A stretch of DNA of 64,000 bases from Malacoraja senta (Eukaryota), in contig CM075978.1 in assembly GCA_038087875.1 (NCBI GenBank), forward strand, positions 173,476,001-173,540,000. The letters are read 5' to 3'. A program made the translations under genes and the position numbers. Shown piece after piece: positions 1-64,000 of this stretch (positions are counted from its first letter, which is position 1; each line of letters starts with the position of its first letter). Under the pieces are notes generated by a model, which saw only the letters and a list, made by a program, of their open reading frames with translations, had not been told where the DNA came from and did no database searches.

Positions 1-632
1 GCCAAGGTGAGGGTTGGGGTCGGAGGAAGGCAGGTGAGTAGATGGAGGCCGAGGCGATGTCTGGTGGGGGGGGGGGGGTGGATGGTGGGTGTTCAGAGAG
101 GAGGGGGGCATGAGGACTATTGTGTGGGTGGGGAGTAGCTGGGGCCACCTGGCTAAAAGGGGAAGAGGAAGAACCAGTGGAACCCCCACTGAGGTTCCCT
201 GCAGGACCCAGCAGTCAGACCCCGTGGTGTGGGAGCTTGCATCGTGGAGACTCAAGTAAGACGATGGTTGCGGCCCGCTGGTGGGCGGTGGATAGGCGAG
301 GGTCGGCGGAGTCGCTGGTAGAGGCCGGCGGGGGACTGTAGCCCGGGTCAGTGGATGAAGCGTCGATGGTCCTAGTCAGCGAATGGCCGGGGAGGCGGTG
401 AAGGTCAGCGGCAGTGGCCCCGGGGAGGCGGTGGGAGTCGGCGACAGCGGCGGTTGTAGCCACGGAGAGGTTGACGACAGTGGCAGCTTCGGTGGTCCGG
501 GCCTGGGATCGGCCAGAAAGGCGGTGAGTGTCGTGGTAGCAATGGCGTCACGGGTCTCGGCCTTGTGGAGTTCGGGCCAGCTTTTCTGGGAATTCCTGGG
601 AACTGAAGTCTTGCGCAAGGAGGATAGCAACT
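1..632 (-). mobile_element. Probable Penelope-like element, Pro/Ser-rich N-terminal ORF region (continues off the window start)
   Basis: GC-rich minus-strand Pro-rich frames end in PSSDPNPHLG at position 1, resembling the region before the RT in fish Penelope ORFs. It abuts an oppositely oriented Penelope terminal piece (635-730), as expected for PLE 5' inversions. Confidence 0.5.
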
Positions 633-1267
633 AGAAACATCACCTATCTACATTCTCCAGAATTGCTGCCTGACCCGCTGAGTTACTCCAGCATTGTTTG
701 TATATCGTTCGTATAAACCAGCATCTGCAGATTTTTTTAATGACATCAAACATGCTTATTGCACTGTTTCATCAATGCACTAAAACCCCTGACATATAAA
801 CAGAGACATGCAGGAAAACTCAAGCAAGGCAGCATCTGTGGAATGGGAATGAGAGGCAACGTTTCAGGTCGACAACATTTCATTAGTAGTATATTAAATG
901 TTAATGTGAGAAAACTCTGTTTTTCCTCTCTCCAAGGCCGCTGCTCGACCGGCTGGCTATTTCAAACGTTCCCTTTGATTTCAGAATTACAGTAGTCACA
1001 GTGTTTTCCAATTTAATTTCAGCACTGTCTTTTTCCTCTCTCTCCTGCTTTCAGAGAACGTGGAAAAATACAGCACAAGAACAGCCCACAATTTCTGTGT
1101 CTAACATGATGCCATTAAACTAATCTCCTCTGATGGCACATGATCCATATCCCTCCATTTCCTACATATCCATCTATCTAAAAGCCTCAAGTGCCATCAT
1201 CGTATCTGCCTCCACCACCACCAATTCATTTATCTCATTTAATTTAATTTAATTTATTCCAATTATG

Positions 1268-1368
1268 TGTTTTTTTTGTTTTGTCGTGATTCTATGCATT
1301 GTAAGGTGTCCTTGGGTTTTAGAAAGGCGCCAGTAAATAAAATGATTATTATTATTATTATTATTATT
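1268..1368 (+). mobile_element. L2-type LINE/SINE 3' tail with (ATT)n
   Basis: tgtaaggtgtccttggg...gaaaggcgcc...aataaaatg(att)n matches the L2-type tail also ending the SINE at 41725-41785. Confidence 0.65.
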
Positions 1369-1770
1369 GTGTTTGACCCTCGTTCAAAGAGGTCAGCTGC
1401 GATCAACAACCCTTCACCGCCCTCACCCCACCACTTCCATTTGCACCATTCCATCTCTCCAGGCCTCCATCCCATCAGACATTTCCTGTGCCCCTCTCTG
1501 CAACTTCAAACATATTTGCCAACTTGCCCTGTTGAAAGTTCTGGAACACCAACTCACTGGTCACTGACCTACCATTCAGGGAGACTTGTCTTCCACCACC
1601 CCCTGCCTTCCTTCACCAAGCCAATGTGGGATGCCATTATCCAACTCGCCTTGGATCCCATGTGCCTACCACGCGGGGCATGGTCAAATGCCTTACTAAA
1701 GTCTACCTTACCTTCAACAATCCTCCCAGTAACCATATCGTATGTGAGAACTGCAAGAGGCACCCATATG

Positions 1771-1925
1771 TAGAAACAAGGAACTGCAGATGCTGGTTTA
1801 CCAAGGACACAAAATACTGGAGTAACTCAGCAGGTTAGGGAGTATATCTGGAGAGCATTAGTCGGTAATGTTTCGGGTCAAGACCCTTCTCCAGATGGAA
1901 GACTCCAGCATTTTGAGTTTGTCCT
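1771..1925 (-). mobile_element. Penelope-derived mini-element
   Basis: aaggaactgcagatgctgg...ggagtaactcagc...gtttcgggtcaagacccttc module, repeated throughout the window. Confidence 0.65.
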
Positions 1926-2747
1926 CCGAAGCATCAACAAACCTCCCATCTCCAGTACCCCCAACTCAAGAGGTTTAGCTACAAGTACAGGTTTGAAGTT
2001 TCCAAGGTTTCCATAGGAGTCCGTCTCCCACTGACTGGTTAATCACACGGTACTATTAACTATCACAATCTATTTAAATCTGCCATTGAGGCTACCGTGT
2101 TAGAGTTCCTACAGGAAAACATACCAAATTGAGCAATTTACAGCTTAACACACACTCCACTTACAAGTCATTTTTCGGAATGAAGGCAGCAGGGTTTCCC
2201 GTTCCTTTCCCAAGGATTCCAAGTGGGTTCAAACAGAATAGTGGATGCCTCTGTCAGTACACCAGCAGCACCATTAATAGCTTATGCTGCTCACTGCGGC
2301 CATTTTGCAGTGAAGTTAGTTTCTCCTATAAATACACCGGTGGAAGGCATGCCAATGAGTCATCTGGAACCTTGTCTACTGAACTTCAAACAACAACTTT
2401 TATCAAACATACACCATGTTCCTGCTAGTTAGTCCAGCGTGTATCCACAGTAGAGCCCAACAATGCACGATGTGACCACACCAATCCTGCAGCCTGGAGC
2501 TGTCACATGAAAGATACCATCTCAGACAGCCTATCAACATAAGAGCTTGCATTTATATTGCTCATTTATCACATGCCTCAACCATTGCCCAGTACTCTGC
2601 ATACAATGAGTCACTTGAACACTGTTTAGATATGTCACTGGGCTATCGTGGACACAGCCAGGGATGCATACAGTTGCCCGCTGTTGGCTGCAGTGAGGGG
2701 TAGGAAACCACTCGAGGAATCCTTGCAGCAACATTTCACAAAGATTG

Positions 2748-2970
2748 TAGACACAAGGAACTGCAGATGCCGGTTTATAAAAAAAGACAAAGTGCAGGAG
2801 TAACACAGCGAGTCAGGCAGCATCTCTGGAGTTCACGGATGGGTGACATTTCAGGATGAGACCCTTTGTCAGTCTTAAGAAGGGTCCCGAGCCAAAACGT
2901 TGCCTATCCATGTTCTCCACAGATTGGAGCCAAGACCCACCAAGTTACTCCAGCACTTTGTGCCTTTTTC
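2748..2970. mobile_element. Penelope-derived mini-element with inverted halves
   Basis: The same module followed by its partial reverse complement (fold-back). Confidence 0.7.
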
Positions 2971-3047
2971 TACTGTAACATTGGCTGGTTATGATTTGTC
3001 AACAAAGATTGCAGATGACAGACTTGGTTCCTGAATGTCAGGAAGAT

Positions 3048-3323
3048 AGGGGTGGCACAGTAGCGCAGCGGTAGAGTTGCTGCCTCACAGGGCCAGCGAC
3101 CTGGGTTCCATCCTGGCTACGGATACGTCTGTGTGGTCTGCTTGTTCTCCCTGTAACCATGTGGGTTTCCTCTGGGTGCTCTGGTTTCCTCCCACATCGC
3201 AAGGTATGTAGAGTGTGGATGAGAAAGTGAGATAACATAGAACTAGTGTGAACGGGTGGTCGATGGTTGGCGTGGACTCGGTGGCCTGAGGACCTGTTTC
3301 CATGCTTTATCTTTCAACCAATC
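3048..3323 (+). mobile_element. tRNA-derived V-SINE (HE1-like)
   Basis: tRNA-like head ggcacagtagcgcagcggtagag with B-box-like gggttccatcc, central tgggtttcctctgggtgctctggtttcctcccaca V-domain, and CR1/HER1-like tail. Confidence 0.85.
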
Positions 3324-4053
3324 CCTTCTACCAATTACTTCATGTCCTAGTATTTAGCCTGACAAGGGAAACAGGTCTTTCCTGTTGAACCTATGCAAAA
3401 CTCCCAATTTGCAAGTAAATATCGCTCGACACAGTGAAACAGCAGTCTGCACTAGAGGGCATACCTTCACACTAAAAACAGGGAAAACGCCCTTCACTAT
3501 AATTCACACAATTTCAAGGGGTTTTAAGTGGGAAAAAGAGTACTTTTTCATTGTTAAAAAAGTACACCTGTATTCTAATCTCTCAGAACACAACACTGTC
3601 AAAAAGAAAAAAAATGTCGCGGGTGGGGGGGGGCAGAAAACACTTCATACTTACAAGTGCCATTGAGGATCACTTTGTACAACATTACAAATCAAACCAA
3701 TGTTTTGATGCTGCTTGGAATCATTAAATGAAGGAACTCCGTCTGACATAACACCCCCTCCTTGATGACACACAAACACTTTAAGTATATGCTTCACAGA
3801 AAAAAAACAACGTGGAAATGAGTGAAGGCTGGGAGAACCATCAAAACCAACATGAAGAACCAGCTTGGACGATTTTATTTGCATTATGTTATATAAAATA
3901 AACACCTCAGAAAGACATGGGATCCGGTATGAATGAGTCACTGAGAGAACTTAGAGAGCTTGGTTCACCACAAAGAAGCCCTTTCACTCGCTCAGAGCCA
4001 GGCAGGCCATCTGTACCAAAACATGCAGGGTGTAGCAAGCCAGCCCTGCTCCT

Positions 4054-4165
4054 CTTGACGGCACCAACTCCACACTACAACCTCATGCCCATCAGTACTT
4101 GCCCATTTACTTGACGGCACCAACTCCACACTACAACCTCATGCCCATCAGTACTTGCCCATTTA
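4054..4165. repeat. Perfect 56-bp tandem duplication
   Basis: cttgacggcaccaactcc...cttgcccattta occurs twice head-to-tail (4054-4109, 4110-4165). Confidence 0.95.
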
Positions 4166-4235
4166 CTTTTCCCAAGTAATATCGGTCTTTGTAAACCGCC
4201 ATCTGCAGTCAAGAGTCAGGAGTGTTTTATTGTCA

Positions 4236-4420
4236 GGTACACAAAAATGCTGGAGAAACTCAGCGGGTGCAGCAGCATCTATGGAGCGAAGGAAATAGGT
4301 AACGTTTCGGGCCGAAACCCTTCTTCAGACGCTGCTTTAGATGCTGCTGCACCTGCTGAGTTTCTCCAGCATTTTTGTGTACCTTCGATTTTCCAGCATC
4401 TGCAGTTCCTTCTTTAACAC
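4236..4420. mobile_element. Young Penelope-derived mini-element with 15-bp TSD and hammerhead core
   Basis: agtgttttattgtca at 4221-4235 and 4421-4435; internal inverted repeat; CTGAAGA-A-GGGTTTCGGCCC-GAAACGTT on the minus strand (4301-4328). Confidence 0.85.
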
Positions 4421-4597
4421 AGTGTTTTATTGTCATATGTCCCAAACAGAATAATGAAATTCTTACTTGCAGCAGCACAACAGATATGTAAACATAGTAC
4501 TCTGTAAACAATACAACAAAAAAAAGTTTTATACACTCACACACACACACATATATACACATCTATATACACACACACACACACTCGTATACATATA

Positions 4598-6204
4598 CAG
4601 TGCCCTCCATAATGTTTGGGACAAAGATCCATCATTTATTTATTTGCCTCTGTTCTCCACAATTTGAGATTTGTAATAGAAAAAAAAAATCACATGTGGT
4701 TAAAGCGCACATTGTCAGATTTTAATAAAGGATATTTTTATACATTTTGGTTTCACCAGATAGAAATTACAGCAGTGTTTATACATAGTGCCCCCATTTC
4801 AGGGCACCGTAATGTTTGGGACACAGCAATGTCATGGAAATGAAAGTAGTTATGTTTAGTATTTTGTTGCATATCCTTTGCATACAATGCTTGAAGTCTA
4901 CAATTCATGGACATCACCAGTTGCTGGGTGTCTTCTCTGGTGATGCTCTGCCAGGCCTGTATTGCAGCCATCTTTAGCTTATGCTTGTTTTGGGGGCTGG
5001 TCCCCTTCAGTTTTCTCTTCAGCATAAAAAAGGCATGCTAAGTTGGGTTCAGATCGGGTGATTGACTTGGCCATGCAAGAATTGACCATTTTGTAGCTTT
5101 GAAAATCTCCTTTGTTGCTTTAGCAGTATGCTTGGGATCATTGTCTTGCTGTAGAATGAACCGCCGGCCAATGAGTTTTGAGGCATTTGTTTGAACTTGA
5201 GTAGATTGGATGTATCTATACACTTCAGAATTCATTATGTTACTACCATCATCAATGAAGATAAGTGAGCCAGTATCTTCAGCAGCCATACATGACCAGG
5301 CCATAACACCCCCACTACCGTGTTTCACAGATGAGGTGGTATGCTTTGGATATTGCGCAGTTCCTTCTCTCCTCCATACTTTACTCTTGCCATCACTCGG
5401 ATATAAGTTAATCTTCGTCTCATCTGTGGTTGCTCTTTTAAGTACTTTTTGGCAAACTGTAACCCGGCCATCCTATTTTTGCGGCTAACCAGTGGTTTGC
5501 ATCTAGCAGTGTAGCCTCTGTATTTCTGTTCATGAAGTCTTCAGTGGACAGTGGTCATTGACAAATCCACACCTGACCCCCTGAAGAGTGTTCCTGATCT
5601 GTCGGACAGGCGTTTGGGGATTTTTCTTTATTATAGAGAGAATTCTTCTGTCATCAGCTGTGGAGGTCTTCCTTGGCTTGCCAGTCCCTATCCTCAGCTC
5701 AACAGGGCTCTCTTTCTTCTTAATGATGTTCCAAACAGTTGATGTTGGTAAGCCTAAGGTTTGGCTCATGTCTCTAACAGTTTTATTCTTGTTTCTCAGT
5801 CGCATAATGGCTTCTGTGACTTTCATCGGCACAACTTTGGTCTTCATGTTGATAAACAGCAATAAAAGTTTCCAAAGGTGATGGAAAGACTGGAGGAAAG
5901 ACTAGGTGCTTAGAACTCTCTTATACCTGCATTAAGGAGGCATTTCAACACCCCTTAAATTACAAACACCTGTGAAGCCATATCTCCCAAACATTATGGT
6001 GCCCTGAAATGGGGGGGACTATGTATAAACACAGCTGTCATTTCTACATGGTGAAACCAAAATGTATAAAAATGGCCTTTAATAAAATCTGACAATGTGC
6101 ACTTTAACCACATGTGATTTATTTATATTACAAATCTCAAATTGTAGAGTACAGAGGCAAATAAATAAATGATGGGTCTGTCCCAAACATTATGGAGGGC
6201 ACTG
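4598..6204 (-). mobile_element. Full-length decayed Tc1 transposon (DD34E, IR/DR type)
   Basis: About 220-bp TIRs starting CAGTGCCCTCCATAATGTTTGGGACA, TA on both sides, and inner direct repeats at about 4809-4823 and 5983-5997. Inserted into a (CA)n tract in a Rex-type tail. Confidence 0.97.
4940..5850 (-). pseudogene. Tc1 transposase pseudogene
   Basis: HTH region (TLGLPTSTVWNIIKK, GKPRKTSTADDR), TDETKINL, KHGSGGVMAW and QQDNDPKHTA...WPSQSPDLNPT. The catalytic E, 34 residues after the second D, is now a TAG stop; there are frameshifts. Confidence 0.93.
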
Positions 6205-6719
6205 TATATATGCACACACACACACATATACACACACACTTAAATATACATACATACACATAAAACAAACAAATAATAGTGCAAAAAGACAAAACCGATG
6301 CCAAGTCTTTCTCTTCCTCTCTAATGTTGGTCAGGTTTTGTTACTCGAGTGAGTGGGGAATAAGTATAGGATCCAACGAATCCGAAAGTAAACTAGAGTT
6401 ATGAAGCAGATGGGTCATAACTGCACAAATTGATTTCAAATCACAAATGCAATCAGAATTTTCAAACACTCGGAGGTAAATCAAAGCAAGTCATCCTATC
6501 TCCCAGTTCTTCCATCTCTGTGCATCTGCTCTCTAATGGAGGCCTCCATTCCACAATATCTGAAGAGTCCTTTCTCACGTGGCTTCCCGTCTGCTGTGGT
6601 TGACAGAGCCCTCTCCCGCATCTCCTCCATTACTCACACTGCTTTCACCTCATCTCTCTCCAAACAGCAGAGAGGTAGCTCCCTCACTCCGCACCTTCCA
6701 CTCCATCGCATCGTCATTT

Positions 6720-7265
6720 CTCTATTGAACTTCTCTAGGTCTACGGTAAAGAGCATCCCGACTGGTTGCATCATGGCCTGGTTCGTCAAATCAAACACGT
6801 AGGAATGAAGGGGATTACAGAGAGTGGTGGACACTACCTGGTCCATCATGGGTATTGACATCCCCACCATCGAAAGGATCTACAAGAAGTGCTGCCACAA
6901 AAAGGCAGTCAATATTGTAGCTTCACAGCGCTCTGGTCACGCTCTCATCTTGTTGTTACCATTGGGGAGAAGGTACAGGAGCCTGAACACCCCGACCTCC
7001 AGGTTCAAGAACAGCTTCTTCCCAGCAACCATCAGGCCCTTGACACTACACAACATTAATCTCAGCAACTCTGACCTTCCATGGACCATATCTTTGGTTT
7101 TGTACTATTATGGTTTCCTGGCATTACTCTTATTCATTTGTTGTATTACAGATTATTATATGTTTATTTCTACATTACCACAGCGATGAGCATGTTATGC
7201 TGCTGCAAGTAAGAATTTCATTGTTCCGTTGCCAGTAAGCATGACAATTAAACACTCTTGACCAA
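6720..7265 (+). mobile_element. Rex-Babar LINE 3' fragment
   Basis: Remnant peptides SIPTGCIMAWF and GRRYRSLNTPTSRFKNSFFPATIR plus the aagaatttcattg...tgacaat tail; homologous to 57820-58900. Confidence 0.85.
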
Positions 7266-7279
7266 CTCTCAGCCTGTAC

Positions 7280-7688
7280 TCGCTGTTTAGAAGGATGAGG
7301 GGGATCTCATTGAAACCTACCAAATAATGAAGGGCCACGAGAGAGTGAATTAGAGAGGATACTTTCCAGTAGTGGGAGAGTCTAGGACCAGAGGACACAG
7401 CCTCAGAATAAAAGGACATGCTTTTAGAATGGAGATGAGGAGAAAATTCTTTAGCCAGAGGCTGGTGAATCTGTGGAATTCATTGCCAAAGGCAGCTGTG
7501 GAGGCCAAGTCATTGGGTATTTTTAAAGTTGGGATTGATAGGTTCTTGATTAGTAAAGGCGTCAAAGGTTAGAGGGAGAAGGCAGGAGAACGTGGTTGAG
7601 GGGGGAAAAGAGATCTGCCATGATTGAATGGTGGAACAGACTCAATGGGCCGAATGGTTTAATTCTGCTCCAATGTCTTACGGTCTGA
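7280..7688 (+). mobile_element. CR1 (HER1-like) LINE 3' fragment
   Basis: RRMRGDLIETY...ESRTRGHSLRIKG...FFSQRLVNLWNSLP followed by the CR1 3' UTR. Confidence 0.9.
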
Positions 7689-9204
7689 GAGGGGTCTGGT
7701 TCATTGCCATATTGTGGGAGCTTGTGTTCAAAATGATGGCTGTGCCTTTCGCAGAGATCATCTCAAAAGTACATCATTACCCAAATGCATGAAAGGATCT
7801 AGCTTCCCTTCAAACCAAAAACACATTTCCTCCAAAAATCCCAGGCAGCAGAGCTGTTTTTAAACATCCTGGAGATTGTTATGAATCCCTGTAAGAGTTT
7901 GCTATACTAAGCTAAGCTTAATGTAGCGCGTCAGTTTTTAAAAAGAAATAATAAACGATCAAGGGTTGGTTTCCCGTGGGCATCTGATGAAGCTACATTG
8001 AAATCTTGCCATCATATATTTTACTTCAGTTTCCACTTGAATGTAAATGTATTCTCAAACTCTCACAATAGACAGAGTTACAAAGCCAGCGGATATCAAC
8101 AGACCAGACATTCCTGGTACTGCAAGGCAACTCGCCGACGCGGAAATCCATGTCTCTATTTGCTGGAGATACAAGGAACTTCAGATGCTAGGATCGTGAA
8201 CAAAAGACAAAGTGCTGCAGGAACCCAGCGGGTTGGGAATGAAACACCGTCTGTCCAATTCCTCCACAGATTCTGCCTGACTATATGTTTAGTAGCATAT
8301 CGACCCTCACTAGCAACGCTTCCTCGGCACGAATGGACACTTTGGAAGCATCACGGTGTCACCATACAGTAGGGATTGCAAACAGTTAAGGGAGACAATG
8401 GTGTCTGAGAAACGAACAGTGTCACAGCAAAAGGAACCTGAAAAGACAAAACATTAATGTCTACAAGTATAACTCTGGTCAAATATGGTCAATGCCACTT
8501 GAAATATCTAGACAGTCTAAGAAAATAATGCTGCCCGCAGTCTAATGAAACGGTTTTGCACCCACACTAATAAAGCATTCTTAAACAAGTGTTTACAAAT
8601 TGTCATGAAGTGCTTGCAACCCGAATGCCAACAGATCTACTTGTTTACTCTAACACTCACCAAATCTAGCAGTCACAACACATCTGACCATTAAATCCCC
8701 AATGTGATTATCCACTAAAACCATTAGATCCTCTTCAAAGGCATTCTGGTGTTGTCATGAGGATGAAAATAGAAAACGAAGTCACAGCAGAACAAGACGG
8801 TGAAATAACTCCCCTTTGGATTAACAAGCCATTTAAAACAATAAAGAAACAGAACACTGCAAAGTGATTTAAAACATCCCAGTTTGCACACATGAAGAAT
8901 GTGCAGAACAAAGCATTTGACAGATGCACCAAGACAATCAAACTGTTGTGTGCTAGTTGGCAAGTATACAATCACCGATTCAATAGAGAGGGTGTGGGCT
9001 GACGTGGTCCCAACAGGACAGTTGCTGCCCCAGTAATTCCTGTGCTCTCGTGTGCTGGTTGTGTAACCTCGTCTTCTGGTGCTGAGAATCTGTCCAGGTG
9101 ACATCCTGCACCAAGACCTCAAATGGTTCTCGCAGTGTTTGAGTGATGTTTTATGGCCAAGTGTCCTGCGGGATTGGCTTGGGTTCTCTCTCTCTCCCCT
9201 TCTT

Positions 9205-9665
9205 TTATTGGGATGCATCACTGGGTGGTTTGGGAAAAGATCCATGCAAGACCACAAGAAATTGCAGAATTGTAGAAGCAGCCAGACCATCACACAAACT
9301 ATCCTCCCTGCCATTAACTCCATCTACTCTTTACGCTGCCTCGGGAAGGCCACCGGCATAATCAAAGACCATTCTTACCCCCTCTTCGACCCTCTCCCGT
9401 TCGGGCAAAAGATTCTTCACATCTGTCATCAGGCAACTGAACCATTCTATTACCTGGAGAGCAGTCCTGGCCTCACATCTACCACATTGGAGACCCTCGG
9501 AACTCTTTAATCATACTTTTCTTGTACTGAACCTTATTTCCGTTATCCTGTATCTGAACACTGGTTTGATTGTAATCATGTACTGTCTTTCCGCTGATTG
9601 GATAGCACGTAACAAAAAAGCTCTTCACTGCACCTCGGTGTGTGTGACAATAAACTAAACTAACT
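9205..9665 (+). mobile_element. Rex-Babar LINE 3' fragment
   Basis: GCITGWFG...RCLGKATGIIKDHS remnant and tgacaataaactaaactaa tail. Confidence 0.75.
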
Positions 9666-10169
9666 CTGGTTGTGGAAAATGTACCCAGATCGAGCTGCCG
9701 GCCATGTCCTATGGATCATATCTGTCCATTATGCAGCTCCTACATTCTTGTGTCCAGGAGGCATGGGGAACTGCAGATGCTGGAATCTTGAGCAAGAAAC
9801 AAAGTGCTGGAGGAACTTAGGGGGTCAGGCAGCATCAGAATGAAGATACGTCCCAATCCAAAAGCATTGTCTATCCATTTCCCTCCACAGATGTTGCCTG
9901 ACCCACTGAGTTCGTCAGGGGTGTTGTTTCTTGTGTCGAGATTCGTTCGTCTATGTTCTCACTCTCTAACTGCTCCCATTCACTCACTGATCACTAACAA
10001 TGTTTAGTTACAATTACGCAGATTTTATTATTCAGCAAAGGACCTTCCAGAAATTGATGAAGAGATGGAAGGTGGAATGCAAGAGAACTAGAGAAAAACA
10101 CCTCGACTGAAACCGCTTCTCGGTAAGTGAAAAGTAAAAGAACAGCAAGGCAAAGGTGACCCCATTATA

Positions 10170-11300
10170 GACAGGGCAGGAGAGTTTTTAGTGGGTCATA
10201 AGGAAATGGCAGATGAATTGAAATATTTTCCATTAGCTCTCATGGAAGAGAAAACCTGTCAGATATATTAGAGCACAGTGCTAGAGGAACTCAGTGGGTC
10301 AGGCAGCATCTGTGGAGAGAAATGGACAGGTGACATTTTAGTTCTGGACCCTCCTGCAGACTGATCAGTCGCACAGACCGTTGGTTATCAGGGTTTGTAC
10401 AAGAAAGAACTGCAGATGCTGGTTTAAATTGAAGGTAGACACAAAATGCTGGAGTAACATAGGCAGCATCTCTGGAGAGAAGGAATGGGAGACTGAAGAA
10501 AGGTCTCGACTCGAAACGTCACCCATTCCTTCTCTCCAGAAATGCTGCCTGTAACCCTGGTTATCGGGGTTAGCCCCTATGGAATTGGAGACAACTCAAG
10601 TTATGTCACCGTTTAAAAATGGAGGGGGAGAGAAAACACAGGAATCCGAAGACCGTTCCATCAATAGTGGAAAATGCTAGGAACTACTATAAAGCACAAG
10701 CTAACAGGATACTCAAAATGTCAACGGGATTCGACACAATCACTATGGATTTCTGAAAGGGAATCTGTTTTTTGGCCAACCTCAAAGAGATTATTTGCTA
10801 AGGATTTAATAGAGAAAATAAAAGGGAGCCATTAGCTGGTATGATCTTGGATTTTCAAAATGCCGTTGATAAAGTCAGACACATAATGCCACTGCTCAAA
10901 ACTACTGCTACTGGGGGTAATATATTGGCATGGATTGAGAGTTGGTTGACAGACAGGAAGCAGCAGGAATGAATGGGCCCTTTACAGGGTGGCAGAAACT
11001 GGTGGGAAACTGCAGGGGTCCGAGCCTGGGCCTCGGCAGCTCGGATGAGGAAACCAGATGTCATAATTGAAGTTTGTAACAACACTAAACTGGGTGGGAT
11101 TGTGAGCTGAGAAGATGCAGAGACTTCTAAGTAACTTTGACAGATTGAAGGAGCGCGCAGAAACTCGGCAGATGCAGCGTAACACAGATAAATGTGCAGT
11201 TAGCCATTTCTTCAATGCCATTAGCATGGGAAATATTGCCGTACAGAGACTTGGGTGTCCTTGTTCACCAGTCAACCGTGCATGTGTAGCAAGCAGTTGA
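10170..11300 (+). mobile_element. Old degenerate CR1 RT fragment interrupted by Penelope mini-elements
   Basis: Remnants of PxFKKG, LDFQNAVDKV and ILAWIESWLTDRKQ; Penelope modules at about 10270-10360 and 10404-10552. Confidence 0.65.
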
Positions 11301-11675
11301 ACTGACCAACGGTGTAGAAAAAAGAAATACAGATGCTGGTTTATACCGACTATGCGCACAGTGCTGGAGCAACTCAGTGGGTCAGGCAGCATCTCTGGAG
11401 AAAAAGGATGGGTGACATTTCATAAGACAATAAGTGATAGGAGTAGAATTAGGCCATTCGGCCCATCAAGTCTACTCCGCCATTCAATCATGGCTGATAT
11501 ATCTTTCCCTCCCATTCTCCTGCCTTCTCCCCATAACCTCCGACACCCATACTAATCAATACATTTCAGGTTGGGAGCCTTCTTCACATTGAAAGTAGAG
11601 GGTACTGGAGGTATGAAACGGTCAGAACAAAGCAGGGCTGGCAACAGATGACCAAGGAATGGCCCATAACAGCCC

Positions 11676-12820
11676 ATCACAAGGGCATTAGATAAGGGAA
11701 ATCTATACAGATGGCAATCCTGGACTTTTCGAAAGCGTTTGATAAAGTTCCTCATGAAAGGCTCCTAGGAAAACTGGATTACTATGGCATCAGAAATAGT
11801 CTACATAACTGGATTAGGGACTTTCTCACAAACCGGACGCAGAGGGTGGCCTGTGAAGGAAACATTTCTTTAGAAGAACAAGTACTGTCAGGAGTACCGC
11901 AAGGCACGGTCCTCGGATCACTGTTGTTCCTGACGTACATTAATGATCTACCTGAACACATAAATTGTAAAACAAGACTCTTCGTAGATGATTGTCTTGT
12001 ATATCCACCTGTCACTGATGTAGAGGATATGAACTCCTTACAAGAAGACCTTAAGTCCTTGGAATTATGGCAAAACACATGGAAGATGAGCTTCAACCCA
12101 ACCAAATGCTCAATTATGGTAATTTCAAACAAGAAACCACCTACTCGAGACTATGTCTTCTGTGGACAAATACTTCATCGTACAAGTTCACAACCATACC
12201 TTGGAGTTCATCTAGACAGCAAGCTTTTGTGGGGGGAACACATGGACAACACGGTCACTAAAGCCAACTAGGATTCCTTAGACGAAACCTCTGGTTCTGC
12301 CCAAAGGAAGTGAAAACCACAGCATATACAACATTGGTTAGACCCTTACTGGAATACGCTTCATGCGCCTGGGACCCGTACAAAACTGGTCACATCAACA
12401 AAACTAGAAGGGGTACGGAGGAAAGCAGCACGCTTTTGCATCGGGAATTACAATAGAGGTAGCAGTGTCACCCAGATGTTGTCCGACCTAGAGTGGGAAA
12501 CGCTGGAAACAAGAAGGGCAAGAAACAGACTAGCCATGTTGTACAAGATTCAAAAGGGGATCATGGGCATAACTGCAGATAGATACACAACATACTCAAC
12601 AGAAAGGAGAACAAGAGAAATTATATGCAAATAGAAACCAGGACAGATATTTATAAGAACTCATTCTTTGTAAGAACCTTAAGGGAATGGAATAAACTAG
12701 ACAATATAGTCAAATCACCTTCACTAGACTGTTTTAAGGGGGCACTAACAGCACGTTAGTATGCACAACACATCCAAGTTGGCGATATGCAGAGTACTGC
12801 CGACTACAAATTCAGAAGGT
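11676..12820 (+). mobile_element. 5'-truncated RTE-X-like LINE (RT and C-terminus) nested in a minus-strand Penelope remnant
   Basis: ORF 11711-12271 LDFSKAFDKVPH...GVPQGTVLGSLLFLTYINDLP...RLFVDD continues frameshifted as GFLRRNL...AYTTLVRPLLEYASCAWDP. The flanks (11560-11675, 12821-12970) rejoin as Penelope 3' sequence. Confidence 0.85.
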
Positions 12821-12897
12821 TCATTGTTAGTTGGGGAAGAGGTGGTAATGAAGGGATACAAAGATGTGAACAGTGGAACTGGTAGGATAACTAGGCT

Positions 12898-12928
<31 letters not shown>

Positions 12929-13303
12929 GGGGAATGCAGGGGTTACTTGAAATTAGAGAAATCACGTTAATACCTTTCATGGTGTGAGGATTTGAGCATG
13001 GGTGCTCCTTCCCCTTTATTATCAGGTTTCTGAACGGTTCCTCCATAACCTAGGACACTGTCCGATTCACCTCTACTCCTTTGCAGACAATGGACTTTGT
13101 CTCTGGAACATGCACTACAATGCTGAAAACTATACTCTGCCCTCAGTATCTTGTACTTTGCCCACCAACTGCACTTGAGTTTAATTCGAATGTATTTATG
13201 TATGTCATTGTTTGATCTGACTGGCTAGCATGCAAGACAACGCTTTTCACTGTTCCTCAGTACACATGACAATAAAAAACCTAAACCTAAAGATGCATTG
13301 TTA

Positions 13304-13624
13304 AAGCCCTATCCCACGGTACGATTTCATTTCCAAGAGCTCTCCCGAGTTTAAAAAAAATCTAGCTCGTGGTAAGCACGGAGAATGAACGTAGCGGGTA
13401 CGTCGGAGCTCGGGGACGTCTCTTAGCTCTAACGGCAGGTACTCGGGAAGACTCGCTAATGGCAGGTAAGCACGGGAAGACTCGTGAAGATTTTTCAACA
13501 TGATGAAAAATGTCCACGAGAGCCCCGAGTGCCGACGAGTGGCCATTACTGTAAATCTCAGAGTTCGAATCAGGGCAAATTCGGGAGAACTCTTGGAATG
13601 AACTCGTACCGTGGGACAGGGGTT
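13304..13624. mobile_element. PIF/Harbinger-type MITE
   Basis: About 50-bp TIRs (aagccctatcccacggtacga...ctcccgagttt / aaattcgggagaactc...gtaccgtgggacaggggtt) and TTA on both sides (13301-13303, 13625-13627). Confidence 0.85.
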
Positions 13625-14560
13625 TTATTACAATATTAGAGCACCTAGAAGAGTTGGAGAGAACACAGCTGGAGTATTGAGTGCAGGCTCATTACGCAAG
13701 AAAGGATATCTTTCCACTTGACTAGCCTTACGTTCATTCGAGCTTTAAAGAATAAAAAGGACCCAATGACAAAGTGTCAACTTGGCGAGACAGTTAGGAA
13801 ACAGGGAGCATGTTCCCCTGGCTGAAGTGTCTAGAACAAGGAGTTACACTTCCAGGTATGGGTACAAGATTTAGGATTGAGATAAAAGATTTTTTTTTCA
13901 CCAAGATGATTGACCCTGAAATCACTCTCATGGAGGGTTGCAGAGTTCAAGTAGCTGAACATATTTAAAGGGTTAGATACATTTCAAGATGCTACAAGAC
14001 ACAGTGGTTCGATGGTTCTTGATTGTCACATATGCACAGCACAGTGACATTCTTTTGCACAACCACAGATGCTGTCACCATATTTTGGCACCGTTTAGGG
14101 GGGGGGAAACATCCAAAGTCCGGTGATCCTTAGAGTGAGCCCAGCAGGCAAGACCCAGGCTGCTGCAGGCCCACAACCCGACCTCCCTCTCCACTGCGGA
14201 CCCCCCATCAATCAATATAGTTTGCCATTAGAATTCCCATACTGTTGCCCTATTCTAATCGCATCATCTTCACCCTTCCTTTCCTCATTCCGGGTCCCTT
14301 ATATTCCCTGGCAACAAGAAGTGATGAGCAGAATTCACAGCGTAGAAACCGACCATTCAGCCCCGTAGGTGAACACCAAAGTTTGTACTTCACACAAATT
14401 TCCTTCAAAAAAGCCCTTTGTTCCTTGCAATATTTAACCAGTTTTCCCTTAAGTGTGTCTGCACTAGTTACCTCATCCTCATCTCTTCACATCAAAGACC
14501 TCCTCAAATTGTAAATGGATTTGTACAACCTTAATGTGAAGTCAATAGAAATAAAATCTA

Positions 14561-14822
14561 GAAACAAGGAACTGCAGATGCTGGTTTACAAAAAAGACAC
14601 AAAGTGCCGGAATAACTCAGTGAGTCAGGCAGCATCTCTGGAGAACATGGATAGCTGATGTTTTGAGTCAAATCCTTCCCAGGTAAATAGGACTAGCTTA
14701 GATTAGTTTTCTGCCCCTGCTACAATCAGTCTGCAGAAAGGTCTCGACCCAAAACATCACCTATCCATGTTCTCCAAAGATGCTGCCTGACCTGCTGAGT
14801 TACTCCAGCACTTTGTCTTTTT
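14561..14822. mobile_element. Penelope-derived fold-back mini-element with 15-bp TSD
   Basis: tagaaataaaatcta at 14546-14560 and 14823-14837 flanks inverted copies of the PLE terminal module. Confidence 0.85.
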
Positions 14823-15295
14823 TAGAAATAAAATCTAGAGATCTATGGCAGGAGATGAACTAAAATCGCTGGGATTAGTGCAGTGAGTGAACATGCCCTC
14901 AGAAATCTGCATCTTCCTAAAACAGAGAGCGTTCTCATTCTTGTTATAATTCTGGCATCAAGCACCAGCTCATGAACAAACTGCACATTCTAGACATACC
15001 GAGGGACTGTGAACCCTGACTGCAGAATTCCGAGAGATAAACAAAGAGGTTTTGATTCTTCCTTGTTTGACTTGTTTATTGTCCACCAGTGAGCAGATTT
15101 AATTCTGCACATTTTATCTCAAACCTCCAATGAATTAATCAGCAGACCTGACAGAAAATGCAAACAGGCGACTCCGGGGGAAAGAAATCTGCACATGTAG
15201 CACACAGCCAAATGATGCCCACTGCATGAGAATGTGATCAGGGGAACAGGTTAACAGGCTGAACAGTTCCGCAGTGGTGGCAGTAAAAAAAAGTT

Positions 15296-15594
15296 GGGCG
15301 GCAAAGTGCGCAACGGTAGAACAGCTATCTCAGAGCGCCTAAGACCCGGGTTCAATTCTGACTACAGATGCTGTCTATGCAGAGTTTGCACACTCATCCT
15401 GTGACCGTGTGGGTTTTCGCCGGGTGCTTTGGTTTCCTCCCACATCCCAAAGATGTGCAGGTTTGCAGTTTAATTGGCCTCTAAAAATTGCCCCTAGTAT
15501 TGAAGTTACAAAAGAGGGATAACATAATGATCAGTAGCCAGCATGGACTTGATGGGCTGAAGGGCCAGTTTCCACACAGTATCTCTAAACTAAA
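15296..15594 (+). mobile_element. V-SINE (HE1-like)
   Basis: tRNA-like head, V-domain and ctctaaactaaac tail. Confidence 0.85.
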
Positions 15595-15739
15595 CAGTTG
15601 ACATTTTTCTCCACAACTAAATAATTTCAAAAACCGTTTAACACTTCCCTACCGCACAGGAGCCATGTAGCTCATTGTGTCTATGCCAACTCTCAGAGAA
15701 ATACCATTGCCCTAAGTTTGTTATCCATTCTCCCCAAAA

Positions 15740-16300
15740 GAGAAATTGAGTATACAAATTGGAATGTGGAAAAAGACATTGGTGAGGCCACACTTGTAGT
15801 ATTGTGCTCAGTTTTGGTCACCATAATACAGGAAATATGCCATTTAGCTGGAAAGAATGCAGAGAACATTTACGAGGGTGCTGACAGGACACATGAGCAG
15901 AGCTATAAGGAGAGGTTGTGCAGGCTGGGACTTTATTCCTTGGACTGCAGGAGGCTGAGGGGTGGTCTTATAGTGGGTAAAATCACGAGGGAAATAGATA
16001 GGGTGAATGTACAGATTCTTTTACGCAGGGTAGGAGAACTAGATGGCATAGGTTTGAGGTGAGAGAGAAAAAAATGTAACCAGAATCTGAGTGACAACTT
16101 TTTCACGCAGATGATGGTGGGTACATGGGACAAGTTGCCAGAGGAGATTAAAGCGGGTGGAAGAACAACATTTGGAAGACATTTGCACAAGTACAAAGGT
16201 TTAAGCGATATGGGCCAAATGCGACTAGTTTAGATGGGCATCTTGTTCAGCATTGGCAGGTTGGGTAGAAAGGCTCGTTTCTGTGCTGTACGACTGTAAT
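15740..16300 (+). mobile_element. CR1 LINE 3' fragment
   Basis: SYKERLCRLGLYSLDCRRLRGGLI plus CR1 UTR. Confidence 0.8.
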
Positions 16301-16974
16301 GCATCAACTCTTAATGTCAGGGATACGGCAACACCTGGTAAAACTAATTTCCTTTCCATCTTTCAACATTATTCTGAATAATATGGAAACAACTTAGTTA
16401 TAAGATTTTGACATTTCTTTTTGTTTACTAGCCAAAAGCAACAAGTCAGTGGCACTTACAACAACGAGATTTCCAGCACTGTTCCGAGCAAAATCTTTTT
16501 AATTTACGCTCCCCCCAGTTTAACCAGCGGGAGTGTGAGCTTGCCAACAACAAGTTATCTTGTGTTAGCCACGTAACTTAAACTGCATTCCCAACCCATG
16601 TATAACAGTTTGTGCATTCAGACTGATTTACAGATTAGACACTTGTCTCCCACTACACAATTTAAACATTCCGGAGAACATTTAAATCTGCACCTGACCC
16701 AGAGGAGCATTCACCATATTCCAGCTGTTCAATTCTAAATTTGGGCTTTCTGAATAGCGATCCTTTATGGAATTGTCCGCGCTCTTTGCCCATTGCAGGA
16801 GTAACTTCCTGAAGGAGATGAGCCATGTGTTCTGAACCACTTCATGGACAGTTTGATGCATCCAGGTACCTTGACGGCTGACCTCAGGGGAGAGCAGAGA
16901 CAAGCACACTGGTCTGGCTGGAGTCGTGATCAAGCCCAGGTCACTCACGACTGCAGATTTATAACTTCATAAAA

Positions 16975-17310
16975 GCAGTATTAGGCCATCAGCCCATCTA
17001 GTCTACTCTGCTCATTCAATCATGGCTGATTTTTTTTCTCTCTCAACCCCATTCTCCAACCTGCTCCCCGTAATCTTTGATACCCTTATTAATCAAGAAT
17101 TTGTCAATCTCCGCTTCAAAAATACCAATGACTTGACCTCCACAGCTGTCCGTGGCAATAATTCGCAGATTCCCCATCGTCTGACGACAGAAATTCCTCC
17201 TCATCTCCTTTCTAAAGGTACGCCTTTTATTCTGAGGCTGTGCTTCCTGGTCCTGGGACTCTCCCGCGAGTGGAAACATCCTCGTCACTTCATTAATTGG
17301 CTCTTTACTA
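16975..17310 (-). mobile_element. CR1 LINE 3' fragment
   Basis: Minus strand RMFPLAGES...FRKEMRRNF plus UTR. Confidence 0.8.
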
Positions 17311-17877
17311 TCCAGCAGCTTCATCATCATGGTATTGGTTATTATTAGTATATAGAAACAGCACAAAAATAGGCCCTTCAGCCCACAATGTCCATGCCAA
17401 CATGTTCAATTAATCTCTTTTATTTGGCACGTGGGCAATATCCACCACCCCACCCCCTTCCCTGCATATCCATGTACCTACTTAAAAGTCTCTAAAACAC
17501 CACTCTAACATTTACCTCCACCACCACCCCAGCAGCACCAGGCATCACCACCCTCTGTGTAAAAAGTTGCCCCCACCACATCTCCTGTAACTTTGCCACT
17601 CTCACCTCAAAGCTATGCTCTCTAGTATTTGATATTTCCATCTTGCTAATGCATAGAGAAAAATAACAGAGCAGAAACATAGTGTTACAGCTATCAAGAA
17701 AGTGCAGATAAATAAGTGCAAAGGCCCACAATGAAGTAGGTTGGAGGATTGGGGCTACACCCTAGCTAATGGGAGGTCAGTTCAGTAGTCTGAGCAGGGA
17801 GGAAGCAGCTCCCACATTACATTAAGAGACTACCCTTTGAAAGTGCTCCAAGGTCGGGAAGATATTCAAACACAAAC

Positions 17878-18088
17878 AGCACAGTGGCTCAGCGGTAGAG
17901 TTGCTGCCTTACAGTGCCGGAGACCCGGGTTTGATCCTGATGACGGGTGCCATCCGTATGGAGTTTGTCCGTTCCCCCCATAACCTGTGTGGGTTTTCTC
18001 CGGGTGCTCCAGTTTCCGCCCACACTGGTCGGTGCAGACTCGGTGGGCCAAAGAGCCTGTTTCCATGCTGTATCTCTAAAACTAAAAC
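17878..18088 (+). mobile_element. V-SINE (HE1-like), internally deleted
   Basis: cacagtggctcagcggtagagttgctgcc...gggtttgatcctga head and V-domain. Confidence 0.85.
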
Positions 18089-19228
18089 AAGCCAGTCTTT
18101 CATTTATGACAGAGTTGCAAAATAGATTTCAGTAAACCTGGTTATGCCCGAGCTGATAACGGAGCATGAAAACAGAGCCATCGATGAGAGATATGCACTC
18201 TATCCCTGTGGCAGTGAAGAGAACCTAGCACTTCGGGCCACTACCTAGCAGGTCCAACCCAACAGGCAGAGTCATTATTCATTGTAAACCACCAAAGTGG
18301 TTGGTGATGTTGGTGGTGATGTTGCTTATGCAATAGCGGCCAAGTTAAGTGATGGGGCACACAGTGAGGAGGGGAGAGGAGGTCCCACAGCAGATCACTG
18401 CCCAGTGCCCTTGCCAAGGGCGGGCATATGCTGGAAAGATTAAAAGCCGATCTAAGTGACTGATCACATTTGCCCGTAGAGCAAAACCCCAGCAAGCAAC
18501 CTTCTTCAGCAGTGAGGCGAAGGCAGCAGGCAAAACACCCAGACACTGTGAAAGATTAAAGTCTCAGCAAAAATCACCCTATGGTTCATAAGCTGCCTAG
18601 CGTAACATTTTGGCTAGGTATTAAGTGCAAGTCTAAGTAAGCCATCTGTTTCTTGGTAATTACAGGATTAGTGTTCACTTATACAATCATATTAAATTTT
18701 CTTTTTAAACAAAATCAGTACGAAGAGGGCCTTAAAACAGACTAAGCTTGTAAATTATCAACGCGACACGCCAAGAAACCGGAACCCACAGGATGTTCAC
18801 ATGTAGAGCATTGAGGCAGGAGTTGCATTATCCGCTGCTTCCTAGCCCATGCCCCAGGCCATGTGCTCACAGCACTTTGCATCGCGTTTTTATGCAGCAT
18901 CGCGTTTTTATGCAGCATCTTTGATGCACAGGAGCATTCTGAAATCTGACAGCAAGTTACCTCAAGGTCCAAAAAGACAGAAACAGAGGAAGGCAAAGAC
19001 GTCAGAAGAGATCAGAGAAAGGAAAAAGCAAACCGCAGAGAGTCAAGAGAAAGGAATTTAAAAAAGTTTAACGGAAATCTAAACTGGGTCAGCACACAGT
19101 GGGCGATGGGTGGACGGGACTTGGTGCGAGTTGGAGACACAGAGCCAAGATTTGAAGGGTAGTTGGCAGAGGGTAGACAAAGGAGGCCATAGCTCAGTCA
19201 GCAACTTGACACCCGAGAGCCACGGTCA

Positions 19229-20446
19229 TCTATTATAATATAAAACTCTGATCTTGGATGTTTACTTGTGGGGATGTTTGCTTGCTTGAACTTTTTCTTT
19301 GATTCAGATGTTTTCACATCTCCTCGAAAACCCGACGCGGTAACAGCGAAATTTTTACCTATTCCGGTAGAGATTTATCTCATGATCTCAAAATTCCCAC
19401 CTGAAATTGGATTAATTATTTCCAGAGTTTTTTTACTAAAATTGTTCACCAATCTGACATCTTTTTGAAATCTAACGTGCTGAGGCGAGCTAGGATGACG
19501 TCACAATGCCTTTGCTCCTCGCGGCAAGCTGCGCAGAATTTTCAACGCGCAGGGGGCACTGTGTCCCACGAGGTCCAGTTACGTGTTCCAGCCGCACTCC
19601 ACCCCCCAGGGCTCTGGATTGAAGCCGTTGAACACGTGATCAAGTCGTGCTGCGCACTCCGCTGGGCTCCTTCCAGTTCTACAACATGGTCGTTATTGCA
19701 GCACTGGGGGGGAGAGGAGAGGGGTGAGGAGGAGAGGGGGTGGGAGGGAGAAGGGGGAGAGGAGAGGGGGGGAGAGGAGGGAGGGGAGGGAGAGGGGGGG
19801 GGAGAGGAGAGAGGGGGGGGAGAGAGGAGAGGGGAGAGAGGGGGGAGGAGAGGGACCTCCTCCTCCCTCCCTCCCTCTCTGCCCCCCCTCCCTCTCTGCC
19901 CCCCCCTCCCTCTCTGCCCCCCCCTCTCTCTGCCCCCCCCTCCCTCTCTGCCCCCCCTCCCTCTCTGCCCCCCCCTCCCCCCCTCCCTCTCTGCCTCCCC
20001 CCCTCCCTCTCTGCCCCCCCCTCCCTCTCGCCCCCCCTCCCTCTCGCCCCCTCCCTCTCGCCCCCCCTCCCTCTCGTCATCCCTCTCTCTGCCCCCCTCC
20101 CTCTCTAGGGAGTGGTGAATATTCGGACCTATGGGTGAGTGGTGGAGTATTGCGTTCGGGAACCAGCCCTGTGATGCTGCGCCCCCCCCCATCCCTCAAT
20201 CTCCACCCCCTCCCTATGTACCCCCCTCCCCCTCCCACCCCCCCTCTCTAGCTGCGCCTGCACAGTTGGGGGTTATGTGCGAATGGCTAGGGCGGGGGAT
20301 GGGGTAAAAGGAGCGAATGAATAATATTAAAGTGTGTGTGAGCGCACGTGCGTGCATGTGTGACGCCAAAGGCCGCCCCCTCCCCCCCCCCCCCCCCGCA
20401 ACCGCACATTGAGGGGACGGGACCCAACGGTTCCCCCCTGGTCTAG
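19229..20446 (+). mobile_element. Non-autonomous Helitron
   Basis: Starts TCTATTATAATATAAAACTCTG after host A. Ends with hairpin GGGACCCAACGGTTCCC (20419-20435) then GGTCTAG before host T. No TSD. Confidence 0.88.
19705..20105. repeat. Polypurine tract followed by polypyrimidine tract (low complexity) inside the Helitron
   Basis: G/A-rich run to about 19855, then an imperfect ccccccctccctctctg-type array. Confidence 0.9.
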
Positions 20447-20906
20447 TATCTTTCAAACTATGTTTAAAAAGGAACTGCAGATAGATTTATACCGAAGATA
20501 GACACAAAGTGCTGGAGTAACTCAGCGGGTCAGGCAGCATCTCTGGAGAAAAAGGATGAAAGAAAAGTCCATCTTTCAAAACTATATATTAGCATTGGTT
20601 TATTACTGTCACATGTTAACCAGTCAAATCATACCATACATGATTACAATCAAGCCTAGCATAAGCACACAAGCAGTGCAAAGAGAATCTAGTGCAGAGT
20701 CTAGTGCTACAGCGTTGTGGTGCTAGTTATAGAGAAAGCGCAAGAGCTGCAATGGGGTAGGGTTTGAGAGAAAACATTGAAAGCACTTAGTAGAGACCGC
20801 AGCAGCAGAGAGAGAAAAAGTCCACGTTCAAACCTCTAATCAAAACTGGACTTGAAACGTTGAAATCCTCCCTTTCCCCTCTCCCCCCCCCCCCCCCTTC
20901 CACTCC

Positions 20907-21295
20907 ACGTGACAGCGTGGGTTTTCATCGGGTGCTCCGGTTTCCTCCACACTCCAAAGACGTACCGGTTTGTGGGTTAATTGGCTTTGTTAAAAATTGT
21001 AAATTGCGCCTAGTATGTCGGATAATGCTGAGGTATAACATGGAGTCCACGCCGATCAGCGATCACCCCAGGCACTAGCACTATCCTACACACTAGGGAC
21101 AGTCTACAATTTTACCAAAGCCAATTAAGCTACAAAACCTGTACGTCTTTGGAGTGTGGCAGAAAACCAGAGCACCCGGAGAAAACCCACGCGGTCACAG
21201 GCAGAATACAAACTCTGTACAGTCAGGATCAAACCAGGGTCTCTGGCACAGTAAGGCAGCAACTCTACTGTGGCTGGGCCACTGTGCCACCCCGT
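20907..21295. mobile_element. Two V-SINE copies in inverted (tail-to-tail) arrangement
   Basis: Plus-strand 5'-truncated copy at about 20907-21040 and minus-strand copy at about 21042-21295. Confidence 0.75.
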
Positions 21296-22222
21296 CATAA
21301 GTAATTGATCAAAGGTGACGTTTTGAAGCACTGGTCATTAGAGAATATATAGGGAGGAGGGGTAACTGGGAAATGTTTACCAATGAATACCATGAATGGT
21401 ACAACAGAGTGCTGCCGCCTCACAGCCCTTGTGGTCTGGGTTCAAAGTTGACATACAGTACTGTCTGTGTGGTGTTTCCATGCTCTCCCTGTAATCACAT
21501 GGGATTCATCACATATCCCAAAGACGAGCTGATTGATAGGGTAACTTCTGCACCCAGTGCATGGATGGAAGGTCAGCAAGTTAATGGGCAAGTGCAGGAT
21601 AGGTTAGAGGGAAGTTGGAGAATGGCACTGAAGGGAAACTCAACTGGAATAGACTCAATGGACCAAATATTTTCTCTTGACATTTAAGAGGCAAGATATA
21701 AATCAAACAACTATAGTGCATGTACTTTTCTGTATGACTTCAGAGTTTACCGCAGAGTAGAGTTTACTACACGTTAGGGATTTCAGATGGTCACAGTGAC
21801 TACTGACTTTTGAATGAACCATTCAATATAAATCATTTTCCCTCCCTAATCGGACGGAAGCTCTTGCTTGTGAAAAGAGCACGGGGAAGATTGTAAAGTA
21901 AACTTCTGTAAACTCTGGAAAAAAGTGAAATAAAACAGAAGACGCCAGAGGTGTTCAGCTAGTCACTGGCCGGGTGGGAAGGGGGTGATGGGCGAGAACG
22001 ATGGGGAGAGGAAAGATACAGCAGTAGAGATCAGAGCTAAAACTAAAAACATTTGCCCATGGTTCGTTACTTAGAATTGTGAACAGTAGAATATTAGATT
22101 TTAAGATGCATGTCAAATCAACAACACAAACTATAATCTAATCGTGAGATAAGCCATAAGAATCAAAACCAAGCTGTTGTCAAACCTACATGAACAGTCT
22201 CAAGGTGTTCCCTCATTTTAAA

Positions 22223-22574
22223 ATGAAACAAGAGCAGACCCGTTGGGTCTGGACCCCGAACGTGCTTGAGACCCCGGGGCGAAAATCGCTAGCGAAATAA
22301 AAAAAATGGCATAGTTTTTGGAGCAGAGCGGGTCGGCAGCAGCCAGCAGGAGGAGACAAAATGAGTGAGTGGTGTGGGGGGGGGGATGGATTTTATTTTA
22401 AAATGTACATAAAAATGTCTAAATCGAATAAGGAGTGTGTTAGGGTATGTAAAAGTGTAATGTCTAGCGAAATGGAAAAAATAGCGGTGTTTTCGCGTGT
22501 GGTTTTGGCGGAGCAAGGAATCAAAGGCGCAAATCTGACACAAACACACACACCCACAGAGTTTTAATAGTATA
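22223..22574 (-). mobile_element. Non-autonomous Helitron unit B (short; lacks the first 4 nt of the 5' end)
   Basis: Minus strand begins TATACTATTAAAACTCTG; 3' hairpin CAGACCCAACGGGTCTG at 22235-22251; degenerate terminal CTAG; homologous to unit A. Confidence 0.8.
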
Positions 22575-23386
22575 CTAGACCAAGTGCAGCTGGTCCCCGA
22601 ACGTGCTTCAGACCCCAGGGTCTGGTTCCCGAACGTGCTTCAGCGTCTTGACGGCGTAGGCAGCGTCTGGACGGCGTACGCCGTCAAGACACTGCGTACG
22701 ACGTCGAGACGCTGCATACGGCCTAAATGGGGCTGCGGGCCGACAGGCCGTTGACAAGCCTGCTCTGTCACGCTGGCTGAAGGCAAAGATGGGTTGTTCC
22801 GCCGCTGCTTTCGGCGTCCTCGGACAGAGGACGGCGAAAAGCAGAGGGGGAAGAGCCGATGTTTGGCTTGAGCCAGCGTGAGAGAGCCGGCCCGGGGGGG
22901 GTTGTGGAGGAGAGCTGGGCGGCAGCAGCAAAAATCGGCAGGGAAAAAATAAAAATGTCGGCTTTTTGGAGGAGAGCCGGGCGCTTGAGCCAGCGTGAGA
23001 GAGCCGGCCCGGGGGGGGGGGGGGGGTGTGGGGTAGTGGAGGAGAGCCGGGCGACAGCTGTGAAGTCGCTTGCGACAAGTAAAAAATGGCTGCGTTTTTG
23101 GAGCAGAGCCGGGCGGCAGCAGCCGTTATGGTGGCTGGCCAGCAGGAGGAGACAATATGAGTGAGTGGGGGGGGGGGGGGGGTGGATTGATTTTATTTTA
23201 AAATGTGTACATAAAAATGTCTAAATCTAATGAGTGTGTTAGGGTATGTAAAAGTGTAATGTCTAGCGAAATGGAAAAAATCGTGGAGTTTTGGCGTGTG
23301 GTTTTGGCAGAGCAAGGAATCAAAGCCAAATGTGACACCCACAAATAAATAAACACATCCACACACACACAGAGTTTTAATAGTAT

Positions 23387-23391
<5 letters not shown>
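22575..23391 (-). mobile_element. Non-autonomous Helitron unit A
   Basis: Minus strand starts TCTATATACTATTAAAACTCTG at 23391 and ends CACTTGGTCTAG at 22575, followed by T. Contains an internal ~100-bp duplication and a CpG-rich palindrome. Confidence 0.85.

Positions 23392-23433
<42 letters not shown>
23388..23433. repeat. (GATA/TCTA)n microsatellite, about 11 units
   Basis: Directly visible and contiguous with the Helitron 5' end. Confidence 0.97.
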
Positions 23434-23434
<1 letters not shown>

Positions 23435-23702
23435 ACTAATTTAATGCATTGAAAGCCATAACTCTTGCAGTTGCAATTCGTTTTACCTCTGGACTGAGGG
23501 AAACTAAATGATAAAGTAACTGGAGACACAATAAATTGCAGATGCTGGAACTTTGAGCAAAACACAAAGTGTTGAAGGAATTCAGTGGGTCACGCAGCTT
23601 CTATAGAGGGAATGGACAAACGGTGTTTAGGATCAGGAGCTTCAGACAGGATTCACTCTGGAACAGGAACAGAGATAAACCTTGCTTCAGGCCTCTTCGC
23701 TG

Positions 23703-24005
23703 AAGGATACAGCATGGAAACAGGCCCTTCGGCCCACTGAGTCCATGTCGATCATCAATCACACCATGTATCCCACTTGCTCATCCACACTCTACTAACT
23801 TGGGACAATTTACATTTTTATTACCAAATCCAATTAACCAACAAACCTGCACATCTTGCGAGTATGTGAGGTAACTGGAGCACCCAGTGAAAACCCACGT
23901 GGTCACAGAGTGAACGGACAAACTCTTTACAGAGAGAACCCTTAATCAGGATCAAACCTGGGCCTCTGGCGCTGTGAGGCAGCAACTCCACCACTGCGTC
24001 GCCCT
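23703..24005 (-). mobile_element. V-SINE (HE1-like)
   Basis: Reverse complement of the SINE at 3048. Confidence 0.8.
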
Positions 24006-26300
24006 AAGTGGCGTGGTATCATCCCACCCTCTTCACCGGTCACTTGCTGAATGTTCAACCACATGACAGGCCCTCAGAGGCCTGGCCATGGAAAACTGTT
24101 GCATTGGAGTTCGGCAATGTCGACACTAATGGGGGAAAACTGGGCAGAACTTCCAAATAGTGCTAGATGTTGCGAGGACTTGAGAGCCTGAGCTGCAGGG
24201 AGAGAGGTTGGGCAGGCTCGGACTTTATCCTCGGAGCACAAGAGGCTGCGGAGTGATAAGATCATGAGTGGAATAGATAAGGTAGATGCACAGAGTCTTT
24301 TACCCAGAGCATGGGAATCAAGAACCAGAGGCCAAAGGTTTAAGGTGAGAGTGGAATGATTTAATAAGAATCGGACGGGAAACTTTTGTTGCCAGGATTT
24401 GAGGGAAGCTCAATCCTTCAAATCCTGGCAACATCCTCAGTCAGTCATTATGATCAGTCTTTGATCAGAGTATAATCAACCATTTTAAAAACCCAATTCC
24501 CTGAAAATTAATTAAAAAGCCACAAGAGCTTTGGATTTACCAGATGATGAATGTAGGAAACATTGGCAGGGTAAGATTCAAGTAGCCCATTATAGAAGGC
24601 ACTAAAACAACACAGTACTCTGAAGAGCATCAGGGGACTATACAAGCAGATTACCTGGTCAATCATCCCTGTCAGTTCTGGAAGGGTTCTGGGCATCAAT
24701 TCTGCCTGTTCACCCTTCTACAACAGTGACAGCATTTCAAAAACATGGACCCCGGCGCAAATTACTGACCCATCCTCAGAAAACCATTCATCCAAACCTT
24801 TTTTGATTTATGAGTCTTCAATGGAAACAGTTTCAATTAGGGATTGGAATCAATATTGGGCTTGTTTCCAAGCAAGAAGAATTTTTTTTTTAATATAAAG
24901 AGGGAAGACACACGGTGTTGGAGTAACTCAGCAGGTCAGATCCTGCAGGCCTCGGCAGACTGAGTGCAAGTGTTCAGCCAAACAGCCGCTGAGTCTATGC
25001 CTGGTCTCGCCAATGTAAAGGATGCAGATAGGTATGAACCTATTAACCTGTACGAATGAGGAATAGAAGAGTGGGAACATCAGTCAAAATCTACTGCTCC
25101 CAACACAGCCAGCATCTGCTGCTCCAGTGGAAAAGAGTGGCTCAGTCCTCTGAAACTTACATCTCCGATTCACCAGGATTGAGGGTGGAGAACTGTGACC
25201 AAAAGCAACAGCAATCTTGATATTTCCTTTTGTTTTAGAAGCCTACCTCATGCCAAATTTCTTGCATTCTTTTATAACTGCACCAATTCCGTAAATGAGA
25301 ATTAGATCCACCCTCCCCATAGACCCTCTGGCTTTTCACTGATGCAACACGCTGAACATTAATCTCTGCTGCTTCGATACCCAGTCAATCACAGCCGTCC
25401 CCCGATAGTGAACGTCACTGTCTGCAAACATGTGGATTCCTTAATGGCCGGAGAAAGTAAGGGAGCAGTACTGAACAGCAATTGGGCATAGGGCCCCGAT
25501 ACACTCCCTGCAAGGCAAATCTATCCTTTCTTGTGTAAGAAGACCAGAACTGTGTCGTGCTCTCAGTGGGGCTTGATATCATCGCTCTTTACTTTAAACT
25601 CTTAATAAACGACAATGTACCAAATCTGCCTGTCAAATTATCTCCTCGACCAAGTTCACCTGTTACTGCCCATGCTCTGCCCTACCCTTCTTTTCAAGCT
25701 TTCTTTCCTGCCCCCTACAATCAGTCTGAAGAAGATTTCCGACTTGAAACATCGCCTATCCATGCTCTCCAGGGATGCAGCCTGACCCGCTGAGTTACTC
25801 CAGCATCTGTGTCTGCCAAAAATGTACCATTTGCCTGCACTGTGATGATAGGACTCAAGATTTTAGGGTGATGTAGTGGTGCAGCTAATAGACCTCTTAC
25901 TTCACAGCCCCAGAGACGCATGTTTGATCCGTTTAGAGTACTGTAAGTAGCTCTGCTTGCCTCATTTACTCATCCTCAGGAACGATGTAGAGCCTTTGGA
26001 TAGGGTGCAAAAAGAGGTTTACCAAATCTGTTCCTGGATTGGAGGGTACTAACTACAGGGAGAGCAGGACAAACGTGGATTGTTTACTGCAGATTGTCGG
26101 TGGTTGAGGGGAGACGTGATAGAAGTATATAAAATTATGAGAGGCACAGAGTAGAGTCTTTTAATCAATTGGGAAAAGGACAAAGATTAAAGGACTGAAG
26201 GTTTGACTGATTGAAAGATACACCATGAACAGGCCCTCTGACCCATCAAGTCCATGCCGACCATTGATCACCCATGCACGGAGGAAGTGAAAGATGGAAT

Positions 26301-26500
26301 NNNNNNNNNNNNNNNNNNNNNNNNNNNNNNNNNNNNNNNNNNNNNNNNNNNNNNNNNNNNNNNNNNNNNNNNNNNNNNNNNNNNNNNNNNNNNNNNNNNN
26401 NNNNNNNNNNNNNNNNNNNNNNNNNNNNNNNNNNNNNNNNNNNNNNNNNNNNNNNNNNNNNNNNNNNNNNNNNNNNNNNNNNNNNNNNNNNNNNNNNNNN
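26301..26500. other. Assembly gap (200 N)
   Basis: Run of N. Confidence 1.
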
Positions 26501-27961
26501 TGTTCTCCCTTAGACCGCCTGGGTTTCCACCAAGTGCTCTGGTTTCCTCCACATCCCTAGGACTCCAATGGTGCTTTATTGTCATGCGTGCAAATGCACA
26601 GTGAAATTATCTTATCACATACAGATCTGTAAAGTATTGCCATACCTAGCACAATCCCCCTCAACAAAGTGTGCAGAAATAGTCCATTGAAACTGCATGA
26701 CACCAAGTTTTGGAGCAATTTTCAAAGTCCAGTCCGCGCTCTAGGTCTTATGAGCGGTGCCCAATCCTGGCAAGCCCCATGCTGCTGCAGGACCTCCATC
26801 CATCGCCTTCCTTGGATCGTCGAGCAAACGGACGTCCCTCTCCTTGTTGGTCAACCTTTGTTCCCCTGGGCACCTCCGCAGCTGACCTCGAGTGTGTGGA
26901 AGGCCAGACCCCAGTTCACTCTCCGACCCAGCCTTGCTCTGGACCGGCAGGGTTTGTGGGTTCATTGGCCCTCTGTACAATTGCTCTTGGTGTGTAGGGA
27001 GTGCCTGGTGGGATGGGATGACATTTGGCTAGTGTAAACGGAGGCCGGTGGTCTGCATAGATTCAATGGGCTGAAAGGCCTGTTCCCGTGCTGTATCTAT
27101 CAACCAAAACCTTTATGACTTATGAGGCATGAAGCTGGGGGCATCATCCGTCATCTCAATCGTGCCCAGCACTGCTAGTTTAATCTTGTTGTCTTGCTAC
27201 TTTCACTGTTTGTATCTCTTCATTATCACCTCTTCCACAGCCAACAATGGACTATTTATGGGTTCCACCTTTCTTGAGTCATTGATGCCGGCTTGTTCTG
27301 TCTTTTCATACCACTATTTTCCCTTTCCCCTCTGAAGAAGGATCCCGACGCAAAACATCACATATTCCTTTTCTCCAGAGATGATGCGTGGCCCCCTGAG
27401 TCACTCCAGCAATGTGTGTTTATCTCCAGCATTGCCTAGGGGCCCCAGGTAATCGGTTCCACAGATGACAGCCCGGGGCAGGGTTCCTGGACCAGCACCC
27501 AGTGCGCGACCCTAAATGTCAACTCAGTCATCGAGGAAAATGCACTGTAATAGCTCAGTGCTACTCTCACAATGCCAGGCAAACCCACTATCGCTACCTG
27601 CCAAAAGATGGCGAGAACCCCTCCACACCCCCACAGCACACACCATCCTTACTTGAGAATAATATAAATTGATAGTGCAACTGCGAAAAATATTTACATC
27701 CCATCCAGATCACAAGCTGCGCTCAGCTAACCTACGTGCTTGATCAATGTGTGGACAGCAGCTCAGGCAGCATAGCAGAGAAACACACATCACTACGCCG
27801 ACAGCAGAGAAAGTCAATGATCGTACGAGTGGAAAGAGAAAACCTCAAATGATCCCTTTCCCTTGAAAGCCAAGTTGAGTCAGACACGTCCAACTCGTCC
27901 ATGTCAACCAAGATGCGCTAATTAAGCCAGTCTCATTTGCCTGCATTTACCCATATCCTTT

Positions 27962-29466
27962 AGACTTTAGGGATACAGCGCAAAACAGGCCATTCAGCCC
28001 ACTAAGTCCACACCGACCAGCGTTCCTTCGCTCGTGTGTCAGACGATGTAGCTCACTGTTGGCTTCTATCGTCGTCCAACATGTTGACGGAATTGTCGCC
28101 CAACGCGTCACAGAGTGCATTGCGTCCTCGCTTCCAGGGATCGTCACAAAGAGGCTTCTGTCATGTCACCGACCAACAATCACCCCATACACTAGCACTA
28201 TGCTACACACTAGGGTCAATTTACAATTTATACCAAAGCTAATTAACCTACAAACCTGTACATCTTTGGAATGTGGAAACCAGAGCATCCGGTGATCACC
28301 CACGTTGTCACAAGGAGACTGAGAACAAGCTCCATATAGTAGCAATGTTACAAAATTTTGAGATTTTAAAAATAAAGTCTGCAATTTATATCATCAGATA
28401 AAGCACAAAAAGAAATTTAATTTGACACTTAATTCACTTTCATATCTTCAGTATTAAAAAAGTTATGGCCATTATCATACTCAGAAATTAGCATCTAGTT
28501 CCCTATTGCTTTTCCATTGACTTAACACAAAAGCTGTGATCGAGGACAGTTAAAAGCCCATAACTTTCTTAAAAATTATGATAACTGAAATAATTTTTCA
28601 GTTATTATAGATTGAAGCATTCTGAAACAAATATGAAACAATCTTACTTCGAAGACATGAAAGTAAAGCATATAATTAGTTAGTTACCTAATTGTAGCTA
28701 ATTACAAAATTCAATTACTAGACTAAACATCTATCAATTTCTTAAGAATAGATTAACATTTTTAAATAGCCTGTGTCCAAATAACATTCACACAATAATT
28801 CACAATATAACATAATTTTTAAATCTAATTTTCATGAATTTACAGGCCAAATGGAAGGAATTGAATGTTTAATACCTGTAAATTAATGGGGATTTAAATC
28901 ATCTTGTGAGTGAGGATTTCTGGAACGCGATCTTTTGGAACTTTCATTTGTGATGAATTTAACCCCGTATTGGCATGAAAAATACTGCCGTTAATTCGGG
29001 GAATAAAATCACCGTGTCGCATGAAAAAATGTGAATTAAAGGCTTCTTAAGAAGCACTTTTATACATTTAAAGAAACCACTTTCGTTTACCTGTCCCGTG
29101 TGCGAAATCCGTCCCCGTTATCGGCGTTGACGCTTCAGGAGCTGCTTTTAAAATTACTCTAGCGCTGACATTGACGATTTAATAAAAATAAAAAATTCAC
29201 AAAACGCCACTAGGAACGATTTGCCAGCCAAGGCGTGTACTCCAACAAAATATTAAACAGGACAAGGGAGGAGAAACCCCCGTTTTAACCCCGCCCCCCC
29301 TTAAAGGCGCCAAAATCGCGCACACGGCCAGTGGCAGAATTACAGCGCGACTGAAGGTAAGTTTTGTAACACACCTACATATAGAAAGCATCCATAGTGT
29401 CAGGATTGAACCTGGATCTCTGGTGCTGTGAGGCAGCAACTCTACTGCTATGCCACTGTGCTGCCC
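27962..29466 (-). mobile_element. V-SINE interrupted by two insertions
   Basis: SINE tail and body at 27962-28339 and head at 29385-29466, split by inserts at 28022-28166 and 28340-29377. Confidence 0.8.
28340..29377 (-). mobile_element. Non-autonomous DNA transposon, hATw-like, copy 1 (1038 bp)
   Basis: Termini TAGCAATGTTACAAAA / TTTTGTAACACACCTA; TSD CATATAG at 28333-28339 and 29378-29384; reverse-complement homolog of 51293-52330. Confidence 0.88.
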
Positions 29467-29625
29467 ATTATTTGAAAGGGCCCTAAACATCAGGAGAAAC
29501 CTTTACTATACACGTACCTGTCCAGAGTATCCAATGAGAGTGGTGTGGGCTGTTTCTACGTAGTATAAACGTTGATATAATTTGGCAGCCTGCAGTCCAC
29601 ATGCCATCAATTTTTCTCCTCTTAC

Positions 29626-29663
29626 CTGAAAATCCCACTAAAATTAGTTCACAAATATTTGCC
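29626..29663 (-). other. Candidate 38-nt internal (likely 5'-UTR) exon of the minus-strand gene
   Basis: Minus strand ttctttttggcag|GGCAAATATTTG...GGATTTTCAG|gtaagag: good acceptor and consensus donor in non-repeat DNA. Confidence 0.35.
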
Positions 29664-32600
29664 CTGCCAAAAAGAAATGGCAACTCAGCTCCACAGGAAA
29701 CGCAATCACAAGCAGGAAAAACAAACACAAGCAGGCAGCAGAGGCCTTGACTTGCCGTGTAGCGGGCTTGGAGACAGAGGTGCTTTAACCCAACAGGAGG
29801 ATGCTGCGACACAGGAGCTCTGTAAAAATACTCTTGCACTTCACTCTCTCACGCCACAGGCAGGAGGAGAACCACCCACATCAACATTTATTAGTAGCTG
29901 TGACAATCCAAGAGGTTCCCTTACGGGTGGTCACGGGTCAGTGTTAAAATAAGCAGAGGGCTGGGAAGGAAAGAGCTGCAGCCAAGCTATACTTTGCTTT
30001 GTTAATATTTGGCACCACAAAATTCAATGCTCATCATTTATCATTCGAAGGCGACTAAAGTGGATCGGCATGTGTGCTACTCAGCAATGTGGAAATCCAC
30101 TCCACAAAGCAGCTTTTCACATCTTTGTCCACGGCTCAATCGGTGTTAAAGCCAACAACCAGATGCCCACAATGGTAGAGGGCAGACTCGACAACCAGGG
30201 AGCTGGAGGGTGGGGGGGGGGGGGGGGGGGAGAAGCAGGTTTTGTGCAACTGGACTGTTAAGAGTTCTCCCGCATTGATGCAACACTGTTAAAACATAGA
30301 AGACTACAACACAGGAGCAGGCCTTTCTGCCCACACAACCTGCGCTCAAAAGTCACAGGCGCAGAATTAGGCCACTCAGCCCATCGAAGCTACTCCGACC
30401 CATAACCTTTGACACCCTTACCAATGAAGAATCTGTCAATTTCTGCCTTAAAAATACCTAATGACTTGGCCTCCACAGCCTTCTGTGGCAATGAATTCAC
30501 CACCCTAAAAAAATGTATCATCTTCTGAACTGGACCATCCTATCACCAGCTAGAAAATGGTCCTGAGCTACTATCTACCTCATTTGAAACTCAGACTACC
30601 TTTAATCGGAGTTTACCTTGCTTGCACTAAACGTCATTCCTTTTACCTTGTACAACAATACTGCCCACAGCTCGATTGTAATCATGTATATTCTTTCCGC
30701 TGACTCTTAAGACTTAGCCCACAACAAAAAAGCTTTTCACTGTACCTCGGTGCACATGACAATAAACTAAACTAAAATGCTGCCCAAACTGCTGAGTTTG
30801 TTTCCCCCAAACCTGCAAATGTGATTTTCATTATACGAGGGAGGATGGAACTGGAAGAAAGTAGAAAAGTCGACAGGTAATAAGTCTGGAGGGCATCAGA
30901 AGCAGAAACAGAAGGCAGGGCAAGTTGAAAACAAACGCATTTTAAAATCTAGGTCTTGGGTTTTAAACTCCAGCAGTGAATAGGGTCACCTGGATCAGGT
31001 GCGCTCCAGTACATCCAGTATGAACACCGGACTTGAGTTTTTCTTTTCCTAAACAGCACCAAAATATAGCGATGGGTGCAAGAATTTCACTGTGCAGTGA
31101 ATATGTGACAATATGTAACCAATGAATCATCCAGACAAGAGAGACTGCAGATAGATGCTGGAATCTTGAGCAAAAGGTGCTGAAGGAACTCAGCACGTCA
31201 GACAGCATCTGTGGTGGGAAATGGATAGTCAGCATTTCAGGTCAGGGCCCTTCTACCTTCACAGGGCGATGGGCTCGGCATGAAACACCGGTGTCTATTC
31301 CCACCATAGATGCTGACTGACCCGCCGTTTCTCCAGCATTGTGTTTTTTGCTCAAGTATCTAAATCCCCTTGACTGCAGGTATATTCACTGACAGTGCAC
31401 TGCATATTCTGCACAGACATCCCACATTGTGTCTGTTGACGGAATGTGTCCTGGAGCCTGAGAACAAAAACCAATGTGAGTCAGAGATGCGAGACTTAAA
31501 CTGTAACAGGAACAGTCTGGAGCCCAGACATCACACGGTGCCAGCGGTCGAGATATATACCACATGGACAATGTGAATACAGAATCCAAATTTAAAAAGT
31601 CTGTTGTGATTGTTTGTATTAAGTGTGTGAAAAATGATTACAACGACTGCAGACCCAATCTCCAATGAACTGGGATACCGCAACATTGTGGAGATATTTG
31701 GGAAACTTTAGCAAAAGTGTAAACTGATGTTTACGTATTTTCTAAAAAAAAGTGATGAGGGAAGATATTCTTTAACAGACAGGAGAGAAAGGATTGGATC
31801 TTTTCAACCGTTGGGGGAAAAAGTCAGAGAGCCCGAACATGATAGAACTCAGCATAGGCTTCACATCAAAGTCTACAGATGCAACTTCCAAAACCCAAGG
31901 CAAGAACAAGGCAAGCTTATTGACAATATCTTAGAAACAATACCAGTAAATTCAAATTAAAAACAAAACCTCTAAGTGCTGGAGGAACTCAGCAGGTCAG
32001 GCTGCATCTGTGGAGGGAATGGACAGGTGACCCTTCCTAAAATAGCAGACATCAATCAAAAAAAGACATAGTGCTGGAGCAACTCAGGTGGTCAGGCAGC
32101 GTTTCAGGAGAACATGGATCGGTGACGTTTCAGGTCGTAAACCAGGATCTGTAGTTTCTTGTTTCTTGCAGACATCAGTCATGGGACATTAGTCTGAAGG
32201 GTCCCAGCCTGAAACATCTGCCCATTTCAACAATTCAATGATGCATTATTGTCACATGTGCAAAGTACAAACACAGTGACATTCTTTTCTCACAAAATGT
32301 CCAGTAGAGCATACCATCCCTGGTTAGCAATTGTACAAAAATAGTCCACTGAGCCCACATGCAGGAGGCATCACGTTTTACTGCCATTTTCCATCCACAG
32401 ATGCTGCCTGACCCGTTGAATTCCTCCAGCATTTTGTTTTTTGTTCAGGATTCCAGTATGTGCAGCCTCTTGTGTCTCCAGTGCAAATTAAAAGATTAGT
32501 GGACCAACACAGCACACAGCGCTCTATAGCAAAAGGCTATAGAAAGAGGTAGCGCAGAGGAGGTGTAAACAGAAGATGCTGACCACTCAAACAGCCCTCC

Positions 32601-33144
32601 CCCAGATCAGTCCCGGGAGAGGAGGCAGTGTTGACGTGGTTGGACATCAGAAACAAAAGAATAAAAGTCAAAGTGAAAGGCAGCGATGCACAATCTGCAG
32701 ACGACCACACGAGTGAGTTCTCAGAAACGAATGCATCACAGGGAGATTCAACGGCAGATTTTGTTGCAGGTTCAAACATCGGGAGATGACGTGCAACTCA
32801 TAGCGGTAGGGGTGAGAGGAATACAGAAGGCAAAGTATGCCATGGTCAATGATTGTCTGAGGGGAAACACGTGTCTGGACTTTGGTGAACAAGAAACTTG
32901 GATAAATGCAATATATGAAGGCAAGCATATCATATTCCCCCTTTACCACTGTCACGGAGTGATGGCCTTGGACCATACTCTCAAATGTCACGTCGAATTT
33001 TGAAAAAAGCGTTCTCTCCTCTCAAAATGACTGCTCAGTAACTCTCTCCTCCACTTGTGAAGATTAAAAAGCAATCTCCTCATGACAATGTAGCACTGTC
33101 GTCCATGTTGCACATGCAACAGCCGAGTTACATAGTCAAGTTGT

Positions 33145-33299
33145 GTGTGAAGGAACTGCAAATGCTGGTTTACTCCAAAGATAGACACAAAAAGCTGGAG
33201 TAACTCAGCGGGTCAGGCAGCATCTCTGGAGAAAAGGTGTAGGTGATGTTTTAGGTCGGAACCCTTCTTTCGGGTCGAGTTACTCCAGCACAGTGTGTC
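33145..33299. mobile_element. Penelope-derived mini-element with 16-bp TSD
   Basis: tacatagtcaagttgt at 33129-33144 and 33300-33315. Confidence 0.85.
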
Positions 33300-34111
33300 T
33301 ACATAGTCAAGTTGTCTTAGTGCTGCTTCAACCCACAAACACTAATAAGGCTTTGATTCAAAGAGCCACAACCGACCAACTGTTCCGCAGAATGACACCA
33401 AAAGGAAAGGAAGATTAACTGTGGCTTCCACCACCACACATGGCTTGTGGTGACAGCAACTTGCTTGAGGAACAGGTGGCTTCAAATCTCTGGTTTGCAA
33501 AACTCTTCATAACTGGGGGTTTTCCACTTCACCAATAGAGACGATGGCTTTGATTGACTGTGGGATCTCAGGATTACCGTAAATATAGGTGGTCAACAAA
33601 GCCACCCGTTACATTTCAACACGGCCCATGTTCTTCATAAAATTACTTCTGTTAATGAGTGGTGGGGGCAGGCAAAGACAATTAGACCACTGTAGAAGGC
33701 TCCAGGTGTTGACTACATCCACAATTCATAACTTTAAGAGAGAGACACGCACACAGGAAATGGAAGATGCTAGAATTTTGAGCAAAATTCAAAGTAATGG
33801 AGGAACTCGGCAGATGAGTCAGATGGACAGACATAGTTTTGTGTCAGGAACCGTCTACTAGCTGAGTCCTGATGTGAAATTACAGTCAAACTCTCCAATC
33901 CTCGGTTTCAGCAATTCTGTATAATGGTGCTGACAAAGCTGTGAACTAAATGTGGGAATCTAGGGACCTACAGTAATTAAAAAAACACCTGAATCTCAGA
34001 AGGTTAAAAAAAAATCATTGTGATTAGATGTAATTCTACGAGTGTATTCAGTCATTGGGGCTAGTCATATTGTCTATTCTAGATCAAAGGGAAAGTCAAC
34101 CTACACTATTT

Positions 34112-34328
34112 GTGTAAGAAGGAACCAGATGCTGGTTTAAACCGAAGATAGACACAAAAAGCTGGATCAACTCAGCGGGACAGGCAACATCTCTAGACAG
34201 GAATGGGTGACGTTTCGGGTCGAGACCCTTCTTCACCCGAAACAAAACCTCATCCCGAAATGTCACCCATTCCTTCTCTCCAGAGATGCTGCCTGTCCCG
34301 CTGAGTTATTCCAGCTTTTTGTTTCTAT
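34112..34328. mobile_element. Penelope-derived fold-back mini-element with 12-bp TSD
   Basis: cctacactattt at 34100-34111 and 34329-34340; hammerhead-like core on the minus strand at about 34209-34236. Confidence 0.85.
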
Positions 34329-35579
34329 CCTACACTATTTAAACAGCAAACTACCCAGGCAGCCAAGCATCAAGGGAGTGTTGCATTAATACAGGTGCTG
34401 CTACAGCTACAGAGATGCATCTTAATGTTTAAATAAAGATGCTAGATTTTAGCCTACAAAACAAGTTGACTAAAAGTACCTGACAAGGCAGGCAGTTAAT
34501 CTCCCTCAGAGGGAAGGGCCGATCTATTTGCCCACGGATCAGTCAACATTCTCCAAAAATACATTTGAATGAAGCTATGAGATGTTTCAAGTACATTGTA
34601 CGTGTTGCTGAATATCAACTGCGTTTCTGCTTAATATTCAACAGACTCTGTCTGTATTCACAGCATCATCCACCCTTGGGCAGAAGCTCACGGCAGCAAT
34701 TTACCACAGGGTTAATCTGCAATGCTGGATAAACCATGCAATGTTAGGTCAAGTACAAGGCAACAAAGAGCTCACAGAATGTTAATCCAATGACATTTTC
34801 TCCAGCTCCCTACCTTCTCTCTGTATCCAAGTTCTACCAAACTGCCCACCAGTATTCCACATAAAGCAGTCACATTCCAGCTTGATTACATGAGGAACAA
34901 TCCTTTACGTTGCCTGAAGAACCTCAAGCTCAGAACAACGATCATTGACGAAAGAAGTTGAAGCAACCCCAGGCAAAACTCAAAATAGCATGTGGTTAGG
35001 ATCTGGAATTCCCAGTAGTTGCCATGAGGTGTTGTTGTGGAGACAAAAATATTCATTGAACATAGTTCAGTGCAGCATAGAAACAGGCCCTTCAGCCCAC
35101 TATGTCTATGCCAACCATGATGCCAATCTAAACTCATCCCATCTGCCTGCACATGATCCATATGATAGTCCAGACAAAAAGATGGGGGGCGGCAGTCACA
35201 ATAGACTCAAACGGTTCTTTGAACAGGATTGTTAATAGTTACTACTTATCTGTGAAAGGATTTAAAACTGCGGCATTTAAAGATACAGGCATTAAATCTA
35301 TGTATTCTAAGTACTAACAACCATTCTGGAAGAGTAAGTACATTCACGTTTTCCAATTTATACATGGGGCTGAGAGGGACGGTGGGAAAGGCGGTGGGGC
35401 TGGAAATGGAGAAAAGGCAAAGAAGAAACTCAGTAAAACTAAGCGGCAACACTACATTTTGCAACTTATTTAGCTCCTTTTCACCAGTGAAATAAATTCC
35501 ACACATTTTTCTTAAATGATGGGCATCTTATCAGGTTTCATTCAACCAACTGCACAAACCCTTACTAAGGAAGTTCACC

Positions 35580-36350
35580 ATGCTTCAGACAACCTCTACA
35601 ACTTCTACATATACTGTACAACAGAAAGCATCCTATCGGGATGTAACACGTTGGTTTGCGAACAGCTCTGCCCAAGACCAGAAATTGCAGAGAGTTGCGA
35701 TGAAGCCCTGTCTATCGCACAGACCAGATTCCCCATCATCGAGTCCATCTACACCACGCTGCCTCAGGAAAGCAGAATCAAGGACTTTTTCCAACCCAGT
35801 CATTCCCTCATCTCCCCACTCCCATCAGACAGAAAATATAAAAGCTTAAAATTCAGGATCAGCTTCTTCCTCACTTATCAGACTACTGAATGGTCCTCTC
35901 ATGAGCTAGGGTGTAGTCCTGATCTTCTAACTACCTTCATTGCAGACTCTGGACTTTCTCTAACTGTAACACTATAGTAACATTATATTCTACACTCTGG
36001 TATGTTTCTTAGTGCACTACCTGTTGTACTTGTGTATAGCTTGATTGCACTCATGTATTGTATTATCTGATTATCTCTCCCATCAGGCAAAAGGTAAAGG
36101 AAGTAAGAAAACGCATACCTCCAGATTCAGGGACAGTTTCTTCCCAGCTGTTATCACCCAATTGATTCATCCTATCACCAACGAGGGTGCAGTCCTGCCC
36201 GACCATCTACCTCATTGGAGACCCTCAGACTATCCTTAATCGGACGTTACTGGACTTTATCTTGCACTAATCTCATTATCCTGTATCTATACACTGTGGG
36301 CGACTTGATTGCAATCATGTACAGTCTTTCAGCTGAATGGATAGCACGCA
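35580..36350 (+). mobile_element. Rex-Babar LINE 3' fragments (two tandem pieces)
   Basis: LYNFY...CTTESILSGC and THTSRFRDSFFPAVI remnants with UTRs. Confidence 0.75.
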
Positions 36351-38446
36351 GTACCAAAGCTCAATCTATAGTCAAGAGCTACAAACAAAACCTTAAGCTT
36401 TCAATTTTAAACTCACCGGTTAGGAATTTTAAAAATCGACACCTTGCCAGTGTTTAAGTAGCATAAATCAGGAGCATTTGCTCAAAGGCTGTGACAATCT
36501 AACCACTTCACAACACTTTCTCCCAGTAGGCTACGGTGCAGGATCAAGTGTTGGCTTCTACAAGCAGGAGCACTAACAGAGAGCGGGTTGACAGACTATA
36601 GACCAGCCATCGGTTCACCTCAAGCCAGGCACTAGTTTCACTTGTCACAGGAGCCTCCTTGACAACAAATCATTATTTAAACACTTCCCTAACACAACAA
36701 CCAACATGGAGAATACAAGCTCAAAGATCAAAGAGCCAGTGTGACCCGGAAGGGACTTAACCTAGACAAGTTACAACGGGTATTTTTTATTTACATCGAG
36801 GGATCGTCACCCAATTATCCTTTTGTTTGTTGTTTACATATCTGGTTTCCTTCAAAATCATAGATTTTCAGTCTCATAGCCCCATCTCCAGAGAGAGTTC
36901 TTTCAGTAATTCAGCAAGATTAACCAGCTAGACTTTTGGAGCAGAACCCATCTCCCATCCTCCGATGAATTCATTGACCTCAGCTGTTAGGAATGCTGCG
37001 ACAAGACAATCAGGACGTGATTTTTTTAAATCCCAAGCTGCTCCTGCTGTTCACAAACTACTGGATGCGTACAGTAATGGTCAATGCCACTAAATCACCC
37101 ACTTGGCCACGATAAAGAAGGACATAGGAACTGACACAGCATTGCAGACCATTCAGTCAAATCCAGCCGTGTATTATCATCTACACAAGTACATGGTAGC
37201 GGTACAATAAAAACCTTGCGCACAGCACCATCACAAGCACACACCCAGACAAGCACACAAATATAAATCACGCATATATTTTTCATAAACTACAAATTCT
37301 GCAAGACTGTAAAAAAAGACAAAAAGCATACAAAACATTAGTGCAAAATGCAAATGGGGAAAAAATATTTTCTTGCTGCTATCGTTGGGCAGGAGGTACA
37401 GGAGCCTAAAGTCCCACACAACCAGGTTCAGGAACAGCTTCTTTCCTGCAACCATCTGGTTCCTGAACCGACCTGCACAACCCTAATCCCACCTCAGCAA
37501 CGGAACACTACGGACCACCTCTTGCTCTACCATGGACATGTTTTCTAATGATGTATATTTGCACTCATTTCTCATTTTCTTTACACTGCCTTGCACAACT
37601 TGTGCCCGATTTATGTCTTTGTGCGCGCCTGTCTCTATGCCCGCGATGATGCAAGAAAGATTTTCACTGTACCTGCACCTCACTGTACTTGAACATAGGA
37701 CAATAATCATGACCCGACTGTTGTGCCACTGTGCCACCACCGTTGCACTGGGAATCTAAAAAAGACACCAAGTGCTGGAGTAACTCTGCGAGTCAAGCAG
37801 CATCTCTGGAGAACACGGATAGATGACGTTTTAGGTCAGGACCCTTCTTCAGACTTAGGTGAAGTTTCATGTCAGGGGTCCACTCACTCAGTTACAACAC
37901 CCCTCTGAACGCACAGCCCTCTGCTCACTCAGTTAAAAGCTCTCAGCACTGGGAGTGTAACAGTAAAGGTATCGAGGAAACAGGCACATAACTCAATCAA
38001 AGAAACAGCTCTAGTCTCAGGAGCATGAGATTCCAATGTTATCACCACCATTCAATTCCTTAATCTTGATTAAAGGCCACCGATCTGTGATGTTAACACT
38101 ATCAGAGGGTATCTCATCAAATGTTTATTATTTATATAACCAGCACTGCAAAGGTCAAACAATCTAGATAAACCTATGCCTTGCCTGTCAATCAGTGCTG
38201 TTATTCAACTAAATGACTGATACATTGGGCAGGATCAAGGCAATAGATCTTTCCTTCAAAGGCTATTCCTATTGATCACTGGTAACAGAGAGGGAGAGGG
38301 CTTCAAGAAACAGTTCTATACAGTGAGCCTTGGTTACATCACATTAAAGTGACCAAAACAACAATATTTGTAGAAGACAGCTGGGACAGTGGAGCAATGG
38401 GATTCATTTTACAATGCCCCACATAGTCCCATCAGACCAGACCAGT

Positions 38447-38662
38447 CCTGTCTGTAGGGAGTTTGCACCTTCTCCCCGTGACCTGTGTGGGTTTTCTCCG
38501 GTTTCCTCCCACACTCCAAAGACGTGCAGGTTTATAGGTTAATTGGCTTCTGTAAACTGTTCTAGTGTGTAGGATAGAACTAGTGTATGGGCGATCTTTG
38601 GGTCGATTTGGACTTGGCGGGCCGAAGGGCCTGTTTCCACACTGTATCTTTAAACTAAAGTA
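38447..38662 (+). mobile_element. V-SINE, 5'-truncated
   Basis: V-domain and ctttaaactaaa tail. Confidence 0.8.
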
Positions 38663-41444
38663 AATACCCTCAAAAGATATTTCAAGGCATTTTCTTACCG
38701 ACCTCAATGTAAGTGGACTTCCAGTGAAACCAGCTGCTTCAAAGTGCATTTGTGCTGACAGGCACATGTTCAAATGTTGAAGAATTTCTCAGATGGCTCA
38801 AACTTCGACCCCCTGTCCCAACCCATGTTTGTGCCACGGCCACAGAGCAAAAGTCAACAGCACAATGACAAGTCATTACTCCTGAAATAACACTCAAATG
38901 TAAGGCGATGACCATTCCAATGGATTGTTTTTTGTACCAACAGCTTGCTTGCTTCAGCCCCAATGTTCAGACCTTCCCTCACTTTGCATCAAATCATCCC
39001 CAAACCCTGTAGTCCCAAACATGGGCAGCTCACTCACTCGTTGCTTCCTCCTGCGACCTAACCCCAAACCTGGAGCTAATGCCCATTATCCGGTCTCGCT
39101 CTTTCCTACCCTTTCTTCCCTGCTCTTTCAATAGACAATAGATAATAGACAATAGGTGCAGGAGTAGGCCACTCGGACCTTCGAGCCAGCACCGCCATAC
39201 AATGTGATCATGACTGATCATCACCAATCAGTGCCCCTTTCCTTCCTTCTCCCCATATCCCCTGACTCCGCTATCTTTAAGAGCCCTATCTTGCTCTCTC
39301 TTGAAAGTATCCAGAGAACCGGCCTCCAACACCCTCTGAGGCAGAGAATTTCACAGACTCACAACTGTGTTTCTGCAGCCCGTCACTTAGAATCATGCTG
39401 ACACAGGCTCTTCAGCCTTTCAATATCTGTGCTATCTCTTTGGAATGGCCACATGGCAAACCCACTCACCACATCCTCATCCCCAATGCAATCCCCTCTC
39501 TGCTACGATTTATTGCATGAAAATTATGACTAAATGTCCATTAATCCCTTTTTCAAGCAGCAAATACCAGATCAAAACATGCCACTTAAAACAACTGATT
39601 CTTGTGGTGACACAAAAAACTGCAGATGCTGGAATCCTGAGCCAAAACACAAAGTGCTGGAGAAACTCAGCCAGTTAAGCAGCATATGTGGAGGACCAAC
39701 AAAGTTTCAGATCGTCTGAAGATGGGGCCCAACTCAAAATGTCATCTATTCCCTCCACAGATGCTGACTGAGCCGCTGAGTTCCTCCAGCACGCGATTCT
39801 TTTGACATTTAAACTGTTTCAGTTATCAGCCCAACGAGAGAAACTATTTATTTTTACCTGATCTATCATAGTTATCGAGCTAGGGAGCGTGAGAAAAGCC
39901 TTTCAGCCCAACTTGTCCACGCCAACCAAGTTGACATTCTGGGCAGGTCCTATTTGCTTGCGTTTGACCCAACCTTTCCTATCCATTATCACCCCAAATG
40001 TGTTTTGAATGTCATAATTGTATCCACTTCTATAGCTTTCTTTGGCAACTCATTCCAGATTATAACTACCATCCAAGTGACAATGATGCCCCTGAGGTCC
40101 ATTCTAAATCTCTCCCTTCTCACCATAAGCCTGCACTCTCTAGTCTTAGAATCCTCTACTCTAATGTAATATGATCTCACCCCACCAACAACCTTAATTG
40201 GAATTAAGTGCTGGTGTTGTTAAGGATTCCCTTCCCAGCCTTCAGTCACCCTTTTCTCACCATTGACACCGTGATATTTTTCTAACTGAGCATTGGACCT
40301 TGCAGCACACAGCAACAAAGCACTGGCAGCTCTGAAGAAATCACAAGCCAAGCAGAGGGGGAATAAAGTAGTTGTGCAGCATGGGATCAGGCCCTTCCAC
40401 CCACTTGATGCAGGCCGACCAAGTTGGCATCCTGGGCGAGTTCTATTTGCCTGCATTTCGCCCAGAGCCCTCTCAACCCTTCGGTCCATATATCTGTACA
40501 TGTAGATTACACCACAGAGCTTGCATTCTCCCAATACCATGAACCAAATGGCACTCCCTACATATCCATGCATCTGTCTAAAAGCCTCCTAAATCCCACT
40601 GTCGTTTCTGCCTCCACCACCACCCGACATGGCATTTCAGGTACCCACCACCCTTGCACTCTGGCCACTGGCACTGTACCTACCTGCTTCAAGCATGCGG
40701 TGGTCCAACCAATCCTGAAAAAAACTAACCTTGACCCCACCTGGCCAAGCAACTACAGACCCGTTTCTAAACTGCCTTTCCTCTCAAAAGCCCTTGAAAA
40801 GGTAATTTTAAGTCAACTTATACCTTACCTTCACCAAAACACTATCTTGGAAACTTTCCAATCAGGCTTCAGGGCTCACCATAGCACAGTGTGCCTTGTT
40901 GAAGGTACACAATGACCTACTGCTCACCGTTGACTCCGGCAACTGTGCAATTCTGCTCCTTCTTGACCTCAGCGCAGCATTTGATACTGTCGACCACACC
41001 ATCCTAATTGACCGTCTCCGGTATGGGGTTGGTATTGATAGCACTGCCCTGAGCTGGTTCATCTCCTACCTCAAAGGTAGGAGTTTCTCGACTAACATAG
41101 GCAACTCTTTCTCCTCCCCAGCTAATCTCTGCTGTGGGGTTCAACAAGGTTCCATCTTTGGCCCCATTCTCTTCTCCCTGTATATGCTCCCCTTAGGCCA
41201 AGTCATTGAAAGGCACGGCATTTCCTTCCATTGCTACGCAGACGATACACAACTCTATCTCCCCCTGAAGCCCAAAAACCACTCAAATCTGCTTAACCTT
41301 ACCCACTGCCTCGAGGATATAAAGTGTTGGATGGCCCAGAACTTCCTCCAACTAAACGAGAATAAGTCTGAGGTCATCCTTCTCGGCACCTCGGACTCAA
41401 TCAAAATGATAGCAGGCAGCCTTGGAAGCCTTACCCCACTACTT

Positions 41445-41785
41445 GGGACGACAGATGGCACAATGGGCTAAGTGTTCGGCTGGCAACCGGAAGGTAGCCG
41501 GTTCGAATCCCGCTTGGAGTGCATACTGTCGTTGTGTCCTTGGGCAAGACACTTCACCCACCTTTGCCTGCGTGTGAATGTGTGTGAGTGATTGGTGGTG
41601 TTCGGAGGGGCCGTAGGCGCAGATTAGCAGCCACGCTTCCATCAGTCTGCCCCAGGGCAGCTGTGGCTACAGAAGTAGCTCACCACCACCGAGTGTGACT
41701 GAGGAGTGAATGAATAATGCGATGTGAAGCGCCTTGAGTATTAGAAAGGCGCTATATAAATCCCATCCATTATTATTATTATTTT
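41445..41785 (+). mobile_element. tRNA-derived SINE2 with CORE-like domain and L2 tail (AFC-like)
   Basis: A-box TGGCACAATGGG, B-box GGTTCGAATCC, tgtgtccttgggcaagacactt core and gcgctatataaatcccatcc(att)n tail; interrupts L2 codons TPLL|KPQVK. Confidence 0.9.
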
Positions 41786-42431
41786 TACTCAAACCTCAAG
41801 TCAAAAACCTTGGCGTGATATTTGACTCAGCACTGAAATTTGACAAACAAGTCAATGGCGTGGTAAAAGCTAGCTTCTTTCAGCTTCGGACGACAGCTAA
41901 AATAAAACGATTCCTCCAGTTTGATGACCTCGAAAAGATCATCCACACATTCATCTCCTCCCGCCTAGATTACTGCAACTCCCTTTACACTGGCATCAGC
42001 CAATCTTTCCTGTCCCGCCTGCAACTGGTCCAAAACGCCGCAGCGAGACTCCTGACGGGCACCCGAAAAAGGGACCACATCACCCCGATCCTGGCCTCTC
42101 TCCACTGGTTCCCTGTGCGGTTCTGTATAAACTTCAAGATCCTCCTCCATGTCTACAAAGCCCTCAATGGGCTTGCCCCCACCTACATAAAAAGTCTTCT
42201 CACCCACCACTCCACCTCCAGACCCCTCAGATCGGCCGACTTGGGGTTGCTGAATATCCCATGGTCTAGGCATAAGCTCAGGGGCGACCGCGCCGTTGCA
42301 GCCCCCTAGACTGTGGAACAGCATCCCCTTTCCCATCAGAACTGCCCCCTCCATCGACTCTTTTAAGTCAAGACTAAAAACTTATCTATACTCCCAAGCC
42401 TTTCCTGACGTCCTCTGAGTGAGGGCTACAT

Positions 42432-45018
42432 GGTATTAGTAGTAAGCACAAGGTAGTCATTGTGGGAGATTTCAATTTTCCACACATAGACTGGGAAACA
42501 CATTCTGTAAATGGGCTGGATGGGTTGGAGTTTGTAAAATGTGTGCAGGATAGTTTTTTTGCAGCAATACATAGAAGTACCTACTAGAGAAGGGGCGGTG
42601 CTGGACCTCCTGTTAGGAAATGAGACGGGTCAGGTGGCAGAGGTATGCGTTGGGGAACAGTTCGGGACCAGTGATCACAATACCATTAGTTTCAATATAA
42701 TTATGGAGAGGGTCAGAACTGGACCTAGGGTTGAGATTTTTGATTGGAGAAAGGCTAACTTTGAGGAGATGCGAAAGGATTTAAAAGGAGTAAATTGGGA
42801 CAGTTTGTTTTATGGGAAAGATGTGGAAGAGAAATGGAAGACATTTAAAGGTAAAATTTTAAGAGTACAGAATCTTTATGTCCCTGTTCGGTTGAAAGGA
42901 AATAGTAAAAATTGGAAAGAGCCATGGTTTTCAAGGGAAATTGGACACTTAGTTTGGAAAAAGAGAGAGATCTACAATAATTATAGGCAGCATGGAGTAA
43001 ATGAGGTGCTTGAGGAGTATAAAAAATGTAAAAAGTGTCTTAAGAAAGAAATTAGAAAAGCTAAAAGATATGAGGTTGCTTTGGCAAGTAAGGTGAAAGT
43101 AAATCCAAAGGGTTTCTACAGCTATATTAATAGCAAAAGGATAACGAGGGATAAAATTGGTCCATTAGAGAGTCAGAGTGGACAGCTATCTGCAGAGCCA
43201 AAAGAGATGGGGGAGATATTGAACAATTTATTTTCTTCGGTATTCACCAAGGAGAAGGATATTGAATTATGTGAGGTAAGGGAAACAAGTAGAGTAGCTA
43301 TGGAAACTATGAGATTCAAAGAAGAGGAAGTACTGACACTTTTGAGAAATATAAAAGTGGATAAGTCTCCAGGTCCGGACAGGATATTCCCTAGGACATT
43401 GAGGGAAGGTTAGTGTAGAAATAGCAGGGGCTATGACAGAAATATTTCAAATGTCATTGGAAACGGCAATAGTGCCGGAGGATTGGCGTACTGCGCATGT
43501 TGTTCCATTGTTTAAAAAGGGGTCTAAGAGTAAACCTAGCAATTATAGACCTGTTAGTTTGACGTCAGTGGTGGGCAAATTAATGGAAAGGATACTTAGA
43601 GATAATATATATAAGCATCTGGATAAACAGGGGCTGATTAGGAACAGTCAACATGGATTTGTGCCTGGAAGGTCATGTTTGACTAATCTTCTTGAATTTT
43701 TTGAAGAGGTTACTCGGGAAATTGATGATTGTAAAGCCGTGGATGTTGTATATATGGACTTCAGTAAGGCCTTTGACAAGGGTCCTCACGGAAGGTTAGT
43801 TAAGAAGGTTCAATGGTTGGGTATTAATGGTGGAGTAGCAAGATGCATTCAACAGTGGCTGAATGGGAGATGCCAGAGAGTAATGGTGGATGGTTGTTTG
43901 TCAGGTTGGAGGCCAGTGACTAGTGGGGTGCCACAGGGATCTGTGTTGGGTCCACTGTTGTTTTTTCAAGAATCAAGTCAAGAATCAAGTTTCCTTTATT
44001 GTCATTCAGACCTTTCGGTCTGAACGAAATTGTGATTTCGTTTGTCATGTACATCAATGATCTGGATGATGGTGTGGTAAATTGGATTAGTAAGTATGTA
44101 GATGATACTAAGATAGGTGGGGCTGTGGATAATGAAGTAGATTTTCAAAGTCTAGAGAGAGATTTATGCCGGTTGGAAGAGTGGGCTGAAAGATGGCAGA
44201 TGGAGTTTAATGCGGATAAGTGTGAGGTGCTACATCTTGGCAGGACAAATCAAAATAGGACGTACATGGTAAATGGTAGGGAATTGAAGAATGCAGGTGA
44301 ACAGAGGGATCTTGGAATAACTGTACACAGTTCCCTGAAAGTGGAATCTCATGTAGATAGGGTGGTAAAGAAAGCTTTTGGTGTGCTGGCTTTTATAAAT
44401 CAGAGCATTGAGTATAGAAGTTGGGATGTAATGTTAAAATTGTACAAGGCATTGGTGAGGCCAATTCTGGAGTATGGTGTACAATTTTGGTCGCCTAATT
44501 ATAGGAAGGATGTCAACAAAATAGACAGAGTACAGAGGAGATTTACTAGAATGTTGCCTGGGTTTCAGCAACTAAGTTACAGAGAAAGGTTGAACAAGTT
44601 AGGGCTTTATTCTTTGGAGCGCAGAAGGTTAAGGGGGGACTTGATAGAGGTCTTTAAAATGATGAGAGGGATAGACAGAGTTGACGTGGATAAGCTTTTC
44701 CCACTGAGAGTAGGGAAGATTCAAACAAGGGGACATGACTTGAGAATTAAGGGACAGAAGTTTAGGGGTAACATGAGGGGGAACTTCTTTACTCAGAGAG
44801 TGGTGGCTGTGTGGAATGAGCTTCCAGTGAAGGTGGTGGAGGCAGGTTCGTTTTTATCATTTAAAAATAAATTGGATAGTTATATGGACGGGAAAGGAAT
44901 GGAGGGTTATGGTCTGAGCGCAGGTATATGGGACTAGGGGAGAATACGTGTTCGGCACGGACTAGAAGGGTCGAGATGGCCTGTTTCCGTGCTGTAATTG
45001 TTATATGGTTATATGGTT
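42432..45018 (+). mobile_element. Young 5'-truncated CR1 (HER1-like) LINE ORF2 (partial EN and RT)
   Basis: VIVGDFNFPHIDW, SDHN, KSPGPD, NYRPVSLTS, DFSKAFDK, GVPQGSVLGP and KYVDDTK; (ttatatgg)n tail; few disablements (ORFs 42541-43413, 43433-44023, 43999-44937). Confidence 0.96.
43964..44039 (-). mobile_element. Extremely truncated Rex/Babar-type LINE 3' end (stem-loop plus tail)
   Basis: Interrupts CR1 PLLF|VMYIND; minus strand ttcagacc-GAAA-ggtctgaa hairpin, then tgacaataaa and cttgatt-type repeats. Confidence 0.75.
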
Positions 45019-46301
45019 ATATATGTATGTAGTTTGTTTTGTTTATGCTATTCTTATAACAAATGTAAAGCACTTTGGCCAACGAGAGTTGTTTTTTAAA
45101 TGTGCTATATAAATAAATGTGACTTAACGACTTGACTTGCACGTCTCCTGGAATCTTTCCCCCTCTCACCTTTAAGCTGTGCTCTCTAGTCTTTGACATA
45201 TCTATCCTTGGAAAAAGACCGCCTGCTCTATCTATACCTCGTAATTTTATGAATTGTAGGATTCAAAGATCCCCCAGTGATTCCACCAACCTCGTGGACA
45301 AGGGGAGTTTGAAAATCTACAGGACGAAGCAATCAACAGCTCTAATCTGCATTTGGCACATGCCAGGCCCTGTATCACTTGACAGCAAGATTAATTATTT
45401 TATCAGTAACCGACAGCAGCAAAAGCAGCCCGAGTGTTTCACTGACTGCCCCGCCCAGCTCTGACAATCACACACATCTGCACAACACTTGGACACTTTA
45501 CAAACCCAGCGCGAGAGAATACTGCGCAACAACTTATCTGTGACACAACTGCTGGAGCAACTTGGCGGGTCCCCGAAACGTCACCCATCCATGTTCTTCA
45601 GAGATGTTGCCTGAACCGCTGAGTTAGTCCAGCACTTTGTGTCTTTTTATGTAAACCAGCTTCTGCAGTTCCTTGTTTCTAACTTTTCTGTGACTTTGTC
45701 TTGCTTTAAAACCCCGTGAGAAAACAATCCAATCACAAAACCATCTGTGACAGGGCTTTGAGAAATGCACAGTGCGTTGCCAGGCTGTGCAACTTGTTGC
45801 TGTCTGCAGACCAAGCACACAACTGTTCAAAGACACCCTCCTTCAGTTACACACACTCTCCATCAACCAGCGCAGTAACACTATGGATCAAGATGAAACC
45901 GGCTGATATACATGCACATCGCAATGTTTTCAAGCCACAGAAGTTAATTATTGCACAAACGAAAATAAAAGTAAATATCAACTTGTAAAAACAACACAAA
46001 GGGAGGATTTTGGAACATCTGATCTTTCGTTCCAACTTACAACGATCCTCTGTAAATCCCTCCGATAGCTACTGAAATCAAACGGTCCCATCAGTTACTG
46101 AACTAGAGACACGAGGGACTGCAGGCGCTGAAACCTGAGCCAAGCAAAGTGCTGGACGAACTCAATGGGTCAGGCTGCATCGGCGGAGGGAATGGACAGG
46201 TGACAGTTTGGGTCAGGAGCATTCTTAAGACTGAGGGAATGAATAGGCGATGTTTTTGGTGGGACTCATGCAATGCGGAAACAGGCCCTTCAAATTACAA
46301 T

Positions 46302-46704
46302 ATCCTAATAGATAAATTTGACCAATTCACAACGAGTCGTCTTTTTGGAATCATATGGTGCAACACAATTGTAAAAGCTAACTCGTGACTGGGCGAGGGA
46401 TGGTCAAGATTATAAATAAGATCTCCTTACTTCTTTTTTCTTTTTCTTCCCTTTTCTTCTTTTATTCTCTTTTTCCTATTTTGTATTCTTTAACTTTCTT
46501 CTTTCACTCTCTATTTTTCTTTTCCACACACTATATCTCACATTTTTCTATTTTTCATTATCTAACTTATTTTTCTTTTTCTTCTTTATTATAAAAATTA
46601 AAAAAATAAGAAGCTGTACATAAAATGTATTATGAAAATATGATTGTATACAATTGTACTTACTTCTAATAAATAAAAACATTAAAAACAATTTTTTTTT
46701 TTTA
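46302..46704 (+). mobile_element. Probable L1-type LINE 3' end with 75-bp TSD
   Basis: Short coding-like end, T-rich UTR, AATAAA and A-rich tail; flanked by 46227-46301 and 46705-46779 (one mismatch); site TT|AAGA. Confidence 0.7.
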
Positions 46705-46759
46705 AAGACTGAGGGAATGAATAGGTGATGTTTTTGGTGGGACTCATGCAATGCGGAAA

Positions 46760-46971
46760 CAGGCCCTTCAAATTACAATTTTACCGAAGCAAATTAACCT
46801 AAAATCCTGTAGGTCTTTGGAGTGTGGGAGGAGTCCAGAGAAAACCGATGAGATCACAGGGAGAACGTACAAACTCCATTTAGTTAGTTTATAGAGGGCC
46901 AAATAACCAGGATCGAACCTGGGTCTCCGGTGCTGTAAGGCAGCAACTCTACTGCTGAGCCACTGTGCCGC
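46760..46971 (-). mobile_element. V-SINE
   Basis: Reverse complement of the SINE head and V-domain. Confidence 0.75.
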
Positions 46972-47569
46972 ATTTCTTTTTTTTTTAAACTGCGAAACAA
47001 TACATGCAGTTCAATTAACTTCCTTTCATAGAATAATTAAGGAATGTTGCACTGCCAGAGGTGCTGGGTTTCCGAGTAGACACCACAAGGAAAAGGTTGT
47101 AACTAGGTATGAGGTTAATAGCTGCTGGCCTTTCCAGTGATGTCCACGTCCCTTCCTTGAATAACGGCAAGGGCTAGGGTCAGGTAAAGCAGTAAAACCG
47201 AAGAGCTGGCAGATTTCTAACGTGTTTATCCCCCAACCATCACTAAAACAAACGGATAAGGCAAAATCCCCCCCCAGAGAATGAGGTAACAATGTAGGTC
47301 AAAAGTCTCAGGAAGGGTTATCTGTTCAAATTGTAGCTTAAAGGTTATCAGTACAAATTGGAGGTTAGCTGAAATGTTAACTGTTTCTCTCTCCACACTA
47401 ACTGCCTGACCTGACAACGCCAGCATGTTCCGTGATACCTCTTCTCTTTAGACTTGAGATACAGCGCGGAAACGGGCCCTTTGGCCCACCAAGTCCACGC
47501 CGAACAACTAACCCAATAAAATTAATCAAGATACTTCAGAGGAGCCAGCATAAACAGCGGCAAGCAACA

Positions 47570-47857
47570 GCTGTTACCCCACTGTGCCAGAGACCCAGGT
47601 TTGATCCTGACCCCTGCCGTCTGTGTGGAGTTTGCATGTTCTCCCTGTGAATGCGCAGGTTTCCTCTGGGTGGTCTAGTTTCCTCCCACATCCCAAAGAC
47701 GTGCGGGTTTGTGGGTTATTTGGCCCTCTATAAATTGCCCCTAGTGTGTAGGGAGTGGATGAAAAAGTGGGATAACATTGAACCATAGATCGATGATCGG
47801 CATGGACTCGGTGGGTCGAAGGGCTTCTTTCCATGCTGTATCTCTAAACTAAACTAA
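47570..47857 (+). mobile_element. V-SINE
   Basis: Head remnant, V-domain and ctctaaactaaactaaa tail. Confidence 0.8.
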
Positions 47858-49849
47858 AAAGGAAAAGAATTGGAGGAATGCAGTGGAGGAGGATTTCAAA
47901 GACCGAAACTCTGTAAAGTAAGAACTTGTGGTGGTTACTGAGCAACCAAATCAAATAGGACTTGCCCGTGATTAAAGAAACAAACACAATGGTTTTGATG
48001 AGACTCAGATTACAACAGAATGTGAGGCTCCAAAGCACCAGAAACCTTTTATCTGAATAAAGCTTGTCCATGCTGTTTTCTATGGAGAACAGATGTTGAA
48101 AGCAGTATTCCCTCAGACTGCAGAAATGTAACGCTGATCAATCGTCAAATTTTACTGTAACTTCACTCGTTCCCCATGCAAGCCTTCGACGAATTGTCAA
48201 ACATCCCTCTGCCTCCACAGATGCCGCCTGACCCGTCGAGTTCCTCCAGCAGTTTAGAGACACAAGGAACTGCAAATGCTGGAATTGTGAGTAAAACACA
48301 AATTGCCGGATGAACTTAGTGCATCAGACAGCAGCTGTGGAGGGAATAGACAGACGACCTTTCAGGTCGCGACCCTTCTTCACCTGAAACATCGTCTGTC
48401 CATTCCCTGCTGAGTTCTTCCAACACTGTTTTCCTCCAGCAGCTATTTTGCTGGAGAGCAGCATCGGTGATCTCTTGTGTCTCTTATTTTAGAATGTCCA
48501 CATAGCCCCTCAGTGTTGTTCCACCATCTGCAGGCTGTGAACTTCAGCATCACTCTGGGCCAGGCTGACCCCACATCATCGACCCAGTGCCGCCGGAAGC
48601 GACGTTGGCCAATCGATTTCTGACAGCCATGAACATTTGCCCCATGCCACCCGAGACTGAGATGGTACATACGCCGAGTCTCCCACTGTAGCACGGTGAC
48701 CACTGCTGCCTTTGATGCGATGGCCATCCGCAGAGAGCAGCAGCTCAACTCTTCACAGAGAAGTCCCAGCCCCAGCTCTACTTACTCTATACTCAGGACT
48801 GTGTAGCTGGACACAGTTCCAACTCCATCTTCAAATTCACCAACGACACCAGTTTGATGAATTGCGAATGACGAGTATAAGGAGAGAGATCGATCGACTG
48901 ACCAAATAGTGCCAGAACAACCTTGCTCTCAACGTCAGTAAACCCAAGGAACTGATTGTTGACTTTAGAAGAGGAAGGCAGAGGATCTACAAACTTGTCT
49001 TCATCGATAGAATGGTGGTGGAATAAAAAGCTTCAAATTCCTGGGCGTGCATACACTGCCCAGTCTACCACGGGTACTGACCCCCCCTCCATCAAAGGGA
49101 TCTACATGAGCTGCTGCCTCAACAAGGAAGCCAGCAAAGGAAGCCATTGTTCAGTGTGGGACATATGACATTAAAACACTCTTGCCTCGACTCCCCACTG
49201 ATCGAGGGTGTGGGAGGACAGTGAGATTGACGATCCAGCTCAGGCAAAGCCAGGCACACAACGGCATAGGGCACTGCTCCCAGCAGCCGCTCATATCCAC
49301 CCCAATGAGTGGTAAGTACCAAGCAGACGGCACAAGCTTTAGATGAGCAATTACACACAGAGCTATTAATGCACTTCAGAGATGGACAAATGACTTCCCA
49401 GCAACCATCCGGCTCTTGAATCATACAAACTAATCCCAGCAACTCTTCTGTTGGCAGTGCCTTTGGTCGCATTACAGATAACCTTCATTATTACGGACCA
49501 TGGGGGGGGGGGATCTGTTATTGCCGATTATCCGCAATAACCGAATAAGTGAGTCACTCCAACCACCTTTCAGTCTCTCGGTGAAACACCGTTGCTTTCA
49601 AATACAAAGTTCTGTTTAACACCTAAAAATTGAGTTTGGTTACTGCAAGCTAAAAATAAGCAAGGCTGTTTGTTGCATTGTTTTATAGAGTATCTGCACA
49701 AATGTTGACTGAAGCAATATGACCAAAATGTCATTTGTCCATTCCCTCCACAGATGCTGCCTGACCTGTTGAGTTCCTCCAGCACTTTGTTTTGCTCAAG
49801 ATTCCAGCGTTTGTGGTGTCTTGTCAATTCTGAACATCAGTTTTAACTA

Positions 49850-50038
49850 CAGCTGCTTCTTGACCTACGATGGGGTTACATTCCGATAAACCCAATGTAA
49901 AAATAAATTATCGCAAGTGGAAAACGCATTGCGATACATTGCGATCACGTGACCGGACGTGACGTGCGGCTCGCCGCCTTTGCCAATCATAAAGTTGAAA
50001 TATCGCAAGTCAAAGCATCGTAAATCGGGGAGCATCTG
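49850..50038. mobile_element. Tigger/pogo-type MITE (MER47-like termini)
   Basis: TIRs CAGCTGCTTCTTGACCTACGATG / CATCGTAAATCGGGGAGCATCTG with TA on both sides. Confidence 0.85.
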
Positions 50039-50747
50039 TACTCATGTGAGAAATGGTACGGCAGACAGTGCAGCGCTCCCAACCCTGCTGGTCTGGAGTG
50101 TCGGCCTTCGGATTATGCCGCTGGACATGAAGCAAGCACCTGGGGCAGAGGAATGCCCAGTCACACCAGCTGCTCCTCACTGGCACCCAATCACTGCCCC
50201 TGAGGCTCGTTGCACCTATCCTCCAGCGATCAGCCCTCAAACTTTAGACGTGTCTGGTAACACTGCCCACCTCGTATGTTGAGGAGCAAGCCTGGACATT
50301 GGTTACAGCACACATCCCCTGCAGAGAACACCAGGCCAAAGGCACCGTCCTGTTCAACAATATTCTACGGTATTTTTATGAGGTTTGGAATTTATTAGCA
50401 AAACTTTCCACTGTGGGAATGGCAAAGGTACTGCTAAATCACTTGTATAAACACAGACGCTGGCATGTGTCCTGCCCCTGACTTTCCACAGCCAGAGGAC
50501 AGTACCCACTTAGCTCTGGCTCCCGTCCACGGCGACCTGTCACAATCCGCGCCTTTAATGTCAAGGAGGTTCCCCGCACAAGGTTAGGGTTCATAGAGCA
50601 TGGAGCGAGAGTCAAGAGTGTTTCATTGTCATATGTACCGACAACAGAACAATTAAATTCTCACTTGCTGCAGTTTAACAAGCCCATAAAAACAATAAAT
50701 CGCAAATATATAACAATCTAACATTCAATTAATGACTGTAATAGTAA

Positions 50748-51045
50748 GTGGCAGCACAGTGGTGCAGCAGTAGAGTTGCTGCCTTACTGGGCCAGAGACC
50801 CGTGTTCAGCCCTAACTATGAGTGCCGTCTGTACGGAGTTTATACGTTCGCCCCGTGACTGCATGGGTTTACTGCGGGTTCTCCAGTTTCCTCCCACACC
50901 CCTAACATATACAGGTTTGTAGGTTAATTGGCTTTGGTAAAATTGTACATTTTCCCTCGTGTGTAGGGTGCTAGTATACGTGGATTGCTGTTCGACACGG
51001 TGGGCCGAAGGGCCTGTTTGCACGCTGCATCACTAAACAAAACTA
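50748..51045 (+). mobile_element. V-SINE inserted into a minus-strand Rex-Babar remnant
   Basis: Full head, V-domain and tail; Rex pieces at 50610-50745, 51045-51200 and 52445-52640. Confidence 0.85.
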
Positions 51046-51292
51046 TATAACCATAATAGTGCGCAGTCGAGGTCGATAGAGCAACCAAGGACACAGTCCA
51101 TTGACATTCACAGTCATTGACGTTAGTGTTGTGCAGTGTTCAAGACCCTGATGGTTACTGGGAAGAAGCTGGTCTTGAACCTGCAGGTCATGGTTTTCAG
51201 GCTCAATAGACAATAGGTGCAGGAGTAGGCCATTCACCCATTCGAGCCAGCACCGCCATTCACTGTGATCATGGCTGATCATCCACAATCAG

Positions 51293-52330
51293 TAGGTATG
51301 TTACAATACTTGCCTTCAGTCGCGCTGTAATTCTGTCACTGGCCGTGTGCGCGATTTTGGCGCCTTTAAGGGGGGGGCGGGGTTAAAACGCGGTTTCTCC
51401 TACCTTGTCCTGAATTATATTTTGTTGGAGTACAAGCGTTTGCGGAAGAATCGTTCCGAGGGGCGTTTTGAGTATTTTGTTTTAAAAATCTCCCGACAAG
51501 TTCCGCGATGGAATCATTTAAAAATCATCTTCTGAACCCGTCAACGTCAACAACGGGGACGGATTTCACACACGGGAAAGGTAAACGAAAGTGCTTTATT
51601 TTTATGTATAAACGTTCTCCTTAAGAGGCCTTTAATTCACATTTTTACATGCGACACGGTGATTTTTTCCCCCGAACTAACGGCAATAATTTTCATGCCA
51701 ATACAGGGTTAAATTCACCGCAAATGAACGTTCCAAATGATCGCGTTCCAGAAATCCCCATTCGCAAGATGATATAAATTCCCATTAATTTACAGGTATT
51801 AAACATTCAAATTCTTCCATTTGGCCTGTAAATCCATGACAATGAGATAAAAAAATTGTGTTATATTGTGAATTCTTGTGTGAATGTTATTTGGATACAG
51901 GCTATTTAAAAATGTTAATCTATTCTTAAGAAATTGATAGATGTTTAGATCTAGTAATTGAATTTTGTAATTAGCTACAATTAGGTAACTAACTAATTAT
52001 ATGCTTTAATTTCATGTCATCTAAGTAAGATTGTTTCATATTTGTTTCAGAATGCTTCAATCTATAATAACTGAAAATTTATTTCAGTTCTCTTAATTTT
52101 TAAGAAAGTTATGGGCTTTTGACTGTCCTCGATCACAGCTTTTGTGTTAAGTCAATGGAAAAGTAATAGGGAACAAGATGCTAATTTCCGAGTATGAAAA
52201 TGGCCATAACTTTTTTAATACTGAAGATATGAAAGTGAATTAGGTGTCAAATTAAACTTCTTTTTATGCTTTATCTGATGGGATAAATTAGACTTGATTT
52301 TTTAAATCTCAAAATTTTGTAACATTGCTA
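51293..52330 (+). mobile_element. Non-autonomous DNA transposon, hATw-like, copy 2 (1038 bp)
   Basis: Termini TAGGTATGTTACAATA / TTTTGTAACATTGCTA; TSD CAATCAG at 51286-51292 and 52331-52337; splits a CR1 tail. Confidence 0.9.
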
Positions 52331-55249
52331 CAATCAGTACCCCGTTCCTGCCTTCTCCCCATATCCCTTGATTCTGCTATCTTTAAGAGCTCTATCTAAC
52401 TCTCTCTGGAAAGCATCCAGAGAATTGGCCTTCACTGCCATCTGAGGCTCCTATACCTTCTCCCAATAGTAGCAGCAAGATGAGAGCATAGCCAGGTTGG
52501 TGTGGGTCTCTGACGATACTGGCTGCCTTACTGAGGTAGGGGCACCTGTAGATCCCTTCGATGGTGGGGATGTCAGTACCAGTGAAGGATGGGACAGTGT
52601 CCATCACTCACTGCAATCTTCTTTGTTCCTGTGTGTTCGAGTTCACAAACCAGGCCAGTCAGTAAGGTGTGGAGGGATATGGGCCCGATGCAGGCAAGTG
52701 AGACTAGCTTGGTTAAGCAACTTGGTCGGCATGGACACGTAGGACCGAAGGGCCTGTTTCCACCCTCTATACCCAAGAAATACCTCTCTGGGTAAAGACG
52801 TTTCCATTTCAGTCCTAAATTATAGACCCCTCGCTTTGAAACTGTGACGCCCCATTTCACATTCCTTACCCATGTCAATCCTTGTAAGAATTTTGAACGG
52901 CGATTCATCGCCTCGCTCTGGATTATATATCGAAAACTTTACTAATTCCCATCCTACCAACAGCTAGAGAGCAACAATCCACCTCATTGGAGAACCTCAG
53001 ACTATATATGATAGTAATTCACGTAATTTCCTTTATCATGTATCTGTACACTGTGGATGCCTCGATTGTACTCATGTCTTTCCACTGACTGGTTAGCACG
53101 CAACAAAAGCTTTTCACTGTACCTCGGTACACGTGACAATAAATTAAACTCAAACACGTTTTTCTAAACCAAGGTAATGCAAGTGGAATTTGTAAATCTG
53201 CTGGGGGTTGGGGTTAGAGGCAGGAGGTTGTCAATTCATCTCTAAACAAGGACCACTCTCAAAGTATGAAAGTCTACACCTTGTGAGATCACACCGCAAG
53301 AATGCTCGCCAGCCACTGCAAACCACAACAGCATTCCACAACATCGAAATCAAATCCTGCCCTGGGGAACTCAAAGTTCAGAAACCTTTACGATCAATAT
53401 TACTCCAATATATTTGTCCCACATTAATACTTAAAAAGCCTGATAGTTCAGAAGATTAAAAACCTTAGCAAACAACAATAACAACAACAGATTCCTAACC
53501 TCACACAAAGTGAGAAAGGTCTGAGATTTTTGATTTTAGGAATTGTAAAGTAGGCAATTTGAAATCCTAGAATGTAGGAACAAGGAACTGCTGATGCTGG
53601 TTTAATTTGAAATCCTATTTTGTTTACAGATCGATAAGCAAAGCTGAGAGATGCAGCACTTCATCATTCAATGTAAACAGTCATTTGATTAATGCCAAAA
53701 ATAAACTTTAACCACATTTTGTCATTTTTCCTACCCCAGTAAAAGCAAGAATTATGTGGTTATGGAAAGGCAGAATCTTTTCCTTCTCCGATGCATCAGG
53801 AAGCAACAGGCAAGGCCAACGCACACATATATTCATTCAATTACCACCACCCCTCGGGTTCTGGTAATGAATGACGTCTCCTAAACAAACAGCCTTGGCA
53901 CAACGTTTTATTCTGGGGACTATTGCACGTCAAGTCTTGAGCTTTCCCCACACCTGTTGCCACCACACAGGCAGGAACGGCACAGACCAGGGACAGTTGG
54001 TGCACTGTGACCAGACATAAGGCAGCCAGGCCGTGGGCAGTCCAGCACTGTGGCCCTGGAGTTACTGCCACTCTCCCAGCCCCCCATTGCACCCGAGTCA
54101 ACCCACCCCGGACACCACCACCACCCCCACCAGTGAAAGGACAGCTCACCTCAAAATCCACCCCCGTCCCATCAATAACATTGCACACTCAGCGCACCCC
54201 CTCCCTGCATCCGTCTCCCCGCTCCCTCAGACCCAGGGTACGCACTCCCTGCTCGCACACAGCCCCTGCCCCAATGTTACACACTCCCCACAGCCCCTGA
54301 CCCAGAGTAAAAACTTATCACCGCCTGCTGCGCTCCTCCTCCCTCCCCGCCCCCCACAGCCTCAGACCTGTGGTAGAAACACCGTGCCCCACCCCCACGG
54401 GTACATACTCCTCTCTCCCCCACAGCCCTTGATCCGAGGTACACATTCAACTCCTACTCCAAAGCCAGGCAAGCAATCACCCACCATCTCCCATACTGAA
54501 CACAAGCACACTCCCATCCCCACTCTCATAGAAAATAGGTGTAGGCCCGGGCACACACATCGTCCTTTCTCGCCCAGACCCAAGAACCTGCACCCCCCCC
54601 TCCCAGCCCCACGCAACCATCTCTCTCTGGTAATCCGCATCTGTCTTTCCCCCTCCCCCCCCCCCCCCCGATACAATACCAGACATTCCCTCCGTTATCC
54701 AGTCTGGGTTACACATACACACCCCGGCCCACTCTCAGTGGTCTGTACATCCCCAAACCCAGGTATCCACAAGCACCCACCTATCTCCCCGGTCTGGGGT
54801 ACTACTGAACCACACACTCCCCAAGCAATCGCAGACATGGCCCCCGTGTTTGATCTGGGATACACACCTCGCCCATTCTCACACATCAGCACCCCTCTCA
54901 CCCTCCTCCCCCCCCCCCCAGTACTGACCCTCTCTCCTCTCCAACACCCCCCCCCCACTCTACAATCCCAAGCATCGGCCCTCTCCACAATACACTGACA
55001 TCAGCAGCCTCTCTCTCCTCAATACTCCCCCACCACACAATCCCAGGCATCGCCCCCCTTCTCCCGCTCCGCTCTCAGAAACTCACACTTACTCTCCCCC
55101 CCCCCCCCCAAATCAAGGTAGGTGGGTAGGCGCCCCCCCCCCTTCAGACAGACCCGCGGGTTCGGAATGCACGCACAACCCCCTCGTACCCCACCCTAAG
55201 AGGCTCGTACACCTCCTAGACCTGAAATACACGCACCCCCCCCCCGGGA

Positions 55250-56140
55250 ACTCCCCACCCATCCAACCCCAGTCACCCGGCCTCCCCGAGCGCCGCCATC
55301 CCACTCCCCTCCTCAGTCACCCGCGCCCCCCTCTCCCCCGGGCCAGACAACAGCCGCTCCTCCGCGCCCCTCACTCCCCGACCCGGGCCCCTCACTCACT
55401 CCCCCCCCTCCTCACTGCACCCGGCACTGGGCCCAGTCACCACTCCCTGCCCCCCGACCCTCACCCCCGGGGCCACCACCTCACCCCCGAGGCCCCCACG
55501 CCCCCACCACCCCCGGCCCTACCTGTGTGCGGTGCGGCGGCGGCTGCGGCGGCGACCCAGGGCCGAGCTCCGCTGCTGACGGATCGAGACGGCTCCGGGG
55601 GGTGGGAGTGGGGGGGAAGGCGCCGCTCGCTCCCGCTCCGTGTCGCGCGCCTGTCCCCAGCGCGCGTGCCCGCCTGCCACCGCCGGGAGCGCGCCCTCAA
55701 CCGGTCGCCCACCCTCCCGACCCCAAACTAGTGATGGGGGGGGATGTTCAGCCTCACCCAGTGCCAAAGAACTGGGTTCTCAGTCAAATATGCCACAGGT
55801 TTATAACCTCCATTGATTTTTAAAATGTAATTATATTGGTGTGAATGTAGTCGGTTCGCAAAACCGGAATAACGGCCGAACCCAAGGCCCATGTAAGCGG
55901 TTGCAACCCTTTAGCAACCCATCCACATGGACTCGTCCTAACCGGATGTGACGTATAGTAACGCTGGCCAGTTTTTAAATGAATATGTTTTAAACGGGGA
56001 GGTCCTGCTTTTCGATTTTAATTCCTGTTTCCCATCGCTTTCAATATAAAGTTTAGAACGTTAATTTAACATCTGAATGAGTAGTTTGGTTTCCCGGGCC
56101 CCTTGTGCGGTGCGGTGCATTATGGGCGTTGTAGTTCTAT
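55250..56140 (-). promoter_or_regulatory. CpG island and housekeeping-type promoter of an unidentified minus-strand gene
   Basis: Dense CpG at about 55270-55720; ETS-CRE-like CCGGATGTGACGTA at 55942-55955; ZNF143/THAP11-type motif ACTACAACGCCCATAATGCA on the minus strand at about 56116-56135; C-rich plus-strand skew at 54000-55520. Confidence 0.75.
55523..55690 (-). other. Probable non-coding first exon (TSS approximate)
   Basis: GC-rich GCCGCCGCAGCCGCCGCC 5'-UTR-like sequence ending in donor CAG|GTAGGG at 55523/55522, followed by a G-rich intron start; no credible ATG frame. Confidence 0.65.
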
Positions 56141-56219
56141 CTTGGGACTGGGACAGGCACTGCGGCTTCTTAAAGAGACAGGCAGCAGGGGTGCTTAAAG
56201 AGACAGGCATCACAGCTTA

Positions 56220-56900
56220 GTCACAGAGTGATACAGTGTGGAAACGGGTCTCTCGGCCCAACTTACCCACACCGGCCAACAATGTCCCAACTACACTAGT
56301 CCCACCTGCCTGCGCTTGGTCCATATCCCTCCATACCTGTCCTATCCCTCCATACCTGTCCTACTGTCTAACTGTTTCTTAAACAATGGGATGGATAGTC
56401 CCAGCCTCAACTACCTCCTCTGGCAGCTTGTTCCATACACGTACCACCCTTTGTGTGAAAAAGTTACCCCTCGGATTCCTATTCAATCTTTTCCCCTTCA
56501 CCTTGACCCTGTGTCCTCTGGTCCTCGATTCCCCTACTCTGGGCAAGAGACACTGTCTATGCATCTACCCCAGGGGTTCCCAACTTTTTTCGTCACGTTT
56601 ACCCCTGGCAACTTAAATAGCACATAACAATGCTATTTCACTTATTTATTAACAACTAATGATGAACAGGTACTGGTATACCAAAACCAAACACAGTCAG
56701 TCAATGAGAAAAAATATGTACAAATCCAGAATCAACAAATTTACCCCCTGAGGGTAAATTTACCCCAGGTTGTGAACCCTTGATCTACCCGATCTATTTT
56801 TCTCATGATTTTGTACACCCCTTATTCTCCTGCGCTCCAAGGAATATAGACCCAGCCTACTGAACCTCCCCCTATATCTCACACCCTCTAGTCCTAGCAA
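56220..56900 (-). mobile_element. CR1 LINE 3' fragment
   Basis: Minus strand LPRVGESRTRGHRVKVKG...FFTQRVVRVWNKLPEEVVEAG plus UTR. Confidence 0.88.
56571..56782. mobile_element. hAT (Charlie-like) MITE, 212 bp
   Basis: TIRs CAGGGGTTCCCAAC / GTTGTGAACCCTTG; 8-bp TSD ATCTACCC at 56563-56570 and 56783-56790. Confidence 0.92.
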
Positions 56901-57809
56901 AAGGGATCCTTCTTAAAGGGACTGGTACTGCAGGTTCTTAAAATGTCTGGCAGCTGGGGTTCTTCAGGGAATCCTTCAGTCCATTTGTCAGCGGGGGAAA
57001 AGGCATGGCCAAATGAAAGATTGCAACTTTGTTCTTCCTGGGGGTGGTGGTGTAAGCAGATGTGATAGTGATATTTCAGAGACTTTTGGATAAGCACATG
57101 GATATGCAGGGAATGGGTGTGTATTATGTTGTGTATTAAGTGCAGGCAGATAGGAGCTGGTCTTGGCGTCATGTTCAGCACAGTCATTGTGGGCCAAAAG
57201 ACCTGTCCCTGTGCTGTACTGTTCTATGATCTATGGGCAGGAGAAGATGACTTGCATCCACGCAGTGCTATTGGTATTGAAGTGGTTGATGAGGTCAATA
57301 TGGAAACCACAGGAGGTGCCTGAGGTTTAGTCGTCGTCATCTGGGCCTGACAAGTGGATTGTACATAATTGAGTCAAAGGCATCTACAAGTCATTCTGCT
57401 ATAACATGTTTTACCAGCGTGCAAATCAGAAATAACACAAGCAAAGAATTAGGGAACTCCATTTGTATAATGCAGGCCAAATTTGTTACAACGCAATTTT
57501 GATTTTGATTGGGAACTAGAGAATTAATTAAAAGTTACATCGGAAAAAAGCTATCTTGGATTTAAACGATATTGGGAAAAAACAATGCTGACTGTCTGCA
57601 CTAGACCTTTATGCCCACACCTGGCCCATATTCCTAAACATTTCCTTTCCATGTTCCTGTCTTTTAAATGGTGTTATAGTACCTGCCTGAACTATCCCCT
57701 CTGGCAGTTTGTTCCATATACCCACCACCCACTGTGTGAAATAGTTGCCCCTCAGGTTCTCATTGAACCTTTCCTCACGATAAACCTATGCCCGCTAATT
57801 CTTGCCTCC

Positions 57810-58900
57810 ACTGGGTCTCTGCGCATCCCTCTGCAATTGGATCCTCGACTTCCTCATTCACAGACCACAGTCTGTTCGTATTGGGGGAAATGTGTCAGAC
57901 TCGATAACAATCAGCACGGGAGCACCTCAAGGCTGCGTGCTCAGCCCCCTGCTGTACTCACTCTATACTCATGACTGCGTAGCCGGTCATAGTGCGAACT
58001 CCATCATCAAGTTCGCTGACGCCACCACTGTTGTTGGACGTATCACTGATGGGGATGATTTAGAGTATAGAAGAGAGATCGAGCAACTGTCCATATGGTG
58101 CCAGCACAATAACCTGGCCCTCAACACCAGCAAAACCAAGAAACTGATTGTGGACTTTGGAAGGAGTAGGATGGGGACCCACAGTCCCGTTTATATCAAC
58201 GGGTCGATGGTTGAAAGGGTCAAGTGCTTCAAATTCCTGGGCGTGCACATCTCTGAAGATCTTTCCTGGTCCGAGAACACTGATGCAATTATTAAGAAAG
58301 CACATCAGCGCCTCTACTTCCTGAGAAGATTACGGAGAGTCGATTTGTCAAGGAGGACTCTCTCTAACTTCTACAGGTGCACAGTAGAGAGCATGCTGAC
58401 CGGTTGCATCGTGGCTTGGTTCGGCAACTTGAGCGCCCTGGAGAGGAAAAGACTACAAAAAGTAGTAAACACTGCCCAGTCCATCATCGGCTCTGACCTC
58501 CCTTCCATCGAGGGGATCTATCGCAGTCGCTGCCTCAAAAAGGCTGGCAGTATCATCAAGGACCCACACCATCCTGGCCACACGCTCATCTCCCCGCTAC
58601 CTTCAGGTAGAAGGTACAGGAGCATGAAGACTGCAATGACCAGGTTCAGGAATAGCTACTTCCCCACAGCCATCAGACTATTAAACTTGGCTCGGACAAA
58701 ACTCTGAACATTAATAGCCCATTATCTGTTATTTGCACTTTATCAGTTTATTTATTCATGTGTGTATATATTTATATAATGGTATATGGACACACTGATC
58801 TGTCCTGTAGTCAATGCCTACTATGTTCTGTTGTGCTGAAGCAAAGCAAGAATTTCATTGTCCTATCAGGGACACATGACAATAAACTCACTTGAATCAT
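57810..58900 (+). mobile_element. 5'-truncated Rex1/Babar LINE with open RT C-terminal frame
   Basis: ORF 57802-58707: [36 protein letters not shown] (FADD mutated), [11 protein letters not shown] and GRRYRS; 3' UTR and cttgaa tail. Confidence 0.95.
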
Positions 58901-59881
58901 GAATCTTGATTCCCCTACCCTGAGAAAAAGACTGTACATTCACCCTATCAATACCCCTCGTTGATCACCTCCCAGCATCCTACACTCCAGGCAATAATGT
59001 CCTAGCCTGCTCCACCTCACCCTATAGATCCAGCCCCCGAGTCCTGGCATTCTCGTAAATCTCCTCTGCACCCTTCCCAGCTTAATGGCATATTTCCATG
59101 CAAGGGTGACTAAAACTAAACACAATACTCCAAATGCAGCCTCACCAACATCTTGTACAACTGTAACATAATGTCCCAACTTCTGTATCCAATTAAAAAA
59201 GACACAAAGTGCTGGAGTAACTCAGCATAGGTGACGTATTGCTATGGATAGGTGACGTTTCTCCAGAAGGAAGAAGGGTGAAGCCACCTGGTTCACTGAT
59301 GCCACAGAAGGCTATGAAGGCCAAGTCAATGGATATTGTTAAGGCAGAGATTGACAGAATCTTGATTAATAAAGGTCTAACGCCTTCAACGCCTTCAACA
59401 TCACGGATCGCAATATCAGGACAAAACAAAAGGTATGTCGTTTATTTAACATATTATCTTGCTTTTTAGTGTGGCTTCATTTTAATCTTATGATGCAAAA
59501 AATGTTATTTAGGTCCCCATACGAATCGGCCGTGTCTTGCCTGCTGATAGGGGCTTAAAATTTATGGCAACGGCAACATTCCAATCGATCACATTCCAGA
59601 AACATCCACTCTCAAGATAATGAAATTCATTATTTTTTGCACAATCATGTCATAAGAACATCTAAATCATCTATTTTTTGAGTTATTGTCTATCCATGAT
59701 CAATATTTTCATACTAAATATCCACAGTACAGTTTTAGTCAGATGTATTGTGCAAAAAAATTATGATTTTGATTATCTTGAGAGTGGATGTTTCTGGATT
59801 AATTTATGGGAATTAAATATTAAATTCCTTCCATTTGGCATATAAATTCATGACAAAGTGAGATTTATAAATCATGTTATA

Positions 59882-60635
59882 ATGGCTTCAAGTTGGGAAA
59901 AGGGGAAGTACAACTTGATCTAGAGGTCCTTTTTCATCAGTCTATGAAAGTAAGCATGCAGGTACAGCAGGCAGTGAAGAAAGCGAATGGCATGTTGGCC
60001 TTTAAAACAAGAGGAATCGAATATAGGAGCAAAGAGGTCCTTCTGCAGTTGTACAGAGCCCTAGTGAGACCACATCTGGAGTATTGTGAGCAGTTTTGGT
60101 CCCCTAATTTGAGGAAGGACATTCTTGCTATTGAGGGAGTGCAGCGTAGGTTTACAAGGTTAATTCCCGGGATGGCGGGACTGTCATATGCTGAGAGAAT
60201 GGAGCAGCTGGGCTTGTACACTCTGGAGTTTAGAAGGATGAGAGGGCATCTCATTGAAACATATAAGATTGTTAAGGGTTTGGACACGCTAGAGGCAGGA
60301 AACATGTTCCCGATGTTGGGGGAGTCCAGAACCAGCAGCCACAGTTTAAGAATAAGGAGTAAGCCATTTAGAACGGAGACGAGGAAACACTTTTTCTCAC
60401 AGAGAGTGGTGAGTCTGTGGAATTCTCTGCATCAGAGGGCGGTGGAGGCAGGTTCTCTGAATGCTTTCAAGAGAGAGCTAGATAGGGCTCTTAAAAATAG
60501 CAGAGTCAGGAGATATGGGGAGAAGGCAGGAACGGGGTACTGATTGGGGATGATCAGCCATGATCACATTGAATGGCGGTGCTGGCTCAAAGGGCCGAAT
60601 GGCCTACTCCTGCACCTATTGTCTATTGTCTATTG
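59882..60635 (+). mobile_element. CR1 (HER1-like) LINE 3' fragment nested in the DNA transposon
   Basis: ORF 59893-60543 LYRALVRPHLEYC...FFSQRVVSLWNSL; (ctattgt)n tail. Confidence 0.95.
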
Positions 60636-60909
60636 TGAATTCTTGTGTGAATGGGATCAGTTTGTTATTTTATTTGGATAGGCTATTTAAAAATGTTAGC
60701 CTTTTCTTAAGAAATGGATAGATGTTTAGATCTAGTAATTAAATTTAGATTAATTTAATTGATTAGATGAATTGATTTGATGAAACTGATGAATATGAAT
60801 TTTTTGTTGGTTATTTACTATTTGTTATAGCGTTTAACTTCATAATTTCTAAGTTTTTTCCTAAAACTGCAAATAACAACTTGTTTTTTTTTCTTTACAT
60901 TTTAAACAG

Positions 60910-61247
60910 ATGTCTCCGAAAAAGAAATGCAAAATTGTCAATCCAAATGCCCAGCAAAAGAGACTGATTTAGACAGCATTCGCAGAAATTATCCGAATTT
61001 GACTCCAAATGTGATGATCTATAGGACATTCTTAATGGAAAAGTAGGGCAGAAAGGCATGTCATGCGTGGTTTGAAGAGCAAAAACTTGTAGTTTACAAT
61101 GCCAAAATTGAAAAGTTGAGGAAAAACAAGGTGTACAGAGTTGCTTATTGGTTACAATCTGAGGAGTATGATGATGCTACTGATTATGATATGCCAATGT
61201 ACCAGCTAGCAGCTGATCTTCTCCATAAAGACTTGGTCTTTTGCTAG
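60910..61247 (+). pseudogene. Decayed terminal coding exon of the transposon, with a putative Spindlin/Tudor-like domain
   Basis: Acceptor ttttaaacag| at 60909. The open frame 61047-61247 reads GRKACHAWFEEQKLVVYNAKIEKLRKNKVYRVAYWLQSEEYDDATDYDMPMYQLAADLLHKDLVFC*; the upstream part has stops and a frameshift. Confidence 0.55.
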
Positions 61248-62219
61248 AAATTGTAATTTCTTTACCTGTTTGTTACAGACATACAGCATATAATACAATA
61301 ATATTAAAGTTCTGATCTTCAGAATATCACATTTTTGAATTTTCATGGCAGTCTGGGTGTTTATGACTATTTCCGTCACAACGGTCAATTTTGTAATTAG
61401 CTTCAATTAGGAAACTAACTAATTATACGCTTTAATTTCAGGTCATCCAAGTAAGATATTTCATATTTGTTTCAGAATGCTTCAATCTATAATAACTGAA
61501 ATTTTCATTCAGTTCTCTTAATTTTTGCCCTCGATTAAAGCTTTTGTGTTAAGTCAATGGAAAAGCAATAGGGAACAAGATGCTAATTTCCAAGTATGAA
61601 AATGACCATAACCTTTTTAATACTGAAGATAAGAAAGTGAATTAGGTATCAAATTGAAGTTCTTTTTTATGCTTTATCTGATGGGATAAATACAGGCTTA
61701 ATTTTTTTAATCTCTAAATTTTGTGACATTCCTACTTGATGGGCCGAATGGCCTAATTTTGCTCCTATATAAACTTAAATGAAGGAGCGGGAATCGACAC
61801 AGTCTGCCTTAGCTGTGGATTTGGCCAAATAAAGTTTAAAAACTTTGTGGAGGGCAGGGCGATGATCAACTAACTGTGCCCAGGGCCACGGCTCCCTCTC
61901 ACTCTAGGCCAACATTGCCATCTGCTGGGGCTGGCTGCCATTTCAGGCCAAGAGAGGCAGAGTCTGAAGAAGGCTCCCGTCCCGAAACATCACCTATCCA
62001 TGTTCTTCAGGGAAGCTGCCAGACCCGCTGAGTTACTCCAGCTTTTTGTGTCTTTCTCCAAATCATACCATTGCCGAGTACAATCACACCACACACAAGT
62101 ACAACAGGTAGTGCAAAGAGAAACATACAGAGTGCAGAATATAGTGTTACAGCATTATAGTCACAGTTACAGACTTGGAGGTCGTGGTTTTCAGACTCCT
62201 GTCATATCTTCCCGATGTT

Positions 62220-62510
62220 AGCAGGCCTGTAAGTACAACATTCATAGATAACATACAAAAAACAAAAATAAATTAGTAACTCCAATACTAATGCAAAAAA
62301 AGCACAATCTTTACTGCAGCCAAGAGAGGCCTTCGTTTATAGTTCAATTAGTGTTGTGCAGTGTTCAAGAGCCAGATGGTCTTTGGGGAGAAGCTGTTCC
62401 TGAACTTGGAGGTCACGGCTTTCAGGCTCCTGCACCTTCTTCCCAAGCAGAGAGATTGAAATGTGGCCAGGGTGGTGTGGGACAGTGATGATGCTGGCTG
62501 CCTTCAGGTC
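62220..62510 (-). mobile_element. Rex-Babar 3' fragment
   Basis: Minus strand LKAASIITVPHHPGH remnant and UTR. Confidence 0.75.
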
Positions 62511-62573
62511 CAGGACAACACGATCCGGGCCCCGTGGCAACAGAGCGATGTATAGGGAAGGGGGGAACAAGCT

Positions 62574-62758
62574 GGGAATGGGGAATGTGCAGGGAATGGG
62601 AATGTGCAGGGAGTGGGAATGTGCAGGGAATGGGAATGTGCAGGGAAAGGGAATGTGCAGGGAGTGGGAATGTGCAGGGAGTGGGAATGTGCAGGGAGTG
62701 GGAATGTGCAGGGAATGGGAATGTGCAGGGAGTGGGAATGTGCAAGGAACGGGGAATT
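62574..62758. repeat. 17-bp G-rich minisatellite (gggaatgtgcaggga[a/g]t), about 10 copies
   Basis: Directly visible tandem array. Confidence 0.95.
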
Positions 62759-62841
62759 GCATACAACAGTGTAGCACAGAGACAGGCCCTTTGGCCCACA
62801 ATGTCTGTGCCGAACATGATGCCAAGACCAACTCATCTACC

Positions 62842-64000
62842 TGAGCTCACCCTCAGCAACTTCTTCTTTGACTCCTTCCACTTCCTCCAAGTCCAAGGCG
62901 TAGCCAAGGGCACCAGCATGGGCCCCAGCTATGCCTGCCGCTTTGTAGGGTACGTTGAACAATCCCTGTACACTGGCCCTATCCCCAAACTCCATTACAT
63001 TGGTGACTGCATCGGTGCTACCTCCTGCACCCATGCAGAACTCATGGACTTCATCAACCTCACCACCAATTTTCATCCTGCACTGCAATTTACTTACACC
63101 TCCCTCCCCTTTCTTGATCTCAGTCTCCATCACAAGAAATAGACTATTGACTGACGTCGATTACAAACCCACTGACTCCCACAACTATCTCCACTACACT
63201 TCTTCCCACCCTGCTTCCTGCAAGGACTCTATTCCCTACTCCCAATTCCTCAGTCTACACTGCATCTGCGCCCAAGATGAGGTGTTCCATACCAGGACAT
63301 CCGAGATGTCCTCGTTCTTTAGGGAACAGGGGTTCCCCTCTCCCATCATAAATGAGGCCATCACTTGTGTCTCCTCTGTACCCTGCAGCTCCGCCCTTAC
63401 TCCCCCTCACCCTAATCACAACAGAGACCGAGTCCCCCTAGTCCTTACCTTCCACCCCATTAGCCATCGCATACAACACATAATCCTCCGAAATATCCGC
63501 CACGTCCAACGGGATCCCACCACTAACCCCATTTTCTCATCTCAACCCCTTTCTGCCACCCACAGAGACCGTTCCCTCCACAACTCCCTGGTTAACTCAT
63601 CCCTTCCCACCCAAACCACCCCCTCCCCAGGTACCTTCCCCTGCAACCGCAGAAGATGCAACACTTGTCCCTATACCTCCTCCCTCGACTCTGTCCAGGG
63701 ACCCCGACAGTCCTTTCAGGTTAGGCAGAGGTTCACTTGCACCTCCTCCAACATCATCTACTGTATCTGTTGTTCAAGATGTGGACTCTTATACATCGGC
63801 GAGGCTAAACGCATTCTGGGCGATCGTTTCGCAGAACACCTTCGCTCAGCCTGCGTGAACCAACTTGATATCCCAGTTGCTGGACAATTTAATTCTGCTT
63901 CCCATTCCCACAGAGACCTTTCGGTCCTAGGTCTCCTCCATTGTCAGAGTGAGGCTAAACGCAAATTGGAGGAACAGCATCTCATATTTCGCTTGGGCAG
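62842..64000 (+). mobile_element. Penelope/Poseidon-like retroelement: RT plus GIY-YIG endonuclease (decayed; runs off the window end)
   Basis: LQVQGVAKGTSMGPSYAC, YIGDCIGA (YIDD mutated) and LPFLDL; then RFTCTSSNIIYCICCSRCGLLYIGEAKR...RFAEHLRS. Confidence 0.93.

What the first reader, a model, noticed from the sequence alone, without database searches (positions are those of the whole stretch)
60910..61247. DNA transposon copy retains a decayed exon encoding a Spindlin/Tudor-like domain
Seen: only copy 3 of the TAG...CTA family has an extra internal block, with a strong splice acceptor and a 66-codon open frame (GRKACHAWFEEQKLVVYNAKIEK...VYRVAYW...YQLAADLLHKDLVFC*). The ORF track does not list it. 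Established: Spin/Ssty Tudor-like repeats follow G-x-R/K-x-x-H-x-W, an aromatic strand and Y-x-V/I-x-Y, and Spindlin reads methylated histones. Inference: this is the last exon of the autonomous partner's transposase or cargo gene, so the family may carry a chromatin-reader module that could guide insertion or counter silencing.
Basis: partly seen in the sequence, partly recalled or inferred. Interest (0 to 1): 0.8.

Follow-up and report, generated by a model that had tools for sequence, protein, structure and literature searches.

The report
Dead transposon copy keeps Tudor tail
The 66-codon frame is the tail end of a transposase gene left in a broken, internally deleted transposon copy; intact copies elsewhere in this genome show a hAT-like cut-and-paste enzyme ending in a Spindlin-like Tudor barrel that may read chromatin marks.

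Summary
The open frame is real (61047-61244, stop 61245-61247). It is not a spliced last exon. Intact 4.27-kb copies elsewhere in the genome (e.g. L035) carry one intronless 978-codon ORF, and the window frame is its last 66 codons.

The "splice acceptor" at 60909 sits directly before that ORF's start codon (ATG 60910). A 2.6-kb internal deletion (junction 60954/60957) joins codon 15 to codon about 881. Other copies and contigs of public runs share this junction. The window copy is also truncated on the left, split by a LINE fragment, and hit by two small deletions and a stop.

The C-terminal domain folds confidently (pLDDT 92) into a Tudor-like barrel. Spindlins are its nearest structures, though scores are weak. 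Its aromatic residues are conserved in 71 animal homologs. The core most resembles the hAT transposase Hermes (Z 18.2), with D429, D506, CxxH and E784. Target duplications are 7 bp, not 8.

Pfam matches neither the protein nor ten homologs scanned; sources that name homologs mostly call them uncharacterized. Autonomous copies look very young (99.8% identical). Histone reading and guided insertion remain inference. Two other first-reader notes flagged this family elsewhere in this genome.

The parts
59377..59881 (+). Left-arm remnant of copy 3 (non-coding 5' region of the element). About 235 bp, including the left TIR, is missing upstream.
   Evidence: 94% identical over 506 bp to L033 7170-7674. 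Other copies (L033, L013, L031) stay homologous to each other further upstream, but the window does not.
59882..60635 (+). 3' fragment of a LINE nested inside copy 3. It has a reverse-transcriptase-tail ORF at 59893-60543 and a (CTATTGT)n-like tail.
   Evidence: Element homology stops at 59881-59884 and resumes at about 60631. The same LINE tail recurs at 39130-39366 and 51204-51294.
60636..60909 (+).
   Evidence: Aligns to element positions 607-825 of L035, directly upstream of the ORF start. A similar T-rich tract ending in AG precedes the ATG in L035 (TAG there, CAG in the window).
60910..60954 (+). First 15 codons of the transposase ORF (ATG...CAG; MSPKKKCKIVNPNAQ).
   Evidence: Frame 1 translation compared with the start of the 978-aa ORF of L035; DNA alignment.
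60955..60956 (+). Internal-deletion junction (filler CA). It removes about 2595 bp, roughly codons 16-880.
   Evidence: Window 60882-60954 matches element positions 796-870, and 60957-61735 matches 3466-4273. L033, L034, L002, L003, L013, L015, L023 and L027 share the junction. The joint L035 3548->6144 with 'CA' between appears in contigs of runs X3 and X4, and 3547->6144 with 'ACA' in X2.
60957..61046 (+). Damaged codons about 881-912 (linker and capping helices before the barrel). Damage: a 4-bp deletion after AATTTG, CAG>TAG, and a 2-bp deletion in GTA--GGGC.
   Evidence: Alignment of the window with L035 6130-6455 and with L033; translations.
61047..61247 (+). The 66-codon open frame plus its stop codon: the last 66 codons of the transposase, which form the Spindlin-like Tudor barrel.
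   Evidence: Translation. Differs at 6 of 66 residues (91% identical) from L035 residues 913-978, by comparing the two peptides. Fold model pLDDT 92. Spindlin matches.
61248..61734 (+). 3' untranslated region and right terminal inverted repeat (ends ...TTTTGTGACATTCCTA).
   Evidence: Aligns to the element's 3' end in L031, L032, L033, L035 and copies 1 and 2.
61735..61741 (+). The 7 bases (CTTGATG) flanking the right end, where the target-site duplication would lie. The left partner is missing because the left end is missing.
   Evidence: The 7-bp duplication rule comes from 11 independent insertions.
51293..52330 (+). Copy 2: a 1-kb non-coding derivative lacking element positions 676-3901. 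Flanked by the 7-bp duplication CAATCAG (51286-51292 and 52331-52337).
28340..29377 (-). Copy 1: the same 1-kb derivative in reverse orientation, flanked by CTATATG.

Best explanation
Window 59377-61734 is a dead copy of a non-autonomous, internally deleted derivative of an abundant TIR ('cut-and-paste') DNA transposon.

Anatomy of the family (shown):
- Autonomous copies are about 4.27 kb, end in TAGGTATGTTACAAAA...CTA, and make 7-bp target duplications.
- They encode one intronless 978-aa protein. It has an N-terminal region with a coiled coil, a Hermes/hAT-like RNase-H-fold DDE core with a long helical insertion domain, and a single C-terminal Tudor-like barrel closest to Spindlin repeats.
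- Candidate catalytic residues are D429 and D506, followed by C531-x-x-H534, and E784.

How the window copy arose (shown):
- A 2.6-kb deletion removed codons 16-880.
- That placed the start-codon region (ATG 60910, preceded by a pyrimidine-rich tract and CAG) 47 bp upstream of the coding sequence for the protein's tail.
- The 66-codon open frame is simply the last 66 codons, the barrel itself.
- This copy cannot make protein or move. The ATG is out of frame with the tail, there are two further small deletions and a stop, a LINE fragment is nested in it, and the left end is gone.

Mechanism (inferred, not shown): in intact elements the transposase excises and reinserts the element by the hAT-type DDE mechanism. 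The C-terminal barrel probably binds a methylated, basic histone tail through its conserved aromatic cluster, tethering the transposase to a particular chromatin state. This would be analogous to chromodomain-bearing retrotransposon integrases.
For: Anatomy of the window copy:
- Mapping of the window onto full-length elements.
- The same junction occurs in other genomic copies and in contigs of three public runs.

Intact ORFs and youth:
- 12 places have a 978-codon open frame, and others range from 963 to 1029.
- L035 and L036 elements are 99.77% identical, with homology ending exactly at the termini.
- At least 19 places are 100% identical over 145 bp of 3' UTR.

Copy numbers (candidates of the first look): 2031 for the tail peptide, 163 for a core piece, 4669 for the 1-kb derivative.

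Target duplication: a 7-bp direct repeat flanks 11 independent insertions; three carry one mismatch and two further cases were unclear.

Core:
- Model pLDDT 90 with beta-beta-beta-alpha-beta-alpha-beta topology.
- Foldseek ranks Hermes first at E 1.7e-6. VIA gives Hermes Z 18.2 over 357 residues, against about 10 for the next hits.
- D429, D506 and E784 are 90% or more conserved; C531 and H534 are invariant. Each sits on the expected secondary-structure element.

Tail:
- Model pLDDT 92.
- Spindlins fill the top of Foldseek PDB and take the top 13 Swiss-Prot places.
- VIA gives RDM15 Tudor and Spindlin-4 Z 7.2 each.
- The family profile finds Spindlin-4, -3 and -1 as the best PDB sequences, E 0.008-0.05.
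- Single members hit Pfam Tudor families.
- W920, Y929, Y942, Y946, W947 and F/Y959 are aromatic in at least 66 of 71 homologs; D969 is invariant and D958 is D in 64 of 71.
- The barrel is net acidic, mean charge -3.5.
Against: - All Spindlin and Tudor matches are weak: Foldseek E 0.01-0.2, VIA Z 7.2 (inside the range the tool calls common), HMMER per-domain E about 0.9. Pfam Spin-Ssty does not match.
- Small SH3-like barrels also bind DNA or proteins. TraI, TnsB, CarD and UvrD Tudor domains appear in the same list.
- No histone-binding, expression or insertion-site evidence was obtained. The runs laid were probably DNA.
- hAT membership is incomplete: 7-bp rather than 8-bp duplications, and no Pfam hAT or BED match.
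- Catalytic residues come from conservation and a predicted model, not from a residue-level superposition.
Confidence: 0.8

Rival explanations
1. The C-terminal barrel is not a histone reader. It would be a DNA-binding or multimerisation SH3-like domain, like the C-terminal domain of retroviral integrases or the barrels of TnsB and Mu-type transposases, helping to hold transposon ends or target DNA.
For: - The VIA list mixes Tudor readers with DNA or protein-binding barrels at similar Z: TraI 6.7, CarD 5.4, TnsB 5.1, UvrD Tudor 5.1.
- All Spindlin scores are modest.
- A catalytic RNase-H core followed by a small C-terminal barrel is also the retroviral integrase layout (established knowledge).
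Against: - The barrel is net acidic, mean -3.5, and its second half is -7.8. That is unfavourable for DNA binding.
- The conserved residues are aromatic (W920, Y929, Y946, W947, F/Y959) plus acidic ones. In the HMMER alignment three of them align with aromatic residues of Spindlin-4, which from memory are cage positions of Spindlin1 repeat 1.
- Spin/Ssty proteins outrank every other family in three separate libraries.
Confidence: 0.25
2. The frame is a last exon, of a host gene or a cargo gene captured by the transposon, and is spliced at 60909.
For: - A pyrimidine tract plus CAG precedes 60910.
- A comparable T-rich tract plus AG precedes the ATG in full-length copies, so a 5'-UTR intron ending there cannot be excluded.
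Against: - In full-length copies the tail is in one continuous 978-codon frame with the DDE core.
- The domain sits at the C-terminus of the same protein in homologs from several animal phyla.
- The window's proximity of 60910 to the tail comes from a deletion junction shared with other copies.
- The reading frame from 60910 hits a stop after 20 codons.
Confidence: 0.03
3. Deletion derivatives that keep the tail are retained because they express a stand-alone Tudor mini-protein that modulates transposition, like truncated repressor forms of other transposases.
For: - Derivatives keeping the tail far outnumber full-length copies: 2031 against 163 candidates.
- At least two different deletion junctions both keep it.
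- Rare variants in the 66 codons of 20 distinct copies were 20 synonymous, 11 non-synonymous and 0 stops, against 19% synonymous expected.
Against: - The sample was picked by protein similarity, which enriches for synonymous changes, so the count is biased.
- In the window copy the ATG is out of frame with the tail, and in L033 the ATG is destroyed.
- Retention can equally reflect cis-acting sequences in the 3' 750 bp, or chance.
- No RNA evidence exists.
Confidence: 0.05

Closest known systems
hAT superfamily transposases (Hermes as the solved example)
   Same: - RNase-H-fold DDE core with a large all-helical insertion domain between strand 5 and the catalytic E.
- A CxxH motif after strand 5.
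- TIR element with TAG... termini, a single transposase ORF, and abundant internally deleted and MITE-like derivatives.
- Hermes is by far the best structural match (Z 18.2 over 357 residues; Foldseek E 1.7e-6).
   Different: - 7-bp instead of 8-bp target duplications.
- No Pfam match to hAT dimerisation, BED or any other family.
- About 11% sequence identity to Hermes.
- Carries a C-terminal Tudor-like barrel and an N-terminal coiled coil that Hermes lacks.
- Fungal 'hAT7' lineages with 7-bp duplications are described (PMC12730594). Kinship to them was not tested.
Spin/Ssty family (Spindlin-1 to -4, Ssty): Tudor-like histone methyl-mark readers
   Same: - The same small barrel. Spin/Ssty proteins are the best matches in PDB sequences, PDB structures and Swiss-Prot models.
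- Shared motif G-R-x-I-x-H-x-W ... aromatic-x-G ... Y-x-V/I-x-Y, with aromatic residues at aligned positions.
   Different: - One barrel rather than three tandem repeats, capped by two N-terminal helices.
- Fused to a transposase.
- About 15-18% identity, and Pfam Spin-Ssty does not reach any threshold.
- Ligand unknown.
Chromodomain-bearing integrases of chromoviruses (Ty3/gypsy) and other tethered integrases
   Same: By analogy only (established knowledge): an RNase-H-fold recombinase carrying a C-terminal 'royal family' methyl-lysine reader fold that can direct integration to a chromatin state.
   Different: Those are retrotransposon integrases with a chromodomain. This is a cut-and-paste DDE transposase with a Tudor-like barrel. 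No targeting data exist here.
Dada and Kyakuja DNA transposons (the other groups reported with 6-7 bp duplications)
   Same: A target duplication of 7 bp, and a DDE core with a C/DxxH motif of the hAT/P/MuDR/Kolobok type (PMC3706591, PMC12730594).
   Different: - Dada has no TIRs, has introns and zinc fingers, and inserts only into small RNA genes (PMC3706591). The present family has TIRs, no introns, and varied insertion sites.
- Kyakuja has CA..TG ends without TIRs (PMC12730594), and no Pfam KDZ match was found here.

Membership tests
hAT superfamily | DDE catalytic core of RNase-H fold, interrupted by a large all-alpha insertion domain | tested here: met
   - The model (pLDDT 90) shows three strands, a helix, a strand, a helix and a strand, then about 250 helical residues before the helix carrying E784.
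- Hermes is the top hit by Foldseek (E 1.7e-6) and by VIA (Z 18.2).
hAT superfamily | C/DxxH motif shortly after the second catalytic D | tested here: met
   C531 and H534 are invariant in 87 homologs (A3 positions C182 and H185) and lie just after strand 5.
hAT superfamily | 8-bp target-site duplication | tested here: not met
   A 7-bp direct repeat flanks 11 independent insertions, three of them with one mismatch. The eighth base disagrees in 4 of the 11. hAT lineages with 5, 6 and 7 bp are reported (PMC12730594).
hAT superfamily | Sequence match to hAT family models (C-terminal dimerisation domain, BED finger) | tested here: not met
   Pfam finds no family for the 978-aa protein even at E up to 10, and none for ten divergent homologs. 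The structural alignment does run to Hermes residue 609.
hAT superfamily | Short TIRs with a YARNG-type terminal motif | tested here: inconclusive
   The termini are TAGGT... on the left and TAGCA... on the right (reverse complement). Y-A-R is met but the fifth base is not G.
Spin/Ssty (Spindlin) family | Tudor-like five-strand barrel closest to Spindlin repeats | tested here: met
   - Model pLDDT 92.
- Spindlins dominate Foldseek PDB: 24 of the top 25, E 0.02-0.09, TM by query about 0.5.
- Spin/Ssty proteins take the top 13 places in Swiss-Prot models.
- VIA gives Spindlin-4 Z 7.2.
- All scores are modest.
Spin/Ssty (Spindlin) family | Significant sequence match to the Pfam Spin-Ssty model | tested here: not met
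   No Spin-Ssty hit for the window peptide or for any of 71 homologous tails. Only weak hits to other Tudor models appeared: BAHCC1-like in 7 of 71, PTM/DIR17 in 5 of 71. The family profile against PDB sequences gave Spindlin-4 at E 0.008.
Spin/Ssty (Spindlin) family | Three tandem Tudor-like repeats | tested here: not met
   There is a single barrel at residues about 909-978. The rest of the protein is coiled coil and transposase core.
Spin/Ssty (Spindlin) family | Aromatic cage that binds methyl-lysine or methyl-arginine | tested here: inconclusive
   - W920, Y929, Y946, W947 and F/Y959 are conserved in at least 66 of 71 homologs.
- W920, Y929 and Y946 align with aromatic residues of Spindlin-4 repeat 1.
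- Model coordinates could not be inspected, and binding was not tested.
Non-autonomous (internally deleted) derivative of a TIR transposon | Shares terminal and subterminal sequence with an autonomous element but lacks most of the coding region, and the same deletion junction recurs in other copies | tested here: met
   The junction is shared with 8 fetched loci and with contigs of runs X2, X3 and X4.
Dada superfamily | No TIRs, intron-containing gene, CCCC and CCHC zinc fingers, insertion only into small RNA genes | tested here: not met
   This family has TIRs, an intronless ORF and varied flanks. Dada features are taken from PMC3706591.

The most novel reading that the evidence does not exclude
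This would be a widespread animal lineage of hAT-like cut-and-paste transposases with a built-in Spindlin-type reader of methylated histone tails, which steers integration to a chromatin state. It would be still active, or active very recently, in this vertebrate genome. It may also share ancestry with the host Spin/Ssty reader family, in one direction or the other.
Probability: 0.3. Interest if true: 0.8.

Novelty: new variant of a known kind. Interest (0 to 1): 0.55.

Why it matters
The window feature itself is an ordinary dead transposon relic. It does lead to a large transposase family that is essentially unannotated:
- The family profile finds 2779 protein clusters at E up to 0.001.
- Homologs occur in fish, Hydra, molluscs, echinoderms, a priapulid and a sponge.
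- Pfam matches neither the protein nor the ten homologs scanned, and nearly all homologs that carry a name are called uncharacterized or hypothetical.

The family joins a hAT-like DDE core to a Spindlin-like Tudor barrel. Reader domains that direct integration are known for retrotransposon integrases. I found no description of one on a cut-and-paste transposase in the searchable literature.

If the barrel reads a histone mark, the family offers a natural model for chromatin-guided DNA transposition. With near-identical intact copies in a vertebrate, it could also be a candidate for a new transposon tool. It further bears on where the Spin/Ssty reader fold came from.

Tried and rejected
- **Pfam.** Nothing useful for the 66-aa peptide, the ORF pieces or the whole 978-aa protein. 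Ten divergent homologs also gave nothing, apart from a chimeric piggyBac piece in one.
- **Core profile against PDB sequences.** No hit.
- **ESM Atlas.** Only unnamed clusters.
- **Cluster look-up.** No names.
- **Dada superfamily.** Rejected after reading PMC3706591.
- **Kyakuja/KDZ and P element.** Considered because of the 7-bp duplications. There is no Pfam KDZ or THAP/P match. The P element scores far below Hermes: Z 9.0 against 18.2.
- **An 8-bp duplication with the element starting at AG.** Rejected, because the eighth base differs in 4 of 11 insertions.
- **RNA evidence.** No listed run is on record as RNA, and the four laid runs behave like DNA contigs. Neither expression nor a 5'-UTR intron could be tested.
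- **Selection test on the 66 codons.** Rare variants were 20 synonymous, 11 non-synonymous and 0 stops. I set this aside because the loci were chosen by protein similarity.
- **Literature.** Searches for a Tudor- or Spindlin-bearing transposase found nothing relevant.
- **Complex prediction.** Not run: no histone reference is offered, and no binding claim rests on it.

Full report
**1. The observation**

The window holds three copies of one TIR family. Two are 1-kb non-coding copies, at 51293-52330 and at 28340-29377 on the reverse strand. The third ends at 61734.

Only the third has an extra internal block, and it contains a stop-free 66-codon frame at 61047-61244 with the stop at 61245-61247. 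The ORF lister shows only the portion after its first start codon (61116..61247).

The frame is far from a chance ORF. A six-frame search of the window's own 1.94-Gb genome gave 2031 candidate places. All 150 that were scored were 92-100% identical to the peptide.

**2. What the block is**

Some copies elsewhere had much longer open frames (378 and 400 codons). Following those led to full-length elements of about 4.27 kb, for example L035 2679-6950. These carry one uninterrupted ORF of 978 codons (L035 3504..6440).

Twelve places in the genome have a 978-codon open frame over this gene, and several more range from 963 to 1029. Two full-length elements are 99.77% identical, with homology stopping exactly at the termini. 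At least 19 places are 100% identical over 145 bp of 3' UTR. The autonomous element is therefore very young.

Mapping the window onto a full-length element gives this layout:

| Window coordinates | Element part |
|---|---|
| 60636-60909 | 5' UTR |
| 60910-60954 | first 15 codons (window MSPKKKCKIVNPNAQ; L035 MSPKKKCKIVNPKAQ) |
| 60955-60956 | CA junction |
| 60957-61734 | the element's last ~800 bp, starting at about codon 881 |

The 'strong splice acceptor' at 60909 is thus the pyrimidine-rich stretch and AG directly before the transposase's start codon. It lies near the tail only because 2595 bp (codons 16-880) were deleted.

The deletion is not private to this locus. Eight of the loci I fetched have the same junction. 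Contigs of three public runs show the joint L035 3548->6144 with the same CA filler, or ACA in one run.

A second, commoner class of derivatives has a different junction near window position 61017 and also keeps the tail. The 1-kb copies 1 and 2 lack element positions 676-3901, and so the whole ORF.

The window copy has further damage:
- Between 60957 and 61046 it has a 4-bp deletion, a CAG>TAG change and a 2-bp deletion.
- A LINE 3' fragment is nested at 59882-60635.
- Its left arm (59377-59881, 94% identical to L033) breaks off about 235 bp short of the left terminus.

It can neither encode protein nor transpose.

**3. Termini and target duplication**

Ends read TAGGTATGTTACAAAA... on the left and ...TTTTGTAACATTGCTA on the right. 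Eleven independent insertions are flanked by a 7-bp direct repeat, three of them with one mismatch. They are copies 1 and 2, L031, L035, L036, L040, L042, L047, L048, L054 and the L041 group. Two further cases, L039 and L037, were unclear. An eighth base agrees in only 7 of the 11, so the duplication is 7 bp.

**4. The protein**

Pfam finds nothing in the 978-aa protein. A search of 5.8 billion proteins found 121 relatives. They come from teleosts (Scleropages, Misgurnus, Oryzias), Hydra, molluscs, echinoderms, a priapulid, a brachiopod, an annelid and a sponge. Nearly all that carry a name are 'uncharacterized' or 'hypothetical', and nearly all have no Pfam domain on record. A profile of the core finds 2779 clusters at E up to 0.001 among 1.84 billion representatives.

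*Core (residues 350-835).*
- AlphaFold with 87 homologs gives pLDDT 90. The topology is three strands, a helix, a strand, a helix and a strand, followed by about 250 helical residues.
- Foldseek ranks the hAT transposase Hermes first (E 1.7e-6 to 3.5e-5), then the P element (5e-4), ISCth4 and Transib.
- The independent aligner gives Hermes Z 18.2 over 357 residues. Integrase cores follow at about 10 and the P element at 9.0.
- D429 lies on strand 1, D506 just after strand 4, C531-x-x-H534 after strand 5, and E784 on a helix. C531 and H534 are invariant and the three acidic residues are 90% or more conserved.
- This is the DDE plus CxxH signature of the hAT/P/MULE/Kolobok group. The residue assignment is inferred from conservation and predicted topology.

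*Tail (residues 882-978).*
- The domain sits at the very C-terminus in 70+ homologs.
- AlphaFold with 71 homologs gives pLDDT 92: two short helices capping a five-strand barrel with one helix.
- Foldseek against the PDB lists Spindlin-1, -2B and -4 in 24 of the top 25 places (E 0.02-0.09, TM by query about 0.5, rmsd 2.2-3.9). SMN Tudor, Agenet, chromo-barrel, PWWP and Sm folds follow.
- Against Swiss-Prot models the top 13 are all Spin/Ssty proteins, aligned to their second repeat.
- The independent aligner gives RDM15 Tudor and Spindlin-4 Z 7.2 each, and BAHCC1 Tudor 6.4. DNA or protein-binding barrels such as TraI, CarD and TnsB score 5-6.7. The tool warns that Z below 8 is common.
- By sequence, the family profile picks Spindlin-4, -3 and -1 as the best PDB chains (E 0.008-0.05), in register with repeat 1.
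- Single members touch Pfam Tudor models, but never Spin-Ssty.
- W920, Y929, Y942, Y946, W947 and F/Y959 are aromatic in at least 66 of 71 homologs. D969 is invariant and D958 is D in 64 of 71.
- The barrel is net acidic, mean charge -3.5, with its second half at -7.8.
- The window peptide keeps all these residues.

**5. Mechanism**

*Shown:* the element's anatomy, the deletion origin of the window arrangement, the hAT-like fold of the core, and the Tudor-like fold of the tail.

*Inferred:* cut-and-paste transposition by a hAT-type DDE mechanism, and binding of a methylated basic histone tail by the barrel, which would tether the transposase to a chromatin state.

The chief rival is that the barrel is a DNA-binding or assembly domain like an integrase C-terminal domain. 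The acidic surface and the aromatic conservation argue against this, but do not exclude it.

A stand-alone Tudor mini-protein made from derivative copies is unlikely. The one count that hinted at constraint (20 synonymous, 11 non-synonymous) came from loci picked by protein similarity. An unbiased resample was not possible.

**6. Comparison with known families**

The core works like a hAT transposase and is structurally closest to one. Two membership features were tested and not met: the 8-bp duplication and any match to hAT sequence models. I therefore describe it as hAT-like, not as a confirmed hAT member. Fungal hAT lineages with 7-bp duplications have been named hAT7 (PMC12730594), and kinship to them is untested.

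Dada has 6-7 bp duplications but differs in every other respect (PMC3706591). Kyakuja has 7-bp duplications but CA..TG ends without TIRs.

The tail resembles a Spindlin repeat but is a single barrel and fails the Pfam model. Full-text searches for a Spindlin- or Tudor-bearing transposase found nothing relevant. Absence from that library is not proof that it is undescribed, and Repbase and Dfam could not be consulted.

**7. Verdict**

The fold call and the guess of a hAT core hold. The exon and splice reading does not.

The window feature is a dead relic of ordinary kind. The family behind it is an unannotated, apparently recently active hAT-like transposon with a probable chromatin-reader tail, which is moderately interesting. 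Two other first-reader notes in this genome (s1-210357 and s1-193206) flagged the same fusion on other DNA. They are unchecked notes and add no independent evidence.

Noticed in passing
L041, L043-L046, L049-L053, L055-L066 (other places of the same genome): 22 of the 30 best 1-kb derivative copies share the same flanks (ATTGGCCTCTAG | element | CCTCTAGTGTGTA). Whole 4-kb loci on different contigs are 97-99% identical. That insertion therefore sits inside a larger repeat unit that was itself amplified, which inflates copy counts of the 1-kb form.
   Followed up: partly
window 60880-60909; L035 3474-3503: A T-rich tract ending in AG directly precedes the transposase start codon in both the window copy (CAG) and full-length copies (TAG). 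It could be the acceptor of a 5'-UTR intron. No RNA data were available to test this.
   Followed up: partly
L035 2679-6951, laid with runs X1-X4: Contigs from runs labelled as several different coded organisms (A to G) hold parts of the element. Three hold the same internal-deletion junction as the window, so the family and its derivatives seem shared among related species or samples.
   Followed up: partly
window 59893-60543: A 216-aa open frame encodes the C-terminal part of a LINE reverse transcriptase, nested in transposon copy 3. The same LINE tail recurs at 39130-39366, 51204-51294 and 52331-52448.
   Followed up: no
window 62547-62801: A tandem array of a 17-bp unit (GGGAATGTGCAGGGAGT-like), about 15 copies (family D2).
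   Followed up: no
window 19706-20117: A long purine-rich (G/A) low-complexity tract with overlapping short-period repeats (families D1 and D7).
   Followed up: no
window 54001-56000: A G+C-rich block (0.63 against about 0.44 around it) with a strong negative GC skew of -0.41. Possibly a CpG island or a C-rich repeat.
   Followed up: no
L002-L030 (tail-bearing derivative copies): About three quarters of the best tail-bearing copies (22 of 29) use a second deletion junction near window position 61017, not the window's junction. At least two independent deletion derivatives that keep the Tudor-coding 3' 750 bp have therefore been amplified.
   Followed up: partly
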